From Psilocybe cubensis (Eukaryota), in assembly GCA_017499595.2 (NCBI GenBank), contig CM038999.1, positions 1,674,001 through 1,738,000 of the forward strand: a DNA stretch of 64,000 bases. Reading direction: 5' to 3'. The notes beneath the pieces are model-generated. The model was not told the origin of the DNA. It did no database searches and was given only the letters and a program-made list of their open reading frames with translations. Shown piece by piece: positions 1 to 64,000 of this stretch. The first letter of the stretch is position 1. Every line of letters starts with the position of its first letter. Made by a program: the position numbers and the translations under genes.

Positions 1-1716
1 TTCAGATCTATGCACTAAAAGGAACCATGTTTTTAGTGTATTTAGACAGAAAATAAACAACATACTCGTCGGATGTACATGCGGAAACCCTCTGCGCCAA
101 ATCCTCTCAAAACAAACCACATTTTTAAGGAACGGAATCGTCGACCCAACCCCAAATGCCAGTTTCGGTAGTCAATAACTGTGCCTATGGAAAAATGTAT
201 AACAATAGATCAAGAAGATCAAAGCCCAGAGTACTCACCAGCATCTCCTTGTTTTGTCCGTAAGAAGGCAGGAGTGATGTCCAAAGCATCAGTAAGATAT
301 TTGCGGTCTCGGACCCAAAGGGCAGAGCAGTCAAAATTAACAAGTCCCCACTATATGAAGGCGTTGGGCATTTAATGTTATACACCCGGGTATATCGGCC
401 GCAGAGCACACCTTGTGGAAGTTGGTACAGAACGAATGAACAAAGGCATTTATATCCTCTAGATATAAATTTTTGCGAGTTTCCGGGCAGGACAGGGCAA
501 CGCCAGCCCAAGCAGCGTCAACATGAACCCATAGGTCAGGTTGTTCCTTTGCTTTAAGAAGACGCTTAATTCTACCGAAAGTAAAAGCGCTAGCAAGATG
601 ATATAACCTACATATTTGATGGATTTCCATTAAGTTGTCCACAGCTCCTGAAGAAGTCGATCCGACGGTGGCAACTATAGATCCAATCAGTTCTGCGCGC
701 TTAATCACAAGAAGGCGCGAGATTTACTCAATATGAAAGGCTTGCGTCCTAGTTTTCGGTCTTCTTCTAACGCGTCACGAAGGGCTTGACCTCTCAAAGC
801 GTATTTTTCTTCTGCGAGGACCTCGATCGAGCGAACTTGTAGTCCAAGAACGATACCGGCTTTGGCGCCCAGAGAATGTGTTTGTGTAGTTGTGTATATA
901 ACGAGATCCTCCATTTTTACATCTGGATGGTTACGTTGGTACATGGATCGAGCGGCGACAACCGTAATGAGGACTGAGTCTGACGCTGTTGTCTAGTAGT
1001 ATATTGGGAATGTGAAAATGTGAAAATACGTTAAGTCGCTTACTTGAATTGCCCCACCGCCAATTCCTGAGGAATTCTTGAAGGCTGATGATAACCCAAG
1101 GAGATTGGCGGCCCAATCCATAACAATTGCCTCTAACTCTGTGCAAGCAGGACTCGCCAACCACTGAAATATTGTAGTTAGTATTAGGGCGGAGGAAGCA
1201 TTTGGAATGTCTTCACATTGAAACCAGGGTTGCAAGTGCTTGATGCATACAAATCTCCCAAAATCCCCTCGAATGTGCATGCCGTAGGGAAGTAGGCAAA
1301 GAAAGAAGGATGCTGCCAATGCGTTAAACCTATTTGAAAACCAACGCTTCTTGGTCATTTTTTCAACGCATTTGCTCGAACAAATACCTGGTACGATAAA
1401 TTTCTGGTAATCGTCTGCAATGATTTGAAAGTCTTCACCCTCTTCGGGCGCTTCCACTGCAGGAAATAGTAAATAGCAATATTAGTTGGAGACAATGATA
1501 TTTAGTCACCAAACTACTCACAAGGAATGTGCTGCCTTAAATATCCAGGCTCAACCTTAGACATAACAGTTGAATTTTGCAAAGAATAGTAGTAATCGCA
1601 TATGCGATCAATGGCTTGATAGCCTGCTTTCCTAAATCTTCAACATAGAAAAAAAGCAGTCAGAGAAGTGTTAAGTGACCAAAATAATGGGACTTGATTT
1701 ACTGTTCGATATCCAT
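1..1716 (-). CDS. PLP-dependent aromatic L-amino acid decarboxylase family (group II) protein with Tyr->Phe catalytic loop; probable aromatic acetaldehyde synthase (DHPAAS-like); 3' end outside window
   Basis: Spliced translation from ATG at 1716: MDIEQFRKAGYQAIDRICDYY...THWQHPSFFAYFP...NWLASPACTELEAIVMDW...WVHVDAAWAG...SFCTNFHKWGLVNFDCSALWV (PLP Lys in NFHK)...DITPAFLRTK...IDYRNWHLGLGRRFRSLKMWFVLR; multiple GT-AG introns. Confidence 0.93.
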
Positions 1717-1907
1717 CTGAAAAACGATACGATATGGTGGAAAGTTGACGGAGCCCCTGTCAAGCATCATAAATTGTTCGGCAATTTCGGATCGACCCAA
1801 AATGAGAAAGCCGATTTTTGTAGCCAATCACCGGAGGACATGGTGAACCCGTGAAATTATTTCTTGACTGACTCCGAGCATCCTTCAAAAATATTTCACT
1901 GTGCCCA

Positions 1908-3257
1908 ATGGACGCGCATAACGTCAAAGCCGCCGTTACTGCACTCAGTGAGTTGGCTCTTTCTCATGGCTGTAACCCAACTATCGTTTACTGAACTTGC
2001 GTCACCGTAGTACACGACCAACCGTATGCCTCTGCTGTGCTATTGGCCCTCGGATCTGCTTGTGTTTTGAGAGTTGTGTATCAGACATTGTCTGTTCTTC
2101 TCCAGACATTTATTCTCCCTGGAGCTAGTGTCCGTAATGTTTTGCTGACTTGTATCACGCGTCTGTCTTAACAATGGCAATAGTTGAAGCGTTATGGCGC
2201 AAAGAAAGGAGCATGGGCAGTAGTGACAGGCGCTACTGACGGAATTGGCAAAGAATTTGCTCTTCAGCTGGGCAAGGCAGGGTTCAATGTTCTTTTGGTT
2301 GCTCGCAACAAAGAACTTCTCTCAAACACAGCTGCTGAGATCGGTACGTGGCCGTTCAATAATATGGTGTTTTCAATTTCTAACATTTTAACAGAGTCCA
2401 AATACAAAGTGGCTGCTGCGACCTACTCTATCGACTTTTCCAAGAACGATGAAGTTGCTTTCAACGGCTTTGCGTCTGCATGCGAAGGCCGCGATATCGG
2501 TGTTCTAGGTTTGTTTCCCTTCAACTTGGTAGTAGTGACATCCCTCTGACACGGTCATTTTCAGTTAACAACGTCGGGAAGTCGCATGCCATGCCAGCAT
2601 ATTACGTTGATACTCCCAAAGATGAAATTGAAGACATAGTTTCTATCAATATCACTGCCACTTTACGCGTGACATATGCAGTACTTCCAGGCATGGTTCA
2701 ACGGTATGTACGTTTGTGTTTGGTGTCATATTGATTCAAGGCTTACTTTCAATAACAGTAAACGTGGCCTGATCCTCAATATTGGATCTTTTGCTGGTTT
2801 TGTCCCTTCTCCTATGCTTGCTACATATTCAGGATCTAAGGCTTTCTTGGCCACATTCACAAGCGCTTTGGCAGAAGAAGTGAAGAAGGACAACATCACC
2901 GTTGAGCATGTCAATACTTACTTTGTCGTAAGCACCGTCTTTGCTTTGATTTCATTCTACTGTAGCTTGAATAATTGTCAGGTGTCTAAACTTTCCAAAA
3001 TACGCCACTCCTCAATGCTTATTCCCAAGCCTGGGCCCTATGTTCGTTCTGTACTCAGCAAAATTGGCCTTGCATGCGGTGCAGATTATAGTGGACGACC
3101 CAACACTTCGACACCTTTCTGGTCGCACTCTCTGCTTGAATACCTCATTTCCTTCATTGGTATCCCCAGCCTTTTTATTTCCTATACTCACGGACTCCAC
3201 AAGTCGATCCGCAAGCGGGCACTGAAAAAGGCAGAGCGTGAAGCCAAAGTACAGTGA
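1908..3257 (+). CDS. IFA38: Very-long-chain 3-oxoacyl-CoA reductase (SDR family, 17beta-HSD12/IFA38-like)
   Basis: N-terminal hydrophobic anchor, WAVVTGATDGIGKEFA NAD(P) motif, VNNVG, ILNIGSFAG, catalytic YSGSK, basic C-terminal IRKRALKK; start codon inferred. Confidence 0.88.
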
Positions 3258-4606
3258 AGCAGAGCGTTTTTCGTTTCATCGTTCCATAAAACATCTCTTC
3301 CACTGACGGCTCGGCCTATACTGGTGTTTGTTTAATACACTTACTTACCCATGAGGGTTTAATTAATCGCATTTCCTGCTCTACGGGTGTGGTGATCACC
3401 TTTGTGTCTCAACACAGAATAGTGGTTTTTATGTTGTATGTATCCGAATCTTCAATGGAGACTATGAAAACATGAGAATTCGGGCACACATGCGCTCGGT
3501 GTACCTCTATCTTAAACCTGCGCAAGCATTGTCTATAAACCCACAACAAATCACCTTGAAAGCGTACTACGATCTGCTCAAATTTTATCTACAACACTAT
3601 CGAGATTTGGTGATCATTCCATTTGGTACACATACAGATACGTTTAGACCTCAAGTTGAGCCAGCTAGTCCCAATACACAATTGGAGGCGAGGATAAGCC
3701 TAACGAAATTGACTACGTTCATGAAGAGATTATCCGGAGAAAAAATAATGAAATAGTGGGTCGGTTGTCATTGAGTTTTTACCGTTCTACCAAAGCTTGA
3801 TACATTCCAGTTCTATTGCCCCCCTTGGGGGAATATTTTCATCCCGGCCGGAGTCAGGCACGAGTAAAGAGGGCAAAATTAACCACCACCACTCGTCTCC
3901 AAACGCGTTAGCGACGCGCTTTTCGAGTGGGTGGATCGGTTTCTAGCATTTAAACGGTGTTAGATATATGATAGATAGTACTGCTCTTTGGTATATTTGG
4001 TGTGAAGGGTTTGTATGCATGTGTTGGACTTTCATGTGGCAGAGTTGCAAATCGGCGGACGAGGTGTGTGTCATGTTCTGTATATCCTCTTGATGTACGC
4101 TTCTTTTGCGAGGCCTGAACATGGGTCTAAGCGGAAGAGTAGCCCAGAGTTCAAGCCGATAGAATTAAAATTTGACAAGTAATGTATATAAAATTTAAGT
4201 TGGTGTATTGCCGCGATGGTGGGGCCCAAATTCAACGCTCAGCAGTCGCATTGACACAGACGCAGCACTGGCAGCCACGAAACCGAGGGTGTCATGATGT
4301 CAAGGAAACTGCTGGTGTGGAAAAGGTTGAGGGAAGGATCAAGATGGTTACAACGGGGTCTATGTGAGGGCACCCGAACCGCCGTAAAGTCCAACGATTG
4401 CCTGGATATCATTTAGAGATGGTTGAAGGACACAGCATCAGAGTTGGCAACTCAAAATCCAAGAATAGCAAACTATGTAGTCACGTGTGATGTGTATTGT
4501 TTGTACATGGAATGCGTCTGCAGCGTGTTGCGATTATGTCCAGAGGCCCGGTCTGCTATTAACCATATGTTCCCTTTCTAATACTATCTCCTGAACACAT
4601 CTCACC

Positions 4607-7600
4607 ATGAAACGACAGCCATCTCGTGCACCGTCCCCGACACCAACAGCGTTCTCTGGCATATCAAATTATCGCACGGATTCCTACCGTCCAGTTAGGG
4701 ATGCAAAGGGTGCACCTGCCGTTCCGACCATCGACTATCGTCTCGTCTCAAAAACACACTACGGAGAACTCGGCAGATATCTGGCCAATTATTTGGCTTC
4801 AGGTGTGCCTCCCACTGACTTTATGCGCGCGTGTTCTCATAGTACCCTAAGCGGCCCCCAATTCTCGATCCAATGCTCGATCCAAATTGACGAGATTGAC
4901 CATTCAACAATTCCACGAATTATCCACCGATGTATACGACGAACTTGTTAGGAGAAAGAATGAACAAGAAGGTTTTATTTCAAACCTATTCTTAACGATT
5001 AATTACCACTTAATTTTCTGTGCCTAGTTCCATTCCTACCTGTTCGTGAAGAATTTCATCCCAAACGCAATCAAGCGCGTCAAAAATTGGCAACACTACC
5101 AACCACCCGCTTTGAGGATCTTTCTAGTGACGTTTACTTCGAATTGGCACGACGGTATCCTGAATTTAAAGAAGACGTGCGTCGCTGTTGTATCTTTTGC
5201 GGTTCAAACTCCTAATCAAACATTCAAAAATGTAGCCGTCCGGGAGGGGTTCGAATGCGTCCAACTATGACGATTATCCAGCTCCAGACTTCCCATCGAA
5301 CTCTGCCCCTCGAAATGCTGGTGGTAGCAGGACATCTGGGCGCACTTCAACTGATCGTGATCGCCCGTCAGATAGCGGGTATGGCGGAAGTGTGTCCAGT
5401 CGAAGACCATCACAGGATAGGCGCAGACCGAGCGAGACAGATTTCAACGTTGGACGGAGAAGTGAAGATGCATATCGCAGGCCTGACGATGCATACGCTG
5501 CCAGACCGCCAGATGATGGCCTATCAGCTGCCCTTGCGTCTCGCCGAAAACCCTCTCAAGATATCACTCGCAGGTCAGAAGACCGTGGTCGTGACTTTGG
5601 TCGGCGTCCTAGCCAGGCAACCAGTATGACAAGCGACAGCACTGCAATGGGTAGTACGGCACCCTCTCAAAGTACGACGGCCACTAGCGCAGTCATTATA
5701 CCCAATAAAAGCACAATGGAAGAAGAATACATCGATATTCCCTATGGACGAGAAGGTCGCGAGAGTGGGGTAACAACCATTGATGATCGCGAACGAGCTG
5801 GAGACATCGGAAGACTGGGTAATGGCGCCGACACCGAACCCGATAGCGCCAGTGATTATCCCAGCCCGATGAGTGCAGTCACTCCACCAGCTGGTCTTGG
5901 TGGTTTGAGCGCACGTCTTCAAGGCGTTGAAGATGAGGATGATATTGGACCTGGAAATCGCAGTGGTGATGAATTATATGATAAGTATGGCAGATCTTCC
6001 GTGGATTCAAGCCGTTCCGCTGGGCAAAACGTCATTGGTTCTCGCATGATGACAAGAATGAGCACGTCGGAGGACACCGAAAAGATGCGTCGAGAATATG
6101 AATACAAGATCGCAACGATGCAGAATCAAATTACCACTCTCCAGAGAGATCTGGGCGATTCCAATGAAGCTGAGAGAAAGCGAAAAGAAAGTGAGGCCCG
6201 GGTTAGTCAACTAGAAGAAGAACTAGTGGGTTTTCGTCAAGTACGTTTAAGGATTGACATCCAATTTCTATCACGATATTAATCGTCTTTATCAAGAGGG
6301 CAGAAGAGCAGAGTACTGCAATGCGTCTAATGCAGAAAGAACTCGAAGAACTCAAAGAAATTCGACAGAGAGAAGCTCGTCAAGCCCAAGAAGACCGTGA
6401 AGAACTTGTCATTTTCCGAGATCGTTGTAACAAATTAGAGGAGGAGAGAGAGCATCGTCATGGATCGGTAGGAACCCGTTGTCTAACCTATTATTTCATC
6501 GGTTAATGACTTCTTCATCAGGTTGACTCAGAAGGCGTGGAACAGCTGCGAAGCGACATGGAGGGTCTTTTGGAAGAAATCAATGAGCTTGCGCGACGAA
6601 ACGATGAATTGATGACTGCGAAGGAATCGGATAATGTATTGATTCGTGACTTGGACAACCAATTGAAAGAATACAAGCGCAAGTACGAACAGGCGAAGAC
6701 AGAATTGCGCGGCATCAAAGGCAAGTTCTTTATATCGCGATAACATGTCTTAAAGAAATGACCTTTTTTGACTTAGCGACCTCGCAACTATTCCTACAAG
6801 CACCTAGATTTGACAAGGGTGAAGACCAGTTGCCTATGGCTTCTGATGGCGGCGTTCAGGACATCCACGTCACGGCATTCTTGTCTGCCATTGATAGTCT
6901 GCTTACCGCTGGACGTTCCAATGCCCCAACCCGAGTCCTGACCCCGATGAAGGCAGTGGTAAATGCCGTCACAAATATCATTGAGGATGTTAAAACATTT
7001 GAACGTCGATCCGCCAAAGATCGAGGTGACGTAGAGCTCGACACTCTCCAGTCATTGCGGGACAGGGCAGAAGCAACACTTAGCAATCTGGTTGCCGCAA
7101 CGAAAACACACGCGTCAAGTTCGGGAATGTCTCCTGTCAGCCTTTTGGATGCAGCAGCTAGCCATGTTTCTGTTACCATCACTGAAATTGGCAGAACTAT
7201 TTCTATCCGTAAGGCGACGAAAGCCGAGCAAGAGCAGGCATCGTATAATTCATATGCAGGCTCATCAAGTGGCGGCTTTTCACCTTCACTTCGGACGGTA
7301 GACGAGACACGATCGAGCCATCAACGAAAGGCAAGCCAGGCTTCGTCCTCGGGACGTGGGGGACGATTTTCTGAGTCTGGGTCGCCTCCCAGTCAGAGGT
7401 ACATGGGGAGGCGGCCGCCTTCAGAAAATTCGAGCTCTGAACAGACGAACTCCCCGCCTCCTATATTTGATACACACAGTCACTCCGGCGGCGTTGTGAG
7501 TGACGACTCGGCGCAGGCTGATGGTTCAGAAGACGCATGGGCCGAATTGAAGGTATGTTATAGGTAGAACATATTGATTTTCGTGTGTTGAAGTTCTATC

Positions 7601-7936
7601 CTCTTCCAGCCTTATCTCGAAGCGCAAACCGAGTCCATCGTGTACGCAATTCAAAGCGTTCTTTCCGGTGTTCGAAGTCCTACTCCATCGCCTGCCTTAA
7701 ATGAGAACCTTACTCAAATCATCACAATCGTATCGAGCATTGTCGCTGTTTGTAACGACAACCTCCCACCAGCGAGCGCACAGCAAGGCAAAGAGATTTT
7801 GAAAGAGCTTGCAGAGCAAGCGAATACTCTTAGTGAAATGCAAGCACTACCTGAAGTGACGAAGGAGTCACGGCAGATTATGGCCAAATCAAGTTTCGCC
7901 ATCGCAAACGCCATGAAAGGCCTGATGAAACTGTGA
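4607..7936 (+). CDS. SPA2: Polarisome scaffold Spa2/GIT-like protein (tandem Spa2 homology domains, coiled coil, C-terminal helical domain)
   Basis: Spliced SHD repeats ARSKLTRLTIQQFHELSTDVYDELVRR and FHPKRNQARQKLATLPTTRFEDLSSDVYFELARRYP; central coiled coil; ends MKGLMKL*. Confidence 0.87.
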
Positions 7937-8189
7937 TTTTGTTCATCTTCAATGGCCACTGCACTTGTCTCCTTATACCATCAGGATATATTTAATTTTC
8001 TATGATCATATTCCAATACTTTCGTTCATATCTATCATAATATTTCTGGTGTAGTCCAGAAAATCCCCATCCATTTGTCATTGCCATCTATCATGCCATG
8101 CCATAATGTCTTTTCATGCATATTTCATGTCTGTACTACTATGCATCTATACCAACCTATTTTTTCATATTTTGCTTCAATTTGAGTGA

Positions 8190-9587
8190 TCATTCTGCTG
8201 ATTTCGGAAATGACGATTCTAGGTAATGTAGGTCGAGTTGGTTGGTCTTGAAGAAGCATTTCGAGAATATGATATCAGCATGACGCAGCGGCGCACATCT
8301 TTGCTGCTTTTGGTCAGACAAACTGATGGAAGTACGTGATTCCAGCGTTTGGGCAAGTGCCCCGTCAGTGCACTCAACGACGCGGTGTAAGATAAGCGTG
8401 GTGAGATTGTTACACAGTGTGGCATGGTAAGTGAATGGGTCGGGTAAGGTTTGTGCGCGCAACATTTCCAGGAGGGTGTCACCCACACAAATGTCTCCTC
8501 GGGCGTCGTATACCTCGAGCCGCCTAAGCGACGTTGAACAATCCTGTAGACACTGGATAAGCTGGTCCTGAGATATTCCTGTGTATTCCAGCATGAGGGA
8601 TTGTAGATGGGATGCTGACCGCGTGATTAGATTATGAAAAGATGCCTGGGGCCATTTAACGTGGTCGATGAAACCGCAAGTGAAATTAAAATGGATCAAC
8701 TTAGGCACAAATATGCGCTCCATGAGTAGTGATAGGCCTTCATCGAGCTTCAGTTGATAGATAGTTAGTGATTCGAGATAGGGGAGATGGGTATAAGGTA
8801 GTCGATCGTGCAAGGCGGGACCTTGTTGGCTTGAAATTGAATTGTTGGGCTCAAACAAGAGCTCCGGGTTATACGAGAAATGGCGTAAGTCCAAGTTAAC
8901 TAGATTATCGCATCTCTGTAGAATCTCCAACGCGGTTTTAAGCGTGATCCATGTGTCGAGCAAAATATCGGTGAGATTGGCCCATGATACACGAAGATGC
9001 TGCATTCCGCTATCAAAGGGTGCATCCCATGAGCCCCATGAGCACCTGTTACTCCACTGTAATGTTCTTAGAGCGGGTGCATGACGCAGAAGAGTGTTAA
9101 TACTTTGCGCTTCTTCCATTGACCAATTACCGATCTTGAATGACAGCAACTCGAGATTGGGTGCCTGGGATGAACAGAACTCGGCGAAGAGTCTGTTAGA
9201 CGCTGGAAGAGTCATTGAAAGTCGGACCCAACGCTCTGATACATTAGAAAGCATATGCAGAATTGTCTGAACGATCTCACGCGCTTCTCGATTCAGATGA
9301 GAGAAAGGGTCAATCCATACAGTTATCGTAAGTGGTTGGAACGCCGAGCGTTTGAGCCATAGCTCAACTATGCAGGGATGGTTCATGCCGGTTGCGTGTG
9401 ATACGTTTATTCTCAGAGATGACCAAAGACTCGAATCGGAAACGGCCACATGTCTCCAGGTTCTGCAAACCTGTATGAGGAGCATAGGGCCGGTGTTAGA
9501 TGATATCGGATTGTCATCATGGTCTGAAGACAGCGTCCTCCTGAAGATATCTGACAGAATTTCTGGAGGAATTAAGTAAATGGACAT
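8190..9587 (-). CDS. F-box-like protein with LRR/RNI-like C-terminus (agaricomycete expanded family), single exon
   Basis: 465-aa ORF; N-terminal IPPEILSDIF...PMLLIQVCRTWRHVAVSDSSLWSSL F-box-like motif followed by LxxLxL repeats. Confidence 0.85.
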   Translation of the reverse strand: MSIYLIPPEILSDIFRRTLSSDHDDNPISSNTGPMLLIQVCRTWRHVAVSDSSLWSSLRINVSHATGMNHPCIVELWLKRSAFQPLTITVWIDPFSHLNREAREIVQTILHMLSNVSERWVRLSMTLPASNRLFAEFCSSQAPNLELLSFKIGNWSMEEAQSINTLLRHAPALRTLQWSNRCSWGSWDAPFDSGMQHLRVSWANLTDILLDTWITLKTALEILQRCDNLVNLDLRHFSYNPELLFEPNNSISSQQGPALHDRLPYTHLPYLESLTIYQLKLDEGLSLLMERIFVPKLIHFNFTCGFIDHVKWPQASFHNLITRSASHLQSLMLEYTGISQDQLIQCLQDCSTSLRRLEVYDARGDICVGDTLLEMLRAQTLPDPFTYHATLCNNLTTLILHRVVECTDGALAQTLESRTSISLSDQKQQRCAPLRHADIIFSKCFFKTNQLDLHYLESSFPKSAE

Positions 9588-10195
9588 GGGAGTGGATCGA
9601 AAAGTGTGTGCTGCAAGTTCCCGACTCGATAATTAGAAGTCTAATTATAGCGTGCAATCTTATCTAGACCAACCGTGGCGGTGTAAATGAGATGAGCACG
9701 TGATAACTAGCACGCCATAGCACGCAATCGTCTGAGTTTGAACGCGAGTACTTATAGCTTGGATATTTCGGACGCGACGCGTTTCTGCCTTTCCTCCTCC
9801 CCTCCATCCATGTTCAAATCCCCGTCCCCGTCCCCGTCCTCCTTTTCTCGCTTTTGGAACGTGTCTTTCTCATTAACGAAGCACCTGGTCGACCCACATG
9901 ATCAACGTGATCATTTTCAATGTCCGACGGCGGGTGTAAACCATGACCCAGTGAGCCAGGCTTCACTTTGAGCGCGGACCTCCTTGGGTGCCCTCAAATG
10001 GTTGGGGATTGGGGATTTTTTATCGGATCTCCGGCCCAATCATATCGTTCATCAGCATCCGATTTCTTCCGCAAGTCACTTTACCTGCCTACTCGAGTAG
10101 TCTAGTGTGACTTTTGTACGTATCAATTTGTTATCGTTACGTTGGCAAAATGCTATAAAATGAGTGTTTTTCTGTATCTCTTGGTCACTCGCAAA

Positions 10196-12471
10196 ATGGT
10201 TTCTTCTCAGTCTTCCTCCGCATCTTCTCGCTCTGGCTCGCCAGACACCCGTGGAACAACTCCCTCCACCAGCTCTGAGTCTTTGCATTTGAGGGAAACT
10301 TATGCTGCTATCTCGATTTCTCAGTGCACTCCCGGCATTGTGCAACTGGTCTTCGATAAGCATGCGTCTTGCAACCGATTAGGCCTGTTGGTTGGCGAGA
10401 ATCCCTTTTCAAGGGAAGAGTCTTCGTCTGTGCATCACCTCCCTGATGGTTCGACATACGCCATTTCATGCACATATCAGCGCTTCACTTGCGTGCGTTT
10501 TTTCATCCCCAAGTTCGGGTCTTAGATATTAACCACTGAGGACAAACAGCCGAAGCCAGTCGTTAGCACAGATCCCGTGGAAGCTTTTCGTCATACTCTT
10601 TTTTCTTCCATCTCTCTTCGGTCCATTTTTTCTACTCATGTTAGCGACGAGATCACCTTGTACATCCTTGAGAGACCCCCGTTCGTCTACCCACCCCTTA
10701 GACATACGATTGCTAGCAGCCTTGCAGTCTCTGCCGATGGAACCTCGGGCAACATCCCTACTCTCGAAGACTGGAAGACACTATGGGCGAATTGGGATCT
10801 TATCACTCTCGAGATGATCCCTCCCTCTATGCTCCACCAGAAGCCTATTGACTTAAGACATAAATGTCTTTTCTATATAGGTCACATTCCAACGTAATGT
10901 CTCTCTAATGCCGGTTCATTTATCTGAATCCTCATTGTTCATTCAAGATTCTTGGATATGCTCATTTCCAAGTCCATCGGTGGTCAACCCACTGAACCAA
11001 AGTACTTCTGGAACATCTTTGAGGTATTAATCATTGCATTTTTGAGGAAGCTCAATTGACGTCGTTATCTTCGTTAAGAGAGGCATCGACCCTCACGTTG
11101 ACGATCCTGATCATTGTCACGTAGGTGACTGTCCTCCAAATTCGTGGACTTTTGATAACTCACGTCTTTCATGTTTCAGAATCATTCAGAAGTTCCAGAG
11201 AAAGATGAAGATTGGCCTACACTCGAAGCTATCATAGGGTTCCGCAATGGGGTCCGTGCCCGCCTCGAATGCCTTTATGACGATCTCGCCACCGGCAAGC
11301 GTACGCTCACGCGTAACATTGCAAGAACTTTGGTCATGACATACGAGCATGAAGGTTTTCATGTAGAAGTTGGTCTTCTATTCTACAAATGCGCTAACAA
11401 CCCTGCTCACCTGCTATTACCAATCCCAGACACTCTTGTACATGCTTATTCAACGAGCGTGCAGTGGTACCCTCCCTCCGCCAGGTTTTACAGTTCCGCT
11501 TTGGGAAGAGCTTGCAGAGCAATGGGCCTCTTTACCTACACCTAGCACCTCTACCGTCGTGGTGGAACCTGCAAATCTGATCTTGGGTCATAACGACTCT
11601 GAAGGGGACGACAAACTTCCTCATCTATCAGAAAGTACTGTTCAAGGTCACACTTTTGGGTGGGATAACGAGAGCCCTGCTCGCCAGGTGCATGTGGAAG
11701 CTTTCAAAGCTGAGTGGCGCCCAGTGACAAATGGAGAGTTTGAACGCTTTTGGAGAGGACCCGGGAAAAACCTTGTTCAGGTACCCAAAAGTTGGGTTGT
11801 AGATGAACAGGGTGCTGTCCAGGTATGCACTATAAAATGCCAATGATATTTTAACTGATAGTTTCTCCTGCTATCCTCCTAGGTGCTCACCATGTACGGT
11901 CTCGTTACCATGCAAGTTGCAGAACACTGGCCAGTGCTTACCTCGTATGATGACCTTGAGGCATACGCCAAATTTAAAGGTGGCAGACTTCCTACTGAGC
12001 CTGAGTTGAGGCTCTTCCTAGACCTTTACGATGTCGGCCACGAAGGTGGGGCCAATGTAGGCTTCCGAAACTGGCATCCTGTCCCGTATGTAGCTCTTTC
12101 GATATTTGAAGGAAGTTGGTTTATTAAATGTTTTGTTCAGGGCGACCACGGGACTAGCAGAGTATGCCGGTAAAGGCTCAAATGGTGGAATCTGGGAATG
12201 GACTAGCACAGCATTTGACACTCACGATGGACTCGTACCAACACAGCTCTTCACTGGATATTCAACCGATTTCTTCGATGGAAAACATCAGGTTGCGGTG
12301 AGTCTGCTCAGTATTTGCTGGCTGTCGGGTTTCCTAATATTCGCTTTGTAATAGCTTGGTGCTTCGTACGCGACCATCCCTCGATTGGCAGGGCGTCGCA
12401 CCGTCAGAAATTTCTATCAACATAATTATCCGTATCCGTGGATTGGGGCCAGAGTAGTGTATGACCTTTAA
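10196..12471 (+). CDS. Egt1/EgtB-family non-heme iron enzyme (DinB_2 + FGE-sulfatase domains) lacking the histidine methyltransferase domain; predicted ergothioneine-synthase-derived cysteine dioxygenase
   Basis: Spliced KPIDLRHKCLFYIGHIPTFLD, FERGIDPHVDDPDHCHNHSEVP, EHEGFHVETLLYML (His triad), FGWDNESPAR, GGRLPTEPEL, GGIWEWTST, QLFTGYSTDFFDGKH, NFYQHNYPYPWIGARVVYDL*. Confidence 0.88.
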
Positions 12472-12644
12472 AGATTTGATTGCACGTTTTCCTTCTCTTA
12501 AGTTGTATTGTAGTTCCATTGTATTATGTATCTTCACCATCCCCAATTATCATATAGATATCTGTGTTATAGCGCAACGCGAAAGCAATAGATTAATATG
12601 AGAAATAAAGATAATGCTCCTAGAAATTGCAAAGAGTTGCTCGG

Positions 12645-13799
12645 TTATGATTCAAGCAGATAAAACCATATGCCAAAGAGTATGTTGGCGCAAAAACCGA
12701 TAACGATTGCCATCGACATTTGGGTTCTGGAAGTTATATGTCAATTATCGTTAGAACGCTGGCGCAAAGTTTTGCGTGCACATACGAAATAATAGTATTG
12801 GAGGTCGGCTCTTGTTCAGTTCCATCCTCCCAGAATGCCGCAGGTTTCTCTGTACCCCAGAAGAAAAAGGGAAGGAAAGGAAAGAAGAACCCAGTCAGGA
12901 CACCTTGAAGCAATGAAAAGTCACCTAGGCCTAATGGCCCTGATGGGGTGGAGTTTTCCATCCATTGCTCCTCCAAAATACGGGCATGCTCGTCATCTGT
13001 AACATGAAACGACAGAATATGTAAGTCCTCCCTTGCATATAAGTGTAGGTGTTAATGAATGGAACCGACATTCTTCCTGTGTTGCAAAATCGGTGTCCAG
13101 ATAGTTAGAGATTGATTGGTTATGAAATTGCTCTCTTATAGTCGCTATTTCTGCTGCAGAAAACCCAACCGAGGCCAGCCTATCAAATCCACGTACAGGC
13201 TGTATTTGTGAAGTCTGAAAGGGGTTTTTTAGTGATGATCAAGATGAGGATAATACGGTTAAACAAACCTGTACATCCTCCTCTACCCCGCGCTCAATAA
13301 CAGGACCGACGGAGCAGTGTATCCAAGCAGTGGACGCATCCCCCCTCATCGTGTCCGTATCCCCGCCGGCAATAGGTTCTTGATCGTCTTTATTGGTCCG
13401 TTGCTGTCGTTCGTCTAGAGAGGCTAGCCATGCATATACAAAAGTAGAGTCGGGAAGCAGACGACCAGAATGAATTAGCCTCAGTCGGTTCTTCTGGAGG
13501 TCAGGCCGCATTTGTCGAATCTATATAGATGCCAGAGAAGTACTTCAGTGGATGGCTCAGGCCAAAAGGTATAAAGAGGATAATGAAATGAACTTTACAC
13601 GTTGTTTTACATCCAGCACGGAGTCCAATTTGTCTATACGCACAGTAAGGTCTGGTGTGCCCTCTGTGAAGCGTATGACAAGATTCCGTGACTCCGCATC
13701 GGGAAAGCCGTTGGAAGAATCCTGGCATTCTGCGTCGTCTGTTACATGCGGGAGAGGGTCTACTGCTCGCTGCTTTCCCTTGGCTCGGTCGCTAAGCAT
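12645..13799 (-). CDS. DSC3: DSC E3 ubiquitin ligase complex subunit 3 (ubiquitin-like DUF2407 domain + UBA-like + C-terminal TM)
   Basis: RLRLIHSGRLL ubiquitin-like motif, WIHCSVG, GFDRLASVGFSAAEIATIREQF, LEEQWME, hydrophobic C-terminus ending GIWFYLLES*. Confidence 0.82.
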
Positions 13800-14262
13800 A
13801 TTCAGTGGCGGCGTACGAAGAATGGGTAAGTCGTGTGTTCGTCTACACCTTAGTCGGGAGTACAGGTGCTCAGAAATAAGTTGCGCGCTCGTTGATGAGT
13901 TACATAATCTATACCATGGATGGTGCAGCTAGGGTCAAAGTTGATAGTTACTATTACATTATTCATATTCTACGTACATGGTCTCTCAAAGCTTGATGTT
14001 CAGTGATTCTTGTTTCAAGGAGAAATGACGATGCTACAGCTGAGTGAAGCAACCACCAACACTGCCTTCTTGGCATTGGCGGCATCCCGTGACTACATTA
14101 TTCCCCCCCATGGGGACGCGAAAGGTCTTTTCCGTACAGCTAGGACTGCAATTATCTATCGTCAAGTATAAGGCGCTGGTCCGTCGACTTGCACGTATAG
14201 GCCTGGTGCTATCCAACCTCACAACACCGCTCAAATCAGCGATAAGACTTGAAATTCCCGTC

Positions 14263-15571
14263 ATGCTTACTTTGCATCAATTCACGCTTTTCATGTCTTC
14301 TGTGTTTCTCCTTCCACTACTAGTGTCGTCACATCCTGTTCTTGTAAACTATCAATCATCTACGCCATCTCATGAAACCGTTCCTAAGCAAGTCGCAAAT
14401 GCTCAAATAACCCTGGGGGTGTTCTCGAATTCTACCAACCCCGATTTGCACACTCTACAAGCCCTGTACGATGGCAATCAGAAATTTCGGGAGAGTGCCG
14501 ATTTTCAAGCAGATGAAGCAGAGGATGAAAGTACGCCACTCTGCTATTACTTCCCTTAGATAATGTAATTGAGTTCTCCAGGTCCCTCTTTCATGTTTCT
14601 TAGCTGCTCTGACAACAGGTACGCCGGCAACACAACCAGTAACCATATCCTGATCTTACTCTACTTCCTACAAGATGGAGCCCAAACTCTATCTTTAGTA
14701 CACCTGCAGGATCTATCATTACGCATACGAATATTGCTAACCAATATTCACACCGAGACGCAAGTGTGTAAGCATAGCAATTTCCAGCGTTGGAAAGTTG
14801 TGCTTACATCGTGGAGACATTAGAAATTCTGCCATTGCATATGCCGTAGAGTCTGTTCATGTTCAACATATCATTGTTCTTGGACACTACGGGTGCAAAG
14901 GTGTCGAGACAGCTATAACGGAATCGAGCAAAATCAGTCGCCTGGTTAGAAAATGGGTCAGACCTATATCCGCCATGTATGCCATTTCCAGAAGGTCAGC
15001 ATAATCGGTTACCAGTCCTGTCTTATATTCCTTGTATTTAGAAAATAAAAAGGCAGGAGATTGTGATTCTTCGTGACTCTCGAAAGCCTCGAAGGGGTCA
15101 AGACGATGGGATCAAGACAGCACCTCCCGCATCTGACCGTTTGTTTTTTCCCCCCTCATTCATTCAGCCTAATACTGACACAGATGCTGCTAGCTGGCTT
15201 TCGAGCTCTCGTCGAAGAGAATGTCAAACGTGGTGTCAAAGAACTTCGCACCAACACCGCTATAACTCAGGTGAGCCATGATTCGACCGACCCTGATTAA
15301 CACCAAGGAATCTGACCGGCGTGCACTTCCCAAGGCTCATGCAAGGCATATCAAAACCGCAAAAAATGAGGACATAGACGTCTTTGTACATGGGTTTGTC
15401 TATGATGAAAGTACAGGGGAGGTTCATAACCTTAACATTTCTTTTGGACCCCCTGGCAAGACAATCCCCTCTGTTCCATTCAAGGCCCTTGCGACTGCAA
15501 GAAATTTTCACAGAGATCATGATCGTCCTGGTATCTCCAAGGGCAAGACCTGGGATTTTGGTGCCCACTAA
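14263..15571 (+). CDS. Beta-class carbonic anhydrase with hydrophobic N-terminus
   Basis: LYDGNQKFR, spliced FMFLSCSDNR, NIANQ, SAIAYAVESVHVQHIIVLGHYGCKGV (Zn ligands C/H/C), LVEENVKRGV, VFVHGFVYDESTGEV. Confidence 0.88.
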
Positions 15572-15711
15572 AGGAATTTGCTAATGGTTCATCTATAGTA
15601 GTAATACTTAGGAATATACGATGCTAGTAACCTTTTCTGAACCAGACTTGGGGAAAGTATAGCAATAGCAAAAAAGAAGCCACGGCATAAGTAGTATGAG
15701 GTGCAATGAAA

Positions 15712-17418
15712 TCAGTGAGACTGCCATGCCTTTTTCTGTTGCTTTACCCAAACATCTATAGTTTCTTTGGGTAATACTATGTCGTGCGATGCATCTAGAT
15801 GTCTCCTTAAATCATAACCTCGGTTGAAGACGTAGTCGCATTCTCGAAGAATATTCCCGGTTACACGACGATCAGGATTTTCGCCTGTTAGATCATGCAT
15901 GAATGGAAAAGGACAGCGAAGCGCCTTCGATTCTTGTAAGCGAGCCTGTGCGTTTTGTGCGTATTTATGGCCGGTGATGACATCGATATCAAATGCAATT
16001 GGATCGCGGTCCTCCATCTCGGACAATTCCTCATTTGTAGTGTCTCTTGCGTTTTCACGACAGTGATATTTCGCTAGATGTCGTTGGAGTAGGTGTTTAT
16101 AACCAAAACTTGTCTTGCAATCTGGGTATTCACAAATGAAATCCCGTTTTCCTAGATGTTTTACGTTGATGTGGGTTGTCTTGGCTTTTTTCTGGATTTT
16201 AAGTAGTCAATAGAAAAAGAAAATAAAAGATGAAAGCAACAGCGGTTGCTTACAGATTTAAAATCCTTTCCACAGTCAGGATACTCGCATAACCATTCTC
16301 TTCCATGTTCACCACCTCGTCGTTTCTTCCTAGACGACCCTTCACTCTCATCACCGGAGCATACGGGAGCGACCTCCATGTCCACCTCGCGTTGTTCGTG
16401 CAACTTAATATGATTTTTAAGATTGGCTTGGGTGGAGAAGGTGCGTCCATTACACGAGGGGTGTGAGCACGTTGGAGGGTGGTCGGTACGAATATGGGTT
16501 TGTAGTGCAGACCAGGTAGGAAAGTATCTGGGTAACTGATCATCGTTTGCGAGGCATTTTACGTGAACACATGTATAGCGTTTGTCTATAAAATATAAGA
16601 TGTGAGGCAATAGACAGGCGGAATTGAGACCAACCGTCATGCGTTTTCTGATGCGTTAGTAGATGCTGATTGGTATTAAAAGATTTTGTGCAATTCTCAT
16701 GACTACAACGATACGGCTTCGTTCCTGGTGGAGCGTGTTCAGAGCATATGTGAGCTCGTAATAGATGGTGTTTAGGAAATGCCTCAGAGCAGTTCTCCTC
16801 GGTACACTGGTTTAAAAGCTTCAACCACATATCGCACGACAAGCTCGAGGCATGTTTCCCACCTTGTACGGTTTGGCGCCATCATGCCAAGAATGATGAA
16901 CTTGTAGATGTTGAGACGTCCAGAATCTTTTCTCGCAGCCGGGCCTCTCGCATGCCAAAGGGCGTGCGGTGTCTGGTAGATGTGATCGAGCATGTGCGTG
17001 TAGATGGGTTTCTCTCAAATAAGACTTCCCGCACGTAACGCATACAAAAGGCCGCTAAGAAGAATAGCTAAACACTAGGGGTTTGAAATGCTATAGATGT
17101 GCTCACCTGGCCTGTATGAGTACGTTCGTGTTCTTCTAGACGGGAGGGCTTGGTATATGCTTTGTCACATCCTAGGTGCGTACAGCGATAACACTTTTTG
17201 GTGTGCGGCACCAGTTTACCGTTGATAATAATGAAATCGCTAATAGTATCTGAGGCTTGTTTACTAGACGAGTCTGAGTCAAGCCGTTCGGGAAACGGTA
17301 ACGTAGATGTGCTGGGTAATGCAGATGTGCTTGGTGACGGGCTAAGGAGCAAAACGAAGTTTTCATCATTTGTCGTCGCTTTGCGCTTCCCGAGGACTGT
17401 CGTCTGAGTTGCTTTCAT
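15712..17418 (-). CDS. Multi-C2H2 zinc finger protein, probable transcription factor IIIA
   Basis: Array of C2H2 fingers: YRCTHLGCDKAYTKPSRLEEHERTHTG, ETHLHAHARSH, CERPGCEKRFWTSQHLQVH, CTEENCSEAFPKHHLLRAH, TWSALQTHIRTDHPPTC, CDYVFNRGYDLRRHLDASH; typical fungal TFIIIA layout. Confidence 0.78.
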
Positions 17419-18011
17419 GACAAAATAAAGAAGATACCTGGAGTTGCAAAGAACAAGAGAGTGTCTACGTCGAAGGCCAGATGAAACTGTTTGGTGAAGA
17501 ATATTTCAATATATAGCATCTGATTGGACAGAGTTTGCTTGCTCATGCTTGCCAACAGCTTCTGGAGAGTCATCAATCCACTTGCAGCTTTCCCATCCCA
17601 AATTAATTCCCAATCGGTTGATTGCAAACCTTTAAGCTTTGAGCTTCAAGCCTTCGAAAAGTTGGTTCAGTCCTTTTATAACTCTGCATCATCTCTGCAG
17701 ACCTTCTCCGGCCTTTATCAGGCTTTTACGTCTTCCAACAGACCGGTTCGTTGTATTTAAGAGCCTAGCAAATCTCGATTGTGGGCTGGGTGCAACATAC
17801 CTTTGAAGATTGTCTCTGAGCTTTACTTCAGTTTCAACGCCCAAATACTATATATGTACCCGGTCGCGGCTTATTGCAATGGATTTTAGTCCAATTAGAG
17901 TTAATGAAACCAGACGACTTCTAGTCAGCCCCGTACTTAGTCTGCGATTAAATTGACTGTCGAACCTCAATTTCTACGTTTCTCCTGCTTCTCTTTGAAT
18001 TATCTGTTCCG

Positions 18012-19024
18012 ATGGTGTTACGATTTCAGACATTTCGTCGGATAATAACAGGTGCGGCCTCATACCACAGTTGTCAGTGTTCTAGCTAACCCAAATCCGT
18101 GTAGTCACTATCGCCTTGACGGCCGCCATCTCAATATCTTTGGGACTTGCGTTGATAAGCCTTTTTCTGCGTCAAGGAGTTGCCTGGCTGCTTGTCAGCG
18201 TTGAAGGGTTTAGTTTTGTTCGGTCAGTTTGGTCGTGAGTGACTCCTTTCTCTTTTAGCTCTTATTTGTTAAAGGTAATTCTTGAAGAGTAATTCGGAAG
18301 CCCTGGGTTCGATCGCCTCAGTCTGTCGCCTCAGAGGTTATTGGACTCTTTGTACTTTTTCCTTTTCAACTAAGTGAGCAATATCCGGTCGCATAATCCA
18401 GATTCTATGTTGACTGACACTTGACACGAAGTTATCACCCTCGTTGTATCCTCTATAGCACAAAGACACAATTCCCATGCACTTGCGTTCAATATTTTGG
18501 AAGGTTTTGCAATCATGAGTGCCGTAATACGTATGTGGGCCTTCAGTGGAGATAATTCATTGACGAAAAATCGGTTTTAAGATATGGCGTATACGCTTGG
18601 CCTTGTTACTATTGCTGCTCTGACGGTACCAGCATTCGATGGGGACGTATGGCTGCGCGATATTGATTCGTCTCCATCTCCCTTCCCGCTGGCCATAATA
18701 TTTGCCTATACATTCCCCTGGGTCGCCTTTAGAATTCCGTCTATGAGATCCCTTGTTCCACAGTCCTTACCACAGGAGCCGGCACCTTCAGTGTGTCAAA
18801 CAACATGTCCACCTGATTGCCGTCGTCACGGGCACATGCCAGATTCTACGCGTAAAACTGGATCAGTTGGACCCGATGTTACTTCACCGCAAAGGTTACA
18901 CATTCAGAATGGCGCGAGCAAACGCGCTCCCCCTATTTTACCTCACACTCTGATTAGGATACCAAATGCAGCTGAACAAAGGGCTTCCATATACCTCAGT
19001 CTTCCCATTGGATCTTATGAATAA
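18012..19024 (+). CDS. Hypothetical multi-pass membrane protein
   Basis: ATG at 18012 (MVLRFQTFRRII), several short GT-AG-bounded hydrophobic exons, last exon 146 aa ending LSLPIGSYE*. Confidence 0.6.
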
Positions 19025-19100
19025 TAAGGATAATTTATACCAATTTATACCAGCATTATTTTTTTGGCTTCTTAGGTTATGTACAATAACACATTGCTGT

Positions 19101-19176
19101 ACGCGAAAGCCAATTAAAAAGTGCGTGACGTATCAACGCGAAAGGTAACGCCGTGACGAACGCGTTGGAAGCGCGT
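19101..19176 (+). promoter_or_regulatory. Cluster of MCB/SCB-like (CGCG-core) G1/S elements
   Basis: ACGCGAAA 19101-19108 and 19136-19143, ACGCGT 19160-19165, GCGCGT 19171-19176, 140-215 bp upstream of ATG 19315. Confidence 0.55.
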
Positions 19177-19314
19177 TTTGCTTAGTCAGCCCGAACATTG
19201 GATTGTTTGGAAGAACTGGTGACAGGCTCGAGTCGCCCAAACCAACACTTACTCAAACCACCAGGAGTCTGACTCCTCAGTCGCTCTGGATTCTCTCTGC
19301 ATTCTTTAACTACG

Positions 19315-22300
19315 ATGGTCGATAAGAAGGTGTCTCTTCGCGTCCTCTATACCATCAACAGTTCACCCCAGTACATTCTTGCAAGATCCCATGCTCGAGT
19401 TCCCGTAGATTTTATCCCTTGTCTGGAAGAAAACGACGACTCAACATGCCCGGACGCGTCCAAATGTACCCCACTTTATGCCAGCGTATCTCTGAAAATG
19501 TGTCTGGACACCATATGTCGCTCCAGCCCGGAATTGACACAGGATAGCAATCGAGATTTCTCACTTTACGTGCTCGACCCTTTGGAATCCAACTCTGCTC
19601 CAGCGCCTGTTAACATATCTAATTCCAGTTCTGATTCATCATACTCCGTAAACAACAATTCTTCCAACGCAGAACAACCACGAGGCGTGGCCGTGGGACT
19701 GGGTTTCATGTCGTGGGCGTTGACGGCCGACGACGCTGATGCAGCAACAGTTGTGGGCACTTTGGTGAAACAAGCAAATGGTCAACAAGCACTAGAAGTT
19801 ATTTTTGCTCTCCGAGAGGTTAGTACCTCGTAATTTTTTATTGGCCACAGTGATAAATCGGAATGGACACTAGACAATGGCAATGAAGAGGCCTGTGTGG
19901 ACTATGCAACCACAGCCGTCCTCTTCAAGCACACAGGAGAATGCAGCTTCAGTGAATGAATGTCGCAGAGATGTCAAACCGTCGGTTTATCAGGCGAGTA
20001 TTTTTGTACAAATGTTTGTCGCCGTACATTATGAGGGCTGATGATCTGCCTGTCAGCAGTTTACGCATGCAGGAAACCAAATGCAAACTCGTTCATCTGC
20101 TATCGACACTACTCGTGAAACCCTTGCTTCTATTCAAATGCGTACAAAGGCAAAGATTAAACCCCCCAAGCCTATTCGACAGTCTACAATACCTATCACG
20201 GAATCTGACAAATTCCTAAATGCGGGTACATATATTGGGCCATTAAAAAAGAAAGGAAGACCAAAGACCATTGGCTCCGACACCAAACTGAATTCCCTTC
20301 AGAATAGTGCTGTTGCTTCTAGCTCGGGTTCAGGTGCCTCTAGTCACCCTAACGATGTCATTGTCATTGATGGGTCCGACAGCGAGGGAACACCTCCTAC
20401 TCCTACTCAGACTGCTGTTGATTTTTTTCAATCCTCTAAAGGCAAAGGTAGTGCAGTGGATCGTGCATCTCTACCCATTTATACAACAAAACCCCTAGTG
20501 GCAAATACGTTGGGTGCCTCTGAAATCAAACAGTCAGATGTACAAGTGAAACAAGAACCTCAAGAAATACCGAATATTCTCGATGTTCTGGCCTACCTTA
20601 CAGCTACCTCCTCAGAATCTACTGCACAGAACGCAGCGATTTTGGCCGCCTTGAATACCATTGATTCTTCGAACGGCCAAGGAAAGCAACCCGAAGGAAA
20701 TCGTCCCAATCCACAGCTCATATCAGCTCTCAAACAGTTATTTTCCATCTATGCAAGTAGTGCAACACAGAGTCCAAATTCTGAACATTCAAACGCTCAA
20801 ATGACGAAGCCACACCGACCGTCTGGATCACACTTACAGGAAGACACTGTTGTTGTACGTGACAAGGAGAATGTCAACCCTGTAGCGCATCAGAAACGTT
20901 CTGAGGACGGTAAGGCAAAACATTCGGATATATCCCTCGGATCTTCATCTTCACCTGGACCAAGCCGCATGACGATACACAATACTCATCCAGAACGACA
21001 TCCCCACAGCCTTGGTCGAAGCTCGCGTTCTAACGAAAACATGTCGCAGAGGATGCCTGTAGAAAAAATTGGCCGCAAACGAACACTCAGCGATTTTATG
21101 GATGAGAAAGAAAAGGGAAAGAACAAGGGTAAAGAACGAGAACGTGTTGAAAAAAGGGACGGCCGTCGGCATTCCGGCTCACAACATAACACCAAGGTAG
21201 CGCCCGTAGTCGATTCTCTCCGGCATTATCCAAGGGTATTAGCATCTAATCAACCGAGGGCCGAACAACCAGCGAACTACTATAGGGTACCTCTAGAATC
21301 TATGACATCTCCTCCTCGAGGGAGGCCTGAACTTGATCTCACTAAATACGATGCTAATCGTACAGGCGAAGAATCGTCCAAAGTTGCTAAATCGAGGACG
21401 CCCTCTCCACGACCGCCTAGAGTGTCGGCGTCCTCCCCAGTTCGTGGAATACAGAACGAAAACCGAAGAAAATATGTTGTTCCTGAATGGGCAAGGACCA
21501 GTACTTCTACCCAACCAAGATTGTCTGAGGATGCTCAGCGTGCCCTGCAAGAAGCTGAGGAGAAGAAGAAGCTTGAAAGAGCGGCTGCAAGGAAACGACT
21601 TCCATCTGTACAGGCGAAGCTGAAAGCTAAAAATTTCTCAGGAAAAGGACAGGTAAAGGATAGCGAAACAAAGCCATTTGCTCCCCCTCCTGTTCCCGTT
21701 GCTCCTAAAATTGATCTGTCACGAGGTCCAATTATTGCAAGCAGTGACCGACCCGTGTTCCCTACAGCTAGTGTTCAGTTCCCCTTTGTTTCTTCTACAA
21801 GGTCTTCATCGCCTCCGCCGCAATCTAACTTTGCACCCAAGACACCAAAGACGCCCATCAGAGAACGGAGAAACATCACCACTACACCGGCACGCGAGGA
21901 CGAGTCTTTGTTCACGCCAATGGGTAGCGGTAGTCTCTTTGGAAGTGCTCGATCCCTCCGTACACCTCTGGCTCCTTCAATATTAACCTCTCCCCTCGGC
22001 AACCGCAAAAAGGCAAAAATTTCTCCAATGAGGTCGACGCTTACAGGGAAAGGATTTAAACCGATCTCTTTGACCATTGCCAACAGTTCTTCAGATTTGA
22101 AAGACACGGAGATCGATAAATCTTCGAAGAAAATGAACCGTGAACTAGAGGATGCATTGGATGACCTTGAATGTCCTCCAAGTTCTTTACCGATCGCTAG
22201 TAGTGATCCCGACGTTGATAGCTCTTACCAATCTGTTCCAGTGGAAAATCTCGACCTCGAAGTTCCAGATGGTGAAGTGCATGTTCCTGTCAAGCAGCAC

Positions 22301-22873
22301 TGGGCAGGATTGCCGCCTTCATCCCCACCAGCTCCATCTAGTCCCATGCTTCTTACTGAAGAAGATGGTCAAACCGACGACGAGATGGACGATCTTCCTA
22401 TCGCCACTTCAGACAGCGAGCTTGACACCGACATGAATGATTGTGACACAGATACTCCCTCCCCTGCTGTTGCAAGCCCATACGATGACAATACTCCTGC
22501 CGACAGTAATAACGACATGTCTTTCTTCCCCCTTCCAGATGAGACGTCTGCCGAATCGGCTCACATATCTTCCTCTGACCTTTTTGAACAATTTACGAAT
22601 CTTAATGACCATTCGGACACACTTCATGGCATGGGTAACATTCATTTGGACCCCGAAATGGAGGCACTCTTCCAGAACGGGCTCGAGAACATTGACTTCT
22701 CGGAATTCTGGGCAACCTTTACACCTTTGATCGCTGAAAACACTCAGAGCACTCAGGATTCTCACGTTGACGCATTTATTGGTCAAACTGAGAGTTCAAC
22801 CTCCTTTGATGAAGTCAACCATGCAAAACTGGCCGACGAAATGCAAACCCTGTTGAGTGGCTGTCTCATGTGA
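19315..22873 (+). CDS. Ams2/Spt21 N-terminal domain protein (putative histone gene regulator); long low-complexity body and acidic C-terminus
   Basis: N-terminal LRVLYTINSSPQYILARS...SLKMCLDTICRSSPEL...DFSLYVLDPLE...VAVGLGFMSW pattern resembles the Ams2/Spt21 N-terminus; 930-aa final exon rich in S/P. Confidence 0.65.
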
Positions 22874-23190
22874 GGATTGACCCAGTTCTCTTTGTAAGTC
22901 GCCTCGAATCTCAACTCCAAAGCTAGCGATAAAATTGATATTGTTCCAGAATTCCGATGAACATACTTGTTTAAAGTGGACATTTTTGACACTTTTAGGG
23001 CATCCAGAAACCTTGCATAGATACCAATCATTCATCTTCTCATTGTATACTTAGAATAGCACATCTTCGATCAATCATTTACAATATTTGAGCATCACAA
23101 ATATGCACTAGCAAGGACATCTCGAAAATAAGGAAAGATATGTATCGTTTGAATCGTGTTTATAAAACTGTCAACATTCGATGATCTCGT

Positions 23191-24541
23191 CTATTCCAAA
23201 CTCCCAACTTGCTCTCCCGTTACCTTGCCCTTTGCTTTCAGCTCAGATTGGGTTCGTTCGACTTCATCTTGTACCCGCTCAATCGACTTGAAGTATTTGA
23301 CTGTCTTGACGTGAAGTTCTGCAGTAAATGTCAGTTCAACGTTGATCTTAGTCCATTAGTTCACTATGGTACTCTTACCTGCAGTGGCATCTTCATCTGT
23401 GACGATGAGTGCCCACGGGTGGAGTTGAAGGGCAGAAAGCGTCCACTTTAAACATGTCACAGTGAACTATAGGCATAATGCCAAGTTAGATTTCAAACTT
23501 ACGAGATGATTGACGCCCTCCTCTGCTTGCAATGTGAGTTTATCAGCTATTCTTTACGACAGTTTATGCTTACCTATGGCTTTGCTCAGTGCCAGTGCCT
23601 TACGTTGGCCGGTTACCACAACCACGACCTCTCTCGCGTCAAGGACGGTCGCTACACCAACGGTCAAAGCCATGCGAGGGACTGCGGATATGTCATTGTT
23701 GAAAAATCGAGCGTTAGCAAGAATGGTGTCATATGCCAAAGTCTTGATCCTGGTCCTCGACGCCAAAGATGAGCCTTAACCAACATTCAGTATGCATTTT
23801 TGACAGGAAAAAAATACTCCAAACCTGGTTCCTAAAGAAGGTTTGAGTGATCCGTAGCTATCCAAAGACAAAGAAACTTACATTGAATGCAATGTGCCCG
23901 TCTTCACCGATACCTCCAAGGAATAGTTCTATGCCGCCAAATTGTTTAATACGTTGCTCATACGCCTTGCATTCAGCAATAAGATCCACTGCGTTGCCGT
24001 CAAGTATGTTTACTTGGGAAGGTGGAATATCAACTGGAAGAGTGATGGCGTAAACCAAGGTAAGATGCTATTTGGCAGCCAAAAACGCACTATGGGAGAA
24101 GAATTCACGAAACATGAAAGTATGATACGACTCGGGATGGTCTCGGGGGAGTGCAACGTATTCGTCCATGTTAAAAGTAACGACATGCTTGAACCTGTGT
24201 TTTTTCAGCATAAAAGCGGAATGCATTGAACGTATAACCTTACGAGAGCCTCTTTTCCTTGACCATCGTGATCAAGGCTTTATAAGTCGGGATTGGGGAA
24301 GAGCCTGTAGGCAGACCCAGCACAAACGGGCGAGTGGCAGTAGGTGCAAAATCATTGATTCTTTGAGTATAGGATGCAGACATTAATTTTGTTGTGCTTG
24401 TTCGACAACGAGGTCTGACCAAACCTCTTGCAGATGTAGTTTGCGATGTAGTCTCCTACCGCTGGGGCATCCTCCCGAATAATGAGACCTGGAATGAGTT
24501 GGGCGATATAATCTTGATATAATGGATCACGACGTACGCAT
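23191..24541 (-). CDS. NAG1: Glucosamine-6-phosphate deaminase/isomerase (NagB family)
   Basis: MRLIIR..., [86 protein letters not shown], ends VGSLE*. Confidence 0.95.
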
Positions 24542-24926
24542 GATGTATGGTCTGAGATGATATGGTGTTGCCTAGAGTCCAGTAGCTAGTTTTAAGGAGT
24601 TGCCAATTGGCAACGACTGTGTAACACCGCCATAACCGAGTTTTTGAGGCCGTTATCATTGGCTAAAGGAGGTATGAACATTGAATATTGACCCTCAAAA
24701 TAACTCGTCCGAGAGCAGGTGGAAGGTGCCAGCAGGTCGTATTGCTGGAGGTAGATAGGGGCATCTGATCAAGGCGCGCACAAGTGCACAACCGACTTCG
24801 AAGCAACGTGCTTCCATTCAGAGCTGAGAACAGTCTTTTTTTAGAACCTTTCTTGTCCTCATACAATCGAGACATATGGCAACCTACTATTTGATAACGG
24901 CTTTTTAACGTTCTATCGACGTGCTC

Positions 24927-25598
24927 ATGATTAATTACAGTCGACTTCGGGTCGCATCTCTGAAGCGAGCCACCTTTTTCTATCGGTCGACGGTTGGAAA
25001 TGACGCGAAAACCCATCAACGAGGTTTCTCCTGGTCTGGAATTCGGGTGAACCGGCAGGAAACGGTTGGTGGTGAGTTGTGAACCATCGAAGAATGATTC
25101 ATCTCATTGATAGCTGGTTAATGTTATGGCTCAGACGCCTCCGGTTGGGAGTATCCGATTTTTTCTTCTGACCGTATAAAGGATCGCAAATCTGTGTTCC
25201 TCGCACATGCTACCACACTTCCTTCATCAACGCAGCTGAACGACGTGATTAACCACCTTACTTCCCTTACAACTCTGAAAAAAGCCACGCATTGCATGTA
25301 TGCCTATCGCATAACTGTCGACCCCTCAAACCCATCGAATAAGTTTGTTGGACAACATGATGGTGGTGAGAGTGGGAGTGGTGAACGATTGAGTAGACTA
25401 TTGGAGGCAAATGAATGCGAAAATGTTGTGGTTTTAGTGTCGCGATGGTATGGCGGTGTAAAGCTGGGGTCAGACAGATGGAAATTGATTTCGTCTGTCG
25501 CAAAAGAGGCGCTTCTTAGAGGGAATTTTATCAAGAACAAGAATGTAGAAACAGCAAATTCATCTGGAAAGCCAGTTGGAAAGAAAAAGAGAAAATGA
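24927..25598 (+). CDS. IMPACT/YigZ (UPF0029) family protein without RWD domain
   Basis: IKDRKSVFLAHA, KKATHCMYAYR, HDGGESGSGERL, VVVLVSRWYGGVKLGSDRW; first exon from ATG 24927 joined via GTGAGT..CTCAG intron. Confidence 0.8.
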
Positions 25599-25643
25599 TT
25601 ATCGTATTATCAACGAATGGTGATTACAGAGAAGAACTACAGA

Positions 25644-26974
25644 CTAAATGTGGGACAAAACTGACATCAAGTCACTGAAAAAAACCTGTTCCATTACACT
25701 TTCAGCAAATTTAGGCCAGGGATGTCTGATGCAATCTTTCATATGGAATGGTCCTGGCGACGATTCAACGATGAAGCGCATATACGAGACATCAGAATAG
25801 GTTGGAATCATGACTGGGAGATAAGTAATGTTGTAATGGGGAAGAATCCTGGGTAAAAGTCGATCAAATATGTACACTGCAGAGCCAAAGATGAAGGTCG
25901 TTATTTCGCAACTGAAGTCTGTCCCATACCTTGCGAGTTGTAGTACAGACTCCATGCGTCGATTGAATTGGGGGGTTTGCTATTTGAGTATAGGTTACGA
26001 ACAAGTGGGAATCGCTTGGGAAGGCCCAATACCGCACAGAGAGGTTGTATAAACCAAGTACCATGCCATAGTATGAGAGACTTGGAAATTTCCAGATCAT
26101 TGGAGATCACCCGAAGGGTACGTAACAGTGCAGGGAAGAACGAATTGATAGTCGCGTGCAAAGCAGCGTTGACCAAGGTGTGCTCTAGGTTCACATTACA
26201 GGGTGTGGGATGCAGGTAATTGACACTGGCGCATAGTTCGAGTGCAAAAGCCCATCCTGCAGCAAGATAAGTAGAAGCTGGAGCAGGTAAAGGCCCGCGA
26301 TTGAGAACGATGATATCAGCCTTTCGTGCCTGACGAAGCCAAAAACTGTTTTCTATGCGGATACCCGTTTCTACATCGACGGTCGGGACCATGTATGCGT
26401 CATCTTCTTCGTTATAAGATGCATACAGTGTGGTCGAAAGTGCATATTGAAGGACCGACGAACGTTGTTCCCGTAGTGTATTGCGACTAGGGAATTTCTT
26501 TTTTCTCCCAATGAACACCTCTAAGTCATCAACGGCAGAGGCTGACGGACGGCATATATGATGAAAAGTACAATAGTCGCGTCCCAGGCAGTGGTGAGAA
26601 CGATTTTCATGGGACTCGAGCCTTTGAAGCCAGACGGAATGAAGATGATACGTTGTATCTGGACCAACAAAAAGAAGCCTTTTACCGGCTATAAATCGAC
26701 AGACCTCTAGTGAGGGTGTTTCGCCATATAGTTCACCACAGCCATCCTTACTGCGTAACACCGGCCAGTCCTGACTAGGAGGAAGGGTCCATTCACGGGT
26801 ACATGTTGGACTCGCATTGAAGGTGTTGGCTACTCCTGTGAAAGCAGAGAGGTCGAGTTCGTCCAAAATATAATCAAGAGCCGAAGTCGGATCGGCTGGG
26901 GGGCGGTGGAGGAGCAACACGATGAGGAGCAAGAGGACGAGGAGAGATATCCACTTTGTGGCGGTTGATGTCAT
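25644..26974 (-). CDS. Type II membrane protein with degenerate PC-esterase/SGNH-like fold (uncharacterised)
   Basis: N-terminal TM (WISLLVLLLLIVLLL), GKRLLFVGPDTTYHL, ADIIVLNRG, C-terminal KDCIRHPW after one intron. Confidence 0.6.
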
Positions 26975-27079
26975 AGAGCCCTAACCCGAGACTGGGGTTT
27001 TGGAAAATCAGCTGTCAACCTGCGGTGCAATTTAGAGAGCTCACATCCCACTTGTGGGCCCCTGGACTACTCTTACACT

Positions 27080-28631
27080 ATGGTGCCATTACTCGGCCGT
27101 CTTTCTTTTCGCGACTACGGGGCACTCATTTTTGGGTTTTTGTTTCTTGCTCTCGAATCTCTTCTACACATCATCATCGTCTGTCTGCCAAAGCCTGTCA
27201 TCAATTGGTTCTACAGGCGATCTAGAGCTCTGTTTAACCGTCTGTCCGAGCGGCGAAAACATCGTTCAGAGGAGAAGAAAGCTGGAGATCGCATTCTTAA
27301 TGCTAGAGACTTCGGCGAGCTTTGTAGTATCTATGGATACATCCACGAGGAGCATGTTGTTTTGACCAAGGATGGCTATTTGTTAGGTTTGCACCGTCTG
27401 CCCTCGAAGATGGGTCAGAAGAAAACAAATCCAGGCAGCAGTACAGGGAAACCTGTGGTGTATTTGCACCATGGGCTTCTCATGAACAGTGAGGTTTGGG
27501 TTTGCTTGACAGACGCAGAGCGTGCGCTGCCCTTTGTCCTTGCTGAACTAGGATATGATGTTTGGCTTGGAAATAATAGGTAAGTTATTCTTTATCTTGT
27601 TTAAACTGGGCTGACACATCCACATTCCAGGGGAAACAAGTATTCTAAGAAGTCGCTGCACCATGGGCCTAACACAGCCAAATTCTGGGACTTTAGGTTA
27701 GTAGCTCTCGACAACCGAAAAATTGCTTGACATCTGATTTTTGTACAGTATAGATGATTTCGCATGGCACGATATCCCCGATTCTATCAATCACATTCTG
27801 GAGGTTACCAAGGCCGAAAAATTGAGTTACATTGGTTTCAGTCAAGGAACTGCTCAGGCGTTTGCCGCCCTCAGTATACATCCTGGCCTCAATGAGAAGG
27901 TCAATGTTTTTATTGCCTTGGCTCCCGCTATGAGTCCTCCGGGTCTCTCTGCTCCTATTGTTGATGGGCTTATGAAGGCTTCGTGAGTCGTAATTTGTTC
28001 ACGCTGCTACCCTCGGAAACTCATGGCCACATACAGACCAACATTACTATTTCTCTTTTTTGGTCGCAAATCCATCCTATCCTCTGCGACGATGTGGCAA
28101 TCCATTTTATATCCGCCTATTTTTGCCAGTATGATCGACCGTTCTTTAATTTGGCTTTTCAATTGGTATAGCCATAATATATCCACGGAACAGAAGATCG
28201 CAGCATACGCCCATTTGTATTCCTTCGCCTCCGTCAAATCTGTGGTGCACTGGTTCCAGATCATGCGGAATGGTTGCTTTCAGATGTACGATGACGATGT
28301 CTTGTCTCCTGTTGTTAGAACATCTGTCAGCTCTTACCGGCCGGCTCGTTTCCCTACGCGCAATATTGTAACCCCCATTGTCCTTCTCTATGGAGACTGC
28401 GACAGTCTTGTGCACATAGAGACGATGCTGGCTCAATTGCCTGACCACACTGTGGCTAAAGCGCTGCACACATACGAGCATTTGGATGTTTTATGGGGAA
28501 AGAACGTACACAAAGATGTTATCCCAGAGGTTATCGAAGCACTAAAATATTATCAATGTAATAAGGGTCGAGATGACGCGGTGGTTGACAGCAAACCCCC
28601 TTGGACAGAAATAGTTAGCGATATGGATTAA
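27080..28631 (+). CDS. Acid lipase / steryl ester hydrolase (Tgl1/Yeh-like alpha/beta hydrolase)
   Basis: EEHVVLTKDGYLLGLHRL, VVYLHHGLLMNSEVW, GYDVWLGNNRGNKYS, nucleophile IGFSQG, YGDCDSLV, YEHLDVLWG. Confidence 0.92.
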
Positions 28632-28752
28632 ATACATTCTTTCTGTTGAGCTTTTCACCAAGAAGTAATAGAATGATAGTAAACGAAAGATGGTATATAC
28701 TAATGCATAATGTGCGAGATCATCTAGAAGAGGTCGAGGATAATATTGAAGT

Positions 28753-30325
28753 CTATGATTCCTCAATTGAATATTTATGGTTTTTCTTATCTTTCCGCGA
28801 TTTTTTACCATCCTCGTCCACCTTGTCCTTCTTGCTTTTCCGTTTCTCTTTTGTGGGAAAGCTTGATTCATTGCGGCCTTCGAGTTTGTGTCTCTCAGAC
28901 ACCTCCTCAAAGCTGGCAGGTTTTCTAGACTTCTTCCTCTCTAACTCGCCATCGTCCTGATCTTCACCTGCAATCGCAGTTTCATCAGTCAACACCTCTT
29001 TATTCTTCCCTTTAGCGTCTTTCTTTTTCTTTTTCTTTTCCTTCTTCTTTTCTTGTTGCTCTTCAGAGACACCTTTCGATCGCTTCTTAGACTTTTTAAC
29101 CTCTATTCCCTTCTGATTCGAGGGTTCCGAATCCGACTCTACTTCGGAAATATGGCCGGTACCTTCATCCTCCTTGATTTTCGGTGGAACAAAGGACGAA
29201 AAGGATGAAGCAGAGGCGAGAAAAGAAGAGGACATGAGTGAAGAAAATTTCGACAAACCCATTCGTTGTGTGGCCTCCTCTACTTTGACTTCAGAATGAA
29301 CTTCCATCTGAAATCGAGAGGCACCGAGCCCCATCCGAGGAGTACCAAAATAATCACTTTCATCCTTGATGCCATTAGACAAAGGTGGTGTGGCCGACGT
29401 GGATTGAGAAGAGCGCGCAAGCAGTTTGTCCTTGAAGTAATCGGCTACACTTTTCGTGGACGTTGTAATCTTGTCCACTCCTAGCGCATCGGTTTCCTCG
29501 ACGGAAGTGAGTTTACCTTGGGTGTTTCCTTCTATGGTAGTAGTAGGATTGGGTGCAACACCCAAGATCTCTGAAATGTGAGCAGCGGACTTGGATGAGA
29601 TATTTTTCGCGGCAATGGCACGCGCACGATGCCTAAATTATATACAACTATCAGTAACTCGTAGTATTTTAGAGAGTGAATTTTAACGTACGCTCTGTGG
29701 CGAGGAACAATTGGCTTCTTTTGGACCTCTACAATGACCTCCTCAACGACTTCTACAGAGTTCGCAACCATAGAGTCGACCGGCTGACTGCTCTCTTCAT
29801 CATTAGTCTCTTGGCTTTTCTTCTTTTTGATGCGTTGATAATCTTCCTCATCTTCACCCCTTTTATGTTTTCTTTTCTTTTTCTTCTCGCCCTCCATTGG
29901 TGCATCCTCATCAATTTTGTCACTCTTCACGTCGACCCTTTCCTCTCGAACCCCGGCCTGCTCCACGTCAAGGTTCTCATTTAAACGCCTCAACAAGTTC
30001 TCGAAGTCCTTGTTTTGTTTCCATGCGATACCATTGGGATCTTTGGCATGGTTGGCGCCTATCCCCAGCATGTCGAGTTTATGTGAAACTTTAATGTGGG
30101 ATTTCATTCCATCACCACCAGCACCCAGACCTTTCGAGGAGTCCCACCCGAACTTCGACAGGTAGTTTGAACCAAATCTAGCAGCGTCTGATAGTTTGTT
30201 CGAAGGAAACCGAAGCTCAGACAGACGTTTCTTATTGGCAATACAGGCGACATACCATCGGCCCAAGTCAGATTTCGAGGATCGTTGGGAATTCGCTGCT
30301 TGACTTTTCTACCAGAGAGACCCAT
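28753..30325 (-). CDS. PXR1: G-patch ribosome biogenesis / telomerase regulator Pxr1/Gno1/PinX1-like
   Basis: MGLSGRKVKQRIPNDPRNLTWAD..., FGSNYLSKFGWDSSKGLGAGGDGMKSHIKVSHKLDMLGIG G-patch, KKE/D-rich C-terminus. Confidence 0.85.
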
Positions 30326-30699
30326 GGCGGCAGGAAGAGAAGGAAGGGGTTGGAGAGTGAGTACTCCAATTAGTCTCCGTACCTAGGAGAGCGTTACGAG
30401 CGTCTTAGAAAATCAGCTGGTGCTGTACTCAGAAAAAAGACTGCTGACGCTGCTTACGTTATCAAACAAGACAGTGGAGAATTCGTCCTGAAGTTAATTA
30501 GGAGTGTACTTCACGAGTATGTTCTTTGTGCCATCCATCCAAATAATTATTGTGTTGATACATACAAATAGCAAAGATCGATGTCTAGCAAAACAGCTAG
30601 TAAATCATGATAAAAATAACATGTATGATGTACTACTAAGAAAGCGCCCTCTCCACCTGGGTATCCTTGCCCTTTCAAAGAAATCATTAGAAATACATA

Positions 30700-32818
30700 C
30701 TAGACATCTGTGCACCAGATTTCCAGTTTGCCCTCTGACTTGCCCTTAGAACTTTCGCGGGCTGTTTCAATGGCCAGCTCATAGTCAGATTCATCGCGAA
30801 GGGTGACCTTCCCACCGTCTTCGTCCTTGAACTTCAGGCCGAGAGAGTTAGGACTCTTTCCAAATTTGCCAGTCACTTTATCCATGAACTCAGAAAATGA
30901 GAGTTCAGGGGACAGCGTCATGCCTCGAATATCGTCCTGGTAGTGCAACTGTTGAACATTTCTAGGTTAAATCCAATCAAAGGCAAAATTGAGAACCACG
31001 TACCTTAACGCGAATGAGTATAAGCTCAAAAGGTCCGTCGTCATATTCTCCGCTGACATAGCCTTCCTCCTCCTCCTCATATGTACTCTGAATGCGACTT
31101 GGGGCGCGTGGGTTCCGTCTGGTGTTCTTTCGTCGAATGGATCCAGTACCACCATAAGAGGACGGTGCATACTGACTACCGGGAGCACTTCGTGATCCAG
31201 TACGTCCCAAAGGTGCATTCAACGACTGCGAATTAGGTATATAGTTGGGGTTTGCATTAGAACGCGCCCAAGCACCAACCCTGTCTGCACCTCCTGCTTG
31301 GTTTGGGACAGGTGGGGCATTATCATCTCCCCCATACGCATCGATATACTCGTCATAGAATTCGGTCATGCGAGGATTTCCATCTATTCCACAGATCAGT
31401 GAGAAGAAATCCACTTAAGCTGTACTGAGTTGCAACGATACCTTTAGCAGGAATGGCAGGTGAGTTCCCGTTAGGATTGGCCGGAGAAGCGCCTCCTCTG
31501 CGAACACTCAGGCCACGAACGGGGCCTCCGATGGCCGCATTTGGCGAAGGGCGAGCCGGGGTAATCTGGGTATTACTCCTAGCAACCCCAGCGGCCGGTG
31601 ATGGCGCTTCTCGGGGCGACTGTTGACGCAAGCTAGTTTCTCTACCTAACTGGGGCCCCGGTGTGGTTTTGGATCGCTCAACCCCGGCAGACCTTGGACC
31701 TTCTGCAGCTTCTACAAAAATGTTGAGTAATTAACGTCGGACGTTTTTTAACGCGACCACATACTCATCGCAGGCATCACTGGAGGCACAGTAGCACTGC
31801 GGAGCAAATTGCTACTTGCTGATGGTGTGTTCAACAGATCCGGTCTGTCCAAGTATAACCCTGCTGGGGAAATTCCTGCTTTCAGACGGGCAGATCCAGA
31901 AAACTCTGTAACAATATCGCTCGCATCGCTCGATGCAACAAGTTTCTACGGATGCGAATGTTAGGAAACAGAAATAGTGGTGCAGTGATACGAAACTCAC
32001 GGCCTTCCCCATGTAATCTCTGGTAACTGAATTCTTGAGTTTCTTTTCCGATGGGCGGTATAGGACTCCGACGGGCTATGCAAATGTCAGCTCTCACTCA
32101 ATAATGCAGTGATGCAACCATCAGTACTGACGATGCTAAAAACAGTGTAACCTTCTCCGCGGTCTTGGATAGCGTCGTCAATGACATTATGCTCCTCGGT
32201 GGCCTTGTCTTTCCTCGCCTCTTCCATGTCTGCAAGACCATCCTGAGTGCGACCCATATATATTTGAGAAAGGCCCTTGTTAAAGAGGACCTCAGCGGAG
32301 AAGAGACGGAATTTGAGGCCTAACTGCTCATAATTACTGTGGCTTGTTAGCGAAGGTCTTGTTTAAATTTAGTTACATGGCGTACATGGCTTGATTGCCT
32401 CGAAGATACAGTAGCGCTTCCTCAAAGTCCTTGGTGGCGAGTTCGTAACGTCCGAGTAAAAAGTTGGAAACCCCGCACTGAAAGTAACTGTAGACTTCCG
32501 ATATCGGTAGAGATTAAACGGGCGGAAAAGGATAACGCACGCAACAGCCAAGTATTGATCCAAATTCGTTGCCTCGATGAAGCGCTCCACTGCAGCTTCA
32601 TGTTCACCAAGGGTCGCATAGATAAGGCCCATATTTGTCAGGATCTTGGAGGAATCCGCGATTTGCTTGATTGAATGTAATGCGCATCAATACAAGGACA
32701 TCCAATACTTCGATATGAACAGACGCACCATAAAGAGTTCGAGAGATTTCTCGAAATCCTCTTCATCATAAGCTTTCAGTGCAGCGGCCCAAGTTTCGAG
32801 TTCAGCTTTGAGAGACAT
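30700..32818 (-). CDS. noxR: NADPH oxidase regulator NoxR (p67phox-like; TPR + PB1)
   Basis: MSLKAELETWAAALKAYDEEDF, SKILTNMGLIYATLGEHEAAV TPRs, YLRGNQ, EVLFNKGL, C-terminal PB1 LKFKDEDGGKVTLRDESDYELAIE...KLEIWCTDV*. Confidence 0.92.
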
Positions 32819-33692
32819 GACAAGGCGTTCCTGACGCTCTAAAGTACAAGGGAAGGAGTGTTAGAAAAAAAAAACGAAAGTAGAAGAGAAAAAGACGGGA
32901 AGAGACACAGTCTCGGATGGGCACAAGCAAAAGAAAACGGGATATGGACCTTCGAAATATATAAGCTCTGTGAAGACAGCTTTGACTTGTTCTCTGAATC
33001 AATGATTTTGTTGTCAAGGTCGATTGCGGTAACTGCCGATGGTTGTTTGAAGTCCATCCCATTCCATCCTTATGTATTCCCAAGGAAACAAAAACATGAT
33101 CACTGTATATTGTGGCTTGTGCATTTTCAGCGTTCAACAATCTCTGGGTCTCTCTAGAGGTCACTAGATCCTCGTGGACCCTCCCAGACCACGACCATCC
33201 TCCCGCCTCGCCCCGACATCAATGGAACTCATTGGTGCACGAAATCCATCGAGGACATCAGGCTACCGACAGATGTCATCCTGGATTGATCATGATTCAC
33301 GACCACCGACTGTGGTTACACCGGTCATGCACCATAAATGATCTCACAGGTGTCACATCCACCCTTACTTACCTCGGACTATATGAGACTACTCAACAAG
33401 TATGCAGAGCAACTGCAAAGATCAAGACGCCCCTGTTATCAAGCTAAGCTAAGTAGAAACAAAATCATCATTGCAGCTGGTAATCACTGTGCACACACAT
33501 TCACTGTACATGTCGTCTTCAGTGAGTTATTAAGCACTGTCTCACCCCAAGACAGTAAAATCTTTTGTTCGATCTCTCGTCTCTGTCTGCTCTTCACATT
33601 AACGCATTGAAATTACAAAATGATTACGAAAATAGGATAATTTGCATGTACTATAAATACATTGTCCTGCCTGCGAACCCCCAGCCTGAAGT

Positions 33693-36600
33693 CTAATATC
33701 CAGAAGGTCGTGCACTGGTCTTTGATGTGTCGTACGCGCGAATGAGCTTTGCTTGATCCTGCTTACCCGAATTCTCCGTTTGACTAAAGGCGAAGCCTCG
33801 GTTTCGTCGCATCCGTTGAGTGGCGCGAACTTTCTTGATGGCCTTTTGGAATCTAGACATAGCATTTTGAGCCTGTAGGTATTGAGCAAGAAGAAATAAA
33901 AAAGACGGACTGCTCTTGTCTTGGTCTATAATCGGGAATGTTATATTTCTGAAGCTCCTGGACGATGTGATAAGACGACGGCATATAGGTTCGACGGTAA
34001 CTGGCGAGAAAGTCAACACCATCTTCGACTAATATAAGGGTGAGAGCTTACTATTTCCATGCAAAGTCGCGGACCAAACAGAAAAGTGGGATCAAGATAA
34101 GCACAAAGTAGAATATACTGTTTCCCCAAAGACGCGGTACAATGCCTTGGTATTCCGTGGAGAAACCGATGGCAGGAGCAACAACAGCATATAGAGGTAA
34201 AAAGAGCATCGTGACGACGAATGATCCGGGGATTGCTATCGAATAATATGAATTTTAGAGTATCTGGTTTTACGAGCATGCATACCTGCTACGGTATATT
34301 TTGTCCATATACTTTTTGTTGGGGTTAGTGAGAAAAGTGGGTCACCATGCAGGGTAAACATACTCACTCGGATATGAGAGCAGCCTTTCCCAGCACTGTG
34401 AGTAGCACAGCCAAGTAAAGAGTTGTTCCCCAGAACCAGTGTCCGGTATCCAAACCATTGACTAATTTAAGGTCGCCCCAGAAGAGAATGACGGAAAATC
34501 CAAAAAGTATCTTTGCGAAGGTTATTAAAGGAAAAATGGAGATATCGAGCAAGAGCGTACTAGAGAATGATAAAGCGCATTGCCAACCCAAAGCCAGAAC
34601 GCAGTTTTAGTGAAAAACTCGTTCTTCTGACCAAGGGTGTAAAGTTGAGGGTATCGGTCCAAAAATCGCGCCGAAACAAACTGATCGAATATCCCAATGA
34701 CAAGAGGCGGAAGAACAGTAAACACAACATTATAGAATGTAAGTGTCCACGATTCGTAGGCAATTTGTCCTGAGAAATTATTGAAGAAAGAATACTATAT
34801 ACATAAGTATATCAGAAATCGTGAATATAGATATGCTGGAGAGAGCATACCCAAAATTGAGTCATATAAAGCACAATGTTCTTGTAGAAAGAATCTAAGA
34901 ATGAAATGTTAAATCGTAATGAAGAGATTCATAGAAGGATACTTGCATAAAATAAGCTTGGAAAGCCGTCTGTAACTCCACGCTCCATGCACAAGCAAAA
35001 GCTTTTTCAGATATCGGAATTGGGAAATAGCTATATCAGCTGAACGGGCAGCTTGTAAACCCTGTCAAGTTCGGTTGGCTATGTATCTCATAAAAGGGAG
35101 TTGAAACAGTTGAAACACATACTTCGACTCCAGAAATACCGACACCAACATGAGCAGCTTGAATCATGCTAACATCGTTGGCTCCATCTCCAATAGCAAG
35201 AAGAATGGCTTTCTGGTTTTTCTTCACCAATTTGACAACCAAAGCTTTTTGCAATGGAGATACACGACCTAAGAATGTCGAGTAAATATTTTAAACTGAA
35301 AATAGGTGCGGTGAAAAGAGGTGCGGTAAACACATACAGCAAATTACAGCCTTGCACATGATGGCGAGCTCTAGGAAAGTTTTCGACAAATTCTTTTCCA
35401 GTGCGTAGCCCAAACTTTTTCCATCTAGAGGACATTTAAATCAGGCGAAACTTAAAACGATACATAAGTATCTACCAATGATGAGGGCAAGGTCTTCAAG
35501 TTCACCGCTGCTTCTTTGATTTTTGATGGCAGATAAACGCTTCGTTATAAAATCTTCGGTATCGTGGGCGTTTTCTTCATTGATTATAACCTAGTAATAA
35601 GGGTGATTGAATCACGAATTCTCGGACCAATGAAATAGATAAATACCAAATTCATGGATTCCGATATCAATCTGCATGACATTCCAATGTTGATAGCGGT
35701 TTCTTGTCTATCGCCAGTTAGGACCCACACCTATAGTCTTTTGATCAACAAGAGTATCATGTTAATCGAAATTATAGCCTGACTTTAATACCAGCCATCT
35801 GTAAGGTGTGGATAGTATCTGGTACACCATCTTGCAGTTTGTCTTCAATTGCAGTAGCACCCAAGAGAAACAAGTCTTTTTCGATCAGTTCAGCCGCTTC
35901 ATCCAAAGCATCTCCACGCCCATTAATTGTCGCCGCGGCTTGGTTATAAATAGATTCCCATTGGTGGTACTCTGCTTCCGAGATATCGCGATAGGCAATG
36001 CACAAAGTTCGAAGACCTTCGGTAGCATAATCCTGTTGACTTGTGTGAGATGGCAATGGATTGGAAAACAGCAAATACAGACCTCGAGATGAGATAAAGT
36101 GGCTTCAGTGTAAGGTTGATTTCGGCTCAGACGCTCCAGAATAACTGTGTCGGCGCCCTTCGTGTAAAGTTTGATCTTTCCGTTTGGACACCTCACGACC
36201 GTTGACATCCGCTTGCGTGTTGAGTTGAACTCGCAAACCTTTAATACTTCAAATTCTTGTGATTGACCTTGAATGTTTACGAAGACTGATTTAGGCTTGC
36301 GGGTCTGGATGAAAACGTTAGCCAAGTCCCTATGTATCTTAAGCATAATACTGACATGGAACTGATACCCTAATTGCTCGGCTCCAGCCACCAGCGCAGC
36401 CTCATCGGGACTGGATGCTTGATAAACCATCTTCCCATCTACGACTTCTGGAATGACAGTGTGACAAACAGCTAACAATGTAAGAAACTCTCGGATAATC
36501 TGTTGCTCTTGCTGCTGGGGGTTGCTGGGAGATAGTGGTTGATCGACGAACGGATTGTCGACGTCGTTCAAGCTTTCCCTCATTTCAGCAAATGTCCTCC

Positions 36601-38621
36601 ACCCTCCTCTACCATCCTCTGCTTCCCGCTTAGTTTCGTCCACAACGTCAGCATATGCATTGCCAGCTATACTGCAGCAGCGGAATTCCATCTCGTTGCA
36701 CGTCAAAGTTCCGGTTTTGTCGCTGAAGACGTATTCAATTTGTCCTAGTTCCTCAACTAATGAAGACGTGCGACAAAGAGCTGGGGTGTCCGTTCGGGAG
36801 TAATACATGTCTAAGTCAGAATTGATAAGCTGAGCTTGTTGATATTTTACAACTTCCATGGTGACAATTAAAGATATGGGGATGAGATTGTTGTATAGAA
36901 TGATGAATGTCAAAATATCTTGCAAAAGGCATTGTTAATAATGATAGGGGTTCAGAGTGAGTAAAGCGAACCTTCAATAAACCCTTTGGCTGAGATTTTG
37001 CTTTTTTAAAATTGTATAGGCTTTGAATTAAAAACTATAACACTCACCTCGACCCGAAAGAGAAGAAGTCTCGAATAGGTACCATTGCGAACTTGAGAAA
37101 AACCATGTTCTGATGCTACTGCCGACAGTCGAACCAAGCGAAAGGGCCAGCAAAAGTATGAAGAGAAAGACAATTTGAGCGTTCACCTGCCTCTCAACAG
37201 CAGTTCTCTTGACCGGTGCCGCACTAAGACATTGATCAAAAATGGCTACAGAGAAGAAATACTATATTCTTACGTTGCATTCCGCATTAACTTCGTCTCA
37301 TGGCCTGTGAAAACGGTAAGGCCATACACCCATGGCGTATTCCGTAGTTGTGCACCCCGCAACAAAACCTGATCTGGCCCTAGGGGTACCTGTTTTGGAA
37401 CACCACCATCCGATACAAGGTCCAAAGTCCCTTCATATGTGTACAGTGAGTTGTTAGGTTGTTCAGACCTCAGGGAGCCATGAAGACTATTGATAAGTTT
37501 GGGATTGGTAAGAGGCGCAGTCTGGGGAGAGGCTTGCTTAATTTTGAGGTTGGTTTCACTGTTCATATATATATATATATCAACAGATATTGCATTGAAA
37601 CGAAAAACATACCCATCAAGATTTGAAGTCTCAATATAACATAAACCCTCAGGTTCACTTGAAGTCATTAACAACAAGTCGGCTGGAATGAAATCGTTGT
37701 TTTCCACGCGAATAATGTCTCCTACTTGGATGTCTTTCCACTTCTTTTCAATAAAGGTGGACTGAGGTGTCAAAACCTTGGCTTTTCGGGAGTTAAGATC
37801 GTTGTCGGATTGGTGACGTTTCTATATTCCGACTTGAGCATGTTTCAGAGTCTTACAAGATTTAACGCACTAGGTCCTCCTGCAATTCTTTAAATGCTGA
37901 GGCTATCAGGACAACGGCCAGTGGAACTATTGTTGTATAGGGCTGTGTAGGTGATACGCCCGGAATTTGTTGGATAAAAGCGGTGAAGAGAAAGAATAAG
38001 TTAGCATATTTCGAAAATTGTTCTGTAAGAATGTTATTTATTGGCCAACGCCTGTATATGCAGATACTCTGACGACTTACCAAACAGAAACTTTGGGATA
38101 AAGGTTGCAACATTATATTTGCTTGTTGATACAAAGTTCGATCCAAATTCAGCGTTTGCAACGGAGTTATTCAATGCAACGACACGCTCCCCAGTCAAAA
38201 CCTTCTCTTTCTCCCAAGGCCATTTCCATTTCCGTGACCGAAATTTTGACTTAGAAGGGGCTTTTGCTGGAGTAGTATTAGGTGGTCCTGGAAAGCTAGT
38301 ATTATTTCCAGGTTGAAAGTCATCGTCGTCGAAATTCCACCCCTGCGGCAACCCGGATGAAGAACCTGACGGATTAACACCTGCTGGTGGCGCTGCTGAA
38401 CGTGCTAATGGTAAACCACTTTCTTGAGACTGCATTGGAGCCGGCCTGCCAAAAGCAGAATCCGGTATATTGTCATCTTCATCGTCAAAGAAAGGGTCCA
38501 GGAGTTGAGGCGAGCGATCGGAATACGGACCAGCCGTTCCAGGAGGGTAGCCGTTCGCAGGCTGGTATTGTCGTGCAGCTGGGTTGGCTTGTGAGACAAG
38601 TCGTAAGAAGTCGTCGCCCAT
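33693..38621 (-). CDS. DRS2: P4-type ATPase aminophospholipid flippase
   Basis: [36 protein letters not shown], phosphorylation site [50 protein letters not shown]-terminal GFAFSQ. Confidence 0.95.
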
Positions 38622-38840
38622 AGCGGCGAAGGCCTTTTGAGATCGTTGCCTGAACGAAGGATTGCAATGATGTTACAGCAGTATCGGCCAACGCAGTTGC
38701 TGAGTCGCAACCCCGTTATGTTAAGCATTAAGGGCTGTCACACAACAGTCCAAAATAACCTTAATTCCTTTTCCGGACACACGTTCGGCATAACTTCCCC
38801 TATCCCGAAACCGCGTCATTTAACGACAAGGACAAGGACG

Positions 38841-41800
38841 ATGCGCCTTAGAAAACGGGCTAAGTCTTCTTATAACGATCCCTCTCACAACTCAGAGAGT
38901 TCTTCGACTCAAACCGACTCACAATCTACCCTTGGCCGCATAGACTCTAAAGAGAGACTGAAGACAGAAGTAGAAGTTTTAAAGAAACGCAGTCACCGGG
39001 TTACTATTTCTGAAGTTCTTGAGTAAACCATGCTATTTCCTGATATGCCGATTTAGCCTTTCTTTGCGACGGGGAGGTTTCTTTTTCCTCTTGGAATAGT
39101 TCGTACGTGGAGCGTATCTGGTGGCATAAAACTTGTTAACCCAGCTTACTGTGTTTAGTCGGTACCCTCCTTGGGTTTGCTTTCGTCGAGCCCCAAGACC
39201 TACAAGACCTACAGGCCCAAGTTGTGACTCTCGTCAATCAGTATGATATCAATCTTCCCGAGTTCCCTGGTTTTGATATGTCGAGAGTGGAAGCAGAATG
39301 GACGCGACTTCGGACAAGCATTCCAGAAGTCTGGAAATTTAATAACGACGGTCGAGAATTCCAAGTAGGAGAAGCCATGAAAGCACGGGGTCTCAGCGCT
39401 GAGTATCCGCTGGTCCTCATACCTGGAATTGTTTCCACAGTGAGTGAAAGGCTTGTCAGTTAACATTTATCTTTCCATTTGACATACCTCAGGGACTCGA
39501 ATCATGGTCCACGGCTCCCGCTTATCGTCCTTTCTTTCGGGAAAAACTATGGGGAGGTTTTAACATGCTATCACAAGTCACATTTAATAAAGAGAAATGG
39601 ATAGCTGCCATGATGCTTGATCCTGTTACCGGCCTCGATCCACCGGATGCTAAAATACGTGCGGCGGAGGGCATTGATGCTGCAAGTTCTTTGATACAAG
39701 GATATTGGATTTGGCCAGTTTCTTTCCGTCTTTTAATATTAAAAACTCGTTCTAAAGGTCTTCAATAGGTCCAAAATTGTAGAAAACTTAGCTGTGATTA
39801 ACTATGACACCAATAACTTGTTTCTCGCTCCGTATGATTGGCGATTATCATATTACAATTTAGAAGAACGAGATGGATATTTTTCAAAGTTAAAAACCAC
39901 TATTGAAAGCTTAAGGTAGGCGTCCTTTGTTGATACTCATTTGTATTTCTCTCAAGCGTTTCAACCCAGACAACGACAACGAAAAAAGGTTGTAGTAGCT
40001 GCACACTCCATGGGTTGTTCAGTAAGCCGAACATCTTGTTTCATTTCTAATCCACTCAAACTGAAATAGGTGTTTCTGGTATGGACATTGATGCTTATTC
40101 TGTGAATATGCATCTCACTACACCTCCATACCAATAGTATTTGTGAGATCTTACACCATGTTTGACAACCTATGTTGAATCTCATGTTTTTAGCTCTAAG
40201 TGGGTAGAGTCACCTTTGCACGGGAATGGCGGTTCCGATTGGGTCGAGGTATTCCTCTCTTTTTTTCCTTTGAACCTCTTGAGGTGAAAATCTGAATTCC
40301 AATACCAGAAACATATTGAGAGCCACATAGCCATCGCCCCAACTCACTTGGTATGAACATGAACTCGCTCCCGTAGGATAATAATAATTGATGTTTATTC
40401 TTCCCTTATGTAGGGTGTGGTATGTAGTTCTCCGTACGTCATTCTGATCAAATCTAACGAGATGTAGGCTAAAGCGATGGCAGCCTTTCTCTCTGGAGAA
40501 ATGAAGGATACAGTCCAAATGCATCCAGCTGGTGCCTATGGTGAACAGAGTAGCAATTAGCATCAAGAAGTGATCTTGAATAATTTTCGTAGTTCTGGAA
40601 CGTTTCTTTTCACGGAAAGAGCGGCAAGCACTGTTCCGCAGCTGGGCAGGCAGCGCTAGTATGTGGATGAAAGTGAGTTATTCAATTCACTGAGCTTGAA
40701 CCTATATCTACGACCTTTGCAGGGAGGAAACGACGTTTGGGGAAACGATACTCATGCACCAGACGACGAGTGTGATGCAACTCACAGTCACGGACAGCTT
40801 ATAGCATTCCGGGCAAACGCGGTCGAAAGTAATGATAAAAGTATAAATATGACTGCTGTAGATGCATCCACTTGGATTTTGGAGCACACTCCAGCAACCT
40901 TCCAGGTGCATGTTCTGTAAGCGATCTCAAATTCGCATGTACTCAAATCCTCGTTTAACAGAAAATGCTCGAGTCTAATTACTCGTATGGAATAGAGAAG
41001 GATGAAGCCCAGTTAGCAAGAAACAACTTGGATCATACGAAATGGTCCAATCCTTTAGAAATCAGGTGCACAGGGGTGTTTAAACAAGCTTCCACTTTAC
41101 TCACTGTGTCATCCAGCTTGCCTTATGCGCCGTCTATGAAAATATACTGCGTGTATGGCCATGGAAAAGATACCGAGGTAGGTGGCACAACAATTAATTG
41201 ATGTCTTTTCCAATTCAGTTGAACTTTCAGAGATCATATTGGTATGCTCGAGGCCAATATGAGCAAGATGAGGCATTTCCAGATGCCGCTAATGCTCAAT
41301 GCGAGGAGGCCAACATCAATGAATGTGAACATAATCACCCACCTCTAGACATGCCTTTGTCAAGAACAAGCTGGATAGATGCTGCATACACGAACGAAAC
41401 CGCATTTCCTAAGGTATAGTATTGGCGTTATACCCTTATAGCCCAGAACTGTAGGTTGATTCTTACGATCTGGCAGGTTCGAAACGGGGTGAAAATGGGT
41501 GAAGGTGACGGTACTGTCAGTTTGATAAGTCTCGGCGCCATGTGTGTTGAGGGATGGAAACGCAAACGCTGGAACCCAGCAGGGATCAAGATCACTACCG
41601 TTGAAGTGCGCATCCTCCAACAGCCAACACTCAAATATGTGTTTAACTGCTGATTCGCGATATTTTGTATAGTTACCGCACCGTCCTGTTCCAACTATTC
41701 CCCGAGGAGGCGCAAATACCAGTGATCATGTCGACGTTCTTGGGTCCACGGGGCTTAATGAGATTATTCTGAAGGTAGCAGCGGGTGTTGGGGCTGAAAT

Positions 41801-41858
41801 CCAGGATACCTTTGTATCAAATATCCGAGAATACTCGCAAAAAATACAGTGGGACTAG
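38841..41858 (+). CDS. LRO1: Phospholipid:diacylglycerol acyltransferase (LCAT family)
   Basis: LVLIPGIVSTGLESW, FREKLWG, APYDWRLS, catalytic AAHSMG, WSNPLE, KIYCVYGHGK, GEGDGTVSL, SDHVDVLG, ends IQWD*. Confidence 0.93.
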
Positions 41859-41938
41859 TCTGAGTTCAAGTTGCTTATCAGAGCATACTTTTCTTGTAGA
41901 TGTCACAATAACATGTTGCTACATTACTATTCTACAGA

Positions 41939-42885
41939 CTATGACAGTTTGGGTGAGATGATGCCCCACTTCGCAACTATGTCTTGGGTATATTTTTGAT
42001 GGTAATCAATTGCATTAAGCAACTTTTGGTTCATTGCAACAGGTGTATGTAATCGCTGAAAATCTTTCACTATCATCGCTTCACGGTGTGATTTCCTGGT
42101 GAATAAAATGATCAAAATACTCTCAAAGAGCCAAAGCGAGCGACCCACCCTTTTCGTGGGAGTTGTTCACCGGTCTGCATAGTCGAGTACATAAAGTCTT
42201 TGAGTTTTAGAATCACACCTCGTTCGAAGTCCTCAGACTCTTTGTCTGTCAAACCAAATCGAAATGTAACAGGTGAGCCTCGTATCGATAGATACTCGTG
42301 ACACCGAACCCAATAGTCGACATTAGAGTCCATCAACCAAAGCCTTTCCAAGTCCTGTGAAAGGGGAATGAATAAAGAGAAAAATCTGTAGCCATGCTGT
42401 TTACTCACTTGTATACAACACTCCTTGATGACTTTAAGAAATATTCTCCTCCCATGTTTCTGTTCGTCGACAAATGACTTAAGGATTCGTTTGTCTTCGT
42501 CGTCTAGAAGGACAACATTTGCCTGCGAATTATCACTATAAAATGTGTTCATCTCAATTGCCAGGGAAGCCTTTTCAACCACCCTTCTCCGATAGAATTC
42601 AACCATAGTGAAAAGATGGAGAAAGTCAGACATAAGCTCTGGAAGGAATGCAGGGCGGAGAATATTGTTCAACGCATAGACAATGATATCCAGAGGAGGT
42701 GCGTGATCAGAGGGATATTCCTCTGTCGCAAGAACGGAATCCAAAATTTCTGAGGAGTACGCTATAAGAGAGCATTGAAACGAGATAAGCTGAAACTCAC
42801 TGATAACAGACTCTTGTGTGTCCTGACTGGGAGTCACCGGGGTTGATTCTTGAGCACGCAAGGCGAGTCGGTGTATCAAGTCCAT
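41939..42885 (-). CDS. Hypothetical protein (mostly helical, about 280 aa)
   Basis: ATG 42885 (MDLIHRLAL) in long ORF, in-frame intron near 42357-42410, terminal exon ending WGIISPKLS*; no recognisable motif. Confidence 0.55.
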
Positions 42886-42926
42886 GAGTAGGAGCAAGTG
42901 ACTCAGGGGCACGCTGAACAAGGAAA

Positions 42927-42956
42927 GTCACAAACGCGCATTGTCACAAACACGCA
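42927..42956 (+). repeat. 14-bp direct repeat GTCACAAAC[G/A]CGCA x2 in divergent promoter
   Basis: Copies at 42927-42940 and 42943-42956, one mismatch. Confidence 0.7.
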
Positions 42957-43417
42957 GTCTCTGAATGGAATGTGACAGGGATTGATAGGTGCATATCCCA
43001 AAGGTGAGCAAATCTACCAAGAACGTCGAATACTAACAGGTCGATGTTGGCAACAGCACGCAAACTAGATGAAGCATGCACGTCCGGTGTTCTACTGGTG
43101 TATTAGGATTCCTCGGCGTTCTGTGGGCCGCACCTTGGAGCCTGAGGCCGCGGAAGGGGGCAAACTGGACGGACAAGGACAAGGTTAAGACTGTGCGCTT
43201 ATTTTGACAGGAACTGTCCATGGTCAGATATAAGTTTCATGTTTAACTACGATTATCGGCGTCCGCGGCCGGTGCCTCTGGGAGAACACTGTCGATGGAA
43301 GGCGGATGTCCTCTTTCGGAAGTCGGCCTTCCTTTACGAGCCTTCGTTTTCAGTGTCTGCATATGATATAAAGTCATCATCGCCCAGTTTTGTCTCTCAT
43401 TCCTTTCCCTCTTCTCC

Positions 43418-45658
<2,241 letters not shown>

Positions 45659-46160
45659 CTTCTTCCGTGAATATCATTTTTCCCCATTGCACTTGACTAT
45701 CCTCTCTATCCCCTTCTTTATTCTGACGCTTCTTCTTTTTCAGTTAAGCTGTATCCATTCTTTCTCGCTTGACATGTATTTGTATTGTGATTCTTTCGGT
45801 CCTCATATCATGCTGCTTCAAGTTGTATTCTTATAGCTTTAGATCCACGGAATTTGCTTCCCTGAGCTCTCCACTGGAACGTACACGTCTTCACCCTTCT
45901 ATTATTAACCATTGTATCGACAACACTTTTTCCGACTCTTTATCTACTTTTGCCGTTAATTCATATTCCTTTGCGTGTTTCAAATTCGATACAGTATGAC
46001 AAAAAGTATATATTTGACAATATTACATGATAAATCGCAGATAACCATAATGATTGCGTGCAGAAGTCCTCTGTCGTAAAGTCGTTTCGAAATTCGTAAA
46101 TTGCTAGTCGTTAGATAGGGATACGTGGGTAGAGAGACCAAATGTAACATGTGAAGAGTG

Positions 46161-49124
46161 TCAAGGACGCTCTGTCCTTGGAAATATAATCGCGTTTGAA
46201 GTCTGAGTTGCAGAATGAATGGACGGTATACGTGAAAAGCGGATCCGAGAATAAGCGGGATTTGTGTGCTTCTGATGCCACGTTACATTGTCTTGAGACT
46301 CTCCAGCAGGCTCTCGCCTATGGATAGACGAACGAGGATTGTCAAAATTTACCTTCCGCTGTGCATAGCCAGAAACTCCGGGATTTGAGTTAAATGACGT
46401 TAGTACTGAGGACGAGCTCAAGGAATACCGAGCGTTTTTGCAATGTAATGGACTTTGAGGGTCTAAAGGAACTGGCATGGTTAAAGTGTTGCCAAAAGGG
46501 CGCGATGACGGTCCATTTTGCTTTCTAGCGGAAGGTGGGGGGTGGTTTCCTTCATTTGGATCAATGGGATATCTGATGGGAACATTAAACAGATATGGAT
46601 CGTCGTAAGTCAATGGCCGGGGAACGCCGTTTATGGGAGTTTGTAATTTGGAAGAAGGAAGATGAGAAGCGTCAGGCGACGATCTCGAAGCGCGATAAGG
46701 AGAAGGTGCAGGGGAGTTGATTAATAGGCGAGTCTCCGGATTGTGATTCTGATGCAACACTTTATAATTTTCATCGATTGATTGCTCGCCACGACCATTG
46801 CCTGTAGCTTCAAATTGAGCTTCCTTATTCACGGTTCTTGGCCAGTGAGATTGAAGCGGGTAAAGCACGCTTTGAGGAGGCTGATCGTCTAGATTACAGA
46901 GTTCATCTTTGAGCTCGGCGTCACCGAAAGTACGAAGTCGACGGGGAGACAATTGTCTTCGCTGTTGTAATGGTTCTTTTTCAGCATCGTCCCCGTCAGG
47001 ACTAGATTGAGAGATGCGGTAGTAGACATTACGCCACCACGAACGTTGACCACCCTGGTGTCGTACTCGGTTAATAATGGGATTCTGGATACTGTGTTTA
47101 TCCGCTGTGGCCGTCGTTAAAGATTGGGGAGAAAGTGAAAAGTAATAAAAAACGAACTGTCTTGGCATCGGAGCCTCTCCAGCTCACGGTCGATCTGTTC
47201 CTGAAGACTGTCACTCTTCTCCCGCTTCGGATGAAGCCCACGTCGATCAAAATCCTCTAGCATCAGCCACTGCCTTTCTCCCTCTACTTCAACCGCCTTA
47301 TCAACTTCAATCTGAACACTTGGCAAGGTCGCTGTATTCAATTTGGGACGATGCTCTAACTGCCGAGATACCGACTTCCCGTCACCAGGCAATGGCCTTT
47401 GCATTCCAAAGGCACCTGAGTAGTGCCCTTCCCGTTTGACTTTCAAATCGGTTATTGGTTCTCTTCCACGTAGCTTGTAGAACATGTAAACAATCCCAAT
47501 CCAAATTTCCCGAAAGGTTTCTCGGAAGTCCATTGCATGCGCGAGAGAGCGCCATGGGGGAGTTTTTTGGGGTGTTGCAAATTCATCAAAGACATCGAGA
47601 CGTGGATATTTGTATGGTTTGTAACTGAACGCCTTAATATGTAAGAAAGCAAAAAGCCTGTATTAACAGGTGAGTATGTGCTCGTGCAATTGGGAGTAAG
47701 CTCACATCATTTCAAATGTTTCCAGAACTGCAGCAATGCCGATGTTGACGTCATCTGCAGTCATATATTTTGTCTGCAACTACATCAGGTGTTGACACTG
47801 ATTTGGAGTAACCTAAGACTCACATTTTTAATAACTCCAAACATACTGAGAAGTGACAGAAATGTAGCCTGCCAGAAAGTGAGAAAAACTGTCCACTTTA
47901 TGTGCAAGTTGCTAAAATAAGTTTCAATACAGAAACTTACCAACAGCCTTCACGGAGAATAGTTTCAATAGAGGCTTGTGCTCCGCCAGTTCAGAGGAGA
48001 CAGTGACGTAGAGTTGAATCAAGCAGTACATGGCAATAGTTACTGATATTGACATGATGATAGTGATCTGTGTAGCATGACTTAGGTGTAAATGAAAAGT
48101 GGAGCTAAAGCTTACATATATATGACCCCATCCCAAACCCCAGGAACTTTCACAGTACAGACCCATGTAGTCAAGAATGACAGCAGCCAGAGTTGATCTG
48201 CTCTCACAGAACTATAGGTAAATATATATTAATCAGTTTGACAATTTTACTAACGTAGGTCGGATAACACAATATTGAAGTATTCCCCATTTCATCAATT
48301 GAAGGAAGTATAGACCATCCTGAATACAGCTTCAAGGTAAACAAAAGCTTGCCACTGCATGTTATGAGAATTCTAACCTTAGGTTTCCATCTAACGAATC
48401 CCAGAGGGAAAACCCACTTTGAAATGTGTTTTCCATTTCGTTGAGCAACGGCATCGGCCTCCAAGGACATCCCGCGCCTGATAAAGACGCGCTTTTGCTC
48501 TTCGACATCGTGATCCACATACATCAGTAATAGGTAGAAAAAAGCTGTTAAAACAATGGCCTCATAAGCATCTCGAATTAGTATGATTGGTGTTGCGTGG
48601 TTCTAGAACAGATGAGCTTAAGTCAAAACAGAGCGTCAGAGTCATACCCAAAATACGAATGATCCAAAGCTGATCAGGGCGTACAACGGAACCATAAAAA
48701 GTAAGCGGACAATATCTTTGTCATATCAGTAATAATGAATTATGTGTCTGTGAATAAAGCATACATCTTTGCTCCTTTCTCTGTATCATCAGAACACTTA
48801 GCAGCGTATTGCGGTAAACAGAGGATGAACGAACATTCATATACCATTGAACGTGCTGCTTTATAAGCCAGAAAGAAGTCATAATTGCTAGTAGCGCCAG
48901 GAGCCCAGAAATCATCCAACCAATCTAGGGCAGTATTATGAGCCTGTGTAATTAAAAACAGAGATCTTCCTCACATGGTAGGCTAAATCAATCCAAGTCA
49001 GCAACGGCAGTCATGGCACGGAAAACTTGACGCTACCTTGGATGACAATCTTTCCATTCTGGAGGAGTGGTGGTGCTGCAGGGGCTATGACTTTGTGACA
49101 AAACTCATCGGTTGTGTTGGACAT
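46161..49124 (-). CDS. Organic solute transporter Ostalpha / TMEM184 (DUF300) family protein with long disordered C-tail
   Basis: EQRYIVRLLFMVPLYALISF, IRDAYEAIVLTAFFYLLL, MKWGILQYCVIRP, MYCLIQLY, KPLLKLFSVKAVVFLTFWQ, FEMAFFAFLH. Confidence 0.87.
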
Positions 49125-50366
49125 GTCAAATTCTTTGGTCACTCAGGTAGTGAGGGAGTGTTGGATTGTGTTACAAAGGTGACCCAGCACTTCTTTGGCC
49201 TCGAAGAGAACCCATGCAGGGATTGGTTAGATTAAACCTTTCAAATGCGTTGGTGTAAGCTATGAGGCAAAGAAGGTCGCATTCACTGAGAATGATATTG
49301 ATAGTAAACAGGCAACATGGTGTCACACCACACTCTGAAGCAGGGGAGTGGAACAGTGGTAGCGTGCTGAGAGCGACATATTGGGTTATTTATTCCCACC
49401 ATCATTTGCATGCTACTGCTGTGCTGGATAGAGGAAAAACGCATATTTTCCAATATATTCAAATACCACGAATTCGTTGAACCTCAACGGTTTGTAGTCA
49501 TGTTACATGGCCGGATGCATTTGCCTTCATATTACGTTTTGGCCTCCAAAGACATTTTCTGGGTTCTCCACTAATGTTTTTACCAGTAACGGTCCGTTCA
49601 ATAATCATGTGCAGGTTGAACGGTACTACTCGGCTTAACCACACGCGATGCTTTTAGGTCTTCACAACTTCCAGAATTTTTCTCCGCCACCCTGCAATCT
49701 GTTAGCCTCATGGACATTGCCCTATATATACTACCCACCAATCAGTGTGAACAACTTTATCAGCAATTGCGAATTTGTAAGTGAAATTGTCTTCGCTTCC
49801 ACAAGTCTGACTATTTTTACGTCATTGACCTTGCATTCACCGTTGAGATGAACAGTTCTTTAATCTCTTTCGGACGAAAGAATGGCATCCTGGCAATCCA
49901 TTTTCATGTCATATGCATGCGGTTCTCAATTTGGGCAGGACGATTTTCTGCGGGCTCTATGGTGTAGCCGCTATGGGTATTCAAGACTGGCATTTTTGGT
50001 TGCCCGATGTTGATGACGATGGCATATTTCCCTATCGGTGTCATGAAAAGTATAACAGCTTTGATTTGTGGTGACGGTTTAATACGCCAGTATCTTCAAA
50101 AACTGGCTTTAAAAACTGGCATGGAGAAGTGGAACTAGCTCTCTCTCCCGACAGTCGTCAATAAACTTCGACATAATGAACAGAAAAGGAGCCCCTTTGC
50201 GGCACAATGGAGCATCCCATGTGACGGTCCTTCGAATCCTTATCGCGACAGCTTGAGAGTCGTCCAGCGTTACATTCAATTATTATTAGCGGCACCCCAC
50301 CACTTTTTTCTATATAACAGGAAGCGTTTGGGTTTCTGATCAACACAACCGAACTCTTCTCTCACT

Positions 50367-52925
50367 ATGCGTATCATTGCGGCCTTGTTGACTTTGTCTG
50401 CGTGTCTTCAGACTGCTCTCTCACAGAACGATGCATTCGATAGCATACAAAATGCTCGTAACATTCAACGAGAACAGTTCAGCCGTTTTGCAAGCTTAAT
50501 GGACTCCGCCAAAAAACCTCCTGGTACTCCTGCTATAGGCTCTACTATCACATTCAAAAACCCTGCTGCAAAGAAATTCTTCGTCGACGGAACGAAATTA
50601 CCCGATGGCTAGTTATCTATTTTATATTCTGTTAGTCAATCCACACATAATTGTTCCACAGTTAATTTCGATGCTGGCCCTTCTTGGTCAGGTTTGATGC
50701 CCATTTCGGGAGCCAAAAATGAAACAAGGAAGCTATTCTTTTGGTAGGTCGCACATTATCAAACTATACAAAGAGTCAACAATTACTTTGTAGGTTTTGG
50801 CCTGCAAATAATCCATCTGACACGAAAGATTTGACATTCTGGACTAATGGTGAAGTCAAATTAAAACTTCCATGTTTTGGTCTCTTCAATTAAATCTCTC
50901 AATAGGTGGCCCTGGATGCTCCTCTTTGGAAGGTTTTTTGCAAGAGAATGGGCCTATATGTAGTTTAAATTCCTCTTTTTCTTTATTCTTACTGATATAT
51001 CCCAGCTTGGTCGTGGGGTCAGTCGGCGCCTACTCCGTAAGTTGGCGGGAATTTTGCTGTATAATTGATGACCTGATTTATGATTGACAGTAATCCCTGG
51101 TCCTGGACAAATCTATCCCACGTGCTTTGGGTGGAACAACCTGTCGGGGTCAGTGACGTGATGCCTAATATAATAATTTTGTATTTACAATTATATGACA
51201 GACTGGTTTCAGTCAAGGAACTCCAAGCATCTCGAATGATGATGAGTTGGGCGAACAGCTTATGGGATTTCTTGTTCAATTTTTGGAAGTTTTCAGCGAA
51301 CTCAAGGGCAATAATTTGTGGCTCACAGGGGAAAGTGTAAGTTGTTTTTGTTGGGCTTGGTGACTATATCCGTTCTAATCATAAAAATTTAGTATGCTGG
51401 ATTCTGTAAGCTCTTTCCTGGTGAAGACAGTAATATCTACTGATATCCTTTTGAGACGTCCCATATATTGCCAACTGGATCTATGAGCATCCTGGTCTCG
51501 ATCTTAACCTGAAGGGTATATGGATTGCTGATCCATCTTTGTCCTATGGCACTGTGCAGCAAGATATTCCGGCGCTTCGCTTTGCTCAGGCAAGAGTCCT
51601 TGTCCCTTTTGCCATAGTATTTTCTGACGAGAACCCATATAGGCGAACAAAAATTTATTCCCATTCAATAGTTCTTTCTGGGCTGAATTGCAACAAATAT
51701 CGGACAGCTGTGGATACACTGATTATCTCGACAAATTTGTCACGTACCCTCCTGCTGGCCAACTTCCTCTTGTTGGGACGAACGGTACGTTTAGAACGAC
51801 TGCGTCTTGCCGAATGCACAGCGCCATACAACGCGCGATCGGAGTGTAAGTTCAATTAAATCCTCGTCTTCATGAACTTTATATTCATCAATCTTAATTA
51901 ATAGCTTGAACCCAGTGTTCGACGTCTACCGGTAAGACAGTCAGTTCTAATATGTTGGCCAGTGACACCGAAAAGTGAATAAACTCAACTTGACCCTCAG
52001 AGTATCCGATACCTTCCCCAATCTCTGTCAGTCCCCTTCTATTTGACATGAGAGTATGAACGATTAAAAGACGTTATGTAGGGAGCGTTCTTGGCTTCCC
52101 TCGAGATACCCAGCAATTTATCTACTTCAACCGGTATGTTTCCCGCAAATCTCGAGCCAGCTGGCTTACATAATAACAACTTCGCTCAGGACCGACGTGA
52201 GATGAATTTTCAATCTTAGACAGACATGTTTGTTGATAAATAATTTCAGGTCCAAGACGCTATTCATGCCCCACACATTGACTGGAGCTCCTGCACGGAC
52301 AACTCGGTTTACATTAATCCCGTCACTGGAGGTCCAGGAAGCGATACATCTATTCCTTCTACACTGAGTGTTTTACCTAACGTCATCGACAAGTCTGTGA
52401 GGACCGTGATTGTGCATGGACTGGCTGTAAGTTATCTTTAGTCATGCTCAGTCAAGGAGACTCTTGACCGGGCACAACAGGATTTTATATTGGTGGCAGA
52501 GGGAACCCGCATTGCTATCCAGTACGTGTTCGATGATGTACTATGTTGGAACCAATGGTTGACGATGATACCAATATGCAGAAACATGACCTGGGGAGGC
52601 GCTCAAGGATTTCACAACCCTATAGAAGATGAGTCATTTACAGTGAAGAATATGGGAGTGTTCGGGAACATGCATACCGAACGGAAACTTACCTGTAAGT
52701 AGTACCATCAGTCTGAAGCGGTGATCGATTTAATCTGGCCATAATGTGGCGATTCTGTAGATGTCGAATTCTATTTTAGTGGACATATGACTCCTCGTGA
52801 GTACTTTGAACCTGACGCCATTAGTAGTAGGCCGTAGCTAATGAAGTTACACAGAATTTGTCCCATGGGCAGCTTACAATACGATATCCTTCCTTCTCGG
52901 AAAACAGGATTCTCCTTCTAGTTGA
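50367..52925 (+). CDS. Secreted serine carboxypeptidase (peptidase S10)
   Basis: Signal peptide [53 protein letters not shown], catalytic LTGESYAG, YFNRTDVQDAIHAP, HTERKLT, SGHMTP; many introns. Confidence 0.9.
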
Positions 52926-53233
52926 AAACAGCGAATGGAGGCGTTTCATTTCCATTACACCCACACATAATCCCATTTCTTTAACAAACGTACGAAAGCA
53001 TGTCTGTAACGTATCGAATGAATTGTTGTGAAGCCGAGTTGTGTCGGCGGGTCTGCCTTATTCAGAATCAATTTCGCCTTGAGCTTAGGGGCTAACCCTT
53101 AAACGGTAATTGCCAATGACCGAGATGTCACGTTGATAAAAACTTGCAGGCCATTTAATCGCTGAGGCCACACCCATAATAGTGCACCTCATTGCCCCTC
53201 TTCTGTTCTACATCTAGTTTCCGGCGGATAATC

Positions 53234-55809
53234 ATGGCTTCCCAGAAACTACCCCCACATCTGACTGGGCAGCTAGATGTCCTTATGATCGATAATTTCG
53301 ATTCATTTACATGGAATCTTTATCAGCAACTTTGTCTTCAAGGAGCTGAAGTTACCGTCATCCGCAACGATGCCATATCACCGTCCTTGTTCCCCCAACT
53401 TCAGATCAAGTCTCTTGTGATTTCTCCCGGGCCAGGACACCCTCAGACTGACTCAGGTATCTCAAATGCCGCGATCAGGTATTTCCAAGGCAAAGTCCCT
53501 GTCCTGGGGGTGTGCATGGGTTTGGAATGCCTTGTAGATTTGTATGGTGGAAAGATTGCGTGAGTCCACTTTTATAGACTCTATGGAACCCATTGGTTAG
53601 TGTCACTAACATCAAACGACATTCCAGCTACGCTGGAGAGATTATGCATGGCAAAGTCAGTGCTGTTCGACACGATGGTCGGGGTTGCTTTAGAGGGGTT
53701 CCTCAAGGCATCAAGTCCATTCGGTATCATTCTCTGAGCGCGGATCAGACCACACTTCCAGCTGAGCTGGCCATTACTTCAGCAACCGAAGAATCTGGGG
53801 TTATTATGGGAGTGCGCCATCGACAGTATACCGTTGAGGCGGTCCAATATCACCCCGAGAGCATCCTCAGTGAAGGTGGAAATGAACTTATCCGAAACTT
53901 CCTTTCCCTTCGTGGTGGAACATGGGAAGAAAATCCGGAGAGCCGAGTATTAGATAACACCCTTCCCCCATTTCCTTTTGAAGCGCTTTCAAAAGATATT
54001 TCTTCAAAACCAGGAGTAAAGGCCAAAGTGCCCACTATCTTGGAAAAAATCTACGCACAGCGCCTTGCTGATGTCGCACTCGCACAAAATACTCCAGGAA
54101 CTACGTTAGCTGACTTGGAGATACTTCTTTCACTTAATATCGCCCCACCCCTTATTTCTTTCGTTTCTCGGATCAAACAAACTGTCCCTGGACAGCCATC
54201 GTTATTTGCTGAAATCAAGCGAGCATCACCCTCCAAAGGTCCCATCTCGGTTTCTACTTCTCCCGCAAAGCAAGCGTTAACGTATGCACTCTCTGGAGCG
54301 CACACAATTTCGGTTTTAACTGAACCAAAATGGTTCCTGGGATCACTACAAGATATGCTACACGCTCGTCTCAGTGTGGCTCACCTTCCTAATCGACCAG
54401 CAATATTGCGGAAGGACTTTATTCTGAGTCGGTATCAAATTTTAGAGGCACGTTTATGGGGTGCAGATACTGTCCTCCTGATCGTTAGCATGCTCCCAGA
54501 GGCTTTGCTCAAAGATCTATATGCTTTCAGCTTGGAGCTCAACATGGAGCCTTTGGTTGAAGTCAATAATGCAAAGGAGATGGAAATCGCGCTCGCATTG
54601 CAGGCAAAAGTTATTGGGGTCAACAACCGAAATTTGCACGACTTTCAGGTAGATATGGGGACGACGAGCCGACTTAGCGACATGGTAAAAGGGAAAGACG
54701 TTACGCTATGTGCTTTGAGCGGCATCTCGACTGCAGAGGACGTTAAACGCTACGCGTCTGAGGGGGTAGGCGCTGTTCTGATCGGAGAGAGCTTGATGCG
54801 CGCTAAAGACACCGCTGCCTTCGTCCGTGAACTCTTTTCAGTTCCACCCTCTCCACCACAGCCTCCAGCCTGGCGATCAAATCCACCTTTGGTAAAGATC
54901 TGTGGGATCAGGTCCACACAGGAAGCATTACTGGTCGCCGAAGCTGGGGCTGATATGCTCGGCCTAATGTTTGTAAAAACCTCCAAGCGTGCTATCACAG
55001 TCCATGAAGCTCAAGAGGTGTCAAAGGCCATTCGTAATTTACGTTTCCAGAGATTCACGTCAGAGCAAGTTGAACCAGTCGACCAAAGTAATGTGCCATG
55101 GTTTACAACCCAAGCCACCCGGCTTTCATCCACAAAATATCGTCCTCTGCTGGTTGGAGTCTTCCAAAACTCATCTTTAGATGACATTTTGCAGACGGTT
55201 GCTGCAGTTCAACTCGACATTGTCCAGCTACATGGATCAGAGCCCATTGATTGGGCCCATCATATTCCTGTTCCTGTAATTCGAGTTTTCCACGTCAGCA
55301 AGTCCGGAAAGGGGCTCGAAAATATAACACGCGCAGGCGCTCATCAATATATACTTCTTGACAGTATGAGGGAAGATGGCAGTGGGGTCAGTGGTGGGAC
55401 AGGGAAAGTCGTGGACTGGGATTTGGCCAAAAGAATTGTGATTGATGGCGAAATAGTTACTAACATTTCATATGCGAAGAAGGCTACACTTCCGGAGAGC
55501 CAAAACGAGACACCAGATGGTGGCGAGAGAGCGGATAGCCCCGCAACTCCATCAACAAGCCAAACCTCACCACCATCAACCTTCCCGTTACCTATCATCC
55601 TCGCTGGTGGCCTAACCCCGGACAATGTAGCAAGTGCTATTACTCACGTTCAGCCATGGGCCGTAGACGTCAGCGGGGGTGTTGAAAGCGATGATGGGCT
55701 TGGAAAGGATCTGCAAAAAGTGAAAGCCTTCATCTGTAACGCCAAAGGCACTTCTATTGAATCAGCTATGAACGGAAATGAGCAAGACGTTGCACCAGAG
55801 GAGACCTGA
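53234..55809 (+). CDS. TRP1: Trifunctional tryptophan biosynthesis protein (anthranilate synthase component II / IGP synthase / PRA isomerase; TrpG-C-F)
   Basis: IDNFDSFTWN, ISPGPGHP, LGVCMG, QYHPES (GATase); AEIKRASPSKG, LRKDFI, GVNNRNL (IGPS); VKICGI, VQLHG, ILAGGLTP, VDVSGGVE (PRAI); one intron. Confidence 0.97.
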
Positions 55810-56083
55810 TATTGATCACGTCTCTTGTCTTCATCTCGTTTATGCTTTCATATAGCAATCAAATTTGTGTTCATTTTCTTTTTTATTTTTTAAAAAAAAA
55901 CTGATTAGTGAGGTGCCTGCATGATAGGCGTGATATATTTACACTTTCCTTTAAAACTACTATGTACTAACACTACTCGATATCAATCCGTTTAGACACA
56001 TAATGGAAGTAATCATTATCTCAAGAAAGGCTGTTGAACAAAACTAAGATTGCCTGGTATAACCCTCGAATCCGTTGCTGGGA

Positions 56084-57931
<1,848 letters not shown>

Positions 57932-58854
57932 GATGGATGTAACGGGAAGAGGCGCGCGCTATCGTACAGAGTCAGAGAGCGATCACAACACAAATCGATC
58001 TTCATCTGTCCGACGATCAAGGACAAGCCCGCACAAATACGCAGCACTGCCATACGAAGATGTCGAAGTTTGTCCTTATCCACCCGTCTCATACCACGAT
58101 AGGAAGCTCATACACTGCAGCTCTCCCCCCCGATAATCTAGAACCGTTCATTTACATGGCTCATTCTACCATCCACGATTTAACATTTATTTCAAGGTCA
58201 AGCCTGAAGTTCGGAGATCTCCTGCGGAACCTGAAGGTAGCAGTGATGAGCGCTGGCGGCTGAACTTATTCCCAGATGATCCTGTGGTCCGGAGAACGTG
58301 GTACAGGTTTTGGCGCAGGTAGGCGCAGGTCAATGGTAGAAGGGGAGAGGTACTCAAAAGTTACAGCGCTGTTGCTTCAACTCGGACTCAGATTTAATTT
58401 TGAAATGTAAATGACATTGACTTTGCTGTAGGTTGTTGTAGCCAGCCACTGGGCAGTGCTGACTGGCTGACGCCAAGCCCAAAAGTTATTATTATCTATT
58501 TCGCTTGCAATCAGTTTCTTCATAATTTTTTTCTCTGTTACTAATTCAGCCAGCTTTCTCAAAATCGTTCTGGTAGCTCAAACATTCCACACTTTCGTGC
58601 GTTTATACATCTGGACTAGATATCACTTTCGACTGCTGTATTTTGAATTGGATTCACCAGTCGATGGGACACTGCTTCTATCCGCAGTGACGGATGTGTA
58701 TCGCCGTGGATGCTTTGACCAGCTTGGCTTCCTGACAATGCGGTGTATGTATACAAAAAGGCACCATACACAGCAATAAAGGTGGTGGCCAACGAATTCT
58801 ATATAACGACCACCGTCATCTCATTCACCTCCAAATCCTCTGTGCCCGTTCATA

Positions 58855-59742
58855 ATGGCTGCCAAATTCTTATGTTGCCTTCCTCTTAGATTGGGTGTGA
58901 TTGTGATATCTTTCTGCCAATTTATCCTCTGTGGAGCTCTTGCTGGCCTTCTATGGTTTGCGCTTGCCATTGCCAAAGAAGACAACGATTGTGAGAGTTC
59001 ATTCCTATAGTTATTGTGTGATGTATGATTGCCTAATATGAATTCGGTACTCAGTATCTGCCATAACCCAGTCGATGAAGACTACTGTCATTGTCGTTGG
59101 GGCGATTTACACGTTTGCTGCCCTGGTTGGTCTTTTGGGGCAAGTCAATTTGCTACGTCTTTTAACTAAACGCACTAACAAAATTGCAGATTCTTCGGCG
59201 CCATCTTCAAGAAGAATGGATTTGTGAAAAGTTTCTATGTCCTGCTATGCGTTGTTTTCGGGCTCGAGGTTGGGAGTAGTGTGTGGTATCTAATTACCTT
59301 CTATCGTACAAGAGGACAAACCCTCGACGACTGCATCAACGGGTCCTCTGATGCGGGTCGGATCGCGTATTGCAAGTCCTTGGATGCTTACAAGCGTGTG
59401 CCACAAGGTGCCATGCTGGCTTCAATAATTGTCCCTATTCTTGTACATGCTTGTTAGTGTTGTGCCTTCCGAACATTCTCATTATGCTAACTCCTGACAC
59501 TAGATGCTTGCTATGTCGTTTATCAATACACTAAACGCCTGGAGCGTCAGAAGTTCGAAAAATCGCGCGCCTCAAAATCATTCTCCCAACCCCAACCTGC
59601 TTACCAACCAGTCCTTCCCCACGATGAAAACGTTCCCTTAACATTGCCCAGTGTTCAATACCCATATACAGATGGTCCAAATTCATTTGGCCACGTTCAT
59701 AAACATTCATTCGATAGAAACAATGCAAGTGATAAAGTGTAA
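58855..59742 (+). CDS. Small four-TM membrane protein (agaricomycete 'CCLPLRLG' type), function unknown
   Basis: MAAKFLCCLPLRLGVIVISF..., four hydrophobic segments, Cys pair in loop, tail QYPYTDGPNSFG...DKV*. Confidence 0.75.
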
Positions 59743-60178
59743 TAGCACACCTCTGCTGGGTTATAATCCGCCTGTTTCGTACTTGTTAAAGAGCTTTACA
59801 CCGCAGACAAAATTGACTGGACATTGTAGAACCCTTCTTTACATTTAGGTAGTATCAGTTAGGCACCATGGACGTTGCCACTATCATGTATTTTTTTTTC
59901 AATGGCAGAGAAACATTGGGACAATAAACATCGTTTTGTAACGGTTAAAGACTCGTAAGACTGAAGAACAAGATATGTCTTCTTAGTGACTCAGCCAGAC
60001 GCGTCTCATTGCTCATCGCCTCAAGGCCTATGAAAGCCGGCCTTGGTCTTTACTCTCACAGCACGTGAATGGGCGCCTCTCTCCGGACTCCGGTCCCTTT
60101 CCTTCTTGTGCCGGTTAACGCAATGCCATTTAGGGCCATCTCCCCTTCTCCCATTTCTGTACTCTTCACATAATAGCA

Positions 60179-64000
<3,822 letters not shown>

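What the first reader, a model, noticed from the sequence alone, without database searches (positions are those of the whole stretch)
10196..12471. Egt1-derived enzyme with catalytic Tyr->Phe: predicted non-cupin, hercynine-dependent cysteine dioxygenase
Seen: an intact sulfoxide-synthase module (GHIPT His plus HEGFH His pair, FERGIDP, FGE-like C-terminal domain). The segment that I recall as L-Y-P-G-Y-T-A-D-F-F in fungal Egt1 reads L-F-T-G-Y-S-T-D-F-F here (TTC at 12250-12252). Established: this position corresponds to the EgtB catalytic Tyr (Y377 in Mycobacterium thermoresistibile), and Y->F converts EgtB into a thiol dioxygenase. Agaricomycete Egt1 paralogs that evolved convergently into trimethylhistidine-dependent cysteine dioxygenases have been reported. 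Inference: this gene makes cysteine sulfinate, not ergothioneine, and automatic pipelines would likely mis-annotate it as Egt1.
Basis: partly seen in the sequence, partly recalled or inferred. Interest (0 to 1): 0.8.

Follow-up and report, generated by a model that had tools for sequence, protein, structure and literature searches.

The report
Mushroom Egt1-derived cysteine dioxygenase gene
This is an intact, spliced mushroom gene copied from the ergothioneine-making enzyme Egt1 that has lost the tyrosine needed to make ergothioneine, so it most likely oxidises cysteine instead, and it appears to be one more member of an already published enzyme class rather than a discovery.

Summary
Observation confirmed. 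10196-12471(+) is a 9-exon gene; all 8 introns are joined in RNA-like contigs. It encodes 605 aa, identical to a UniRef Psilocybe cubensis protein. The Fe ligands (H211/H310/H314), Cys-binding residues (R202/Y208) and hercynine motif (Y555/N586/F587) are intact. F552 aligns without gaps to OvoA Y406, the structural counterpart of EgtB Y377. A full Egt1 with Tyr lies on contig C6 and shares 5 of 8 introns. Among homologues covering the site, 97 of 97 methyltransferase-less proteins carry Phe and 122 of 122 methyltransferase-fused ones Tyr. The Phe proteins form one clade, so this is a single old duplication, not a Psilocybe novelty. The N-terminus is a decayed methyltransferase half. Best reading: a hercynine-dependent, non-cupin cysteine dioxygenase of the class I recall from Flueckiger et al. 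2020 (only its citation was seen). No activity was measured.

The parts
10196..12471 (+). Whole gene, 9 exons, 605 aa: Egt1-derived non-heme Fe enzyme, predicted hercynine-dependent cysteine dioxygenase
10196..10492 (+). Exon 1 (aa 1-99): Ser/Pro-rich tail matching the Ser-rich insertion inside the Egt1 methyltransferase, then the start of the decayed methyltransferase half
   Evidence: alignment A1
10283..10744 (+). aa 30-164 (spans intron 1): degenerate C-terminal half of the EgtD-like methyltransferase; no SAM-binding motif
   Evidence: profile of Egt1 N-termini hits P0001 aa 113-154 at E 1.7e-5, best family member 1.2e-11, best shuffled control 1.9; [EV]LG[AS]G motif in 0 of 97 Phe proteins, 118 of 122 Egt1
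10550..10893 (+). Exon 2: R202 (10856-10858), Y208 (10874-10876) Cys-binding; H211 (10883-10885) first Fe ligand
   Evidence: align to OvoA_Th2 R62, Y68, H71
10948..11023 (+). Exon 3
11079..11120 (+). Exon 4: RGIDP loop; I242 aligns to OvoA V102 (backbone contact to Cys); no conserved Tyr in this loop
11180..11368 (+). Exon 5: H310 (11348-11350) and H314 (11360-11362), second and third Fe ligands
   Evidence: align to OvoA_Th2 H162/H166; invariant in alignment A2
11430..11822 (+). Exon 6: linker and start of FGE-like domain
11883..12085 (+). Exon 7: FGE-like domain; holds Y496, the only Tyr gained by the Phe clade
12141..12297 (+). Exon 8: T549 (12241-12243), F552, Y555 (12259-12261)
12250..12252 (+). 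TTC = Phe552 at the catalytic-Tyr position (OvoA Y406, EgtB Y377, SenA chain position 363)
12355..12471 (+). Exon 9: N586 (12409-12411), F587 (12412-12414) of the hercynine-binding Y-N-F motif; stop
   Evidence: align to SenA N395/F396

Best explanation
A hercynine (trimethylhistidine)-dependent, non-cupin cysteine dioxygenase that arose once, by partial genomic duplication of Egt1 early in Agaricomycetes. Shown by sequence: the 3-His Fe site, the L-Cys-binding residues and the hercynine-binding motif are kept; the catalytic Tyr is replaced by Phe; the SAM-binding half of the methyltransferase is lost; a complete Egt1 remains elsewhere. Inferred mechanism: Fe(II) binds hercynine (as a non-consumed fourth ligand), the Cys thiolate and O2. 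Without the Tyr that steers the Fe-superoxo species towards C-S coupling, both oxygens go to the sulfur and cysteine sulfinate is released. Hercynine would come from Egt1's methyltransferase, so cysteine catabolism would be gated by an ergothioneine precursor (inference).
For: F552 ungapped to OvoA_Th2 Y406, which PMC10696552 places at the EgtB Y377 position; Y406F gives more than 80% cysteine sulfinic acid (passages). EgtB Y377F suppresses sulfoxide synthesis and makes thiol oxidation dominant (PMC7897936, passages). Y555/N586/F587 match SenA's motif; installing Y-N-F in OvsA confers hercynine preference (PMC11030361, passages). 97 of 97 vs 122 of 122 split and a second fully diagnostic site, T549 vs S. 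Phe proteins monophyletic, 90 of 90, support 1.0, sister to agaricomycete Egt1 in a 280-sequence tree. Catalytic region 63-77% identical within the clade with all ligands kept, so it is under selection as an Fe enzyme. Model pLDDT 92.8 matches EgtB-IV Z 36.8 (rmsd 2.7, 400 aligned), OvoA Z 35.8, EgtB 4X8B Z 31.8. Spliced contigs. No cupin CDO (PF05995) candidate in the genome, a weak result. [quoted passage not shown]
Against: No activity data for this protein. The key paper could not be read, so its content and the identity of its assayed enzyme are recalled. OvoA Y406F still makes about 20% sulfoxide, so Tyr loss is not all-or-none. The 97/122 split is one evolutionary event, not 219 independent tests, and comes from the best 120 of 412 and best 120 of 1940 hits. 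Hercynine dependence is inferred from a motif, and OvoA has weak Cys-only dioxygenase activity.
Confidence: 0.85

Rival explanations
1. A stand-alone sulfoxide synthase (second EgtB-like enzyme) in which another Tyr replaces the lost one, as Y92/Y93 do in type II EgtB; it would supplement ergothioneine synthesis.
For: Type II EgtB uses loop tyrosines instead (PMC10696552). The clade gained one Tyr, Y496 (98% vs 2% in Egt1). All substrate-binding residues are retained. OvoA Y406F keeps about 20% coupling.
Against: The RGIDP loop (aa 236-258) has no conserved Tyr in the clade. Egt1-type proteins align best with EgtB-IV/OvoA, whose motifs lack the YY pair. Y496 ends a helix of the FGE domain and does not align to any active-site residue named in the passages read. 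A Tyr-bearing Egt1 is already present.
Confidence: 0.05
2. A thiol dioxygenase with another substrate or activator: gamma-Glu-Cys, cysteamine, selenocysteine or another thiol, or activated by histidine or by nothing.
For: Clade-specific changes lie close in sequence to active-site motifs: T549 (S in 122 of 122 Egt1), K204, L219, R275, A570. OvoA homologues oxidise Cys alone or with His analogues.
Against: R202/Y208/I242 match OvoA's free-Cys contacts, and Y-N-F is the hercynine motif. K204 also occurs in Tyr-bearing Egt1s P0232-P0234.
Confidence: 0.08
3. A catalytically dead or decaying Egt1 copy (pseudoenzyme or pseudogene).
For: The methyltransferase half is degenerate (21% mean identity over aa 30-110) and the catalytic Tyr is lost.
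Against: Open frame, canonical introns, spliced contigs. The three His ligands are kept in 88 of 88, 91 of 91 and 92 of 93 covering Phe-clade sequences. The clade is retained in Agaricales, Polyporales, Boletales and Hymenochaetales by the names.
Confidence: 0.02

Closest known systems
Agaricomycete TMH-dependent cysteine dioxygenases (Flueckiger, Igareta, Seebeck 2020, ChemBioChem 21:3082; citation seen, content recalled)
   Same: As recalled: Egt1-derived by partial gene duplication, non-cupin, in agaricomycetes, dependent on trimethylhistidine. Origin, architecture and host range all fit what was found here.
   Different: No difference found. Whether the assayed enzyme lies in this clade could not be checked, and this Psilocybe protein has no assay that I found.
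Fungal Egt1 / type III EgtB (genome's own copy P0089, contig C6 from 2235097)
   Same: 62.6% identical over aa 165-605, 5 of 8 introns shared; same Fe, Cys and hercynine residues.
   Different: Egt1 has a complete Methyltransf_33 domain and the catalytic Tyr (codon at C6:2238118).
Engineered EgtB Y377F and OvoA_Th2 Y406F
   Same: Same substitution at the same site in the same fold; both are reported to become mainly thiol dioxygenases.
   Different: Laboratory mutants of bacterial enzymes; EgtB uses gamma-Glu-Cys, OvoA uses His. Here the change is natural, fixed, and accompanied by other clade-specific changes.
EgtB-IV, OvoA, SenA (solved non-heme iron sulfoxide/selenoxide synthases)
   Same: DinB helical bundle plus FGE-like fold, Z 30-37; Y-N-F motif identical to SenA.
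   Different: All have Tyr at the F552 position in the alignments seen and form C-S or C-Se bonds.
Cupin cysteine dioxygenase (CDO_I, PF05995)
   Same: Predicted product (cysteine sulfinate) and 3-His Fe(II) centre.
   Different: Unrelated fold; no PF05995 hit to the protein; needs no histidine-derived activator (own knowledge).

Membership tests
Agaricomycete TMH-dependent cysteine dioxygenase (features recalled from Flueckiger 2020) | Egt1-derived DinB + FGE-like sulfoxide-synthase fold with 3-His Fe site | tested here: met
Agaricomycete TMH-dependent cysteine dioxygenase (features recalled from Flueckiger 2020) | Catalytic Tyr replaced by Phe | tested here: met
   F552 = OvoA Y406 = EgtB Y377
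Agaricomycete TMH-dependent cysteine dioxygenase (features recalled from Flueckiger 2020) | Partial duplicate lacking a functional methyltransferase, beside an intact Egt1 | tested here: met
Agaricomycete TMH-dependent cysteine dioxygenase (features recalled from Flueckiger 2020) | Hercynine-binding residues retained | tested here: met
   Y555/N586/F587 vs SenA N395/F396 and OvsA-YNF
Agaricomycete TMH-dependent cysteine dioxygenase (features recalled from Flueckiger 2020) | Orthology to the enzyme actually assayed in the paper | not testable with these tools
   paper not held; one Phe clade only was found among the sequences examined
Agaricomycete TMH-dependent cysteine dioxygenase (features recalled from Flueckiger 2020) | Makes cysteine sulfinate in a TMH-dependent reaction | not testable with these tools
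   needs an enzyme assay
Egt1 (bifunctional ergothioneine enzyme) | N-terminal histidine methyltransferase with SAM-binding motif | tested here: not met
   no PF10017 hit; motif absent in 97 of 97 clade members
Egt1 (bifunctional ergothioneine enzyme) | Catalytic Tyr | tested here: not met
   Phe552; 122 of 122 Egt1 have Tyr
Type II EgtB (loop-Tyr architecture) | YY pair in the lid loop | tested here: not met
   no conserved Tyr in aa 236-258; equivalence of this loop to the type II lid is my inference, not aligned in a call
Cupin CDO (PF05995) | Cupin beta-barrel | tested here: not met
   Pfam gives DinB_2 + FGE only; best fold matches are sulfoxide synthases
TusA/YeeD sulfur carriers (N-terminal module only) | Conserved Cys at the start of helix 1 (CPxP; motif recalled) | tested here: not met
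   C44 in 1 of 56 clade N-termini; any Cys in columns 40-47 in 6 of 56

The most novel reading that the evidence does not exclude
The enzyme is a hercynine-gated valve between ergothioneine synthesis and cysteine breakdown, and the decayed methyltransferase half is not debris. It is kept across the clade as a folded beta-alpha-beta-alpha-beta-beta module (weakly TusA/YeeD-like, Z about 5) behind a conserved Ser-rich tail, and acts as a regulatory or Egt1-docking domain that tunes how much Cys is shunted to sulfinate. It would be a case of an enzyme fragment recycled as a regulatory domain.
Probability: 0.08. Interest if true: 0.6.

Novelty: new member of a known kind. Interest (0 to 1): 0.25.

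Why it matters
It corrects the annotation of a conserved mushroom gene family now labelled 'C-type lectin', 'DUF323' or, once, Egt1, which matters to anyone picking genes for ergothioneine engineering: this copy would be expected to consume cysteine, not make ergothioneine. It is a natural version of the classic Y377F switch, and the clade-diagnostic residues found here (T549, L219, R275, A570, Y496) are candidates for what tuned it into a real dioxygenase. The concept itself is in print, so the gain is incremental; the physiological role in the fungus was not addressed in any paper my searches returned.

Tried and rejected
Sequencing error or strain variant at the TTC codon: rejected; no other letter in 4 runs, Phe fixed in the clade. 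Pseudogene: rejected. N-terminal sulfur-carrier idea from weak TusA (Z 4.9, rmsd 3.4, 72 aligned) and YeeD (Z 5.3, rmsd 3.5, 74 aligned) matches: Z under 8 may be a common arrangement, the model was built with methyltransferase-bearing rows, and the Cys is not conserved. No EgtD chain was listed for that part, but the part was not folded alone, so that is inconclusive. First structure model (17 sequences) was poor around the site, pLDDT under 50 for aa 494-598; replaced by a 139-sequence model. Cupin CDO search of the genome found 0 candidates, but it runs exon by exon and absence is not shown. No run is on record as RNA; X1/X2 are judged RNA from their spliced contigs. Gene neighbourhood (F-box, Dsc3, carbonic anhydrase) gives no pathway clue. 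Taxa of the unnamed distant representatives were not obtained, so the earliest lineage with the Phe form is open. Literature: the Flueckiger paper was not held by DOI or PMID; searches found only two keratinase reviews citing it; two searches found nothing; some searches listed ergothioneine papers, of which I searched only some by term. Term searches in PMC10282164 and its preprint (first 300,000 characters only), PMC11677154, PMC11237966 and PMC13645936 gave nothing on this paralogue. No supplements were read. Earlier scan findings: none.

Full report
Gene model. The window is fungal DNA. From ATG 10196 to TAA 12471, eight GT-AG introns (10493-10549, 10894-10947, 11024-11078, 11121-11179, 11369-11429, 11823-11882, 12086-12140, 12298-12354) give one open frame of 605 aa. 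It is identical to database protein P0001, labelled 'Uncharacterized protein, Psilocybe cubensis'. Contigs of two runs from one study (X1, X2; RNA is the tool's guess) show all 8 joints, while two other runs cover the stretch unspliced. Six single-letter differences are listed, none at 12250-12252.

Domains and fold. Pfam gives DinB_2 (aa 186-317) and FGE-sulfatase, both over cut-off, and no methyltransferase. NCBIfam gives sub-cut-off hits to OvoA, SenA and EgtB. A model from 139 aligned sequences has pLDDT 92.8, pTM 0.91 and matches EgtB-IV (Z 36.8, rmsd 2.7, 400 aligned), OvoA_Th2 (Z 35.8, rmsd 2.6, 403) and M. thermoresistibile EgtB 4X8B (Z 31.8, rmsd 2.9, 380).

Is F552 the catalytic site? 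In the phmmer alignment to OvoA_Th2 (8KHQ), R202, Y208, H211, I242, H310, H314, F552 and Y555 fall on R62, Y68, H71, V102, H162, H166, Y406 and F409. PMC10696552 (passages read) names these residues as the Cys contacts, Fe ligands, catalytic Tyr and a His contact, and places Y406 at the EgtB Y377 position. The stretch from W533 to F552 aligns without a gap. Against 4X8B, F552 falls on Tyr at chain position 378 and Y555 on 381 (one gap; I infer a one-residue numbering offset). Against SenA (8RYZ), N586/F587 fall on N395/F396, which PMC11030361 (passages) identifies as the hercynine contacts; it also reports that a Y/N/F triple change makes OvsA prefer hercynine. So the Fe, Cys and hercynine sites are intact and only the catalytic Tyr is gone. 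PMC7897936 (passages) states that EgtB Y377F suppresses sulfoxide synthesis and makes thiol oxidation dominant; OvoA Y406F gives over 80% cysteine sulfinic acid and about 20% sulfoxide.

Paralogue. Two exon queries each found exactly one other match in the genome, on contig C6. That locus encodes P0089, an 860-aa Egt1 with a full Methyltransf_33 domain and KLYPGYSMDFF. The two proteins are 62.6% identical over aa 165-605 and share 5 of the 8 intron positions with phase, which points to duplication of genomic DNA.

Family pattern. I pooled 229 proteins, the best 120 of 412 hits and best 120 of 1940. Of 106 without PF10017, 97 cover the site and all have Phe; of 123 with PF10017, 122 cover it and all have Tyr; 10 fragments do not cover it. 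T549 versus Ser is equally diagnostic; K204, Y496, L219, A570, T303 and R275 nearly so. Among 147 further, more distant representatives (from the best 150 of 1947), 94 cover the site: 87 Tyr, 4 Phe (all methyltransferase-less, all with Thr at 549), and 3 others (Leu, Arg, His) that also lack at least one His ligand. In a 280-sequence FastTree tree all 90 Phe proteins form one clade (support 1.0), sister to 121 agaricomycete Egt1s (0.998 in the 208-sequence tree). Named Phe-clade members come from Agaricales, Polyporales, Boletales and Hymenochaetales (names; orders from my knowledge). This is one event, so the perfect split counts once as evidence; what it shows is long retention of a Phe-bearing, ligand-complete enzyme next to Egt1.

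N-terminus. A profile of 116 Egt1 N-termini hits the C-terminal half of the methyltransferase in Phe-clade N-termini (P0001 E 1.7e-5, best 1.2e-11; best shuffled control 1.9). The SAM motif is absent from 97 of 97 and present in 118 of 122 Egt1s; identity within the clade is 21% over aa 30-110 against 63-77% in the catalytic part. The protein starts at the Ser-rich insertion in the middle of Egt1's methyltransferase (alignment A1), which maps the break of a partial duplication. Weak structural matches of aa 30-142 to TusA and YeeD (Z about 5) prompted a sulfur-carrier idea; Cys44 is in 1 of 56 sequences, so I reject it.

Mechanism. Shown: ligand set, substitution, loss of methyltransferase, presence of Egt1, splicing. 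Inferred: hercynine binds Fe as a spectator ligand, Cys and O2 bind, and without the Tyr the Fe-superoxo species oxygenates sulfur twice, giving cysteine sulfinate (0.85). Rivals: another thiol or activator (0.08); a sulfoxide synthase rescued by another Tyr (0.05; the only Tyr gained is Y496, and the 236-258 loop has none conserved); dead copy (0.02). No cupin CDO candidate was found in the genome, which fits but is weak because the search is exon by exon.

Known or new. [quoted passage not shown] The paper was not held; that it describes TMH-dependent, Egt1-derived agaricomycete enzymes from partial duplication is my recall, and matches everything measured here. Its text and supplements, unseen, would settle orthology. 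I found no paper on the Psilocybe protein in searches, which cover open-licence text only.

Verdict. Real, well supported by sequence, and most likely an ordinary member of a published class. New member of a known kind; interest 0.25.

Noticed in passing
G000:C6, L003 4968-4979: The genome's Egt1 has a 12-nt microexon (YIFE) between canonical GT-AG introns that the database protein P0089 skips; that annotation is probably 4 aa short.
   Followed up: partly
window 10160-10195 (+): An in-frame ATG 12 codons upstream of 10196 could extend the N-terminus; the RNA-like contigs cover this stretch and run upstream beyond 10000.
   Followed up: no
window about 12730-13820 (-): Convergent Dsc3 gene (Dsc3_N, Dsc3_C Pfam hits); the RNA-like contigs read on from this gene's 3' end and jump at 12726 to letters of the Dsc3 region, suggesting overlapping 3' ends.
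   Followed up: partly
window 8190-9587 (-): Divergent long open frame with an N-terminal F-box-like domain.
   Followed up: no
window about 14260-15000 (+): Beta-class carbonic anhydrase gene (Pro_CA, E 1.3e-13).
   Followed up: no
P0267, P0278, P0364 (distant representatives): Egt1-like proteins with Leu, Arg or His at the catalytic-Tyr site and at least one Fe ligand lost; two keep a methyltransferase-like part. Possible independent losses of the sulfoxide synthase.
   Followed up: no
P0083, P0091, P0101, P0105, P0107, P0108, P0110, P0116 (Mycena): Mycena members of the Phe clade share a changed C-terminal motif, RNFWQRGYGYAW, next to the hercynine site.
   Followed up: no
window 9820-9845: Short tandem CCCCGT repeat in the intergenic stretch between the F-box gene and this gene.
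   Followed up: no
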